DNA of 64,000 bases from Mobula hypostoma. Its lineage: Eukaryota. This document shows, in pieces, positions 1-64,000 of this stretch. A program made the position numbers and the translations under genes. How positions within the stretch are numbered: position 1 is the stretch's first letter; each line of letters begins with the position of its first letter. The notes below the pieces were generated by a model. The model was given only the letters and a program-made list of their open reading frames with translations, had not been told where the DNA came from and did not search any database. Location: NCBI RefSeq assembly GCF_963921235.1, contig NC_086108.1:62560001-62624000 (forward strand), written 5' to 3'.

Positions 1-175
1 TCCAGGCTTCGTGTTCCAGTCAAGTCCAAGTTCCGAGCTCCAGGTCTTTGTTCCAGTCACGTCCAAGTCCTGGCTCCGAGTCCAAGTCAACCTTTAAGTC
101 CACGTAAGAATCCTAACCTGCTCACCGTGGCTGTGCCCTGCTCTTGGGTCCACTTCCAAACGCCTCATTGCAACA
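1..175 (+). mobile_element. 3' end of an LTR cut by the window edge, resembling the LTR at 59638-61121
   Basis: CAAGTC-rich repeats, a U5-like 'ctgctcttgggtccac' and a ...CAACA end; compare 'tgcatttggatccac...gtgaca' at 61077-61121. Confidence 0.5.
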
Positions 176-869
176 TCCTGAGGAGTTGCAGGAACATCCT
201 GAGGGACAGGTCCCTGTAAGCCCGAGAGAAAGCATGACACAGAATCAAAGAGATGTCTAGAGTGGACAGCCCATCATCATTGTCAGCATCCAAAGCAGAT
301 GTGTGGGAAATGCTGAGCACATCAGCATTGAAGAAAAGATCTCAGAATGTTATGAAACCTGAAATATGCTGATGAGTGTTATTATATATTTCTGTGTACA
401 TCAATGCTCAAATGTAATTATACATGTGTGTGAAATTAGCCATCTTAATGTACTTATTAATTATATTCTTCACTAATTATCCAATAATTTTTACCTCAGA
501 AATTGATCATATCATAACTGACAGAAACTGACATTCTCAGACACACTACAGTTGTCCAAGCTTGATGTCATTACAAGTATTCTGGAAAGAGGACTGGGAT
601 AATTTATTGCTCTGATAATACCACCTGAATTTAAATTGGTCCTGTAACAATGATTGTGTAATTGAATAAGAGAAATATTCTCAGAGATCTAATATAAGGA
701 ACTGTCACCATTTATTCTTTGATAATATCCACTCTACATATAAAAGGTATCCATTATTAATGAGAAATACCAATGTAGTTTACAATGGTACTTGTAAGGG
801 TATCCAATATATAAAAATCCTTATGAATTTTGTCATCTTTGCTCAATACTTGTTTTAAAAACTTAGTTT

Positions 870-1615
870 GACCATTCATTGCTTCATCAATGACCTTCCT
901 TCCATTATATCATCAAAACTGGGGATGTTCACAGTTGAGTGTACAATATTGAGTTCTGCTTGTTACATCTAAACAAATGAGACAGAATACCTGGAGGCAT
1001 CAAGACCAAGGCAACATTCAGACATGAGCTGATAACTAGAAAGCTAACTTTTATCTCACAAATCTCCCTGGCAATGGACATCTCCATATCGATAGACAAA
1101 TCATCTAAATTTGAGTTCCACAGAATAAATTTCGTGGGGGTTAATCAGAAGCTTAAGTGGACCATCTATATAAATACCTTGGCTGCATGAGAAGACCAGA
1201 GACTGGGTATTCTGCAGCAAATGTCACACAGGCTGGAGTGTGATAGAAATCTTCTCATTTGTCTGGATGAACGTGATTTCCAACAACACTCAAGAAGCTT
1301 GAGACCATCCAGGACAATACAGCTCAAGTAGACTACTCTGAGATGTTCAGTGACCTCCACCACAAGAAAGGCAAGGACTACAGGCCCTCAAGTACATCAC
1401 CCCCAATAAGTTGCATCCTAAGGCATACGTCATCCTGACTTAGAAATACACTACCCTTTTTGCATCATCAGTAAATCATGGAAGTGCCAGCACAACAACA
1501 CTGTGAGAATACCTTTATCAGAGCACTGCAACTGTTCTACAAAGAATCTTCCTTCCACTTTCTCAAGGGCAATTGGGATGGAAAATAAATGTGCACCGAT
1601 CTCAAAGCATTAAAA
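870..1615 (+). mobile_element. Old CR1/L2-type LINE 3' fragment
   Basis: Decayed RT motif 'CFINDLPS...GMF' near 880-930, followed by a degenerate 3' region. Confidence 0.55.
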
Positions 1616-1640
1616 AAGCTAATTTGGCAGTCTTAGCTAC

Positions 1641-1842
1641 AAGAGAGACTGCAGATACTTGAAATCTTGACAAACGCACATAAAATGCTGAAGGAACTCA
1701 ACGGGCCAGGCAGCATCTATGGAGGGAAATAAACAATCAATATTTCAGGCTGGGTCCTGACGACGGGTCTCAGCCCAGAACATTCACTGTTTATTTCCCT
1801 CTATCAATGCTGGCTGACCAGTGGAGTTCCTTCAGAATTTAC
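1641..1842. mobile_element. Palindromic element made of two Penelope pseudo-LTR ends in inverted orientation
   Basis: Arms ~1684-1752 and ~1771-1839 are imperfect reverse complements, and both match the 3' ends of the Penelope copies in this window. Confidence 0.7.
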
Positions 1843-4260
1843 TTTGAACTTTGCACTTTGAATTTGTCAGGGTTATTGTCAAGAGCAGTAGGGGATGAAT
1901 ATTACACCTCTGTCTCTACTTACACACCACCATGGCCCTGCCGCACCCCCCCCCACCCCCACAATGTTCCAGTATCATTGAAAAGTCGCCTTTATCTGAT
2001 CTATAACAAAATGCAGAGCTTTTTCATAAAAAGAAAATAGACAACACTAGGCTAGAAAACAGAAAGAAAGTCCACCTTAGCATGTAATTTACAGCCTCTT
2101 TCTAACTGACTGAGACAGGATGAGTTTTTGTTTAGAAATAAATATAGGTTATGCAAAAATGGAAAATGCTTTTTTTAAAGATTATGATTATATTCTGTTA
2201 CACTTTGATTAAAAGTTAAAACACGAGTCTTGATTCAGATTATTGAGCAATACTTTCCTTCTCAAGTGTGGCTCCAGATCTTTACATTGTTAGCTCAGAG
2301 AAACAAAGTGAATGGCGAGCACTAGAGAGGATAAATCAACCATTTTGTAGATGGATGTTTACAGTCTGACTCTCTTTCATCTAGTGGCCAGAACAGCTTG
2401 TGGATTTATGCATAATAAGAACCACCCACAGAAGCTCTTGGTGCTCGATATTGGAAGAATAAAAGTTCAGTTGCAGTTCAGGTGGGTAATAAGAGAAACA
2501 GTTACTGTCTCAGTTTGAATCTTAGAAATATTTTTAAAAATATTGAACTTGAAGTTTGATTTTGAATATGGGAGGTCAATTGCTAAGAAAATAAATTGCT
2601 ACGAAAGAACCCCAGAATGCAATTTGCAGGTAAACTTCACAGCTGAAATTTAGGATGAGAATCAGTATCAGTACTTGCTTTATTATCACTGATTTATAAG
2701 TCATGACATCTGCTGTTTCATGGCAGCAGTACAGTGCTGTACAGAACAGTACAGGAAGAATACATTGAAATTAGTGTAAGGAGTGGTGTAAATGGATGCT
2801 TGATGGTTGATGCACACTCAGTGGGTCAAAGGGTCTATTTCTGTTGGTCAGTTTAGCTCTATGATGCTCTATTGACTATTCCAGTATTAACTAGCAGCTT
2901 GCCCATAATGAGTTGGTCACAGCAGGGTACCAGATTGCATTGCTCACAAGGCATACGGCTCTTAATGAAGGCAGGGGAATAATTCTGAATTCTTTTTCTT
3001 TGTATGACTTTTAGAAGTTCTTTCCAATGAAGCCCAAGTTAAGTAGTAATAAATACTGAGCTTTTTAGTGCCCTTTAGAAATCTGACAAAAGGATGAAGA
3101 AATAGGATATCCATCTACACATACCATCAAAATGTACTCTCTCTCCAGAATTCTAGCCAATTAAAAATGTGCATTTCATGTAGAGGTGTGTCACCTTATT
3201 GTTTATATCAGACAGCCACAGTTATAACACACCTGGTAGCATCCCATTCTTCACTGGGAGAGTGTTTGGCTACAACTTCCATGGGATGATCTTATGCAGC
3301 TTAGAACGTAGTAGTCTTTCTAACATGTTAAGCCCCTTGACCAGATCATTGCTAAGATGTTTTTTCTACTGCTGGAAATGTTTCTCAAGGCCCTCCATTG
3401 ACTTTAGAGTTAAAGTTAGTTGTAAGTATAATTTGCATCACAATTTGTGATAATTATTTCACCCCAAATGGTTCTTTTCTGGACCAAAAATACCAATTGG
3501 ACTGTTTCTCTGCTTAGAGCCAAAGAAATACATGTTTTTCAATTGGCTGGAGTTCTGGAGAGAGAGTACATTTTGCTGGTATATATAGACAGATATCCCA
3601 TTGGCAGACACAGTTAGGAGATCAGGCTATGCTGATGGATTTTAACAAACAGAACATGCAAGAACTAGAACAAAAGATTTGCAATTGCCATAATAGATTT
3701 CTGCTTTTTGTTCCACTAAAGATTCTTTGATATGGAGCTAAAATTATTTCTCTGATTAAATAACTTAACCCACCAACCTATTGATTTCAATTATGTATTA
3801 AAATGGGTTTTCAGCTTTTTAACAGATGAAATGTTAAGTAGTTGGATCGATGACTCACCTGGGATGGCCTTTGTGCACCAATATTTTTTAAAGTAAATGA
3901 TAAAATATTACAGAGCACACTCACTTAGATTAGTATGCATTTTACATTATACAGCTAGTCTTTCTGACAATGAAATTGAACAAGCTGGTAAAGTTCTTTC
4001 AAGCATTTTTGAACTAAAGGGAAAGAACAATAGGCTGAATCACAACCACATTTTGCATGGGATGGGATTCGTTTGACTAATCTTTCAGAGGGTAACTGAA
4101 TATATTGATAAGGAAGTGGACAAGCTGGATTGCAAGCACTGAAAACCTGAAATGTGTAACTTCTGAGAAGCCACACAGTTGTTACATTGGGCGGCACACT
4201 GGAGCAGCGAGTGGTCTGTTGCCTCATCGTTCCAGGAAGTCAGTTTCAATCATGATCATT

Positions 4261-5700
4261 CATAGAACATGGACAATAGAACAGTACAGCACAGGAACAG
4301 ACACTATGGTCCACAATGCCTATGGAGACCCTAACTAATCCCATCTGCCTGCACGTGGTCGATATGCTTCATTCCCTGCCTGCTCGTGTGTCTGTCTAAA
4401 TCCCTCTTAAGTATTGCCATCGTATATGACTCTACCACGTTCCCTTGCCAGCACATTCAAGGCACCTGCCACTTTTGTGTGGAAGACCTAACCTATTTTA
4501 AAGATATACCCCTTTTGCATTAAGGCTATGCCTCTAGTATTTGACTCTTTCATCCTAGGAAAAGGACTCCTGACACCTGCCCTACCTACTCCTCCTGAGA
4601 TTTTATGCTTCTATCATGTGACCTCCTCAGTCTCTGATACTTCAGAGAAAGCAATCTAAGTTTGTCCTACCTCTTCAAATAGCTAATACTCCCTAATCCA
4701 GGCAACATCATGCATCCTCTGCATCTTCTTCAAAGCTTCAACATCCTTCCTGCAATGCTGTGACCAGCAGTACACACAAGAATCCAAATATGGTCTAAAC
4801 AAAGATTTATACAGCTGCAACATGACTTGTGTACTTTTAGGTACTCAACACTCAGACAGAATGTGGCAAGTATCATGTATCCCTTCCTTCCTGACCCTAT
4901 CTACTACTTTTGCCACTTTTTGAGAGTTGTAGTTCAATGCTGCTAAGGGTCCAACTATTTACTGTATAATTTCCACTTACATTTGACCTCCCAAAGTGCA
5001 ACACCTCACATGTATACAGGTTAAACTCTATCCATATCTGTTCACATTTCCATCTGATTTATATCCCTCTGAATCTTTTGAGAACCTTCTTCATGAACCA
5101 CATTTCTTTCAATTTTTATGTCATCTGCAATCTTTCTAACCAGCTCATCCACATTTTTGTCAAAATCATTTATATGCATCCTAGCACTGATCCTTGTAGA
5201 GCCTCACTGTTCACAAAGCTCAAGCCAAAATATCACACCTCCACCACTACCCTTTCTTTTCTGAGGCCAAGCTAACTTTGAATCCACTCTACCAAGTCTT
5301 CATTGATCCAATGTGATCCTTTATGATCTGTATCAGCTTGCCATGAGGGACCTTGTTGAAAGCTTAACTGTAGTCCATGCGCGTGGCCAAATGGTTAAGA
5401 CGTTGTCTAGTGATTTGAAGGTTGCTAGTTCGAGAAGCGTGTATGTCCTTGAGCAAGGCACTTAACCATACATTGCTCTGTGACGACACTTGTGCCAAGC
5501 TGCATGGGTCCTAATGCCCTTCCCTTGGACAACATGGGTGTCGTGGAGAGGGGAGACTTGCAGCATGGGCAACTGCTGGTCTTCCATACAACCTTGCCCA
5601 GGCCTGTGCCCTGGAAATCTTCCAAGGTGCAAACCCATGGTCTCACGAGACTAATGGATGCCTATAAAGTCCATGTGAACACCACTTACTGCCTGTCTCG
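4261..5700 (-). mobile_element. CR1 LINE, 5'-truncated, interrupted by a SINE
   Basis: Tail 'catagaacat...agaacagtacagcacaggaacag' at the left end; antisense RT remnants such as 'cccaaagtgcaacacctcaca' (CEVLHFG). Confidence 0.8.
5380..5667 (+). mobile_element. tRNA-derived CORE-type SINE
   Basis: A-box 'tggccaaatgg', B-box 'agttcgag', CORE-like 'gtccttgagcaaggcacttaacc'; 8-bp TSD AGTCCATG (5372-5379 / 5668-5675). Confidence 0.8.
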
Positions 5701-6199
5701 GTATTAGAGGATTGTATATGTGTGTGGTGGGGCGGGGGGGGGGGGCGGTGGTGGAATGGAATGGGGAATTTTGCTGTTATTTCGTGCTGAGCATTGTGGG
5801 CACACTATGTTAGCACCAAAACGTGTGGCAACGCTTGTGAGCTGCCCTCAGCTTACCCTTGGTCATGTTAACACATATGATGCATCTCACTATATGTTTT
5901 GATGTTCATGTGATGAATAAACTTGAGTCTTGAATTCTGATCCTGAACCATAAACATTTCTTCTTTCTTTTCAACTAAATTTGCAGCATCTTTTATCATC
6001 TCAAACCTTGAAATCTTAGTCTTTATTTTCACAAGAACATGTTCGGCTTGAATTCTGGACAACTGGCCTTGAAGTGATTCCCACAAATCATATGTTGACC
6101 TGTTCACTAACAGCTATCCCCAGCCTCCTCTCCTCAGCTCCCGCTCAAAGCCTTTCCCCAGTTTAGCACTTTCCCCAGGGTCAAGCTGAAAATTTGTGG

Positions 6200-6402
6200 A
6201 ACACACACAAAATGCTGGAGGAACTCAGCAGGCTAGGCAGCACCTATGGAAAAGAGTGCAGTCGACGTTTTGGGCTGAGACCCTTCAGCAGAACTGGAGA
6301 AAAAAAAATGAGGAGCAGATTTAAAAGGTGGGGGGAGAAAACTAAGAAACAGGCTTATTTTCATTGAAATATGTCATGAAGTTTCAGGCCAAGACCCTTC
6401 AA
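6200..6402 (-). mobile_element. Penelope pseudo-LTR fragment
   Basis: 'aacacacacaaaatgctggaggaactcagcagg...gtcgacgttttgggctgagacccttcagcag' is antisense to the Penelope 3' ends. Confidence 0.75.
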
Positions 6403-6527
6403 CCTAAAAATTTATGGATTATGATTACTGTTGCACAAATGCTGTCCTATTGAAACTCTGAACACCTAGCCAGGTTTATTTCCCAACATAAGGTCTAGTA
6501 TGGCTATTCCTTGGTTGAACTAATATA

Positions 6528-6843
6528 GTAGTTAGCGTAACAATATAAAGCACCCACTTTAAGATCAGGGTTCAATTCCACCACTGTCTATAAGGAGTTG
6601 TACAATCTCCCTGTGACCATGTGGGTTTCCTCCATGTGTGCCAGTTTCCTCCCACAGTCCAAAAACGTACGAGTTAGGGTTAATAAGTTGTGGGCATTCT
6701 ATGTTGGCACTGGGAGCATGGCAACATTCGCAGCCTGCCTGCCTGGCCCAGCAGATCTCAGACTATGTTGATCGTTGTTTCAGAACAATGCATTTCACTG
6801 TATTATTCGATGTACATGTGACAAATAAAGCTAATCTTTCTTT
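6528..6843 (+). mobile_element. V-SINE
   Basis: B-box 'ggttcaattcc', V-domain 'gtgggtttcctcc...agtttcctcccacagtccaaaaacgtac', tail 'atgtgacaaataaagctaatct'. Confidence 0.75.
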
Positions 6844-7453
6844 TAAACACCGAACATATTCTGCCTCATCTATGACTCTGGCACCAAGGGAGTCCCAGTC
6901 AATGCTGGGGAAATTAAGTCACTCACTACAACTACCTGTTGCTTTTATCTTTCCATAATCTACCTACATATCAGTCCATCTTTTTCCCACTGGCTACAAA
7001 TAGCTCACAGGAATCGAACCCTGCATTAACCTTGGAAGGGCCTGTATATGCATTCCTAAGGTTCAATGAAGCAGTCAAGTATAGCAAGGAAAGTGTTCCA
7101 AAGGAAGGAAAGGAAGTAAGAAAGTGCCAAGCCAAAGGAGATAACTACACTCATTCTATTTCTGGTGTTCCCACAACCAATAGTCTCACTTTATCTTGCC
7201 AATTCATACTCTTTCATTTCATGTTATTTCAGACTTGTCATTTATTGATAATTATTTCTATTTGCATTTGCACAGTTTGCTGTTTATTGATCCTGTTTAC
7301 AGTTACTGTTCTATAGATTTGCCCGCAGGAAAAGGAATCTCAGGGTTGTATGCGGTGAAATGTATGTACTCTGATAATAAATTTTACTTTGAACTTTGAA
7401 CTGAATGAGACTTACAAAGACTCTATTAGAGCTATTGCATCATTGATAATACC

Positions 7454-8316
7454 TGTGACGAGAATACACATAAAATTAAGATGTTTGCTGGCCTGGGTTA
7501 GCATCAGTGACATCAGCAAGTGGTCTGCCACCTGCCCTCAGGGGAAGGAGAGATAAGGAACAATGGAGCAGCGTCTGGAGATGTGTAATGAAGGGACGGG
7601 GGAGAGAGAGCTGTCTGGAGCGGCTCCCCCCTTTGAACCTTGAACTGTTTGAAGTGATGGACAGGCGATGCCCCAGCAGGGGGATAAAAAGGGACCGGTT
7701 CGCTAAGGCAACACACACACGCCACCCGAGGTAACGAGACCCTGGAAGCGGTGCGCCTCTCACGAGTGGGTGAGAAGTACCAGACAACGACCAGGGTGGA
7801 AAGGTATGATCAGCGGGAACCCGGTGTGTGTCTGCCCTTGCCTGGGTGCTGGGTTCACTGCAGAGGATCGACCGCATCTGGAGGAGGGGTCACAGTCGGT
7901 GACCTCAGGTGACATCACCAAGGACCCGCCCAAAAGCTGCTTGTGAGCCATCTCGCCGGTCTGTGAGTGAAGCCGTTCTGAATGATCAGTTGTTCCCGTT
8001 CTATCTCTCTCTTCCCCCCACGTTGTCCATCGCCAGGGCAATGATTACTGCGAACCGAACTACTAAACTGGACTGAACTTTGAGTCACTTTTAAATTTGG
8101 TCATTTACCCCTAGACAACGATAGAGCTTGATTGATGCTGTTATCTTAATTCTGTGCACATGTGTGGTTATCATTGTTGAACTGTTGCATTTATTATCCT
8201 TTCGATTACTGTGTTGCTTGTTTCTTTAATAAAACTTTCTTAGTTCTAGTACTCCAGACTCCAACTGAGTGATCCATTTCTGCTGGTTTGGCAACCCAGT
8301 TACGGGGTACGTAACA
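7454..8316 (+). mobile_element. Solo LTR, same family as the element at 39365-44183
   Basis: TG...CA ends (tgtgacg...cgtaaca), 4-bp TSD TACC (7450-7453 / 8317-8320), colinear with the reverse complement of 39365-40201. Confidence 0.95.
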
Positions 8317-8659
8317 TACCATACATGGAACAAGCACAAGGGACAAGTTACGTGACACACAACCTGTAAAATTGTTCATGGTTTTAGATCTCACCTAGTG
8401 CACATCGGAACAATGGAGTTATCGTACTGCATGTTAGATCTGCATTCTCTATACATAGTCAATTCAGCAGTCTGATATGTAGGGAAATACCCATTGGCTT
8501 TACTTCAACTAAAGAAATATTGATGAATGTGATGCATCTTGTTGATGGTTTAATCCATAATTGATAATAGAATGGGAAGATAGAGAGCATGGTTTCTTCC
8601 ATCTTTTATGATTTTGGAAACATCTTTAATGAAATGCAACAGCAGACAGGATAACATCA

Positions 8660-10338
8660 AACTAAAAAGAAGCAAATGTCATTTAATTGGCTCTTCACTC
8701 AACCCCAGATCACCTGGACAGCAAAGATGCGTACATTGGGATGCTCTGTATTGACTACAGCTGGATATTCAATACTATCATCCCCTCAAAAGCAACCAAT
8801 AAGCTTCCAAGACCTTGGCCTCAATATTCCTTGTGCAGTTGGATCCTTTATTTCCTCACTTGCAGATTTCAGTCAGTTTGGATTGGCAACAACATCTCCT
8901 CCACAACCTCCATCAGCACAGGAACACCACAAGGCTGTGTGCTTTGCCCCTGCTTTACTTCTTTACACTTATGACTGTGGCAGACCCCAGCTTCGCTTCA
9001 AGGACCTCTGCAAGTGTGACATGAGAGCCTTAAAAATCAACACAGAGTACTGGGAGGATACAGCAGATGACCGCAACAAATGGCGAGGTACTCTTCAGCA
9101 ACACCTAGAGCGAGGTGAAAGAGTGAGCCTGAGTCAGTTTGAGGAGCGGACAGCGGACGACAATTCCATGACACTCTACACATGCGGCAACTGTGCAGAG
9201 CCTGCCGTTCCAGGATCAGCCTCAATAGCCACAGTCGCCGCTGCTCGACAAACCAGTGACTACCAGAGGTGCACGACCACGACTGATGGAGGCCACACAC
9301 ATTCACACGTGTGGCTAAGCACAGCTTCAATGCTGTATTCAAGCTTGCTGAAGACACCACCCTGGTAGGCCAATTCAAAGGTGGTGACAAATTGGCATAT
9401 AGGAAGGAGGTTGAAGTTCTGGCTGAGAGGTGCCACACAACTTCTTACTCAATATCAGCAAGACAAGAGAACCAATTATTGACTTTAGGAGGAGAAAACT
9501 GGAGGTCCATGAGCCAATTCTCCTCGGGGGATCGGAGGTGGAGAGGGTCAGCAACTTTAAATTCCTCCGTCATCATTTCAGAGGACCTGTCGTGGGCCTA
9601 GCAAGTAAGTGCAATTATGAAGAAAGCATGAAAACACCTCTACTTCTGCAGAAGTTAGCGAAGATTAGTCACGATATCTGAAACTTTGAGAAACTTCTAT
9701 AGGGGCGTAGTGGAGAGTATATTGACTGGCTGCATCACGGCCTGGTATAGAAACACCAATGCCCTTGAATGGAAAATCCTACAAAAAGTAGTGGATGTGG
9801 CCCAGTCCATCATGAGTAAAGCTCTCTTCACCACTGAGCACATTGACACAGAGTGTTGTCGTAGGAGAACAGCATCCATCATCAATTTCCCCCACCACCT
9901 AGGTCATGCTCTCCCCTCACTGCTGCCACCTGAAGGAAGGTACAGAGCATCAGGAATCTCACCACCCATGTTGGAACAGTTATTACCCCTTAACTATTAG
10001 GCCCTTCAACCAGAGGGGATAACTTCACTTAACTTCTCTTACCCCGTCACTGAATTGTTTCTACAATCTACGGACATATTTTCAAGGACCCTTCAGCTCA
10101 TGTTCTGAATATTTATTGCTTACTTATTTATTGTTGCTATTATTTCTTTCTTTTCTTTCATTTTGTATATGCACAGTTTGTTGTCTTTGCACACTGGCTG
10201 TCCACCCTGTTAGCATGCTCTTTCACTGATTCTCTTATGGGTTATTGGATTTATTGAGTATGGCCGCAAGAAAATGAATGTCAGGGTTGTATATGTACCT
10301 TGATAATAAATTTATTTCAACCTTGGAATTTTGAACTT
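8660..10338 (+). mobile_element. Rex1/Babar-like non-LTR retrotransposon, 3' part, frameshifted
   Basis: RT motifs 'LHSTPDHLDSKDAYIGMLCIDYSWIFNTIIP', 'GTPQGCVLCP', 'KLAEDT', 'VESILTGCITAWY'; tail ending 'gataataaattt...ttgaacttt'. Confidence 0.85.
8982..9309 (+). mobile_element. RTE-clade LINE 3' fragment nested in the Rex1-like copy
   Basis: 'GRPQLRFKDLCKCDMRALKINTEYWEDTADDRNKWR' plus a decayed C2H2 'CGNC...SHSRRC'; probable TSD TGTGGC (8976-8981 / 9310-9315). Confidence 0.75.
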
Positions 10339-13300
10339 TAATAGTTGAGATGGATTGTTTTTAAACTGGTTTCAGGGTTCCTCTATGACAATCAGCAAAT
10401 ATCACGAGTTGTCTGATGACCCTAGTTAGGGACCAAAACAAAACAGATAAGAAATGGGAAAAATCATCACCAGATAACCAGCAAAAACCACCCAAGCAGG
10501 ACAGTTGTAAAGTGGTACACAAAAATAAAGCACAGGAAATTATTTTGGATAGTAAACATTTTAATGCAGTGACCAGGGAAAGGACATTGATTAGCACTGA
10601 TCCTGAAAAGTGAAATAGTCAGGTTGAAAACAGGATATAGTGATCAGATGTGATAGTAGGAGGAATCATTCAAAGATGAAAGGATGCTGATGAAGACAAT
10701 GTTAAGGGATACTGTGTGCAAACTTAATAAAGAGATGGCACTGGAGAATAAATGATCAGATATAAGGAATCAAAACTACAGGGAAAGATTAAAACAACCA
10801 TAAAGATAGCTTCCAGCTCTAAGTCATTTCCGGAAAAGCTTAATAGAGATATTTCACACAATGAAAGAAATTGACAAAGTTACAGTATTTCATATAATTT
10901 CTGGATATACCAGAGGCTAACTTTTGATAAGCCCAAGATTTATACTGGAGAGATTAGAAGAATAATTTTTCTTCCAAATGGTTTGCAGAAGATAGTGATG
11001 GACGTTAATTCAATTACAACATGAAAAATTTGAGATAATTTGGTTAATATAAATGATAAAGTACGAACGTTGGGTATATTTCTGAAGAAGGCAGGCTAAT
11101 GTCTATTGAGCTTTTTAATGTGAGCTATCAAAGAGGGACTTAACTTTGTGAAAGGAAGAGGTCTCATTAGGTCTCTTGACCTAATAATGATTATATCAAA
11201 TTGTTGTAGAGTTGGAAGCCTGAGAGTTTGGGGTAAAATTCAAAACGCTGAACACAATCTCTGTCTACCTCTTCGTTGGTAGTGCAGATTCCTCATTGTG
11301 CTATGACCAAAAAGCACAAGACACAAGTCAGAGATTACGTGTGTAGAACCCCCAAATGCATAATGTCACCATCCAGTATTTTCAATGGTATATTTTACAA
11401 ACAACATCTCAGTAAAGCAATTCACCTTTTAGCTTTTCTGGGTCTGTAAGGTGCAGAGATGAGATTAACTACTGATCAAGGTAATATCACTTTGATTCTT
11501 CTTTAAGCAAATCATATTATTATAAACGTCTTTTACTGTGTTTTCACATATTCCTCATTTTAAAACTGATTTTTCATGGACTATTTTTCTGCCAGGCTCT
11601 GTCTGTTTACAGCTGATTGATGTCTGTGTGCATTACTAACAGCACAGGGCAAGTTAAATTTGAGTTTACAGCTACAAGAAGCAGGCACTTGCAACCAACC
11701 AATGGCAGAAAAGTAAGGTCCTGTCAGGGCCGTTGCCTGATATAATTAGGTCTTGGCCTATAGGTTATTTAGGGCCAGTGGAATGTTATTTTAAGAGCTT
11801 TTAAGCAGATTACCCACCTCCCTTATTGCAAGGCAGGGTCTGATCAGCTTCAGGTTAATCAGAGGTAACGCTTCTCTCTGTTATCAAATTAATACTGTTG
11901 CTGCTATCTTTAATAGCATTATCATTAGTTAATATTGACTTTAATAATGGCTTTTGCTCAAAGGTCACACATTTACCAAGGTCTGCACAGGCAGAATTGA
12001 ACACGTCTCCACAAACATGTTTTCAGCAGTTGTCATGTGATTGAATCGAGGACAGAATCCTGTCAGTTGTTTGATGTAAGAGTTTATTCATGTAGCTGGG
12101 CTGGGCAGAATTTCTAACTATTAATTTGGAGGATTGCAAATCTATGGGCATTGGATTTCTAAATTTCCACATTAGAATCACGTCTGAACATGTCCTCAAT
12201 CGCAGCAAGTGCAGACACATTTCCCTAGAGGGATCACAGATAGTGCTGAGGACCTGACTGACGTTCTCCATCTTATTCCAATTATAATGCTCTCACTGGA
12301 AACCCAGCTGAAATCAACTAACTCAGCATATATTACCACACACGGATTTTGAGTGTGACTTGCAGTTTTGCCCTCAAGTGTAGAAAGTGTGATAATTATC
12401 TCCTCTGCAGCCTAGTATTGGTGGGAAGCGAGCTAGGAACCAGCTGAGAGAAGAAAAGAGATTGAATCTTGATTTGTACAGCAGGGTTTCCCTGGGTAAC
12501 ATCACTAATTGATCCATTATGAGAGGCTAAAATAAACTAAGGGAAATAAATGAGTGAGTTATTTCGAGGGGATTGATAAATGGTGATAACCTTTCACTTA
12601 ATACATGGATGTTAGTTTACAGATGATAAATGTTTTGTGCATTATTTCACTCATGCTGATAGAGGTACAGAAGTAGAGTCTAAATTTTACTGCCAGGAGA
12701 TGAACCAGGCTTTGTGATTTGGTTACAATTACTGCATTTCTTTTGTGTCTGTCAGGGCTAACTGAAGAGAAAATTGGCCAGGATGTATAGCAGCTGGTAT
12801 ACTCTATTTTTCAGTGCCTCATTTCTTCTTTTCTCTGGACTACATATACTGAAAAATTAAAGGAAAACAGAACATTAAGAATTCTTATTGACATAACTTT
12901 ATGTTGATTCCTTCAATGTAAAAACAAAGTGGTATCGTTTTACCAATTAAATTGATTTGCAGATTTGGAAATAATATCTTGATCTTTGAAAGCACATTTA
13001 AGAATAGGTTATATACCAGAATTATGTGCAGTATTAGCTGAGTGAATAAGAAGGTTGATAGTTCAAGGAGTTATTGCATAGGTTGCTGAACAGGTTTTGC
13101 ATGTGTGGTAACGTGTGAGTATTCCAAATCTCTTCAGCGAGAAGTGGCTTGTATTAGTTACAACACCGGCATTTACAGACACCGTTTAGCACTGGTGGTC
13201 TGGGAGAGAGAACCAATGAATTATTTATTCTTCTTTCAACTTTTAAATACAGGTTATTGTGCAAGCACAGTTTTTACTGCAAATGCAAAACCACAAACAT

Positions 13301-13644
13301 CAAAGAGAAACAGTTTGCTGCTCACAAGTAGTTCTTAAGAGCTGAGGTATCAGAAAACTTACCATTTGAGCTTCAGAACTTTAATCGTAAGTGAGAAAAA
13401 GCAGATCAGTCACTGTAGCTGAGGAGAAGGCCAAGCAGTCACCCCTTCATGTAATGCTATTTATGTTCTAATAGGTTAGACCTAAAGTGTTGATTTGTTT
13501 CTTCTCTTCTCACGTACAAAGGACTTTTTTTTCTTACCCTTTGCTGCTTTTAATTTCATATTTCTTGTATTTTTGATATTTGATTTATATAAACCTTAAC
13601 TACTTTAGGCCTGATTTGCCCTAACAAAGTTATAACTTCAGAAC

Positions 13645-14455
13645 TGCTGTATCCCCCACCCACCAGGGATGGTGTTTCTCCTGTCCTTAACTACCACTCC
13701 ACTAGCCTCTGAATCCAGCATATAATTCTCTGTAACTTCCACCATCTCCAGTGGGATCCCACCGCCAAGCACCTCTTTCCCTCCCACCCCACTTTCCGCT
13801 TTCCTCAGTGATCACTCCCCATGTGACTCCTTTGTCTACTTATCCCTCCCCACTGATCTCCCTCCTGGTACTTACCCTTGCACGTGGAATAATTGCCTGC
13901 CCCCCTCACTACCAGTCAGGGCCCCAAACAGTCCTTCCAAGTGAGGCAACACTTCACCTGTGAGTCCGTGAGGGTCATCTACTTTATCCAGTGCTCCCGG
14001 TGTGACTTCCTGTTCCCAATCTGAGATGTCAGTCCATGGTCTCCTCTGCTGCCGCAGTGAGGCCACACTGTTTCTCACACCTTCTCTTCTTACTTGCCCA
14101 TCACCTCCCTCTGGTGCTCTTCCCCCTTTCTCTTCTTCCTTTATCTTCTGCCCTCTCCTATCAGATTCCCCTTTCTCCATCCCTTTGTCTTTTTCACCAA
14201 TCAACTTCCCAGCTCTTTACATCACCACCTCCTCATCTCCTGCTTTCACTATCACTTGCCACCTTGTACTTCTTCCTCCCCTCCCCCCATCTTCTTACTC
14301 TGACTCCTCCTCCCTTCCTTTTCAATACTGATGAAGGGTCTCGGCCTGAAACATCAACTGTTTACTCTTTTCAATAGATGCTCTCTCGCCTGCCGAGTTC
14401 CTCCAGCATTTGTGTTGCTTTGGAATTCCAGCATCTGCAGATTTTCTCATGTTTG
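13645..14455 (+). mobile_element. Penelope-like element, internally deleted 3' part
   Basis: GIY-YIG remnant ('VIYFIQCSRC'), pyrimidine-rich UTR and pseudo-LTR 'ctgatgaagggtctcggcctgaaac'. Confidence 0.85.
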
Positions 14456-14544
14456 TGCTGTATCATGTCTAGTTCAGTTTCCCAGCAAGAAATAATCCAC
14501 CATTTTGTTTACACTGCCATGAGCGAGTCTTAGATGTTTATTTT

Positions 14545-14820
14545 TATTATTTACTTATTGAGATACAGCATGGTGTAGGCCCATCCGGCCCTTCCAGCCG
14601 TGCTGCCTAACAACCACTAAGATAACCCTAGCCCAATCATGGGAAAATTTACAATGACCAATTAGCCCATCAAGCAGTGGGTCCTTGGACTGTGGAGGAC
14701 ACCGGAGCATCTGAAGGAAATGCACATGGTCCTGGGGTGAACATACAGGCATTGGCTGGAAATGAACCTAGGGCTCTGCCACTGTAAAGCATTGTACCAG
14801 CCACCACACTACTGTACCAC
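14545..14820 (-). mobile_element. V-SINE
   Basis: Antisense V-domain 'gtccttggactgtggaggacaccggagca' and an A-rich tail at the left end; homologous to 22594-22890. Confidence 0.7.
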
Positions 14821-15809
14821 TCTGCTCTTAAAAAGGTTGTGTATCTAGGAGCCTTTCAATTGCAATGATATTTTATTCTGAACCTTCGGCAGTTTTTGCC
14901 TATGCATAGTTCATCGCATTTCCCTAAGTGAATTCAATGGGACTTAGGAGCAAATTCCAAGCTTATTAACCACCATCCCCAATCTATCTGGCATTTTTAT
15001 GTCACATGTTTCAGAGGTGTACTTCTTTTCCGCTTAGTATCCAGGCAAACAGAAGTACAGTAAAGGATTACAATAGAGATTCATTACCATGCATGGTAGC
15101 TACTGTGATGTTCTATATCTCCATGAGATCCTACCCTTTTCTAACAATAAATTAAATACACACTTAATCAAGTCAACATTCAGGACTTGTTCCAGCAAAT
15201 ATTACAAAAGCATGTTGCAGTTTAAAATCTGGCTGTGTTTCCCTGCTGTCTGGAGCCATCTCAAAATACTAAGTTTCACTACTAGGCCTAAAGCAAATGC
15301 CCAAGAGACAGAAGAATGAAATAAAAGATTACACTCCCTTTGTCATATTAATACATAGGTGGTCTTTTGTTTTGGAAAGTCATCTGAAACCTTTGCCAAA
15401 ACTCCCAATTAACACTTACAGTAAGATTCCATAATTCGTTTCACTTAATAATACAACAAGTTGCATTTCACAGGAACATAATCAGACAGAAGGTGAGATT
15501 AGGAGGGGTGATTAAAACTTAATAAAAGGGATAGAGTTGAATAGGTTCTTACTGGAATAGAAAGAATACACAGGGGAAGTAAATGGAGAGTTTAGAATCC
15601 ACACAATTAAAGGCAGTGTAGGGGAAGAAATATTTGAGACATTTAGTAATTCAGTACTGGAGTAATATAGAATACTCTATAGTCCCAGGGCTGGGTGAGT
15701 TATGAAGATAGCCAGAAACCCAGTGAAAAGATCTGAAAGCAAGATCAAGAATGTTGATGAGCCTACACTAAAGGTTGGCCAGAAAGAGCAGAGCCAACTG
15801 GTGTACAGA

Positions 15810-16215
15810 TGTGGCTGTACATCTTGGGTACTAGCCTGTATAGTACCCAAGACTCTTCAAGGAGCAGAGTCTCTGAAAGGTGGCATCCCTTATTAAGGAC
15901 CCCCATCATGCAGGATATGCCCTCTTCTCACTGTTACCATCAGGAAGGAGGTACAGCAGACTGAAAGCACACACTCAGCGATTCGGGAACAGCTTCTTCT
16001 CCTCTGTCATCCGATTCTGAAAAGGACATTGAACCCATGAACACCACCTCACATTTTTATTTCATTTCTGTTTTTGCACTATTTTAATCTAACTATTTAA
16101 TAGCCATATATATGCTTACTGTAATTGATATACTTGTATGTTATCATGTATTGCATTGTACTTCTGAACAAATTACACGACATATGCCGGTGATATTAAA
16201 CCTGATTCTGATTCT
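15810..16215 (+). mobile_element. Rex1/Babar-like 3' fragment
   Basis: 'ttaccatcaggaaggaggtacag...cagcttctt' and tail 'gatattaaacctgattctgattct'. Confidence 0.7.
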
Positions 16216-16553
16216 GTAGATAAAGAAACAGGAAGCAGAATGCAATCAACCCAGACCACACATATCTCTTCCCCTGGCTTCCTCTCAGATCCCAATTGTC
16301 TCCATACCAGTGCCCAACCCCACATTGTTCCCAGCCTCCTCTCTTGACACCAAGATTGTTTTCCAGCCTCCTCCCACTGTCTCTGCCCTACAACTACCAA
16401 TCCCTACTTTCTCCAGTCCCACTGCTCTCCAGGATCTTTTCTTGTAGCATCAAGACATTCTTGCACATATCAGTAATGCTAGAAGATAAACTTGACAGGC
16501 AGTGCATTTAAACTCCTTTGATCTTTGTCCTGGTGATATCTGGAAAAAAAAGA

Positions 16554-17710
<1,157 letters not shown>

Positions 17711-17845
17711 AGCACTTTGAGCTGGGCTGCCAAGCAATCCCCTGATTCAATCCTGGGACAATTTATCCTGACCAATTGACCTACCAACTGGCACGTCTTT
17801 GGACTGTGGGAGGAAACCGGAGAACCCGCAGGAAACCCACACTGT
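17711..17845 (-). mobile_element. V-SINE fragment abutting the microsatellite
   Basis: 'cgtctttggactgtgggaggaaaccggagaacccgcaggaaacccac' is the antisense V-domain. Confidence 0.75.
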
Positions 17846-19639
17846 TAGAATTGTTTAGACTTAGTTAGGGATTTCCCAATTCAAGAAGTGAGATTCTGAA
17901 CGTAAATAATTTTACTGTAAATAATGCTGTGATTATAAAATGGGAAATCCTACTTTGTACTTCATTAAATATGACAACCTATTAATATAGAGAATTTTAT
18001 GAGTTGGATCACCATGCACTCTGGATCACTATGTGGTCTAGACTGTTGGTTGCTTATACGACAACAATAGATGCAAAATTATCTTTTCAAATTTTATTCT
18101 AGAATATCAGCTGAATATCTTAATTTTCATCTTTAAATCCTTCCCAATGGCAATAGGCAATTGATTGGGTTAGGTATTAACAAAGATAATGGAACCAGCA
18201 AGATTAGCTGAAATTACTGATAAGGTGTTATGCTTTCCATCAGTGTAAAAACTTATTTTAAGATATCATTTTTGATACACTGAGGGGTATTGCAGTAAAG
18301 CAGTGCAGCCAGCAAGGAATATATCTTTAGATGGACAATATATAAAGTATGTGTGTTATTACAAACCTGAACACCCATAATAATATAAAAGCATTGTAGT
18401 AGCATATTCAGAGTAGGAAATGTAAATTTTCTGTGCTATGTCTGTTTCTGTGCTGTATCTCTACAACTAAACAGGACAGCTCTTCACAGTGATATACCTT
18501 TAGAGTGGAATTACTGAACCAGATCGTGATATAAATTATGGTTTCAAAGCTTATAGCCTAACTGAATAATGCTTCGTCCACTTATTGGCAGTTGATCTGA
18601 ATTAGTATTGAGTTCCCAGTCAGTTGCACAAAAGAGCAATGCCTTTATAGTAGACCTATACAAATTGCTTGGTTTTTGCCTTTGGAGTCTACTTCCCTTC
18701 AAGAACATTCAGCTACAGATTAAGTGTTTGTATTATGCAGATGAATATATCATTTTTGTGATTGAATTCAGTTCAAAAAGTGTATTATTGTTTATTTTGA
18801 AACTAATAGTTATTTCACTGTCTTCCCATCTGACGCCAGTTGGCTCCACCAGAGAAGTTTTGATGTGGAGTGGACTACGATCAAAATTTCCCTTAAGCTG
18901 TTCTTGATACTAAAATTTACTTCAGCTTTCTGTTTCTGTTTAGTACTCTAACTGCTTGGTTAAATTGTACAAAAGGGAAGCAGGAAGTCTGACATTAAAA
19001 CTCAGAATTAAATCGTTTTCTGGGGATTTTGTTCATGTACAAATTCTACCTAGAGTTTCCACATAATATATTCTTGTAATTCAATATTTATTCTGTTGAA
19101 TTGCTATTTTTCAGATTTAAATAATGTGCCAAGTTCCAGAATTAATACTTTTCTGGAATAACTGTTCTATGTGATTGGTTTAGTTTCTTCCAATGTGTTC
19201 TTCTCTCTAGTTCTTTCTTGTGTGAAATAGAGATGTTCTGGCCAACACAGACAACAAGGATGTAATCAGAAATCATCATTCCTGAGAATTATTGATACCA
19301 CAATCTACAAGGCTATTGAACAACACCACTGGTCATATTGTAAGCTTTGTGATGATCATACAAGAGTACTATCAATCATCTCTTTGCTAAAAATAACTTC
19401 CCTGTTGACCATTTTGCATAACTTATCTCAACTACCTCACATCAAAAAGTTTCTGAAGTGATTTAAACCAGAATTTGAACTAACGGGTCCATAGCAGACC
19501 AAATTCCAATGCAGAATGGTGTAAAGAAAGGCTGTGACATCGACTTAACATGTCTATCAATCACTACAGTACTGCACCTTATCACCAAACTGCCTTCTAG
19601 AGTGGAGCTACTCCACAGGGCAAATGGGGAATTGTACAA

Positions 19640-20886
19640 CGTAAACACGAGGAATTCTGCAGATGCTGGAAATTTAAACAACACATCAAAGTTGCTGGTG
19701 AATGCAGCAGGCCAGGCGGCATCTCTAGGAAGAGGTACAGTCGACATTTCGGGCTGAGACCCTTCATCAGGACTAGCTGAAGGAAGAGCTAGTAGGAGAT
19801 TTGAAAGTGGGAGCGGGAAGGGGAGATCCAAAATGATAGGAGAAGACAGGAGGGGGAGGGATGGAGCCAAGAGCTGGACAGGTGATTGGCAAAAGGGATA
19901 TGAGAGAATCATGGGACAGGAGGCACAGGGAGAAGGAAAGGCGGGGGGGGGGGACCCAGAGGATGGGCAAGGGGTATAGTCAGAGGGACAGAGGGAGAAA
20001 AAGGAGAGTGAGAGAGAGAGAGAAAGAATGTGTGTGTATAAATAAATAACGGATGGGGTACGAGGGGGAGGTGGGGCATTAGCGGAAGTTAGAGAAGTCA
20101 ATGTTCATACCATCAGGTTGGAGGCTACCCAGACAGAATTTAAGGTGTTGTTCCTCCAATATGAGTGTGGCTTCATCTTTACAGTAGAGGAGGCAGTGGA
20201 TAGACATATCAGACTGGGAATGGGATGTGGAATTAAAATGTGTGGCCACTGGGAGATCCTGCTTTCTCTGGCGGACAGAGTGTAGGTGTTCAGCAAAACG
20301 ATCTCCCAGTCTGCATCGGGTCTCGCCAATATATAGAAGGCCACATCGGGAGCACCGGACGCAGTATATCACCCTGGCCGACTCACAAGTGAAGTGTTGC
20401 CTCACCTGGAAGGTCTGTCTGGGGCCCTGAATGGTGGTAAAGGAGGAAATGTAAGGGCATGTGTAGCACTTGTTCTGCTTACAAGGATAAGTGCCAGGAG
20501 GGAGATCAGTGGAGAGGGATGGGGACGGATGGACAAGGGAGTCGCGTAGGGAGCGATCCCTGCGGAAAGCTGGGGGGCGGGGGGGAGGGAAAGATGTGCT
20601 TAGTGGTGGGATCCCGTTGGAGGTGGTGGAAGTTACGGAGAATAATATGTTGGACCCGGAGGCTGGTGGGGTGGTAGGTGAGGACCAGGGGAACCCTATT
20701 CCTAGTGGGGTGACGGGAGGATAGAGTGAGAGCAGATGTGTGTGAAATGGGGGAGATGCGTTTGAGAGCAGAGTTGATGGTGGAGGAAGGGAAGCCCCTT
20801 CCTTTAAAAAAGGAGGACATCTCCCTCGTCCTGGAATGAAAAACCTCATCCTGAGAGCAGATGCGGCGGAGAAGGAGGAATTGCGA
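19640..20886 (-). mobile_element. Penelope-like element, 5'-truncated
   Basis: RT C-terminus 'SQFLLLRRICS' and GIY-YIG 'VIYCVRCSRCGLLYIGET...RFAEH...EEQHL...PDGMN'; pseudo-LTR; 11-bp TSD GAATTGTACAA (19629-19639 / 20887-20897). Confidence 0.92.
19736..19774 (-). ncRNA. Minimal type I hammerhead ribozyme motif in a Penelope pseudo-LTR
   Basis: Minus strand reads agtc-CTGATGA-a-gggt-ctca-gccc-GAAA-t-GTC-gact: stem I agtc/gact, stem II gggt/gccc. Confidence 0.7.
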
Positions 20887-21629
20887 GAATTGTACAAGTT
20901 CTGTTGCCTCCACTCTAAAACTAAGGACAGAACCAGTTTTAGTCATTGAACTTGAGAACTGTGCTTGTGCATGCATGTGTTCAGAGGCTGACCTCCAAGC
21001 CAACATTTACATTTTCAATAAAGCACGTAACAGGACAATCCTATTACTTAATATCTGAAAAAAGACACCTCTGTGCACTTGCTCGACAACACTATCTGCT
21101 GATCTTAAAATTCCTGGAAATTATTTATATATCTTGGGAGCTGTTGTAAAGTCACCGGAGAGATGTAGCTGGTAGATGTGTTTTTTATTCAACCAAATGA
21201 GACACAGATCTGAAGATTGGTGGCTGAAGTCAGTTGCTGAAGTTGTTTGCTATATGTCCTAACCCCAAAAATGCTCTAACTGTAGCCATCTTTTAACAAA
21301 AGCAGGCAGAGATGATGAAATTCACGATCGTGTTGAATCCCTCAGTGCAACCTTTGGCCATCTGAATAAAAAACAACACCAAGCCTATTGCCTATTGGGC
21401 AGCAATAATCCCTGCCCTTCCTGTACGCTTGTGAAACCTAAACTAATTGCAGTAGATATTTGATTGCACTGGAGAGAAATCACCAACAATAGCCCCACCA
21501 ATCCACAGGCAGACTAAATGAACAACTATCAGCATCCTTTCAGAACAACATTCCCATCACTGATGCTCTAATTACTCTTGGATAGCTCTGGTACACAGAC
21601 AATATTACTTGCATTCCTGACCCCCTACT

Positions 21630-23932
21630 ATAGGAAACATCTTCTCCATGTCCACTCTATTGAGGTTTATCAGTATTTGATATGTTTTGATGAGGTCCCC
21701 CTCATTCTTCTAAATTCCAGTGAGTAGAGGCTCAGAGCCACCAAACAATCTTCATATGCCAACCTTTTCATTCCCGGGGACATTCTCATGAATTTCCTCT
21801 GGACTCTTTCCAATGCCAGCACATCTTTTCTAAGATAAGGAGCCCAAAACGGCTTACAATACTCCAAGTACAGTCTGACCAATGCCTTATAAAGCCTCAG
21901 CATTATATCCTTGCTTTTATATTTTAGTCTTCTCCAGATAAATGCTAACTTTGCATTTGCCTTCGTAACCGCTGAATCAACCCGCAAGTTAACCTTTAGT
22001 GAATCTGATACGAGGACTCCCAAGTCTCTTTGCATCTCTGATTTCAGAATTTTCTCCTTGATTAGAAAATAGTCTCCACCTTTAGTTTTTCCACTGAAGT
22101 GCATGTACATACACCTTCCAACACTATACTCTATCTGCCATCTCTTTCTCCATTCTCCTTAATCATTTAAGTCCTTCTGCAGAATTCCTGCTTCTACAAC
22201 ACTACCTGCCCCTCCACCTATCTTTGTATTGTCCAAAGATTTAGCCATAAACCCTTCAATTCTGTCATCAAAATCATAGTGTAAAAAGAATCAACAGTAG
22301 CCACCCGCAGTCAACCAGAAGAAGCACCCTTTATTCCCACTCCTGCCAGTCACCAATGCTCTATCCATGTTAGTATCTTTCCTGTAATACCATAGGCTCT
22401 TGTCTTGCTTAGCAACCTCAGCTGAAGCAGTTTGTCAAAGCCCTTCTGAAAATCCAAGTAAACAACATCCATTGACCCTCTTTTATCTATCCTGCCTGTC
22501 ATTTCCTCATAGAATTCCAACAGTTTTGTTATCAAGATTTCCCCTTAAGGAAGCCATGTTGACTTTGGTCTATTTTATCATGCACCCCAAGGATCACCGT
22601 GGTAGTGTAGCGGACAGTGTAATGCTATTACAGCTTGGCGTGTTGGAGTTTGGAATTCAATTCTAGCATCCTTTGTTTGTATGTTCTTCCAGTGTGAGCA
22701 TGAGTTTCCTCCAGGTGCTCTGGTTTAGTCCCTCAGTCCAAAGACATACTGGTCAGTAGGTTAACTGGTTGTTGGAAATTGTCCTGTAACCAGGCTAGGC
22801 TTAAATAAGTGGGTTGCTGGGTGGTGTGGCTCACTGGGCTGGAAGGGCCTGTTCTTTGCTGCCTCTCTAAATAAATTAAATAAATAAATAAAGGACCCAA
22901 AACCACAGCCTTAATGATGTACTCCAGCATCTTTCCAACCACTGATGTCAGGCTGGTCAATTTTCTGTCTTTTGTCTCCCTTCCTCCATAAAGAGTAGAG
23001 TGATATCCCAGTCCTCCAGTAACTAGTGATTCTTGAAAGATCACTAATAGTGATTCCATTGTCTCTTCAGTTAACTCTTTCAGAACTCTGGGGTGTTTTC
23101 CATCTGATCTAGGTGTGTTATCTACCTTCAGACCTTTCATCTTCTCAAGCATTTTCTCTTTAGTTATAGTAACGACACCAACTACTGCTCCTGACATTGT
23201 TGAATTTCTGGCATACTGCTAGTTTCTTTCACAGAGAAGGCTGACACAGAATACTTATTAAGTTTGCCCGGTGTTTCTTGGTCATCTATTACTACCTCTT
23301 CATCATCTTTTTTCAGTGGTCTATTATCTACTCTTGCTTCCCTTTTACTCTTTACATATCTGGAAAAACTTTTGGTATACTCTTTTTTTATTATTTCTAA
23401 CTTAACTTTATGTTCAATCTTTTCTGTCCTTATGATTTTTTTAGTTGCTTTCTGTTGGTTTTTAAAAGTTTCCCAATCCTCTAACTTCCCACTAATTTTT
23501 GCTATATTGTATCCCCTCTCTTGCTCTTATGCTGTCTTTAACATTCCCTGTCAGCCACAGTTGCCTCATCCTCCCTTTGGAGTATTTCTTCTTCTTTAAG
23601 ATATATTTATCCTGCACCTTCCAAATTGCTCCCAAAAACATCAGCCATTGCTGTTCTGCTGTTGCTCCTGCCAGGGTCCCTTTCCAATCACTTTTGGCCA
23701 GCTCCTCTCTCATGCATCTGTAGTTCCCTTTACTCCATTGTAAAACAAATGCATCTGATTTTACCTTCTCCCCCTGAAACTGCAGGGTGAATTCTATCAT
23801 ATTATGATCACTGTCTCCTAAGGATTCCTTTACCTTCAGCTCCATAATCAATTCTGGTTTGTTACACAACAACCAATCCAGAATTGCCTTTTCACTGGTG
23901 GGCTCTAGAAAGCCACCTCACAGGCATTCTAT
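21630..23932 (-). mobile_element. CR1 LINE ORF2 remnant (endonuclease and RT)
   Basis: 'LGDSDHNMIEF', 'DVVYLDFQKGFDK', 'RLYKALVRLYLEYC...WAPYLRKD'. Confidence 0.9.
22594..22890 (+). mobile_element. Full-length V-SINE with CR1-type tail, nested in CR1
   Basis: tRNA-like head, V-domain, tail 'gggctggaagggcctgtt...(aaat)n'; TSD AAGGA (22589-22593 / 22891-22895). Confidence 0.8.
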
Positions 23933-25900
23933 AATGTTGAAGGCTTGATCAGTAAATTCATGGATGACATGAACTTCTTCATCTATATCAATATTATTGT
24001 TTGTCATCTTTATCAATGATCTGAATGATAATCTGGTTAACTGGATCAGCAAATTTGCAGATGACACCAAGATTGGGGCTGTAGTGGACAGCGAGGAAGG
24101 CTAATATGACTTGCAGAGAGATCTGCGTCAACTGGAAAACTGGGCTGAAAAAATAGCAGATGGATTTTAATGCAGACAATACAAGATTTTGCACTTTGGT
24201 AGGACCAACCGGGGTAAATTTTACACAGTAAATGGTAGGGCACTGAGAAGTGTGGTAGAACAAAGATATCTGGGAATACAGGTCCATATTTTGTTGAAAG
24301 TGGCATCACAAGTAGATAGGGTCATAAAGAGAGCTTTTGGCACATTGGCCTTCATAAATCAATGTATTGAGTACAGGAGATGGGATTTTATTGTATGTTG
24401 ATGTTGTATAAGATGTTGTTCAGGCCTAATTTGGAGTATCTGGTCACCTACCTACAGGAAGATTGTAAACAAGGTTGAAAGAGTACAGGGAAAATTGACA
24501 AGGATGCTGCTGGGTCTGGGGGACCTGAGTTATAAGGAAAGATTGAAGAGGTTAGGACTGTATTCTTTAGAATGCAGAAGATTGAGAGGAGATTTGATAG
24601 AGGTGTACAAAATTCTGAAGGGTATAGATAGGGTAAATGCAAGCAGGTTTTCTTCCACTGAGGTTGGGTGGGACTACAACCAGAAGTCATGGGTTGAGAG
24701 TGAAAGGTAAGAAGTTTAAGGGGACCATGAGGGGAAACGTCTTCACTCAGAGGGTTGTGAGAGTATGGGATGAGCTGACAGCACAAATGCTGCATGCAAG
24801 ATCGATTTCAACGTTTAAAAGAGTTTGGATTGATACGTAAGTAGTAGGGGTATGGAGTGCTGTGGTCCTGGAGCAGGTTGATGGGAGTAGGCAGTCTAAA
24901 CATTTTCAGCATGGACTAGATGGGATGAAGGGCCTGTTTCCGTGCTGCACTTCTCTATGGCTCTATGATACTATGAAAATTGGCAGAAACGTTGATAATG
25001 TGAAAGGTAGCCTTAGGCTGAACAGGGATGTCCAAGTGTTGGTGAAATGAATTGAAAAATTGCAGATGTGGTTTAATCCAGAGATGTGTGAAGTGATTAA
25101 TTTTGGGAGTACCAATAAGTCTAGGATGTATATGGTGTCAGATCATAAGGAGCATGGAGGGCCAGAGGGATGTCGGATTACATGCCCATAAATCATTGAA
25201 GGTGGCAACACAGGTAGTGTAAAAATTGGATATTGGCGTTCAGTACAGAAGTAGGGAGGTTATGCTCCAACTTTATAAAACCTTGGTCAGAGCTCATCTG
25301 GAATGTTGTGTGTAGTTGTACTCATCGTGCTATAGGAAGGATGTGATAGTGCTGGAGAAGGTGCAGAGAGGCAGGTTCAATGTTGGTATTTAAAGTCAAA
25401 TTGGATAGTTATATGAATAGGAAAGGAATGGAGGGTTATGGGCTGAGTGCAGGTTGGTGGGACTAGGTGAGAGTAAGAGTTGGGCACGGACTAGCAGGGC
25501 GGAGATGGCCTGTTTCCGTGCTGTAATTGTTATATGGTTATAAGTGGTTCAACAGGTTGTCATCTAGGATAGTGCAGTTCACTTCTGTGGAGAAACAGAA
25601 GAAGCTAGACCTGTCCTCCCCAGGGCAAAGTAGAACAAAATTGAGGTATATAACATCCTGAGAGATACTGATAGGGCAGACTTCAGCTTTAGAGCAAGGG
25701 GGAAGAAATTTAAAAGGAACCTAAGTGGAAGCTTCTTCACCCAGCGAGTGTAAAGTACTGGAATGCACAGCCTGACAGTGTGGTCTAGATGTCTACAAAC
25801 CATGCTACAGCTTAGAAGGCTATGGGAAATAAGATTAATAAAGAATGGTGCCCACAGTTTGGCGTGTTTGTATTAGATTAAGTAGCTTGCTTCTGTACTA
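23933..25900 (+). mobile_element. Nested CR1 3' fragments: younger copies at ~23990-24972 and ~25372-25543 inside an older copy
   Basis: 'FINDL...ISKFADDTKIG', 'LECRRLRGDLIEVYKI'; tails 'ctatggctctatgatact' and 'gttatatggttata'. Confidence 0.85.
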
Positions 25901-25901
25901 T

Positions 25902-26170
25902 GTGGCGCGTGGCCAAGTGGTTAGGGCGTTGGGTTCGTGTCTTGGCCAAGGCAGCGTGTTGTGTCTTTGAGCAAGGCACTTAACCACACACTGCTCCAGT
26001 CCACCCAGCTGAAAATGGGTACCGGCAAATGCTGGGGGTTAACCTCGCGATAGACTGGCGTCATATCTGGGGGGGGGTGGTTAGTCTCGTACTCTCAGTC
26101 GCTTCACGCCACAGAAACCGGCATAAGCACCAGCCTGATGGGCCACAAGGCTCGGGACAGAATTTTTTTT
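25902..26170 (+). mobile_element. CORE-type SINE, second family
   Basis: Head 'ggcgcgtggccaagtggttagggcg', CORE 'tgtctttgagcaaggcacttaacc', T-tail; 11-bp TSD TTCTGTACTAT (25891-25901 / 26171-26181). Confidence 0.85.
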
Positions 26171-28380
26171 TTCTGTACTATACTATAGTATAACTTGATT
26201 ATGCCTCCCAAACTACCCACCTCAGCAAGCACTCTGTCACTATCTGCTGAACCCACAGTCACCTTGTTTGCCATCTCAGAGCCTACAGAACTGGAATGGA
26301 AGCAAATAATCCTCAGTCCCAAGGGACCACCTGGCAGTAAGAGTTACCACCGGAGCTAATGCAGATTTAGAAAGTGTTAAAGATTTGTAGGTTTATAGTT
26401 TGATCATTCTTGCCTAAATCACTTTGGCAGATGCAACTCTGAAAGTCATATTTGCCAGCAATCTAATATGCAATTCATTGCGTTATTATAGAAGGACAGT
26501 CTGCAAAATATCCAGGCAAGTAAGTGGAACAATTCAATAACTGGACGGTGATTATGGACAAAATTCAATTATAGTTCTCTTTGTTCCCTTTGTATATAAC
26601 TACTGAGTCATGCTGCAGTCACAAAATTTGCAAATATGGACAGTTCTTCTTTTATAGTTGTTTTTTACAAAAATAGAGGAACTTGCTCTTAATTCAAAAA
26701 AAGGAACCACACTGCAGGCACTTAATAGAACAGTGTCTGTAGTATTTGTTTATTATCTGACATCTGAAAAAAGAAGCACATTGCTATGAAAAGTCATTGA
26801 CCTTAAGTGTTAACTCTTTCCCTTGCTAGATGCTGCCTAACCTGCTGAATATTTCCAGAATTTTTGCTTTTTTTTCAAATTTCCAGCATTTGCAGTATTT
26901 TGCTTTAGCATCCCCATGATTATGTCTACTGTGATATCTATATCTGATTATACACAATGGGGTGTATGCACTCTGAATGCTAAATTAGGAAGCCTCTGAA
27001 AAATGTTCATGAGGACCATGATGTGAAACTAGCTGTTGATTGTAATCCATGCATTTTACTGAGTTCATACAGTCTGATGGTTACATTGCCTTCATTGTGC
27101 ATCTGTTTCTATCAGCACCGTTCGTTGATTGATTGTCATTGCAGTGAGCCCAACCTAGCACCACTTAGCTAACACCAATGAAAACCAGCCTGCAATAAGT
27201 AAAGTCAACCTATAACATGCATTGTTACTGGAGTAGCTGTTAATAAACATTCAAAATCCAATATATAACCAGAAGGTACCAAAATACTCAGCAGATCTGG
27301 CTGTGTCTATTGTATGAGAAACTGAGTTAAGGTCGGAGGTCAAAAATCTTCCATCACATTTGATTTTCATTCCACAATTGTAAGTGATCAGACTCAACTT
27401 ATGAAGAATGAGTTCCATACTTTTATTTTGTTGCATAGGAGTCTTGTTACAGGAAGGAGATTGGGGGAAGTTCTGTTACTGTAGGGGCTAGATAATCATT
27501 GGAAGATACCCTCATAAGGAAGGGGAACAAATGGAATGAAAAGTCATCAATGATTTGAACATGTCTTAAGAAATTCAATCACCATATATAGTCATGGTCA
27601 AAGTCAGTGAGTGTGCTCACTAAATGCAGAACAAACCTCAGACACATCATAATTTTTTATATCATCTGCCAATAACCTCTACCAGTCAGATCTCTCTATC
27701 GGCATCCTTCACCTACCAATTACATCTACCAGTCAGAACTCATACATATCCTTGAGTGCTCCAGAGTTTTTAACAGTTATTAAATGATGAATTATCTATG
27801 ATTATCAACAACACAATTATTATTGTGTTCTTTATCTTTTGTGTATTTTTGGACTGCATTGGAACCTGAGTAACAATTATTTCATTTGACTTATACTTGT
27901 GTACAAGGAATGACATCAAACATTAAACAATCTTGAATAATTTTGCATCTAGAAGTTCACAGATGTTATAATCATATCATTCAAAACACCAAAGGGATTC
28001 CATAGGATGTTATACGATCTATTACATTTGACAGGGGATCTAAAAAAAAACATATTTTTAAAATGAGAGCCCGGTTAACCATTTCTTCACACAAAGGCTG
28101 ACAGAATTTTGGGATTCATTCCCCAGCCACTCTGTAGAAGCAAGGTCACTATGCCAGCTGTTGGGAAAATATTATCTGATGGCCAGGTTTGTGAGAATAT
28201 GCTGAACTATCGTGGAATAATGGTCCCTCAGAATCTTCAAGAACAAACTCAATGTCGATTTAACAGGATTAGGTATTTGCGTAATTGGAGTTAGAGAATA
28301 ATCAGTTGGAACATACTCGAGGGGCTAAACCATGGCCTGCTTTCTTCTCCAATGTGAGTTGGTGGCATGAAATTTAGCAT

Positions 28381-29030
28381 CACAAACGTGAGAACATCTG
28401 CAGATGCTGGAAATCTAAGCAACAGACACAAAATGCCAGAGGAACTCAGCAAGTCAGGAAGCATCAATGCAAAAGAGTAAACAGTTGACTTTTCGAGTTG
28501 ATGTGGCAGAAGTTACAGAGAATTATGTAGTGGGCATAGAGGCTAGTGGGATGGTGGGTGAGGAAACCAGAGATGGGGTGAAGTAAGGAGCTGGGAAGTT
28601 GATTGGTGAAAGAGATAAGGGGCTAGAGAAGGGGGAATGTAATAGGAGAGTGTAGAAGAGGGAAGGGGGAGGAACACCAGAGGTAGGTGATGGGCCATTA
28701 AGGAGATAAGGTGAGAAAGGAAACAAGAATGGGGAATGGTGAAGGAGACAGTGGGAGCAATGACAGGAAATTCAAGAAATCAATGTTCATGCCATCAGGT
28801 TGGAGATTACCCAGACAGAATATAAAGTGTTGCTTCTCCAACCCGATTGTGACCTCATCGTAGCAGTAGAGGAGGACTGACATGTCATAATGGGAATGGG
28901 AAGTAGAATTGAAATGAGTGGTCGCTGGGAGGTTCCATTATTTTTTGGGAGATGGCACATAGATACTCGGTGAAGCAGTCTCTCAATCTATGTCAGGGTC
29001 TCATCAATATACAGGAGACCACACCTGGCC
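28381..29030 (-). mobile_element. Penelope-like 3' fragment
   Basis: 'LEKQHFIFCLGNLQPDGMNIDF' and the pseudo-LTR end. Confidence 0.85.
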
Positions 29031-29274
29031 ACTAGGTTACACTCTCAAAGTAGTTTTGACCAGCTTCTTGAGAACAATGATGCAGGCTTGATTATGTAGG
29101 GTCAGGCTCACCCTGCAATGGACAAATCTGCAGTTACCTCCGGCTCCAACCTTATCACATAATATAGACTCACCTCATTCTATTATTAAAATTTTCCTGC
29201 TCCACACCATTGGAAATGCACTATGTTTTCAGCAGTTATGACTTCATGCATCAACTTTGCACAAAATCCAACCT

Positions 29275-30377
29275 TTTCTTAGAGCTCATAGCTTCTAATC
29301 CTGGCATCATGCTGGTAAACCTGTTTTGAACCTTTTCCACAACCTCCATATCCTTCCTATAATGGGGTGACTAGAACTGCATCCAAGTGCAGTCTGACTA
29401 AAGTTTTATAAAGCTGCCGTATAACTTCATCATTCTTTTACTCAATAACCCTACCAATGAAGGCAAGCATTTTATAAAACTTTTTTACCATCTTATCTAT
29501 TGGCATAGCCACTTTCAGGGAACTATGGACCTGAACCCCCAAGATCTCACTGTATCACAATGCTATTCAGGGCCTACAATTAACTGTATACTTTCTCCTT
29601 CCATCTAACCTCCCAAAGTGCAACAGCTCACACTTACCAACATTAAGCTCCATCTGCAACTTCTCTGCCCATATCCATGACTGAATTACACTGCCCATAT
29701 CCCAGTGTATTCTTTGATAGCCCTTCATAATGTCCACATCTCCAGCAAGCTTGGTATCATTCACAAACTTGCTAATCCACCCATCTACATTTTCATCCAA
29801 ATCATTGATATATAGCATGAGCACAGAGGTCCCACCACCTGACCTGTGGAACACCATTGGTCATGAAATTCCAGCCATAATAATAGCTTTCCACCCCTAC
29901 TCTCTGTCTTTTATGGGCAAGTCAATTTTGAGTCCAAACTTTCCATTTACCCTAGGTCCTATGCATATTTATCTTATGAATCAACCTACTGTGAGAGATC
30001 TTGTCTAATGCTTTACTAAGGTCCATGTTGGTAACATCTACTGCCTTCTGCCATCAAGAACGTTTGTCACCATCTCAGAAACATCAATCAAGTTTGTAAG
30101 ACATGACTTGCCCGCACAAAGCCATGCCAATTATTCCTAAGCAGGCAATGGCTTTCCAAATATTCACAAATCCTATGCCTGAGTATCCTCGCCAAGAGCT
30201 TTCTTTAAACTGATGGCCAATGGCCTGTAATAACCTGGATTATCCCCATTTCCCTTCTCGAACAAAAGCACAACATTTGCTACTCACCAGTCCTCCTCGA
30301 CCTTCCCTGTTGATAGTGAGGATACAAAATTCCCAGCCATCTCCTCATTTGCATTTTGAATATTCTGGGATATATGC
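29275..30377 (-). mobile_element. CR1 LINE, left part; resumes at 37851-38100 after the LTR element
   Basis: 'YINDLDENVDGWISKFVNDTK...KCELLHFG'; the sequence rejoins across the TATGC TSD. Confidence 0.85.
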
Positions 30378-32475
30378 TGTTGTAACTGTGAACAAAGTCA
30401 CCAGAGAGACACTGAAGCTGGTAATATAGAAGTCTTTACTCATTACAACAAGCAGGCATCATTCTGCAGGCTCTCTAGGCAGAGGCTTACAACGTCCAGC
30501 TCCATCATGGTCTCTACCCTCCCCAGCAGCCAGGGCACCTTCAAAATACATTTCACAAAGGGTTGGCATCCGTCATTAAGGATGCCCATCACCCAGAACA
30601 TGTCCTCTTCTTATTGCTACCATCAAAGCGGAGGTACACAAGCCGGAAGAGACACACTCAATGTTTCAGGAACGGCTTCGTCTCCTCTACCATCTGATTT
30701 ATGAATGAACAATGAACCCATAAACACCACCTAGTTATATTTTCCTTTTTATCTCTTTCTTTTTGTACTACTTATTTAATTTAATTTTCTTTTCTATATA
30801 TACTTACTGTAATTTATAGTTTTTTATGATATATTTCAATGCACTGCTGTCACAAAACAACCAATTTCACAACATATGTTAGTAATATTAAACCTCATTC
30901 TGATTCTTATCAAAATTACATCCCAATTTTTACCCTTAAGATCAATGGTAACAGAAGGTGATTCAATAATCATTTACTTCAATATTTTGGGTTGAAAATG
31001 CTTCCTTTGAATTACATATCTACAGTGAGAGACACCTCCGAATGTTCAGATACCTTGGCTGAGATATCACTGAATTTACACAATGGTGCAAATTCCTTAA
31101 ACCCACAGTTGATGCAGGCCTATTAACACAACCCCATTGTCTTAATGTACAGCTGATGCACATGCAATCTGAGTCTATAGAGCAGCCTCTACTTTTAACT
31201 TTGGTTTACCGCTTGCAATTTACACACAAAGAAAACTGAAGGATAATTGAAAGCTTCCTGACCTTATTTACATTTGCAATAAGAACTAAAGCCTGGTTCT
31301 TGTTTGAATTAATATCTGTTATACTCACATAACTGCAGAATACTCCCTAACATACCCTCGTCTTGGCCCCTGGACAGAAATCTGTCCGAGGAAAGCAAAA
31401 CTTTAAGGAGGATCTAATTAAGTAGGACAGCAAAAATGCCCTCACTTTGGATCCCTTTCCCAATGACTAACATATCATGCGTCTTTGCCTGCCAGAACTC
31501 AGATCCCTTCCCACCCATTTTGTCAATATCTTTCTATCCTGATCCTTTAACAAATTATCTACCTCCCAAAATCAACCTTCATTACAAAATACAGTTAACC
31601 TTATACTTTAACATACTGTTAACTTCTAGCTGAGACACTTTCTCTGTGTTTGCTGCGGTCATGTTCCCATTCCTTTTCATCTGCAGGTCTTTTTCCATCA
31701 AGAGAGGTCAGAAGTGAAACAGCAAGCTGGTATTCATCAGTTTAATTCTCTCTAATGACACTGTTACTGGATAGGATTGATCCCTTGTTCTGTCTGAGGG
31801 TGACAAGAAGAGGAGTCATACAGTTTAAACCTGAGTCTAGTGTTTCTTCCTGCTGCCTCACTAGGTCTACACACAGACACAGATGTCATTTGTCAGAAGC
31901 ACCACCTGTGGTCCTATCCACCTGGGAGTGAACCCTGTCTTTTCAGGCAGCTCTCTTACCATGAATTGGTCACCCGGCTGTAGAGAGCTATCTTCCCTCC
32001 CTCAAGCTTTCTCTGATCAGTAATATGTTGCTGCTGTTTTGCTCGGTCTCTCAGCATGTTAACCTGGCTACAATGGTTCTTCACCCTCCCAAATAAACTT
32101 ACTAAGTTATTGGCCCTAGTAGTTTCTTTCTCTTCTGTTGCTGTCATCTCATGATTCTCTGTTACTCTCTTTGCCCTTTGATCTACACACTCATTCCTTT
32201 ATTTGCTCCTTACTCTCCCCTTTCTGTTGTGTCTTTACTTTGATTGCTGTTAACTCTGCAGGAAGCCACACTGTTTTTAACACTTCTTAACTGAGCCTGG
32301 CCCTACCCTTGGGACTTCCTGACATGATTCATGCACATCATCATGTATCCTGTCCCTGCATGGAGCCTCTGTCTTTCTGTGGGCTGTGTTGTCTGCTCTG
32401 GGGATCAGACATATTCACTGTCTCTGCCTTGCCCATCTTATTTCTTCCTTTCCTGAGTCTATGATAGCATCTGCC

Positions 32476-33640
32476 TTACTTAGTGTGACTATCCCAGGAC
32501 AGAACGCTCATTGTTTGGACAAACCCTAAAATCCACAGGAAGCTATACTCTCTCCATCTTAGTACCTGAGGCTCACTTCTCTCTGCTCTCATTGTTTCAG
32601 CTTCTGCATGGGTCATGGGCAATGATAGATCAGTTATGGATGCTGGCGACCCTGTGTCCACTAACATTTCACATTGCCGGTCCCCTAATAAACCTCTTGT
32701 GTGTATCTGTGGGTGGCCACTACTGGCAATGGAGGCTGCTATCTGCCTTTTGATTGAACTGGATACTGTCCTCACTGGCTCTATAATCTGATAGGTAGTC
32801 AAATTAGACAGGGTGCTGATGAGGTGGGAGATTGCACTTCTGTTGTGGTTTCTGCCTGTTTTGGTGAACAAATCTCACACATTCCTTCTTTTAGATGACA
32901 CTGCATCTGATAGGCCGTAGCTGTAACATATCATCTCCTTTACTGTTCTATGTCCAGGTCAGCAGTTCCTTGCTAGCTGCCATGATCGCGGGCGCACAAA
33001 ACAAATCCTCTGTGATATCACAGCTAATTCCACTATAGTCACTTTATGACTTCTCTCCACCCCCCCTCCCCCCGGTCTATTTCTCCATCCCATGATACTA
33101 TCACTGGGTAGATTGATCCAACTGCTATCCCCAAATCTAAAATACTGGTGTGTTGAGGCTGTACTTCAATATTGTCAGGAAGACTGAAACATCTCCCCTG
33201 GGGTCCAAACCTGAATACTCCTCATATACCTGATTTTTACACTCTGCATAATCCATGGCAATCTCATCAGTTCTCTAAACCACTGACATCATCATTGTCC
33301 AGTTATGCTCACCTCCCCCCAGTCACTGCCTCAATTTCCTCTTAAAGCAATGATATCTCTCCTCGTTACTGTCATTCTTGCTAGTTGCCCATGTACCATC
33401 CCTCACTCCTTGGGCCATGGTTCCACAATTTCCTCAGGCATTTTGCTTTTACTAACACGTGTCTATCTTTTGGGTGCTTCTGATGAATTTCAATCATTTC
33501 CTCAAGCTTACGGCAGAATTCTGAATTCTCACAAGCGCCTTTAAAAGGGGGCAACTCTGACAAAAACACCCTGTTTCTTCCCGGGAGTGAATGGCTTATG
33601 GATGGTGGTCATGAGTCAAGGGGTCATCAGGGTTCTTCAC
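32476..33640 (-). pseudogene. Decayed gag (two degenerate zinc knuckles) and aspartic protease
   Basis: 'FLSELPPFKG...FCRKLEEMIEIHQKHPKD', 'ICFVRPRSWQLARNC', 'ICYSYG', protease 'CEMLVDTGSPASI'; stops and frameshifts present. Confidence 0.7.
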
Positions 33641-33755
33641 CCGCCATTATCTGTCCTCAACGGGTGCAATTCCAACAGATATATTTGGGTATAACGTCCC
33701 CCTCAAATATTTCCACAGTAATTTCCATATCAAGCAAAATATAAGGGGTGGATAA

Positions 33756-36700
33756 GACCATAAGGCTAGAAGATATAGGAGTTGAGTTAGGCCCATAGAC
33801 TCAGCTCTGCCAGTTGATCACGGCAGATCCATCTTTGTCTCAATCCCATTCTCCTGCCTTCTCTCCATAACCTTTCACGCCTGCCTTTCAAAAATCTATA
33901 AACCTCCGCCTTAAGTACATCGAATGACTTGGCCTCCTCTGCCGCAACCAATTCCACAGATTCACTACCTCCTAATCTCCATTCTAAATGGACGTCCCTC
34001 TTTCCTGAGGCTGTGCTCTGGGGTGGTCCTAGATTCTCCCACTATCGAAAGCATCTTCTCCATATCCACTCTATCAAGGTCTTGCAGCGTTCAATAGATT
34101 TCAATGAGATGGCACCTCATTCTTCTAAATTCCAGTGAGTACAGGCCCAGAGTCGTCAAACGCTCCTCATATGATAAGCCTTTCATTCCTGTAATCATTC
34201 TCATAAACCTTCTTTGAACCATTTCCAATGTCAGTACATCCTTGCTTAGAAAAGGGGCCCAAAACTGCTCATAATACTTCAAATGAGACTTCCCCAATAC
34301 TTTATAAAGCCTCAGCATTACATCTTGTTCTAATATTCTGGTCCTCTCAAAATGAATGCTAATACTACATTGGCCTTCCTCACCACAAAGTCAACCTGCA
34401 AGTCAACATTCAGGGAATCCTGCATGAAGACTCCCAAGTCCCCTTGCACTTCAGATTTTTGAATTTTCTCTCCATTTAGAAAATAGTCTATGCTTTTATT
34501 CCTGCAACCTGGGTGCATGCCCATACACTTCCCAACACTGTATTCCATCTGCTAATTCTTTTTCCCATTCTCCTAATCTGTCTAAGTTCTTCTGCAGCCT
34601 CCCTGCTTTCTCAACACTACCTGCCCTTCTACCTACCTCCGTATCATCTACAAGCTTGGCCACAAGGCCATTAATTTGGTCATCCAAGTCACTGACATAC
34701 AACATAAAAAGAAGCAGTCCCTGCAGAACACTGCTAATCACTGACAGCCAATCAGAAAAGGTTCTCTTTATTCCCACTCTTTGGCTCCTGCCAATCGGCT
34801 AATGTTCTGTCCATGTTGGAATCTTTCAAGTCATACCATGGGCTCTTAACTTGTTAAGCAATGTCATGTGCAACACTTTGTCAAAGTTTTTCTGAAAACC
34901 CAAGAACACAACACCCACCAATTCTCTTTTGTCTATCCTGCTTGTTATTTTCTCAAAGAATTCCAACAGATTTGTCAGGCCAGATTTTCATCATAAGGAA
35001 ACCATGCTGACTTGGGCATGTTTTATCATGAGCCTCCAAGTACCCGAAACCTTATCCTTAACAGTCAACTCCAACATCTTCTCAACCACTAACTTCAAAC
35101 GAATTGCCCTTTTATTTGCTTTCTTCTGCTTCCCTCCCTTTCTGAAGAGTGGAGTGACATTTTCAATTTTCTAGTCCTCTGGAACCATGCCTGAATCTAA
35201 CGATTTTTGAAAGCTCATGACTAATAACTCCACAATCTCTTCAGAACTCTGGCGTACAGTCCATCTGGTCCAGGTGACTTAACTACCTTCACACCTTTGA
35301 GCTTCCCAAGCCCCTTTTCCCGAGTAATCACAACTGCACTCAGTCGCTGACACTCTCAAACTTTTGGCATACTACTAGTGTCTTCCACAGTGAAGAGTAA
35401 TGTAAAATATTTATTCAGCTCGTTTGCCCATTACTACCTCCCCAGCATAATTTTCCAGTGGCCCGATATCTACTTTTACCTCTCTTTTACTCTTTATATA
35501 TCTGAAAAAATGTTTGGTATCTTTCCTCTTTGATGTTGGTCAGCTTTCCTTTGTATTCCATATTTTACCTTTTTTATGACTTTTTTAGTTGCCCTCTGTT
35601 GGATTTTGAATGCTTCCCAATACTCTAACTTCCCATTAATTTTTGTTCTATTATATGCCATTGCTTTTGCTTTTATGGTGGATTTGACTTCCCTTGTCAG
35701 CCAAAGTTATGTCATCCTGCCTTTGGAATGCTTCTTCTTTGGGATGTATCTGTCTTGCACCTTCCAAGATGCTCCTAGAAAATCCAACCATTAGTAGCCT
35801 GCATCAGCCCTGCTGGTGTTCCCTTCCAATGAACCTTGGCCAATTCCTTTCTCATGCCTCTGTAATTCGATTTATTCAACTGTAATACTTACTTATACAC
35901 TTGACTTTATTTTCTCTCTTTCTCAGATTGCAGAATGAATGCTATCCTATTTTAATCATTGCTTCCAAAGGGTTCCTTTATCTTAGGCTCCCTAATCAAA
36001 TCCAGTTCATTACACAACACCTAATTGAGAATCGCTGATCCCATAGTGGGCTCAACCACAAGCTGCTCTAAAAAGTCATTTCATAGGCCTTCTACAAATT
36101 CTTTCTCTATAGATTCAAACTCAGCACCAACTTGATTTTCCCAATCTACCTGCACGTTGAAATCCCCCTTGACAATCATAACATTGCATTTTCTATTTCC
36201 CTCTGTAATTTGTAGCCAACATCCTGGCTACTTTTTGGAGGCCTGGATATAACTCCTATCAGGGTCTTTTTACCCTTGCAGTTTCTTAACTCTATCCTCA
36301 ATGGATATACATCATCTGATCCTATGTCACCTCTTTCTAAGGGTCTGATTTCATTTTTTACCTGCAGAGACACACCACCCTTCTGCCTACCTGCCTTTCC
36401 TTTTGATACAATGTATATCCCTTGATGTTAAACCCGAACAGTAATCTACTTTCGGTCAAGACTCAACGATGCCCACAACATCATACCTGCCAATCTGTAA
36501 TTGTGCTACAATATAATCTACCTTATTCCATATACTGGATGCATTCAGATATAACACATTCAGTCCTATATTTGTCACCTTTTACAGTTTTGTCCCCTTG
36601 TTACACTGCAATTCATTCCATAGATTCATCTGTCAAACCATTCTATTCTTACCCTCACTGGAGTGTGGCACAGGCAACAGCGCAAAGGTGACTACCCTGG

Positions 36701-36778
36701 AAGCTCTGCTTTTCAGCTTTCTACCTAGCTCCCTAAATACTCTCTTCAGGACCTTCTCCCTTTTCCTACCTATGTCAC
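33756..36778 (-). mobile_element. CR1 LINE inserted in the leader of the older LTR element
   Basis: Endonuclease 'IELRNCKGKKTLIGVISRPP', RT remnants, tail 'gaccataag...agatatagga'; 7-bp TSD TGGATAA (33749-33755 / 36779-36785). Confidence 0.9.
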
Positions 36779-38109
36779 TGGATAAAAATTAATCTGTACA
36801 TACTTAAAAAACAGAGCGTGTGTATTTTGCAGTTTTCCGCTTCTGAGCCACTGAAATCATGATGCCTGTTTTTTGGCCTTTCATATAAAAGTCTGTTACT
36901 GCAAAGTTTCAAACTTATTCTTACAAACACACAAGCACCCTCACAAACAAATATGCTGCTATAGAGTACCACCGAACATGTACAAACGTATATAAGAACC
37001 CCCCTGTGTCCCGTGCAGTCAGTCTAACCACCTTTTGCAACTCATAGCACTATCTCACAAAGCTACCCAAAAATGGCCGGTCCCTTACACAAACACATGT
37101 ACACTCCCCACATTTTTATATCTACCAGTTCAGCTTGTCGCCATGATCCTATGGTTGTTGACCTGAACAAATTTAGGCATGGGTTCTGTTCTTAAAAATA
37201 CTCACGCCCTTAGACAGTTGAAGTTGCTGGACACACACAGAGGGTCACAAACGTATCTCAGACTCGCTCCAAAATCCTGTAACTGTGAACTACGTCAACA
37301 GAAGACACTGAAATTGGTGACATAGAAGTCTTCATTCATCACAAAAAGCAGGCATCATTCTGGAGGTGCTCTTAGTAGAAGCTCACAAGCTCAAAGAATA
37401 TCACAAATTTTATACTCTCAAGGTCAATGCTAACCGTAGGTGATATAACGCAGTTTCAATAGATACAATAGTACTGCTTATTTCAATACTTTAGGTTGAC
37501 CATGCTTCCTTTGAATTACATACCTACAGTGAAAGACACCTCTGAATGTTCTAATACCTTGGCTGTGACACTTCCCTGAATTCCCTCAATGTGCAAAATC
37601 CTTAAACCCACAGTTGATGCAGGGCGATTAACAAAAGGCCATCATCTTGACGTAAGGCTGATGCTTAAGCAATTCAATCTGCACAGCAGCCTCTGCTTTT
37701 AACTTCAACTTACTACTTGCAATTTACAAAGAACTGAAGACTATTTGCAAGCTTCCTGGCCGTTTTTACATTTACAATAAGAACTGAAGCCTGGTTTTTG
37801 TTTGAATTAGTATCTGCTATATTTACATAGTTCTAGAATGCTCCCTATCATATGCCATCAGGCCCTAGAGACTTAAGCATTTTAATGCTTTTCAGAAGAC
37901 CCAGCACAATCTCCTCCAAATGTCTCAGCATATTACCTACCCCGCCATATCATCTAATTTCTCCTCCTCAATAAATACTAATACAAAGAACTTATTTAGT
38001 ACCTCTGTCTCAAATTTCCTCCTTTATATTTGAATGGACCCACCTACCATGTATTGTTTCTTAATATAAGTTCAAAATGCCTTGGGATTATCCTTGGCCC
38101 TGCTCACTA

Positions 38110-38392
38110 GTAGCATTCTGTAAATGTGTAGTGGAGCGTGTATTCACTGGTCGGATCGCAGCCTGGTATGGAAACACAAACAACTTGTCTGGAAAAGCCT
38201 CACAAAACGCTATATATATGGTGCATTCCCTCCTGGATAAAGCTCTGCCCATCATTAAGAAGATCTACACAGAGTGCTGTCGCAGGAAACCAGCATCGAT
38301 TATCAAGGACTTCCACCATCTAGACCATGCTCTCTTCTCTCTGATGCCATCTGGAAGAAGATACAAGAGCCTCAGTACTCACACCTCCAGGT
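38110..38392 (+). mobile_element. Rex1/Babar-like fragment; left arm of an inverted duplication
   Basis: 'VVERVFTGRIAAWYG...LMPSGRRYKS'. Confidence 0.8.
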
Positions 38393-38427
38393 GTGAGATA
38401 CTGACTCTAAAGCAAGATTTTGTGAGT

Positions 38428-38912
38428 CTTTAAAATACAAACTCAAACGAAACCATACCTTATTACAAATACAAGCCTGATCCAGCTTTAGAGTCAGTGT
38501 CCCACAAATTATGTTACAACTGATCCATTATTGCAGATAGGATAATCTATAATAACCATCCTGATATAAAGGATAAACAAACAAGAGCAGCTTACTTAAT
38601 AGATATCACCATTCCAAATATACAAAACATACAATAATCAATAAGTGCAAAACACCAGCAATAGGATGAATTAAATGAGGAAATTGAAAGACTATGAACA
38701 GGGCGTTGTCCCGTTTGTAATATATACAACTGGCATCATCCCAAAGTCACTACACAATAGGATTAAACAATTAGGCTACACAGCAATATTTATGTATATC
38801 TCCAGAAAGCCACAATACTAAGCGCCACTAGGATAGTCCGAAAGTTCGTAGCAATTAAGAAATGGGTGTGCTTGACTCTGGCTGCACCTCAGGTTTTACC
38901 AGCTTGAGCTGA
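38428..38912 (+). mobile_element. R4/Dong-like RLE retrotransposon 3' end, inverted relative to its body at 44673-48545
   Basis: Translates as 'YKYKPDP...DRIIYNNHPDI...YLIDITIPN' (PD..D restriction-like endonuclease); 3' end 'cctcaggttttaccagcttgagctgag'. Confidence 0.8.
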
Positions 38913-39273
38913 GAATGAATGAATGAATAAGTGAGTAAGTAAGCGATAAATATCGGGAACATGAGATGTAGAGTCCTTGAAAGTGAGTCAATAGGTTGTG
39001 GGAATAGTTCAGTGATAGGGCAAGTGAAGTTAAATGAAGTTTTCCCTTATGATTCAAGAGCCTGATGGTTGAGGGGTAATAACTGGTGCTGAACCTGGAG
39101 GGGTGAGTAATGAGGCTCTTGTATCTTCTTCCAGATGGCATCAGAGAGAAGAGAGCATGGTCTAGATGGTGGGAGTCCTTGATAATCGATGCTGCTTTCC
39201 TGCGACAGCACTCTGTGTAGATGTTCTTAATGATGGGGACAGCTTTATCCAGGAGGGAATGGACCATATATAG
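38913..39273 (-). mobile_element. Rex1/Babar-like 3' fragment (inverted segment)
   Basis: 39093-39273 is a near-identical reverse complement of 38210-38392 and continues into the family 3' UTR. Confidence 0.85.
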
Positions 39274-39364
39274 ATCTCCCAGTGGCCACACATTTTAAAT
39301 CCATATCCCATTCCCATTCTGACATGTCTATCCATGACCTCCTCTACTGTCAAGATGAAGCTAC

Positions 39365-40201
39365 TGTTACGTACCCCGTAACTGGGTTGCCAAACCAGCA
39401 GAAATGGATCACTCAGTTGGAGTCTGGAGTACTAGAACTAAGAAAGTTTTATTAAAGAAACAAGCAACACAGTAATCGAAAGGATAATAAATGCAACAAT
39501 TCAACAATGATAACCACACATGTGCACAGAATTAAGATAACAGCATCAATCAAGCTCTACCGTTGTCTAGGGGTAAATGACCAATTTCAAAATGACTCAA
39601 AGTTCAGTTCGCAGTAATCGTTGCCATGGCGATGGACAAGGTGGGGGAAGAGAGACAGAGAGAACAACTCATCATTCAGCACAGCTTCACTCACAGACCA
39701 GCGAGATTGCTCACGAGCAACTTTTGGACGGGTCCTTGGTGATGTCACCTGAGGTCACCGACTGTGACCCCTCCTCCAGATGCGGTCGATCCTCTGCAGT
39801 GAACCCGGCACCCAGGCAAGGGCGGACACACACCGGGTTCCCGCTGATCGTACCTTTCCACCCTGTGCGTTGTCCGGTACTTCTCACCACTCGTGAGAGG
39901 CGCACCGCTTCCAGGGTCTCGTTACCTCGGGTGGCGTGTGTGTCTGTCTTAGCGAACCTGTCCCTTTTTATCCCCCTGCTGGGGTATCGCCTGTCCATCA
40001 CTTCAAACAGTTCAGGGTTCAAAGGGGGGAGCCGCTCCAGACAGCTCTTCCTCCCACATCCCTTCATTACACATCTCCAGACGCTGCTCCATTGTTCCTT
40101 ATCTCTCCTTCCCCTGAGGGCAGGTGGCAGACCAACTGCTGATGCCACTGATGCTAGCCCAGGCCAGCAAACATCTTAATTTTATGTGTATTCTCGTAAC
40201 A
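39365..40201 (-). repeat. 3' LTR
   Basis: Direct repeat of 43347-44183, preceded on the minus strand by the PPT. Confidence 0.97.
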
Positions 40202-40213
40202 CTTCCCCCCTTT
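40202..40213 (-). promoter_or_regulatory. Polypurine tract
   Basis: Minus strand AAAGGGGGGAAG directly abuts the TG of the 3' LTR. Confidence 0.9.
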
Positions 40214-40373
40214 AAGGATTTTTACCGGGAGGTAAAAATTACAAACATGACTACATTATCTGATACATACACAATATACATCTTTAACAGTTATTTAGCT
40301 AATACAGAGAATTTGAAGCTGTCAACACCTTGACAGACAGTCATCACATTTTCTGTTCCTTTTACACGTGTTA

Positions 40374-43247
40374 TTAATAATCCCTTAGACCAGGCTCCAA
40401 CTCAGCAAACTTCATAGTGGCCAAAAACACTGATGAATTGCGACCAATGTAACCTCTCATTTGGTTTTGTCCCGGACCACAATAACAAGGGTCGTCCCAT
40501 TCCGACTCAGTTTTCTCTCGCAAGGGCTTAGTAGGAGGGGGACGGGTATTGACCGCAGAGTTATTGCAAAACTTCCTGCAGTACCCCACCATCTCCAAAA
40601 GCCTTCTGAGGGCCCTCTTGTCTGTCGGGGTTGGGAGGTCAGCGATAGCCTGCACTGTAGCTTGCATCACTGCCAGCTGCCCCTGTGTCACCACAATTCC
40701 CAGGTAAGTGACCTTCGTGTGGCCGAATTCATTTTTTCCAAGGCTCACTATCACGCTGGCTTCAGACAGCCGTATTAAATTGCCAATACACACCTCTGTG
40801 TTCATCAGCCCTTTAGTCACTGAATTACTCGAAAAATATGGGTGTTGTTTACTTGGCTGCCCTATTGTAACCACAATCACCCAACGTCCCAGTTCTTTGC
40901 ATTTCCTCGGGACAATCAAACACATGGGTGCGAGTCGTTTAATTACTCCTTCGGGGATTAAGGGAGAGACCTTATCAGTAGACCTGGCCAAAACAATAGC
41001 CTTCTCCCATCTGACCGATCCCATCCTAATCTTTTCAAAATGGTTTTTTCCTCTTAGCAGGGGGCCCCTAGCTTCATTGATTTCCACGCTAACACCGACT
41101 AGGTTTGTTAGCATATCAAAAGCCGGTGACCGTCTCAGTTCGCGTCGGTCATGATCAATAACATTTTTCCCCCTGGGCAGCCGGTAACTCTCTTTCATGA
41201 TTCCACCAACTGTTTCCTCCAGCACCGCAAAATGTCCACCGGGGGGTACCTCGTGGGCCATGTTAAAAACCTCATCCCCATAACTCTTTTGCATCACCCC
41301 CCACTCCTCATCTGCGGATACTGTCCTTGATTTCCCTTTCTTCCTTAGCACTTCCTCATCCGCACAATAGCCTACTAGTTCCCTTGTCAAGGCTGTGTCA
41401 GAGAGAGCTGTCTCTGCAAAAACCATCAGCCCCTCGTCTCGCTCCTGCGTCTGCACAAATTCTTTCCTGGCTACTGCTACGTCCGTCCCAGCTCCCTCAC
41501 TACCTCTTATCTCACTACACCCTGTCTCATACAAGGTTGGCAGAAATGTTTCAGCCAAATTCACCATCGCGGGCGGGGCCTCCATGCTGGCAGGCTGACC
41601 CGTCAATCTCACGACTGGGAACACGATTCCTCTGGCGATGTCATTACCGAGCAAGACTTCCACGTCTTTCATCGGTAATTCGGACCTCACCCCAATCGTG
41701 ACTAGTCCAGAGACCAGGTTGCTCTGTAAGTGTATCTGGTGCAAAGGGACTGACTCTGTCCCTTCCCCAACACCTTTGACCTCTACCTCCCCAGTCTGGG
41801 TCTCTGAGCTAAACTCTAATACACTCTTCAGTATTAGTGACTGACACGCTCCCGTGTCTCTCCAGATCCGCACTGGAACTGGTTTTAACCTCTCCTTCAC
41901 TGACACCAGTCCGGCCGAGATAAACCTCTCACGCCCTTCCTGGACTTTTTCAGACCTGTCCTTCCCTAGCGGTTCGCTTAACAGCTCGATACAGCCATTC
42001 AAAATTTCCGCTTTTCCTTTCCCCGTCTCCTTCCTTGGGGCAAAGCACCTGGACGCAAAGTGTCCGACTTTCCCACAGTTATAACAGACGACCCCAGGAG
42101 ACTTCCTACCAGACTGCTCCCGGTCTACCTTATCCTTTTCACTAGTCCCCGGCTTACTTTCTGACTTTTCCGGTGGACTCTCCCCGCCGTCCTGACTACC
42201 CTTCTGGTAGCCTTTACTCGGGGCAACCTTCATTTTATGCGTCAACGCATACTCATCCGCTAACTTAGCAGTTGCGGCTAACGTGGCTGCCTCTTTCTCA
42301 TCGAGGTAGGGTCTCATACCCTCAGGGACACAACCTTTAAACTGCTCAATCAGAATCAGTTGCAGCAGTCTGTCATAATCCCCCTCTACCCCTTTCGAGG
42401 CGCACCAACGCTCACAATATGTTTGCATCTCACGAGCAAACTCCAAATACGTGCGGTCCCACCGCTTCCTCGCATTCCGGAACCTCTGCCGGTATGCCTC
42501 CGGGACCAACTCATAAATCCTGAGGATGGCCTCCTTCACCACCTCATACTTCTGGGCATCTTCCGCGGATAAGGCGGAGTAAGCTTGTTGGGCTTTCCCT
42601 TTCAGTACACTCTGAAGTAAAACAACCCACTTATCCCTCGGCCAGTCCTGACTTATAGCTACTTTTTCGAAGTGGAGAAAGTACCGATCCACATCGGTAT
42701 CGTCAAATGGGGGAACCAGCCTAACCTCCTGGGTCGCCCGGAACCCTCCACCTTGGTTTGGCACGAGCCCCTGCTCGGCCCTTATCTTTAACTTCTCCAG
42801 CTCAAATTCCCTTTCCCTCTGTTTCTCCTCTCTCTCCAACTGTCTTTCTCTCTCTTGCCTTTCTAACTCTTTCTCTCTCTCCCGCCTTTCTAACTCTCTC
42901 TCTTTCTCCCGCCTTTCTAACTCTCTCTCTTTCTCCCGCCTTTCTAACTGCTTCTCTTCGTGTTCTAACTGCCGTACCCGGAACTCGTGCTCGAGTCTCA
43001 GTTTTTCAAGCTGTACCTGTACCGCGTCTCCAGCAGGTTTTTCAATAGACACCTCCCCCAGCTCACCTTGGGGAAACACACCTTTAGATACATAGTGCTC
43101 TACAATAGCTCTGTGTATCTCCTCTCTCCTCATTGTCGACTTCACCTTAGCAAGATTCACCCGTTTGGCCACAGCTATCAATTCCGATTTCCTGGCATCC
43201 TCTAATGCCTCCAAGGTCGGCGCCTTTATAAATTCCTCAACCTCCAT
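40374..43247 (-). CDS. 957-aa Gag-protease polyprotein with vestigial INT/RT/RH segments
   Basis: Coiled coil (ERREKEREL repeats); capsid/SCAN-like 'VKEAILRIYELVPEAYRQRFR...ILIEQF...LADEY'; CCHC 'CYNCGKVGHFASRC'; protease 'RDTGACQSLI...LLGND'; 'AHEVPPGGHF'; 'KQHPY'; 'KVTYLG...LRRLLEMVGYCRKF'. Confidence 0.9.
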   Translation of the reverse strand: MEVEEFIKAPTLEALEDARKSELIAVAKRVNLAKVKSTMRREEIHRAIVEHYVSKGVFPQGELGEVSIEKPAGDAVQVQLEKLRLEHEFRVRQLEHEEKQLERREKERELERREKERELERREREKELERQERERQLEREEKQREREFELEKLKIRAEQGLVPNQGGGFRATQEVRLVPPFDDTDVDRYFLHFEKVAISQDWPRDKWVVLLQSVLKGKAQQAYSALSAEDAQKYEVVKEAILRIYELVPEAYRQRFRNARKRWDRTYLEFAREMQTYCERWCASKGVEGDYDRLLQLILIEQFKGCVPEGMRPYLDEKEAATLAATAKLADEYALTHKMKVAPSKGYQKGSQDGGESPPEKSESKPGTSEKDKVDREQSGRKSPGVVCYNCGKVGHFASRCFAPRKETGKGKAEILNGCIELLSEPLGKDRSEKVQEGRERFISAGLVSVKERLKPVPVRIWRDTGACQSLILKSVLEFSSETQTGEVEVKGVGEGTESVPLHQIHLQSNLVSGLVTIGVRSELPMKDVEVLLGNDIARGIVFPVVRLTGQPASMEAPPAMVNLAETFLPTLYETGCSEIRGSEGAGTDVAVARKEFVQTQERDEGLMVFAETALSDTALTRELVGYCADEEVLRKKGKSRTVSADEEWGVMQKSYGDEVFNMAHEVPPGGHFAVLEETVGGIMKESYRLPRGKNVIDHDRRELRRSPAFDMLTNLVGVSVEINEARGPLLRGKNHFEKIRMGSVRWEKAIVLARSTDKVSPLIPEGVIKRLAPMCLIVPRKCKELGRWVIVVTIGQPSKQHPYFSSNSVTKGLMNTEVCIGNLIRLSEASVIVSLGKNEFGHTKVTYLGIVVTQGQLAVMQATVQAIADLPTPTDKRALRRLLEMVGYCRKFCNNSAVNTRPPPTKPLREKTESEWDDPCYCGPGQNQMRGYIGRNSSVFLATMKFAELEPGLRDY

Positions 43248-43323
43248 TTCTGCTGTTTGTCTTTTCTTTCTTTCGGGAATTTTAACCCAATCAATTTACT
43301 CCGTCCCAAATTCAGCGTTCAAA

Positions 43324-43342
43324 ATCGCGGACGAGAACCCCA
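43324..43342 (-). promoter_or_regulatory. Primer-binding site, tRNA-Pro-like (imperfect)
   Basis: Minus strand TGGGGTTCTCGTCCGCGAT, 4 nt inside the 5' LTR, versus canonical PBS-Pro TGGGGGCTCGTCCGGGAT. Confidence 0.8.
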
Positions 43343-43346
43343 CTTA

Positions 43347-44183
43347 TGTTACGTACCCCGTAACTGGGTTGCCAAACCAGCAGAAATGGATCACTCAGTT
43401 GGAGTCTGGAGTACTAGAACTAAGAAAGTTTTATTAAAGAAACAAGCAACACAGTAATCGAAAGGATAATAAATGCAACAATTCAACAATGATAACCACA
43501 CATGTGCACAGAATTAAGATAACAGCATCAATCAAGCTCTACCGTTGTCTAGGGGTAAATGACCAATTTCAAAATGACTCAAAGTTCAGTTCGCAGTAAT
43601 CGTTGCCATGGCGATGGACAAGGTGGGGGAAGAGAGACAGAGAGAACAACTCATCATTCAGCACAGCTTCACTCACAGACCAGCGAGATTGCTCACGAGC
43701 AACTTTTGGGCGGGTCCTTGGTGATGTCACCTGAGGTCACCGACTGTGACCCCTCCTCCAGATGCGGTCGATCCTCTGCAGTGAACCCGGCACCCAGGCA
43801 AGGGCGGACACACACCGGGTTCCCGCTGATCGTACCTTTCCACCCTGTGCGTTGTCCGGTACTTCTCACCACTCGTGAGAGGCGCACCGCTTCCAGGGTC
43901 TCGTTACCTCGGGTGGCGTGTGTGTCTGTCTTAGCGAACCTGTCCCTTTTTATCCCCCTGCTGGGGTATCGCCTGTCCATCACTTCAAACAGTTCAGGGT
44001 TCAAAGGGGGGAGCCGCTCCAGACAGCTCTTCCTCCCACATCCCTTCATTACACATCTCCAGACGCTGCTCCATTGTTCCTTATCTCTCCTTCCCCTGAG
44101 GGCAGGTGGCAGACCAACTGCTGATGCCACTGATGCTAGCCCAGGCCAGCAAACATCTTAATTTTATGTGTATTCTCGTAACA
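43347..44183 (-). repeat. 5' LTR
   Basis: Direct repeat of 39365-40201, followed by the PBS; AATAAA on the minus strand near 43430. Confidence 0.97.
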
Positions 44184-44672
44184 CTACACTCAGGTTGGAG
44201 GAACAACGCCTTATATTCCGTCTGGGTAGCCTCCAACCTGATGGCATGAATATTGACTTCTCTAACTTCCACTAATGCCCCACCTCCCCCTCATATCCCA
44301 TCTGTTATTTATTTATATACACACATTCTTTCTCTCTCTCTCCTTTTTCTCCCTCTGTCCCTCTGACTATACTCCTTGCCCATCCTCTGGGTTTTCCCCC
44401 CCTTCCCCTTTTCCTTCTCCCTGGGCCTTCTGTCCCATGATCCTCTCATATCCCTTTTGCCAATCACCTGTCCAGCTCTTGGCTCCATCCCTCCCCCTCC
44501 TGTCTTTTCCTATCATTTTGGATCTCCGCCTCCCCCTCCCACTTTCAAATCTCTTACCAGCTCTTCCTTCAGTTAGTCCTGACAAAGGGTCTCGGCCCAA
44601 AACATCGACTGTACCTCTTCCTAGAGATGCTGCCTGGCCTGCTGCGTTCACCAGCAACTTTGATGTGTGTTG

Positions 44673-47600
44673 TTTTGGTGAATGATATTTGCGATTTGAT
44701 TTTTTTTTTGCCTGCGTAAGTAAATCAGTTTGAGTTAAACTGCTGCAGGACCCTGCAATGTGTTGGATTGGTTTTGGGTTCTTTTGGCATTTTCTGCATT
44801 TATCATCTTGAATTGGTAGGTCTTTTATCATGTACTTTTGCTGATTTTTTTGTTAACCACCTACTCTTCTATTGCCACAAGGAACCTTTCTAGTTCTGGG
44901 AAGAAGTCTCCAACTCTGGGCCAGGCGCTCGACGCTTCCTCCTTGATATCTATTTTGCTCAGGTCGTTGGAATGTCTTCTGTGGAGGGTTAAGCTCTTCT
45001 ATTGGTTAACTTTTTCTTCAATAGTGATAGTTTCTTCACTTTTCTGAGTTGAGCTTTCATTTAAGTTGAGAGGTGTGTATTTCTTATCAGAATTGCATAT
45101 GCTTGCATGGAGTGCTAAATCCAGTTGCTGTTGATGATAGTATATCCTTAGAACTTTCATCTGACTGTTTTGTAAGTTTTTAATGTCTGCTATTCTTCTT
45201 TCTCCATCTGTCTTAGTGAGGGTTAACCTAAGCACACTCGAGTTCAGGAAAGCTTCTTAAATCAGTATGTAAAAGTCGCAACATGGAGTGAATGATACTG
45301 AATCTGCTATTAGGGAATGAGACAGGGTAGGTGACAGAAGTTCGTGTAGGGGAACACTTTGTATCTAGTGATCACAAAGCCATTAGTTTTAAAGTAAATA
45401 CACAAAAAGATAGGTCTAGTCCATGGGTTGAGATTCTAAATTGAAGAAAGGCCAGTTTTGGTGGTATCAGAAATGATCTGAAAAGTGTGGATTGGACAGG
45501 CTGTGTAATGGCGAAGGAGTACTTGGTGAGTGAGAGCCTTCAAAGGAGAAATTTAGAGAGTACAAAGCTTGTATGTGCCTGTCTGAATCAAAGGTATAGA
45601 TAACAAATGTAGGGACGCTTAGTTTTCAAGAAAAATTGAGACCCTGGTTAAGAGAAAAAAAGAAGCGCTTAGTGGGCGTAAGCAGGTAGGAACAAATGGG
45701 GTGCTTATGGAGCATAATAAATGCAGGAGAACACTTTAGAAAGAAATCGGGAGGGCTGAAAGAAGGTATAAAGTTGCTCTAGCAGACAAGATGAAGGAGA
45801 ATCCGAAGAGGTTCAACAGATATGTTAAGAGCAAAAGGATTGCAGGAATCAAAATTGATCCTTTGGAAGATCAGAATGGTTATCCATGTATGAAACCAAA
45901 ACAGATGGGGGAGATGTTAAAAATTTTTTTTGCATGTTTATTTACTCAGTAGACAGACACAGAGTCTATAGACTGAGGTAAAGTGGCATCAACTTCTTGG
46001 ACCCTGTACTGATTACTGAGGACAAGGTATTTGCTATCCTGAGGCAAATCAGAGTGGATAAATCACCAGACTCTGACTTGGACCGTATGGGAGGCAAGTG
46101 CATAAATTGCTGGGGCCTCAGCAGAGATATTTAAATCATCCTTAACGAAAGGAGAAGTACCAGAGGATTGGAGGATAGCCAATGTTGTTCAGCTGTTTAA
46201 GAAAGTCTTTAAAGATAAACCAGGAAGTTATAGGCCAGTGATTCTGACATCAGTTGTGGGAAAGTTATTGTAAGGTATTCAATCAGATTCGATATACAAT
46301 TATTTGGATAGACATGGACTGATTAAGCATAGTCAGCATGGCTTCATGTATGGCAGGTCATGTCTAACCAATCATATATAGAGTTTTCAAGGACGTTACC
46401 ATGAGAGTGGATGAAGGCAAGGCAGTAGATGTTGTCTACATGGACTTTAGCAAGGCCATAGAGGGAGGTTTGTCAGGAAGGTTCAGTCATTCAGCATTCA
46501 AAATGGTGTAATAAATTTGCTTTGTGGGAGAAGCCATAAATTGGTAGTAGATGGTTGTCTCTCTCACTGCTGGCCTGTGACTAGTGGTGTGTTGCAGGGA
46601 CTGGATCTGTTGTTGTTTGACATCTATATCAAAGATCTGGCTGATAATGTGGTTAAGTGGATCAACAAGTTTGTGGATGACATCAAGATTGAGGGTGTAG
46701 TGGACAGCAAACAGGCTATCATGGCTTGCAGAGGGATCTGTATCAGCTGGATAAATGGGCTGAAAAATGGCAGATGGAATTTAATGCAGACAAGTGTGAG
46801 GTGTTGCACTTCATAGGACCAACCAGAGTAGGCTTTACACAGTGAACAATAGGGCATTGAGGAGTTATAGAACAAAGGGGTCCGGGAGCACAGGTCCATT
46901 GTTCATTGAAAGTAGCATCACAGGTAGATAGAGTTGTAAAGAAAGGTTTTGGCATATTGGCCTTCATAAATCAATTTATTGATTACAGGAGTTGAATGTT
47001 ATGTTGAAGTTGTATAAGACATTGGTGAGGCCTAATTTGGAGTATTGTGTGCAGTTCAGTCTCATACATACAGAAAAGATGTAAACAAGATTGAAGGAGT
47101 ACAGGGAAAATTTACAAGGATGTTGCCTGGTCTGGAGGATCTGAGTTATAAGAAAGGATTGAATAGGTTAGGACTTTATTTCTTAGAATGTAGAAGATTG
47201 AGAGGATGATTTAATACAGGTATACAAAATTCTGAGGGGTGTTAGATTAGGTAAATGCAAGGAGGCTTTTTCCACTGAGGTTGGATGGGACTACGTACAG
47301 AGGTCATGTGTTAAGGGTGAAAGGTGAAAAGTTTAAGGGATAATGAGGGAAAATTTCTTCACTGACAGGGTCATAAGAGTGTGGTATGGGCTGCCAGCAC
47401 AAGTAGTGCATGCAAGTTTGATTTTAATGTTTAAGCAAAGTTTGGATAGGTACATGGATGGTTGGGGTATGGAGGGCAATGGTCCCGGTGCAGGTTAATG
47501 GGAGTAGGCAGTTTATATGCTTTTGGCATTGACTATAAAAGTCAAAGGGCCTGTTTCAGTGCTGTACTTCTCCATGACTCAATGACTGTACATAGTGTAC

Positions 47601-48545
47601 TCTAACATTTGTCATTTAAGTTCTTATTTTTCTTTTTAAATTTTCCAAAGTGGTTTTAGACCAAGATATTACGCCAAAAGAATATGTCAATATGGGTATA
47701 GCAAAACTGTTGATTGCCTTTGTTATATTTTTACCACTGAGCTCTGTTCAGAAGATTTTCTTAAGCCTTGAAATAAATTCTGTCAAAAGTTTTCCCTTTA
47801 TTGCACTATGATCTATTTTCCTTTGCTTGTTAATATTCCAGATACTTGTATGTTTCATATTCAACCATCAGTTGTGTTGTATCCTGCTGCTTTGTTTAAT
47901 ATTCTACCAGCTCTATTGCACCTTTCTTTATGTTTAAGGTTTTGCACTTATCTAGTCCAAAGTCCAAGTTTATATCTTTCAAAAAATAGTTATACTATTT
48001 GAATTAATTGCTTTAGCTTTTCTGATGAAGGAGCATTTAATTTCAAATCATCCAGGGTTTAATTTGTTTGGTTGTTTCTGATTTGATAACCAATTTTAAT
48101 CTGATTCACTAAATTAGAGAGAAGGTTTAAGGCTGGACAAAACCATAGTGGGCTTAGAGTGATCCCCTTGAAAATGCTTGGTTTATTTCATGAATGGAGG
48201 TTCTCCTTTATAGGTGTTAACAGAGACACTGATTATAGTACGCCAATGCTTCATCAGATATTGAAAGAATTTTACAAATATTGGGTATAGTTTATATATA
48301 TTAAGATCTTTTATTAACCATGAGTGTGGAATAAAATCAAATGCTTTTTGGTAGCCAATATGAGAACACGAACGATCTCTGCTTTTCCTCTGGGCTTGAT
48401 TTAGAATTACAGAATCTATTATCAGTTGTTCTTTACATCCTTTCATAGAATTACTTCATAATTTCTCCTCTTCTGTAAGTATATTGTAGTTATCTAAGTG
48501 AGTGCAGATTAATTGCAAGATGCATGATACAATTTTGTATATAGC
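44673..48545 (-). mobile_element. R4/Dong-like retrotransposon body (copy A), interrupted by CR1
   Basis: CCHC 'DKCRKCQKNPKPIQHIAGSC'; RT 'KGCKEQLIIDSVI...YQKAFDFIPHSWL'; 'RLTLTKTDGERR'. Confidence 0.8.
45244..47586 (+). mobile_element. CR1 LINE nested in R4-like copy A
   Basis: 'SDHK', 'YRPVILTSVVGK', 'DVVYMDFSKA', 'KFVDDIK'; tail 'ctccatgactcaatgact'. Confidence 0.9.
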
Positions 48546-49189
48546 TATTATCATTTTTTTAAATTTATTTTTTCCCAGCTCATGCTTGTGAAACCTGAGG
48601 TACAGACGTAGCCATGCACCCTCATTTCTCAGTTGCTAGGAATTTTCAGACTATTCTAGTGATGTTTAGTATTGTGGCTTTTTGAAGATTTACATAGATA
48701 TTGCTGTGTAGCCCTAATTGTTTAATGCTATTTTGTCGTGACTTTGGAATGATACCAGTTGTAGGTATTACTATTGGGACGTATTGGGTTCATATTCCAT
48801 AGTCTTTCAATTTCCTCTTTTACTTCAGCATATTTCTGGTGTTTTTCCCTTCCTGTTTCTGTAAGTTATGTATTTTTGGAACGGCTTTATCTGTTACGTA
48901 AGTTGTTCTTGCTTGTTTACCCTGTGTTATTATTTCTGGACTGTAATAATGGATTGGTTGTCACATAATTTCTGGTATTCTAACGCTAAAACCGGATTAG
49001 GCTTGTATTTATAGTAAGGTATGATTTCTTTTGAGTTTGTATTTTAAAGCAAGATTTTGGTGAATGATATTTGCTACTTGATTGTGCCTGTGTGAGAAAT
49101 CAGATTACGTTAAAGTGCAATGGGATCCTGTGATGTGTTGGATTGTTTCTGGTTTTCCTTGGCATTTTATACATTCATTATCTTGAATA

Positions 49190-50270
49190 TGAGTTGAATT
49201 GAATTGACTTTATTACTTATATCCTTCATATACATGAGGTGTAAAAATCTTTATGTTACATCTCCATCTAAATGTGCAATGTAAAATTTATAGTAATTTA
49301 TAATAACTAGTATGTACAACAGGATTGTCAATATAACATAGAAATACAGTTGTGTCCAACATGTGTTAAGTAGTCTGATGGCTTGGTGGAAAAAGCTCTC
49401 CCGGAGCCTGTTGGTCCTGGCTTTTATGCTGCAGTCCCATTTCCCGGATGGTAGCAGCTGGAACAGTGTGTGGTTGGTGTGACTTGGATCCCCAATGAAT
49501 CTTAGGGCTCTTTTTATACAGCTGTCTTTGTAAATGTCCTGAATAGTGGGAAGTTCATATCTACAGATGGGCTGGGCTGTCTGCACCACTCTCTACAGAG
49601 TCCTGAAATTGAGGGAAGTACAGTTCCTATACCAGGCAGTGATGCAGCCAGTCAGGATGCTCTCAACTGTGCCCCTGTAGAAATTTCTTAGGATTTGGGG
49701 GCCCATACCAAACCTCTTCAAATGTCTGAAGTGAAAGCGGTACTGTTGTGCTTTTTTCACCACACAGCCAGTATGTACAGACCACATGAGATCCTCGGTG
49801 ATGTGTATACCTGTGGTAAACCATATATATATGTTGTAAATGGGTTACCTATCTGGACACGTCCCTCTGCTGACTGCTCCTGTGGCTCCTTCCACAGACC
49901 CTGAATAAAGGCGATTGTGCCATTGCTCCTCCTCTCAGTCCAGGAGCAGATACTCAGCATGGTGGAGGTCACATTTTACTGCTAATAAAAGCCTTTCAGT
50001 ATTTACTCTACTTCCAGTCTTTTGGAGTTATTGATAGTGCATCAATGCTGAAACATTTAACCCTCTCAACCCCAGATCCATTGATGTCAATAGGGGTTAC
50101 CCTGTCTCCATTCCTCCTGTAGTTCACAACCAGCCCTTCTGTTTTTGCGACACTGAGGGAGAGGTTGTTGTCTTGACATCACTGTGTCACATTGATGACT
50201 TCTTCTCTGTAGACTGCCTCATTATTATTTGAGATTAGGCCAATCAGTGTGGTGTGATCAGCAAATATAA
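49190..50270 (-). mobile_element. Rex1/Babar-like fragment nested in R4-like copy B
   Basis: 'NFYRGTVESILTGCITAWY', 'LFQLLPSGK'; tail reads (TTGAA)n on the + strand. Confidence 0.85.
49812..50044 (+). mobile_element. Short solo LTR (233 bp)
   Basis: TG...CA ends, AATAAA at ~49985, interrupts the Rex1 copy; decayed 5-bp TSD ATACC/ATGCT. Confidence 0.65.
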
Positions 50271-51179
50271 TTTGGTCTTTTATTATGTATTTTTAAAAAT
50301 AATTTTTTATGTTAACAACCTTGCCTTTTATTGCAAAAACAAACCCTTCTGTTTCTGGAAAGAGGTCTTCAACTCTAAGCCAGGCGTTCGATGCTTCCTT
50401 GTCGACACCTACTCTGTTCCGATCATGGGGATGTCTTCCATGATCATGCTGTTCCATTGGTTAACTTCTTCAATCGTGATAATTTCTTCATGTTTCTGTG
50501 TTGTCCTCTCACTTAAGCTTAGCAGTGCATACTTCTTATCAGAATTGCATATGCTCACGTGGAGTACTGAATACTGTTTCCATTGATGAAAATATATCTT
50601 CAGATGTTTTATCTGACTGTTGTGTGGATAGTTAATGTCTGTTATTTCTCTTCCCTCTTCTATACTAGATAGTGTTAATCTCTGTGCATTCGAGTGTACA
50701 TACTGTTTTCTGAAATTTGTCACTTCAGTACTTATTTTTCTTTGTAAATTTTCCAGATCATTTTTGGACCAAGATGTTATGCCAAACAAAAACATTAATA
50801 TTGGTATAACGAATGTGTTTATTGTCAATGTTATATTTTTACGGTTGAGCTCTGTTTGGCAGATTTTCTTAAGTCTTGAAGTAAATTCTAACAAAAGTTT
50901 TTCCTTTATTGCACTATGATCCGTTTTCTTTGCTTGTTGATATAGCTTCATTTCAAGGTTCATTTCATCTGTCGGTTGTATTATATCCTGTTGCTCAGTA
51001 TTCTGCAAGCTCTTTTGCACCTTTCTTTATGTTTAATGTTCTGCACTTATCCAGTCCAAAGTTCATGTTTATATTCTTAGAAAATAGTTCCACTATTTGA
51101 ATTAATTGCTTTAGCTTAACTGATGGAGTTAATAATAACTAAGTGTAATTATATATATGTTAAAAAATAAATATATATT

Positions 51180-51420
51180 AATATTATTATTCCTTTTTTT
51201 CTCTTTCTTTTTGTATTTGCACAGTTTGTTGTTTTTTTCACATTGATTGTTTGTCCGTCTAGTTGGATGCAGTCTTTTATTGATTCTATTATACTTGCTT
51301 CTTGTATTTATTATGAATGCCCACAAGACAATGAATTTCAGGTGTTGTGATGTATATGGTGATGTATAATGAATTTGATAATAAATTTAGTTTGAAAGTT
51401 GAACATTTCAAACTTTGAAC
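51180..51420 (+). mobile_element. Rex1/Babar-like distal 3' UTR
   Basis: 'ttattatt...gtatttgcacagtttgttg...gataataaattt...ctttgaac' matches 10135-10338. Confidence 0.75.
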
Positions 51421-54400
51421 AGTCTACAGCCTTAAATAACATTGTATTTAGAATGAGTAACATTGAATAGGGAAGATATTAAATTAAACTTTGCACATAT
51501 TTTGATAATTACAGACAAAAACTCATATTAAACATTTACAATTTAATGTAGAACACAAAACATAGAACATAGAACAGTACAGTATTGTGTCAACTCTTTA
51601 ACCTACCTTAATGAACTGTCAATCTAACCATTCCTCTCACATAGCACTTAATTTTTCTTTCGTCCATTGCCTATCGAATACCCTTTTAAATCTTCCTAAT
51701 ATATTTTCCGCTTCCACCATCCCTGGAAGCTCCTCGCACTTTCTGTGCGAAAACCTACCTCTGACATTCCCCTGTGTGCTCTTGTAAAATGCAAAGTTCG
51801 GGGTTTATACTGCTATGATTATATTATATTGAAAATAATAGCCAATTGCTGATGATAATCATATTTCTGGAGTCCTTAGTTTATTTCCATTTAGGGAGAA
51901 GGTTTGCTTCTTTCCAAGTGACAAATTCAGGCATTTCTGAATTGTGGATTTATGGTAAACATTCTGGGAGTGTGAAGAACAAATACAGAAAGTGCAGGGA
52001 ATTCTAGCCTAATTATCTTAGGTAATATCTTCCATTTATAGTGTTGACTCCAGGACTACTGCATTAATGTTACTTCAAAGGGTATTGTCTGAATCTGATA
52101 AAGTGATTGATCAGCAAGTTTTGCAGATGACTGCCATCTGGCTGTACCCAAGTCAAGAAGCATATCACCCCCATATCAAAAATTTTATTATCCAAGTATA
52201 AACATTGCTTGAAGAAAAACCTGTTGTAGAGTTCCTAGTTTGTTGAACACTGCTTTAGCTCTCAGAGAAATGCAATTAGGTTATCTTTATGTTATCTTCC
52301 ATTGTCCTGATTCCAGCTTCAAAGACCAAAGATGCTATAACCATTGCCCCAGATCAAGGTTATTTCAGTGACTGCCTGTTTAAGAAAACATACAATTAGC
52401 TAGAGATAAATTTCCAGCATTTGCTTTTGTACTTGTATAAACATCTAATTTTGCATTTAAACACCACATTACAGATCCCCAAAATAACGTGAGTACAATT
52501 TTCAGAAAAAGAGCGAGGTTGTCATCGCACTGAATTTTCTAGTATTTATACTTTAATTAGCATCACTCAAAAAATCTAGTCATGATTATATTAATGTTTG
52601 TGGGAGCAATGTAACTTTCTTGCTGTATTTTGTGCATCAAAATAGTGCCTATATTTCTGAATTTCTCCACTAGCTGTTAGATTCTGCAAATGTTTGAGAA
52701 AAATGTTATGAGTGGATATTTCTTGTGTTTTTTAATTGTCCCTTTGAGCCTGCTCTGTCATTCAGTGATGATATGCAATAATTCTACTTTCCTGTTCTAT
52801 CTCTGACATTTGATTCCACCCTTATCAAGGGGGCCAGATCTACACACAGTACCATAACATTTCATTGTTGATATACTCCAATCACTTCCTTGGTGTATCT
52901 GGTTATTAAACTACTTTACAGGTACAGGGATAATCAGGTTCCTCTGTATGCCAATGTTTCCCACTTTTCAGCAACAAGCATCCTGCCGGAGGAACTCAAC
53001 GGGTTTGGCAGGATCTGTAGGAGAAAATAAACTGTCGACGTTATAGGTTGAAACCCTGCATCAGGATTTTCCTTTTAAAAATTCTTCTTCCTTTCTATTT
53101 ACCACATTTATACTTTTGCAAGCAACATACTAAATTCTATCTGCTAATTTCTTGCCCAGTCATGGAGGACTTTATATTGTTGCATCATCCCCCTAGTTTA
53201 GCTTTATGCTATCAACAAATCTGAATATATTACACTTCATCACTCATGTGGGCCAGGCACAGAGCAGCTAGTTACAGACTGCCATCCTGAAAATTACCTG
53301 CTTATCCCTCGTCCCTGTCCTCTTATCCATCTAGTGATTTCCCAATTGTTGCAACCACATGAGACCTAATTTTGTTTAATTAACCTTGTACATGGAGCTA
53401 CATCAAAATCTCTTGAAAAATGAAATATGGTCCATCCACTGAGTCCTCCCTGTCAATCTGCTAATTATAAATTCATAAAACTTTTAACAAATGTTCCAAA
53501 CTTAATTTCACTGTTCATTCTGTATTTACACTGCCCAATCATATTATTTTTTTTATTGTGTTTCCAATAACAAATTCTAAAATTGTCTCTTTAATTCATG
53601 TTGGATTACCTAGCCTAAAATACTGGTCTCTCTTTTCCTCTTTTCTTAAGAGTAGATTTGTGTTTAGTTCCTTTCTATCTGCTGAGGCCTCGTAAAATCT
53701 AGCAAATTTTGGAAGATCAGAAAGTATTGCTAACTCTTTTAGATACTTGACCCTACAAAACATGACAATTTAAATGTCTATTAGAATTTTGTGAGGTATA
53801 GAATAATTTCCGTGGTTTAGTTAAAATCAACTCTTTCACTTGTTCGTTTTGACCTTTTTCCTCACCCTGAGGAATATGTTCTGTTGGAGTGTAATTAGTC
53901 CATTAATCAGGATGATTAAGAGCATATGATGACTGTCATCAACAAAAAACCTCACAGAATATTTGTCTTTGGTCCAGGATCTCAAGGGATACTAATTTTA
54001 TTGTGAAAGCACAGAAGATATCAAGCTAAGATAAAATGCTCAAGGAAACCAGTTGTGACTTCAAAATTAAACATGGAATCAAAATTAGTGTGGACTTAAA
54101 ATACAGAAAAGCAAACAGCTTCCATAGTAACTAAGTTTTCTATACCTCATGGAATATATAAACCTGACATCAAATTCTCTTTGCAGCATTTTAACGTTCG
54201 AAAAAATGTTCTACATTAAAATGAACAAAACTCATTTCCAAGCATACACGATAATCAGAAAAAATGGATTGAATTAAAATTCTTTTTTAAGTGTTATTGA
54301 ACAATAAAACTTCATTTATTCCTTTATTTAATCACATGTCTAGATTCCAGTTATAATCTCAAACTGGCCTACAAACTGTAAAGTTATTATTGGGTGTCTT

Positions 54401-54528
54401 AAACTCTTGGCAAATGGACCATTACCAATTGGAACCAGCAACAATCCAATCATTCTGACATCAGTGTATCACCTTCCTAGGAATTGATAATTAATTATAA
54501 TGTAATAAGGCAAACATTTTGTGGTAGA

Positions 54529-56902
54529 GGACTGTCTGGGGCCCTGAATGGTGGTGAGGGAGGAAGTGTAAGGGCAGGTGTAGCACTTGTTCCGCTTACA
54601 AGGATAAGTGCCAGGAGGGAGATCAGTGGGGAGGGATGGGGGGGACAAATGGACAAGGGAGTAGCGTAAGGAGCGATCCCTGTGGAAAGCAGAAAGGGGG
54701 GGAAGGAAAGATATGCTTGGTGGTGGGATCCCGTTGGAGGTAGCGGAAGTTACGGAGAATTACATGTTGGACCTGGAGGCTGGTGGAGTGGTAGGTGAGC
54801 ACAAGGGGAACCCTATTCCTAGTGGGGTGGCAGGAGGGTGGGATCAGAGCAGATGTGCGTGAAATGGGAGAGATGCATTTGAGAACAGAATTGATGGTGG
54901 AGGAAGGGAAGACCCTTTCTTTAAAAAAGGAAGACATCTCCTTTGTCCTGGAATGAAAAGCCTCATCCTGAGAGCAGATACGGTGGAGACGGAGGAATTG
55001 CGAGAAGGGGATGGCATTTTTGCAAGAGACAGGGTGGGAAGAGGAATAGTCCAGGTAGTTGTGAGAGTCTGTAGACTTATAGTAGACATCAGTAGATAAG
55101 CTGTCTCCAGAGATAGAGACAGAAAGATCAGGAAAGGGGAGGGAGGTGTCAGAAATGGACCAGGTAAATTTGAGGGCAGGATGAAAGTTGGAGGCAAAGT
55201 TAATGAAGTCAACGAGCTCAGCATGCATGCAGGACGCAGCACCAATGTAGTCGTCAATGTAGCGAAGGGAAAGTGGGGGACGGATACCAGTATAGCCTTG
55301 GAACATGGACTGTTCCACAAAGCCAACAAAGAGGCAGGCATAGCTGGGACCCATACGGGTGCTGTGGCTACACCTTTAGTTTGGAAGAAGTGGGAGGAGC
55401 CAAAGAAGAAATAATTAAGAAAAAGGACTAATTCCGCTAGACGGAGGAGAGTGGTGGTGGAGGGGAATCCAAAGAGAAGTCGAGAGCTTTGAGACCTTCC
55501 TGGTGGGGGATGGAGGTATATAGGGACTGGACATCCATGGTGAAAATAAAGCAGTGGGGGCAGGGAACTTAAAATCATTGAAAAAGTTCAGAGCGTGAAA
55601 ACTGTCATGAACATAGATGGGAAGGGATTGAACAAGAGGGATAAAACAGTGTCGTGGTATGCAGAAATGAGTTCGGTGGGGCAGGAGCAAGCTGAGACAA
55701 TGGGTCTACCTAGACAGGCAGGTTTGTGGATCTTGGGAAGGAGGTAGAAATGGGAAGTGCAGGGTGTGGGAACTATGAGGTTGGTGGCAGTGGATGGGAG
55801 ATCCCCAGAGCTGATAAGGTTGGTGATGGTGTGGGAGACAATGGTCTGGTGCTCCTTAGTGGGGTCATGATTGAGGGGTAAATAAGAGGAGGTATCAGCG
55901 ATTTGTCGCTGTGCCTCGGCAAGGTAGAGATCAGTGCGCCAGACTACAACAGTGCCCCCCCACCTTATCAACAGGTTTTATAGTAAGGTTAGGATTGGTG
56001 CGGAGGGAATGGAGAGCAGAGCGTTCGGAAGGAGTGAGGTTGGAATTGGAACAAGGTGCAGTGAAGTCGAGACGGTTGATGTCCCATTGGCAGTTAGAAA
56101 TAAAGAGATCCAGAGCAGGCAGAAGACCAGAGTGGAGTGTCCATGAAGAGGAGGAGGGTTGAAGACCACCATTCAGGGCCCCAGACAGTCCTTCCAGGTG
56201 AGGCGACACTTCACCCGTGAGTCGGTTGGTGTGATATACTGTGTCCGGTGCTCCTGGTGCGGCCTTCTATATATTGGAGAGACCTGACGCAGACTGTGAG
56301 ACCGTTTCGCTGAACATCTACGCTCTGTTCGCCAGAGAAAGCAGGATCTCCCAGTGGCCACACATTTTAATTCCACGTCCCATCCCCATTCTGATATGTC
56401 TATCCATGGCCTCCTCTACTGTCAAGATGAAGCCATACTCAAGTTGGAGGAACAATACCTTATATTCCGTCTTGGTAGCCTCCAACCTGATGGCATGAAT
56501 ATTGGCTTCTCTAACTTCCGTTAATGCCTCTCCTCCCCTTCTTACCCCATCCCTTATTTGTTTATTTATTTCCCTCTTTTTTCTCTCTCTCTCTGTCCCT
56601 CTCACAATAACTCCTTGCCTTCTCTCCATCTTCCTCTGGTGCTCCCCTCCCCCTTTCTTTCTCCCTAGGCCTCCCGTCCCATGATCCTCTCCCTCCTCCA
56701 GCCTTGTATCCCTTTTGCCAATCAACTGTCCAGCTCTTAGCTTCATCCCTCTCCCTCCTGTCTTCTCCTATCATTTCGAATCTCTTACTATCTCTCCTTT
56801 CAGTTAGTCCTGACGAAGGGTCTCGGTCCGAAACGTCGAGAGTACTTCTTCCTATAGATGCTGCCTGGCCTGCTGCGTTCCACCAGCATTTTGTGTGTGT
56901 TG
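54529..56902. mobile_element. Penelope-like element with an inverted 5' part (RT on minus, 54529-56160; GIY-YIG and pseudo-LTR on plus, 56165-56902)
   Basis: 'KPVDK', 'YLLPKIHK..GRPIVS', 'MGPSYACLFVG', 'LRYIDD' on minus; 'VIYCVRCSWCGLLYIGET' on plus. Confidence 0.92.
56806..56840 (+). ncRNA. Minimal hammerhead ribozyme motif in a Penelope pseudo-LTR
   Basis: agtc-CTGACGA-a-gggt-ctcg-gtcc-GAAAC-GTC; core boxes intact, stem I partly mutated. Confidence 0.7.
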
Positions 56903-58166
56903 CAAGTATACTATTATCCATTTGCAATCTATTTTCTTAATCAACATAAACACATTCTTGGTATATGGCATAATCTGTCACAAACACATGGATTTCCAAA
57001 GTCCAAATCATTAACCATTAACCAAACCAAGTTTGTCATTCCAAGTTTGTAACTACTCCAGATTGTTATTGATTGTAATTTGTTAGAAGTGGCCTCAGAT
57101 ATTGGATGAAGCATCAATAAGACTTACTGAGATTTTGTTTTGCACTTTTTTTTCTCTTGTCACTTCCATGTTTAAGGTTGATATGACTGACATTTCCATG
57201 AGGATAAATCCACACTTAATTGAAGAGTATTTGAGTTGGTTTCCCATTTGCTACCTCACAATTTTCAGATTCGGAGCCACTTCTCCTGGCCTGATTAAAA
57301 AATCGCACCTCTCTCCAGAAACTGGCCTGAAGGAAGAGTAAACATTGTTCTAAATCAATGGCCAGTAATCTGTATGTACAGCACTTCATTCACCAGGATT
57401 ATCAGGACCAGTGACCCCAGACTCAACCACTTGACTCCTCATTGTCATTGAGCGGTAGTTGTTCCAATTACGTGAGAGGCTCTCCTGGACTTTCAAACAC
57501 TCCTAAACCAATTTTTTTGGCCATTTTTCCGTACCTAGCAAGCTAGTACAAAAACACCCATTTGCCACAGCAGATTGTCAACAATATTTAAATGTGACAC
57601 AAATCTAGATGTGGTTTGGATCACCCAGTACTTTGGATGAAGGGATGGTCACCATACCAAGCATGCCACCATTCTAGATAGAGTCTTATCATGCACTCTG
57701 AGATACTTGATCTTTGAAATTAGAAAGTATATGAATTGTTCCTGGACTGTCAATATCAATATTCCTAATAATAGCGCAGCAGCTCTGCGAATGAAGTAAG
57801 TAAACATGATTATCTGGCTCATCAAAGGGCTGTAGTGTTTGTAGTCACTGCACATAGAATCATTTTCTCAGAGTATGTATTGATGCTGGAATGTCAATGA
57901 TTCTACTAGAAGTATCACCACTTTATCTTACTGAGTAAACTTTACATTGCTCTCAGATACATGGATAAACCTGTCTCCCTGACCAAATAGATTTAAACTG
58001 AAATGCAGTATTCCCAGTATAATATTAACTTAAACTATCAAATGAAAAATGCCAAAACAAAAGATAAAGATACCTGCCCATTATCCTATTACTTCTTTAT
58101 CCTCTTCATACTTTTATATAAATCTTAACTCTCTGCATTTAAAGTTAAAAATTTTAGCTAATCTAT

Positions 58167-58970
58167 TGTAATACCCTGGTTAAGGTTTCTACTGCTAAGC
58201 TGTGAGGTAGTTTATCTTCGCAGCTTTCTCAAAAAGCAGTGTGCCATGCTGGAAAATGTGTTAAGGATAAGTACAACTTAGGAATGTGAGTGATCCAGTC
58301 AGGTTTGGGGGATGTGAGAGAAGGTTCTAGAGAGCTCTGGTGAAGGGTTTTCTGAAGGACAATAGTCTGGTTTGGGAGCGCTGTGCGGGACTTCGAGGGA
58401 AGATGCCACAGAATGCCATTGGAAGGAGAGTCCCTGTTGCACGAAGTGCGTTGTGCAGATGAATGGCTCCAAGGAGGAAGGGACGATGCTCCTGAGAGAG
58501 CCAAATGATCCGAGATGGATTTTGACGGAAGTTTGGAATATGGTGAGTGCTTTCACGCAAACCATGTGTCCAGCGCGTGAGTAAAAGATGACTCCAGTAT
58601 GAACTCCAACTCTCTATGCACATTGAACTGGGTTAGCTGGAATGGGCCCTTTTATTTTTTTTTCTTTTTTTCTTCCTATTTACTGTTTGATAAAGCTGAA
58701 ATTGGTAAATATACTTTCTTTATAATTTTACGCGATGCACGATCTGCTGACTGAATATTGCGTATCAGCAGTATTGACACAGCATTCGCTCACGCCAAAG
58801 TTCCTTTAATTGGAATATCCCTACGTTCCTGTTTGGTTGAACCCCAAATCATACCGACCCTAGACGTATATTGCTTATGAAAAGTGGCATTCTTGTCGCT
58901 GAGTCACGAGGCTTTTAGCAGAGCTGGCTAACAAGCCAACTTTGTACATGAGCCCAGTGAGAGGGTTACG
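58167..58970 (+). mobile_element. Solo LTR (804 bp), a further family
   Basis: Ends tgtaataccc...gggttacg (CA mutated to CG); 4-bp TSD CTAT (58163-58166 / 58971-58974); strand is tentative. Confidence 0.8.
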
Positions 58971-59637
58971 CTATTTTGTTTTGATTTAGTCACTTGTGCA
59001 TTTAGAAGAAGCCAAAAGGTTTTCATTTGGTACTTCCTCGGGGTGGAATCATGTGACCAGTCACAAAGTTTCAGACTCCTCTTAAGCACATTTCTAAATA
59101 ACTGTAAAGGTTTCTAAGATGCAGGGTAAAATTTAATTGATTCATTTCTTCAGGTACACCTGCAGATGGCAAAAGACTTTGAGAAAGCTATAAGTTCCTG
59201 AGGTAGATTTTAAAATTATTGCCCATATAGTTTCTTTTTGACTTGTTTCCATGGCTGGCATTTGGGATCAGTGTTAATTGCTTTTTCTCTGCGTTGCTCA
59301 ATTCCCGTTATTGATATGAAAGGATTTCCTACCAGAAATTTTTCATACGCCCAGAAAAATGGTAAAGCAGTCGGAGGATGTCAGACGGCTTCATCTCCCA
59401 GTAGTTGCTCCGCGTTCTCCTATATACAGTCAGACTGCGGACCTGAAATGAAGTGCCTTTGCCTACCGTTGGCAGAGGACGTATCACCGTCACTACAGAT
59501 CCGCAGTCCACCTGCAAAGAAATGTGAACTGCTGTCTCACTGTTACACTGGATGGTGATTGGGAACCTATTTAGCCGTACTTGTCTAATTCATTATAAGC
59601 CCACCCGCAAATGGCTGTGACAATCTACATCTATATC

Positions 59638-61121
59638 TGTCATGGTCCGGATCGGGGTCCCTTTAAATTTAACTTGTTTATGTTACGATCCGGACCATTG
59701 ATTCCCTGTTTTCCCGTGTCCCTCGACTTTGGTGATTAGAGGCAATTAAAACTTGGCTGAACCGGTAGTTTATAGTCTCCGGCTTTCAGCCGTTCGGGTC
59801 GGGAGCGTCTGCAAAGTCATCTAAGGTACGGTGTGCCGATGTTATCTGGCCGGAGCAAGCCTAGTCTCTGCCAAAGCGAGTGCCAGTAATTCACCTCTCC
59901 TCACCAGAGCAACCCTGTCCAGTTACCTCACCAAAGCGAGCCTGCAAAATTTCCTCACCGAGGTGGGTCCATCGGTTAACCCACCGGAGGGAATCAAGAA
60001 CCGCTGTCTACTGTTCCCAGGCCGAGTCGAGAACTCGCCACTACCCGGAGGTTCCAAGTCAAGTCCTGGCTCCAGCGGCATTCAAGCACTAAGTCAAGTC
60101 CTGGTCCCGGCCACATTCAAGCACCAAGTCAGGTCCTGGCCCTGGCGGCATTCAAGCACCAAGTCAGGTCCTGTCCCTGGCGGCATTCAAGCACCAAGTC
60201 AAGTCCTGTCCCTGGTGGCGTCCCAGTTCTGAGTCAAGTCCTGGCCCTGGCGGTCTGTGATTCCAGTCCTACTCCCTTGTGTGAATCCCTTCTCTGCCCC
60301 TCTCGCCTCTAGCCCTCATCTGCAGCCCCCGCCTGCACTTCGGTCTAGTCCCATCGCTGGAGCTAGATAGGTACTGTCTGGTGTTCATTCGTGTTGGTCT
60401 TGTCTTGTCTTGTCTTGTCCTTGCCTCCGTGGGGTAAGTCAGGCCATCTTGCCGTTGCCCCGTGGGGAGTCATGTCTTGTCTTGTCTTGTCCTCGCCTCA
60501 GTGGGGTAGGTCAGGCCGTCTTGCCGTTGCCCTGTGGCGGGGTCATGTTCTGTCTTGTCTTGTCCTCGTCTCCGTGGGGTAAGTCAGGCCATCTTGCCGT
60601 TGCCCCGCGGAGGGTCATGAGTCCCGGCCCTATGTCCTGTACCCAAGGAGGCGTCCCAGCTCTCTGTTCTGTGAGTGAGTCCCAGCCCTATGTCCTGTAC
60701 CCTAGGAGGGGCTCTGACTCTGTGTTCTGTGTATGTGTCCATGGTTCCATGTACCTGCTCTCCCGGGACCGAGGCTCTGTGTTCCCATGTTCCTCCTCTC
60801 CCTAGCCCATGTCATGTCCATGCCTGGTTCTGTGGTCCGAGCCCAAGGCAAGACCCAGGTACTGGGTCCTTGCCCAGTCTCTGGCTCGGAGTTCATACCC
60901 TAGCCTCTTCATGTCTCCGCTAGTTCTGGGATCCAATTCCGAGTCCAAGCCCAGACCCCTAGTCCCAGCCTAGTCGTAGTCCTGAGTCCTTGTCCAATTC
61001 GCTACTCCTGCTCCTGCCTAGCTCTCCTGGTATCGAACAATAAACTAAATCTAAATAACCTCACAATATGTGTCTTGCATTTGGATCCACCCTTGCTCCC
61101 AAAGCCCCCTCCATTGTGACA
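59638..61121 (+). mobile_element. Long solo LTR (1484 bp) with internal tandem arrays
   Basis: TGTCA...TGACA ends, 5-bp TSD ATATC (59633-59637 / 61122-61126), AATAAA at ~61039. Confidence 0.85.
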
Positions 61122-61583
61122 ATATCAATCTCAAGGTTGTAGAATTTATACGTTCTTTGATAATAAATGTACTTTGAATCTTTGAGAAGGATAAAGACCA
61201 GGGTCTGACATCTGCTGTAATAAAGCTGACAGGATTGCAAATCACTATGCAGATAAGAATAAAGCAGAAAGTTGAATGTCCTGAGCTTCTAACACCTGAA
61301 TAAAGGACATCCCATACGTGTACAAGCACTTGGTGACTAGAGAGATGCATGGAGGTGGATTTGCCAGCTGCTGTAGGGTTGAAGACACCTTCTTTGGGTG
61401 GGAACAGTGCATTTCTGTGTGTCTTCTCTCCCCAATGCCTGCACCCGCCCCCCCCCCCCCCACACACACACCAAGCTGAGCTGAGCAGACTTCCTCACTG
61501 AGTCCCTGAGGCTGGCTGGTGATTATTCTTCCTATGCCTGCTTGCTCTCCCATCATACCTGTTTCTGTGACCCTCTCTTACAG

Positions 61584-61607
61584 TCTGGTTTTGTTCACTG
61601 GACTCAG
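61584..61607 (+). other. Candidate 24-nt micro-exon
   Basis: Long pyrimidine tract ending 'ccctctcttacAG', 24 nt with no stop in any frame, then 'CAG|GTGAGT'; flanks look non-repetitive. Confidence 0.4.
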
Positions 61608-64000
61608 GTGAGTCAGAATGCAATGAAAATCAAATTAGAACTGTTTTACATCCTAAGGCAAAAATTACTTTCACCTGTATTTTGTTTTAAGATTGCAAGT
61701 ATTGATTTGACAAGTTGAGGGGGTGGGGGACCTGGAAGGGTAAATTGAGAAAGTAATTTCTGATCCCTGAGAACTGCCATTTCACACACTCTGTGTGATG
61801 TGATAATCTCAGACTGACTCTTCTCATATGCTGGGGATCTCAGATTCTTGAATTTGGTTTTTACAAATTTATGATTTCTATTAATATTTTCAAGCTCTTC
61901 ATCAGATATTAAATCACACTATGAAGATGCATAAAAAGAGATCACTTGATGTACCATATGTGTGAATGAGATAGAACATATAGAATGGTGCAGTGTGGAA
62001 AATGACCCTTCACCTCACATGTCTGTGCTAATTTGACAAATTGCATCAATCTCTACATTCACTCTTCTCCATGTTAATCTCCATCTGCCATTTCTCCACC
62101 CAAATTTCCAAACGACTTATACCTTGTTGTATCCTTTGACAGTCTTTATCTTTATCCACAACTTCTCCAATTTTCTGGTTGTGTGCAAACTGTGTTTTCA
62201 TACAAATCATTTATATTTCAAACAACAGATGTTCCAACACTAATTCTTGTCGTATCTCATGGAGGTACAGAAGCCTGAAGTCCCTCACCACCAGGTTCAA
62301 GAACAGCTATTTCTCTTCAACCGTTCTTGACTCATCCTGTACAACCTTAACCCCAATGTGATCACTTGGCACTACAATGGATTTTGTTTTATTTTGTTAT
62401 AATTGTTTCTTTGTCATATAATTTATTTGGCTGATTTAAGTTTTCTCATGAATGCTGTGTATCTGATGCCATGTGCATGTGATGTTGCGACAAGGTGGTG
62501 TGCATTCGTTAAACAAGACCACTATTATAGACCTCCAGTTAAAATAAAATTAATATTAAAGTTAAAATGCCACCAATACTTTTTATCTTCTATGACAAAG
62601 CCAATTTTGTAAGCAGCTTACCAACTAATCATAAATCCCATGTGACTTAATCTTCTGCATCAGCCTACCATGACGGACAATGTACACAGCCCTTCATTAC
62701 CTCCTGAAGAAAACCCATGAGACCTGTGCTGTACAAAAGCATGCTACAGCTTTAAAGGAATAATCCAATTAGTTCATTTTCCTGCTCTTTCTTCCTTTAT
62801 TGAACAATTGAAAGTGAATTTAATGTATTTTTTTCTGCCACACTTATAGTGCATTCCAGATTGTAATAACTTAATGGGTAATGTTATTCTCCCCAAAATG
62901 CTTCTATTTCCTTTGTCAAATGTCTTAAATGTCAGTGTGTTTTGGTTTCTGGAACAGACTTCTTCAATTTATTGCATGAAAACTTTTCACAATTTAGAAA
63001 GTTTTGATAAAATATTCTCCACTTAAAGAACATCTCCAATTTCACAAACAATTTTTTTTTACCTTTGATAGCATTCTAGTTTCTTTTTCTGTATCTTCTC
63101 TGAAATCCTGCCTGTATTTTCTAAGGCATTGTATATAGAATGAGTCACAAAATTTTAGATGGGCCATAACAGGTATTTACAAGGTTTTAGCACAACATGC
63201 TACTTGTGTACTTAATGTCTCTTTGTAAATATGCGCACTTAATAGTCCTTTGCAACATCATTTCTTCATCCCTTTTTAAATGTGCCACCTCACTCACTAC
63301 ATTCTTACCAAAATGAATGATTTAATACATTACCACATTAAGCATGATTTCTTTCCATGTCACTTCGAAATCCATTACTAAGGTTATTCCAGCTCCAACC
63401 AGCCCACCATCCCCACCCCCAGTGCCCCTTGGCACCTGATTCGATATGCCTGGTATTCTTCAACTTCCCCTCTCCCCACCATCCCATCAATCATCCTGTC
63501 CCCTGTCTCACAATTCCCTTCTCCATTCTTTACCATAATTCAGTCTTTCAACCTGAAATATTGACATCTTCTTTCCCCTCACAGATGAAACTCAACCCAG
63601 TGACTTTTCCAGCAGATTGTTTGTCTGCAGTTTGTTACATCCTCACTAGATTTATGCAGTACACATGTCAGGGAAATAAAGATTTTTTTTGATTTTTGAA
63701 TTAAAGGGATGATGGTGCAATGATTTTGTGTTTTAAAATTCCGCCAATGAGTTCCATATGAAAGTTTATATGGAGTTCATGGGATTGCATGTTTTGAGGA
63801 TTAATTCATGGGCAGAAAACAGAAATAAGCAGATCAATTCCGGATTTGCAGGCCATAACTAGATTACAAGATCCAGCTTGGGCCTCAGCCATATCAATGA
63901 CAGGGATGAGATGAGCAAGATGAATTTATCAAGGTTTGTCATTGATACGAAGCTAAGTGGGAAAGTGAGCAATGAAATGTTCACCAAAACTTCCAAAGGG

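Follow-up and report, generated by a model that had tools for sequence, protein, structure and literature searches.

A non-autonomous Gmr1-like Gypsy family in Mobula hypostoma whose pol remnant drifts neutrally in an open reading frame

On the minus strand of Mobula hypostoma, at positions 39365–44183 of the window (the 64,000-nt stretch of DNA analyzed here), lies a 4,819-bp LTR element that lacks the intact integrase core, RT, and RNase H of an autonomous element. Why, then, does its single ORF run without interruption through the remains of these enzymes? The element is flanked by two 837-bp LTRs (39365–40201 and 43347–44183) with TG...CA termini and a single mismatch (39728/43710). We recovered these LTRs, the TSD, the PPT, the 957-aa ORF, and the motifs quoted in a first-pass annotation of this DNA. 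The PBS (43342–43324), which we take to be a variant of the tRNA-Pro site, has the same variant form as in most autonomous copies; no tRNA gene was found in the 64,000-nt window. The insertion lies inside another repeat, the reading frame of which resumes across it. The features are as follows, in the direction of transcription for the minus strand.

43347–44183, minus: 5' LTR, 837 bp; identity over ungapped columns is 97–98% with young autonomous LTRs and 87–88% with those of the older autonomous group
43324–43342, minus: tRNA-Pro-like PBS, 4 nt past the LTR; same or exact-Pro form in autonomous copies
40374–43247, minus: single ORF of 957 aa plus stop (stop-free to 40377), with Gag, protease, and pol remnants
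42814–42957, minus: 27-nt repeat array giving a length-variable charged (E/R/K/Q) Gag segment; ORF of 925–999 aa among full-length copies
42234–42503, minus: SCAN-like capsid domain, aa 249–338 (Pfam SCAN, 1.5e-12)
42045–42089, minus: CCHC zinc knuckle, aa 387–401 (Pfam zf-CCHC)
41568–41927, minus: aspartic protease, aa 441–560, DTG at 464 (sub-threshold RVP match, E 0.068)
41157–41567, minus: protease-integrase linker and integrase zinc-finger remnant, aa 561–697 (from alignment to the partner)
41106–41156, minus: junction left by the largest deletion (888 nt net); holds a 20-mer with 1,336 exact matches
40836–41105, minus: remnant of the integrase-RT linker, with KQHPY at its end; beyond it, RT fingers/palm have lost a net 384 nt
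40486–40831, minus: end of the RT palm, 54-nt deletion, and RT thumb remnant; YIDD decayed to CIGN
40414–40485, minus: RNase H fragment, after a 258-nt deletion
40202–40213, minus: PPT AAAGGGGGGAAG, adjoining the 3' LTR
39365–40201, minus: 3' LTR, 837 bp; AATAAA at LTR position 749
39361–39364, plus: 4-bp TSD CTAC, with its second copy at 44184–44187

Pfam profiles returned SCAN and zf-CCHC as the sole matches above threshold in the ORF, with no rve or RVT_1, and no family at E ≤ 1 in the approximately 397–398-aa tail that follows the protease; the expectation that profiles would find no catalytic pol domain was thus borne out. The 888-nt net deletion removes the zinc-finger Cys pair together with the integrase core and C-terminal domain. 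Hence the integrase zinc-finger start reported previously is genuine in retaining both His residues, but both Cys are lost. The earlier list of post-protease fragments named segments that are present and was incomplete, as about 90 linker codons between integrase and RT survive too. Likewise, the YxDD motif is gone, as claimed, but through decay of the RT site in place, and it is the 54 nt behind it that were removed. The tail contains 0 stops in 397 codons, whereas each of the two remaining frames on that strand has 32, so its open frame is not due to chance. A single-sequence AlphaFold model of protease plus tail had a pLDDT of 31 throughout, protease included, and is hence uninformative. 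Two features place the element among Gmr1-like Gypsy elements: its SCAN-like capsid, and the order protease, integrase, RT, and RNase H, which Pfam recovers in the complete copy L081 and with which the remnants in the window are collinear. Annotated gene models include the ORF of the window.

The genomic sequence confirms that the element is one fresh copy of an abundant non-autonomous Gmr1-like Gypsy family. Assembly-wide, the deletion-junction 20-mer is matched exactly at 1,336 places, which puts the family at 1,336 copies or more; a 20-mer from the integrase core has 197 matches. Among 40 copies taken in list order, all share the same layout, 37 have exact 4-bp TSDs, and 13 retain the open frame to its normal end; median LTR-LTR identity is 99.66%, with six identical pairs. 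Many independent LTR- and TSD-bearing insertions therefore carry the same defect, in agreement with the multi-copy family that had been proposed. Contigs from three further organisms also contain the deletion junctions. One copy (L123) carries 780 nt of inserted in-frame sequence, which is a later unrelated repeat rather than an ancestral piece of pol. In a related stingray Gag-protease family, the open tail is a decayed duplicate of its own gag-pro. Variant counts given below are from 96 copies, i.e., 99 minus L111, L137, and L161, which were partial or too divergent; L161 was examined separately as L193.

An autonomous partner with the same LTR ends and PBS, as anticipated by the first-pass annotation, was found. 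Its ORFs comprise 1,551–1,580 stop-free codons, all pol domains are recognized by Pfam in L081, and its termini, PBS, and PPT are common to the deleted family; the distance from ORF stop to 3' LTR is 120 nt, compared to 172 nt in the deleted family. Comparison of the copies establishes that this partner exists with the same cis signals, and the deleted family is almost certainly non-autonomous with it. The synonymous divergence (dS) between window and partner is 0.017 in the N-terminal part of Gag, 0.07 in the capsid, 0.27 in the protease, and 0.50 in the tail. Deleted and complete copies are interleaved in both the capsid tree and the LTR tree, whereas in the tail tree every deleted copy falls into one clade (support 100) that branches outside the two partner subfamilies (99). 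The same large deletions are present in an older deleted copy (L193) whose LTR and capsid are those of the older subfamily; L072/L198, flanked by a TSD of its own, is a chimera of the reverse kind. Because the trees are incongruent and a chimeric copy exists, these sequences identify the deleted pol tail as one old lineage into which LTR and Gag have been repeatedly brought from the partner. This continual replacement is a feature that the first-pass annotation did not foresee.

Selection acts differently along the ORF. The first-pass annotation suggested that Gag, protease, and divergent tail are all kept translated by selection, and regarded neutral dN/dS as contrary evidence; purifying selection was detected on Gag and protease, but the tail is neutral. 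Shared capsid variants (7N/18S) give an omega of 0.14, a low value that is partly imported from the partner. On the deleted-family branch, likelihood estimates of omega are 0.27 for the protease (p = 0.018 against 1) and 1.39 for the tail (range about 0.9–2), compared to 0.27 for the tail in autonomous lineages; between old and young deleted copies, tail omega is 0.86. Two estimates for the RT block are 0.76 and 0.56. Variants present in at least 3 of the 96 copies number 11N/12S in the protease (p = 0.02) and 52N/26S in the tail (p = 0.26), and the tail branch length of 0.19–0.27 is about the neutral nucleotide rate. At 14 tail sites compared across species, a hand-picked part of 40 among 128 matches, there were 12 nonsynonymous changes, 2 synonymous changes, and no stop; these counts were set aside as a test. 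Private variants are neutral (omega about 1), indicating that individual loci decay and that selection is visible only in variants passed through transposition. Two other measures were set aside: a tail omega of 2.1 from a stem count, biased by requiring sites invariant among partners and replaced by the likelihood estimate, and an apparent surplus of private Gag indels, produced by misalignment of L111, which lacks its 5' part and was removed. Gag-protease is probably used as protein.

The claim that the deletions preserve the frame was upheld: the non-zero net offsets between aligned blocks of window and partner are ten in number and all multiples of 3. Some of the small in-frame offsets may date from the partner's branch, and restricting the count to the four large ones leaves only p = 0.012. 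Of 33 private indels, just 11 preserve the frame, whereas all tail indels present in at least 5 of the 96 copies do, and segregating indels in the dead tail are in frame at four separate sites (p about 0.012). A stop-free tail arose in 0.3–1.4% of neutral simulation runs. Given a tail omega of about 1.4 and ten net indels all in frame, it appears that the frame rather than the tail protein is selected, and we consider selection on frame over tail sequence likely.

This constraint is not absolute. A stop at codon 797, 160 codons early, is carried by 56 copies compared to 790 sense matches (6.6%), where about 1 is expected by recurrence; one such copy has identical LTRs. The amplification of this allele indicates that the frame is not strictly needed, and the multiplication of copies with a stop ahead of the RT remnant speaks against the earlier proposal of a tail selected as protein. 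Four copies share a 188-nt deletion that removes the protease active site and shifts the frame (TSDs differ in the two checked) and four share a 2-nt frameshift near codon 855; since such copies have multiplied, an own protease is not strictly needed either. A search for a 1-nt frameshift pattern near codon 855 gave no match. Frameshifts at codons 557, 668, and 927 (2–4 copies) lie in single-base runs, in copies without common rare variants, and were treated as recurrent. Stops among present-day shared variants (1 seen, 2.8 expected, p = 0.24) show no significant deficit.

Could the tail nevertheless act as a protein, with few residues or bulk properties mattering? A fusion or cleaved remnant might recruit partner Pol, tether RNA, or interfere with the partner, and the frame retained through ten net indels would suit this, as would possible weak constraint on the RT block and the IAP gag-pol fusion, described as working in cis (PMC6466679). 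The whole-tail omega values, the loss of catalytic and zinc-binding residues, the absent Pfam signal, and the 56 early-stop copies devoid of RT and RNase H remnants make it unlikely. We give similarly low credence to the tail being kept as RNA, for packaging, dimerisation, or recombination homology, with ribosome passage remodelling the RNA or coupling translation to packaging and no role for nonsense-mediated decay (NMD). Blocks are indeed retained from the whole length of pol rather than lost in one clean deletion, and defective partners among bovine ERVK, MusD/ETn, and KoRV are described as retaining flanking segments with a suggested cis role (PMC10924933), but here the nucleotides drift at near the neutral rate and deletions continue.

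Slightly more doubtful still is a legacy of in-frame deletions made while downstream enzymes were useful in cis, combined with the luck of few masters and no stop yet fixed. The frequency of the codon-797 allele and the non-significant stop deficit accord with it, whereas about 0.2 neutral substitutions per site have accrued since constraint was lost, 4–6 stops are expected and none is fixed, and the dead-tail indels segregate in frame at four sites. A restriction factor or domesticated gag that the host maintains and that spread by duplication, compatible with the gene models that take in the ORF, is largely refuted and highly improbable, as the copies are dispersed insertions with separate TSDs rather than a single conserved locus under host selection, and they decay singly with neutral private variants.

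We therefore lean toward a partner-dependent family with its own Gag-protease, in which the pol remnant is a translated spacer against RNA decay. RNA of the deleted family would be translated into Gag-protease plus a dead tail, with reverse transcriptase, RNase H, and integrase presumably supplied in trans by the co-resident complete family. The two RNAs would meet often, allowing the deleted family to recombine in the current partner's LTR and gag, perhaps through co-packaging and template switching. Gag and protease, on which selection is detected, would be kept functional and probably capture their own RNA into particles in cis, as is reported of mouse IAP 1-delta-1. The pol remnant, with its retained frame and neutral amino-acid drift, would let translation run on to a stop close to the ancestral one and thereby, most plausibly, avert long-3'UTR NMD; in unspliced RSV RNA, premature stops are reported to destabilise the transcript via Upf1 (PMC2925335). 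The frame constraint is soft, and the remnant is still losing sequence through in-frame deletions. That NMD or RNA stability is the reason for the frame is a tentative view, which we rate a little below even. We are more hesitant about its widest form, in which frame length and not content is selected: about 400 dead-pol codons may be a runway shielding genomic RNA from NMD, retained in several ray species and over at least two helper generations, possibly with an independent origin in stingrays.

Retention of a coding frame is already known from other non-autonomous LTR elements, and the reason is usually taken to be the protein. With >1,300 copies, this family offers a natural experiment that sets protein constraint (Gag, protease) against frame-only constraint (tail) and helper refresh (LTR, gag), and its early-stop alleles of known frequency make the RNA-surveillance idea testable by RNA-seq alone. 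The family is a warning to annotators as well: an ORF with dN/dS near 1, however long, does not necessarily specify a functional protein, and databases already list such ORFs under host gene names.

Our literature searches, largely limited to open-access papers, returned no description of a deleted coding Gmr1-like partner family. The Gmr1-like Ty3/Gypsy elements share the SCAN-like capsid and the protease-integrase-RT-RNase H order, but are presented in the sources cited as complete elements (bioRxiv 10.1101/2025.03.03.638093; PMC4131045). Mouse IAP 1-delta-1 elements are similarly described as internally deleted and non-autonomous, with a single in-frame fusion ORF; their new insertions are reported to outnumber those of the complete partner, with translation acting in cis (PMC6466679; PMC10924933). 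The present family likewise has an in-frame fusion ORF in a defective subfamily, and its protease and capsid are under selection, yet four protease-less copies moved. Plant TR-GAG elements resemble it in being non-autonomous, with LTRs and one ORF, for Gag, but by definition they are <4 kb and show no similarity to protease, integrase, RT, or RNase H, and the example given has a Copia-like Gag (PMC4350172). The window element, at 4,819 bp with protease and pol remnants, falls outside that definition.

Autonomous/non-autonomous pairs in soybean, reportedly the subject of work by Du et al. in 2010, are said to swap LTRs through recombination. A review of recombining 'clans' similarly describes defective families that track a partner by LTR exchange (PMC6894440). 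The present case differs from these in its vertebrate host, in the movement of gag together with the LTR, and in the coding capacity that its defective family retains. Bovine ERVK[2-1-LTR] D-type elements are described as lacking intact ORFs and having a swapped central segment, in contrast to the present family, and recombinants between C and D types are reported, at 15% competent to 85% defective elements (PMC10924933); here, the 197 and 1,336 marker matches correspond to 13% and 87%.

The 957-aa ORF and intact ends proposed in the first-pass annotation were borne out, and the element is real:

39365-44183, minus strand: Gmr1-like LTR retrotransposon; 837-bp LTRs with one mismatch between them, TSD CTAC, PPT, one 957-aa ORF

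Its PBS is presumably tRNA-Pro-like. Pfam searches of the ORF returned only SCAN and a zinc knuckle. Proteins named from Mobula hypostoma were 95-97% identical to it, and the next relatives were complete proteins of 1,500-1,600 aa with integrase ahead of RT, the Gmr1-like domain order according to excerpts of bioRxiv 10.1101/2025.03.03.638093. In three proteins the retrotransposon ORF carries host-gene names (P0001, P0008 and P0009: MACC1 isoform, phosphatidylserine decarboxylase isoform, trichohyalin-like), which suggests chimeric or mislabelled gene models. Antisense within each LTR (39577-40179, 43559-44161) runs a 200-codon frame starting with ATG.

The element is inserted within a repeat (flanks 39270-39364 and 44184-44275) whose frame runs on across the TSD; further pieces lie elsewhere in the window (compare 20079-20942 and 54623-55375), and the repeat may resemble Penelope-like GIY-YIG endonuclease C-termini. 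Immediately left of the element is an inverted pair of 180 nt each (38213-38392 and 39093-39272; 96% complementary, 700 nt between). A simple CT/GA repeat of ~1.3 kb (16500-17800) yields spurious long ORFs. A solo LTR of the deleted family (7454-8316, opposite orientation, TSD TACC) clusters with slightly older LTRs.

A search with the integrase core recovered copies with 1,414-1,580 open codons. Among the 14 stretches fetched, a young group carries the LTR ends, PBS and PPT of the window element, and one copy of this group contains SCAN, CCHC, Integrase_H2C2, rve, RVT_1 and RNase H; the autonomous partner that had been postulated thus exists. An older partner group has LTRs ~80% alike to those of the window element (BLAST). 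Compared with the young partner, the window copy shows four large net losses:

888 nt: integrase core and C-terminus
384 nt: RT fingers and palm
54 nt: stretch behind a decayed YIDD
258 nt: most of RNase H

Six further net offsets are smaller. Each of the ten is a multiple of three, and aligned blocks of at least 36 nt within the ORF all keep their original frame.

The deletions define a multi-copy family. Searching with a 1.6-kb query across the deleted region returned 2,617 candidates; 40 of them were scored, each a full-length match at ≥99%. A 20-mer on the junction of the largest deletion has at least 1,336 exact matches and an integrase-core 20-mer at least 197, both counts being lower bounds on markers that may differ in conservation. 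The genome-wide comparison proposed earlier, made on the first 40 places in the list irrespective of similarity, found the same layout and two LTRs in every copy and exact 4-bp TSDs in 37; LTR pairs were 96.7-100% identical (median 99.66%, six pairs identical). Thirteen of the 40 read through to the normal ORF end, and 11 were without the exact start motif used. Tandem LTR-internal-LTR-internal-LTR arrays with common LTRs occur among both deleted (L037, L049, L050) and complete (L085/L086) genomic copies. Sequencing-run contigs from three other organisms span deletion junctions (RNase H in 3/3, the two RT junctions in 1/3, the largest deletion's filler in 2/3), indicating that the deletions are older than this species.

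The expectation of selection held for capsid and protease and was not supported for the amino acids of the tail. Between old and young deleted copies, omega was 0.18 for capsid, 0.24 for protease and 0.86 for the tail. On the deleted-family branch of a four-taxon model, protease had an omega of 0.27 (range 0.1-0.7), different from 1 at p = 0.018; for the tail, over 309 aligned codons, omega was 1.39 (range 0.9-2; p = 0.16; background 0.27). Among 96 of the 99 copies, variants present in at least three numbered 11N/12S for protease (p = 0.02) and, for the tail, 52N/26S (p = 0.26). Private variants were neutral throughout (omega ~1), as decay after insertion predicts.

The tail frame nonetheless contains no stops, versus 32 and 32 in the other two frames; neutral simulation expected 4-6, with none in 0.3-1.4% of runs. 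Common segregating tail indels are all in frame (+27, +45, +21, -12, +18 and +15 relative to the window copy, at four sites), compared with 11 of 33 private indels. Longer tail alleles sit in older copies, so in-frame erosion is ongoing. The present-day shortage of stops is not significant. Exact matches number 56 for a stop allele at codon 797, far more than the ~1 that recurrence should give, and 790 for the sense allele; in one carrier of the stop the two LTRs are identical. Four copies have a 2-nt frameshift near codon 855, and a frameshifting deletion removing the protease active site is common to four, two with different TSDs. Since such copies spread, being moved does not require the C-terminal tail or the element's own protease; both seem to help a copy succeed as a master over the long term.

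The regions of the element differ in history. The dS between window copy and young partner rises from 0.017 in the Gag N-terminus through capsid (0.07), nucleocapsid (0.11) and protease (0.27) to the tail (0.50), and the final 128 nt ahead of the PPT are 99% identical. In trees that include the window copy and 11 chosen deleted copies, excluding partner copies without a given region, deleted and complete copies interleave for capsid. The protease tree places the deleted copies in a clade of their own (99), with the young partner as sister group (97). In the tail tree they again group together (100), on a stem of 0.27 that falls outside the two partner groups (99). The family's own protease and tail alleles were present in each of the 60 copies checked. 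In L193, an older deleted copy with the same large deletions, the LTR falls within the older partner group (96-100), which its capsid matches at 96.8%. The reverse chimera L072/L198 (G000:C1:42868600-42876600; own TSD, now broken by stops) joins deleted-family Gag, protease and zinc-finger start to partner pol (97.6-97.9%) at ~codon 632. These histories indicate that the LTR and gag of the deleted core changed in step with its helpers. The simplest cause would be template switching in shared particles, a process covered in part of the review PMC6894440; ectopic DNA recombination may instead be the source of the LTR and gag exchange.

By analogy with IAP 1-delta-1, for which passages of the review PMC6466679 report own-protein action in cis, the element probably makes Gag and protease so that its own RNA is packaged in cis. 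The tail resembles a translated spacer in its behaviour. Because the ORF ends 172 nt short of the 3′ LTR (in the partner, 120 nt) and a polyadenylation hexamer lies at LTR position 749, terminating translation after protease would extend the 3′ UTR from ~0.9 to ~2.1 kb. According to portions of PMC2925335, premature stops destabilise unspliced RSV RNA via Upf1, and one trigger proposed is how far the stop lies from the poly(A) tail. On this reading an open tail frame may shield the RNA from nonsense-mediated decay (NMD). Alternatively, the tail may be kept for a cis RNA role, it may have a weak role as a protein, or its openness may be a historical legacy.

Gmr1-like Gag-protease proteins under the species names Hypanus sabinus and Hemitrygon akajei (P0017, P0018, P0019, P0021 and P0023; also P0012 and P0013) may represent another pol-less family, distinct from this one, whose long tail stays open while it drifts. 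These proteins lack integrase core and RT, and their protease is followed by an in-frame decayed second copy of capsid-end/nucleocapsid/protease (25-31%, a short piece up to 48%). In a literature search with subscription papers and repeat databases mostly outside it, we found no account of the present family, nor of a pol tail with frame kept and sequence neutral. Its other traits have precedents: defective coding partners are known from IAP 1-delta-1 and TR-GAG, LTR swapping between elements is likewise established, and a defective majority is described for bovine ERVK in sections of PMC10924933.
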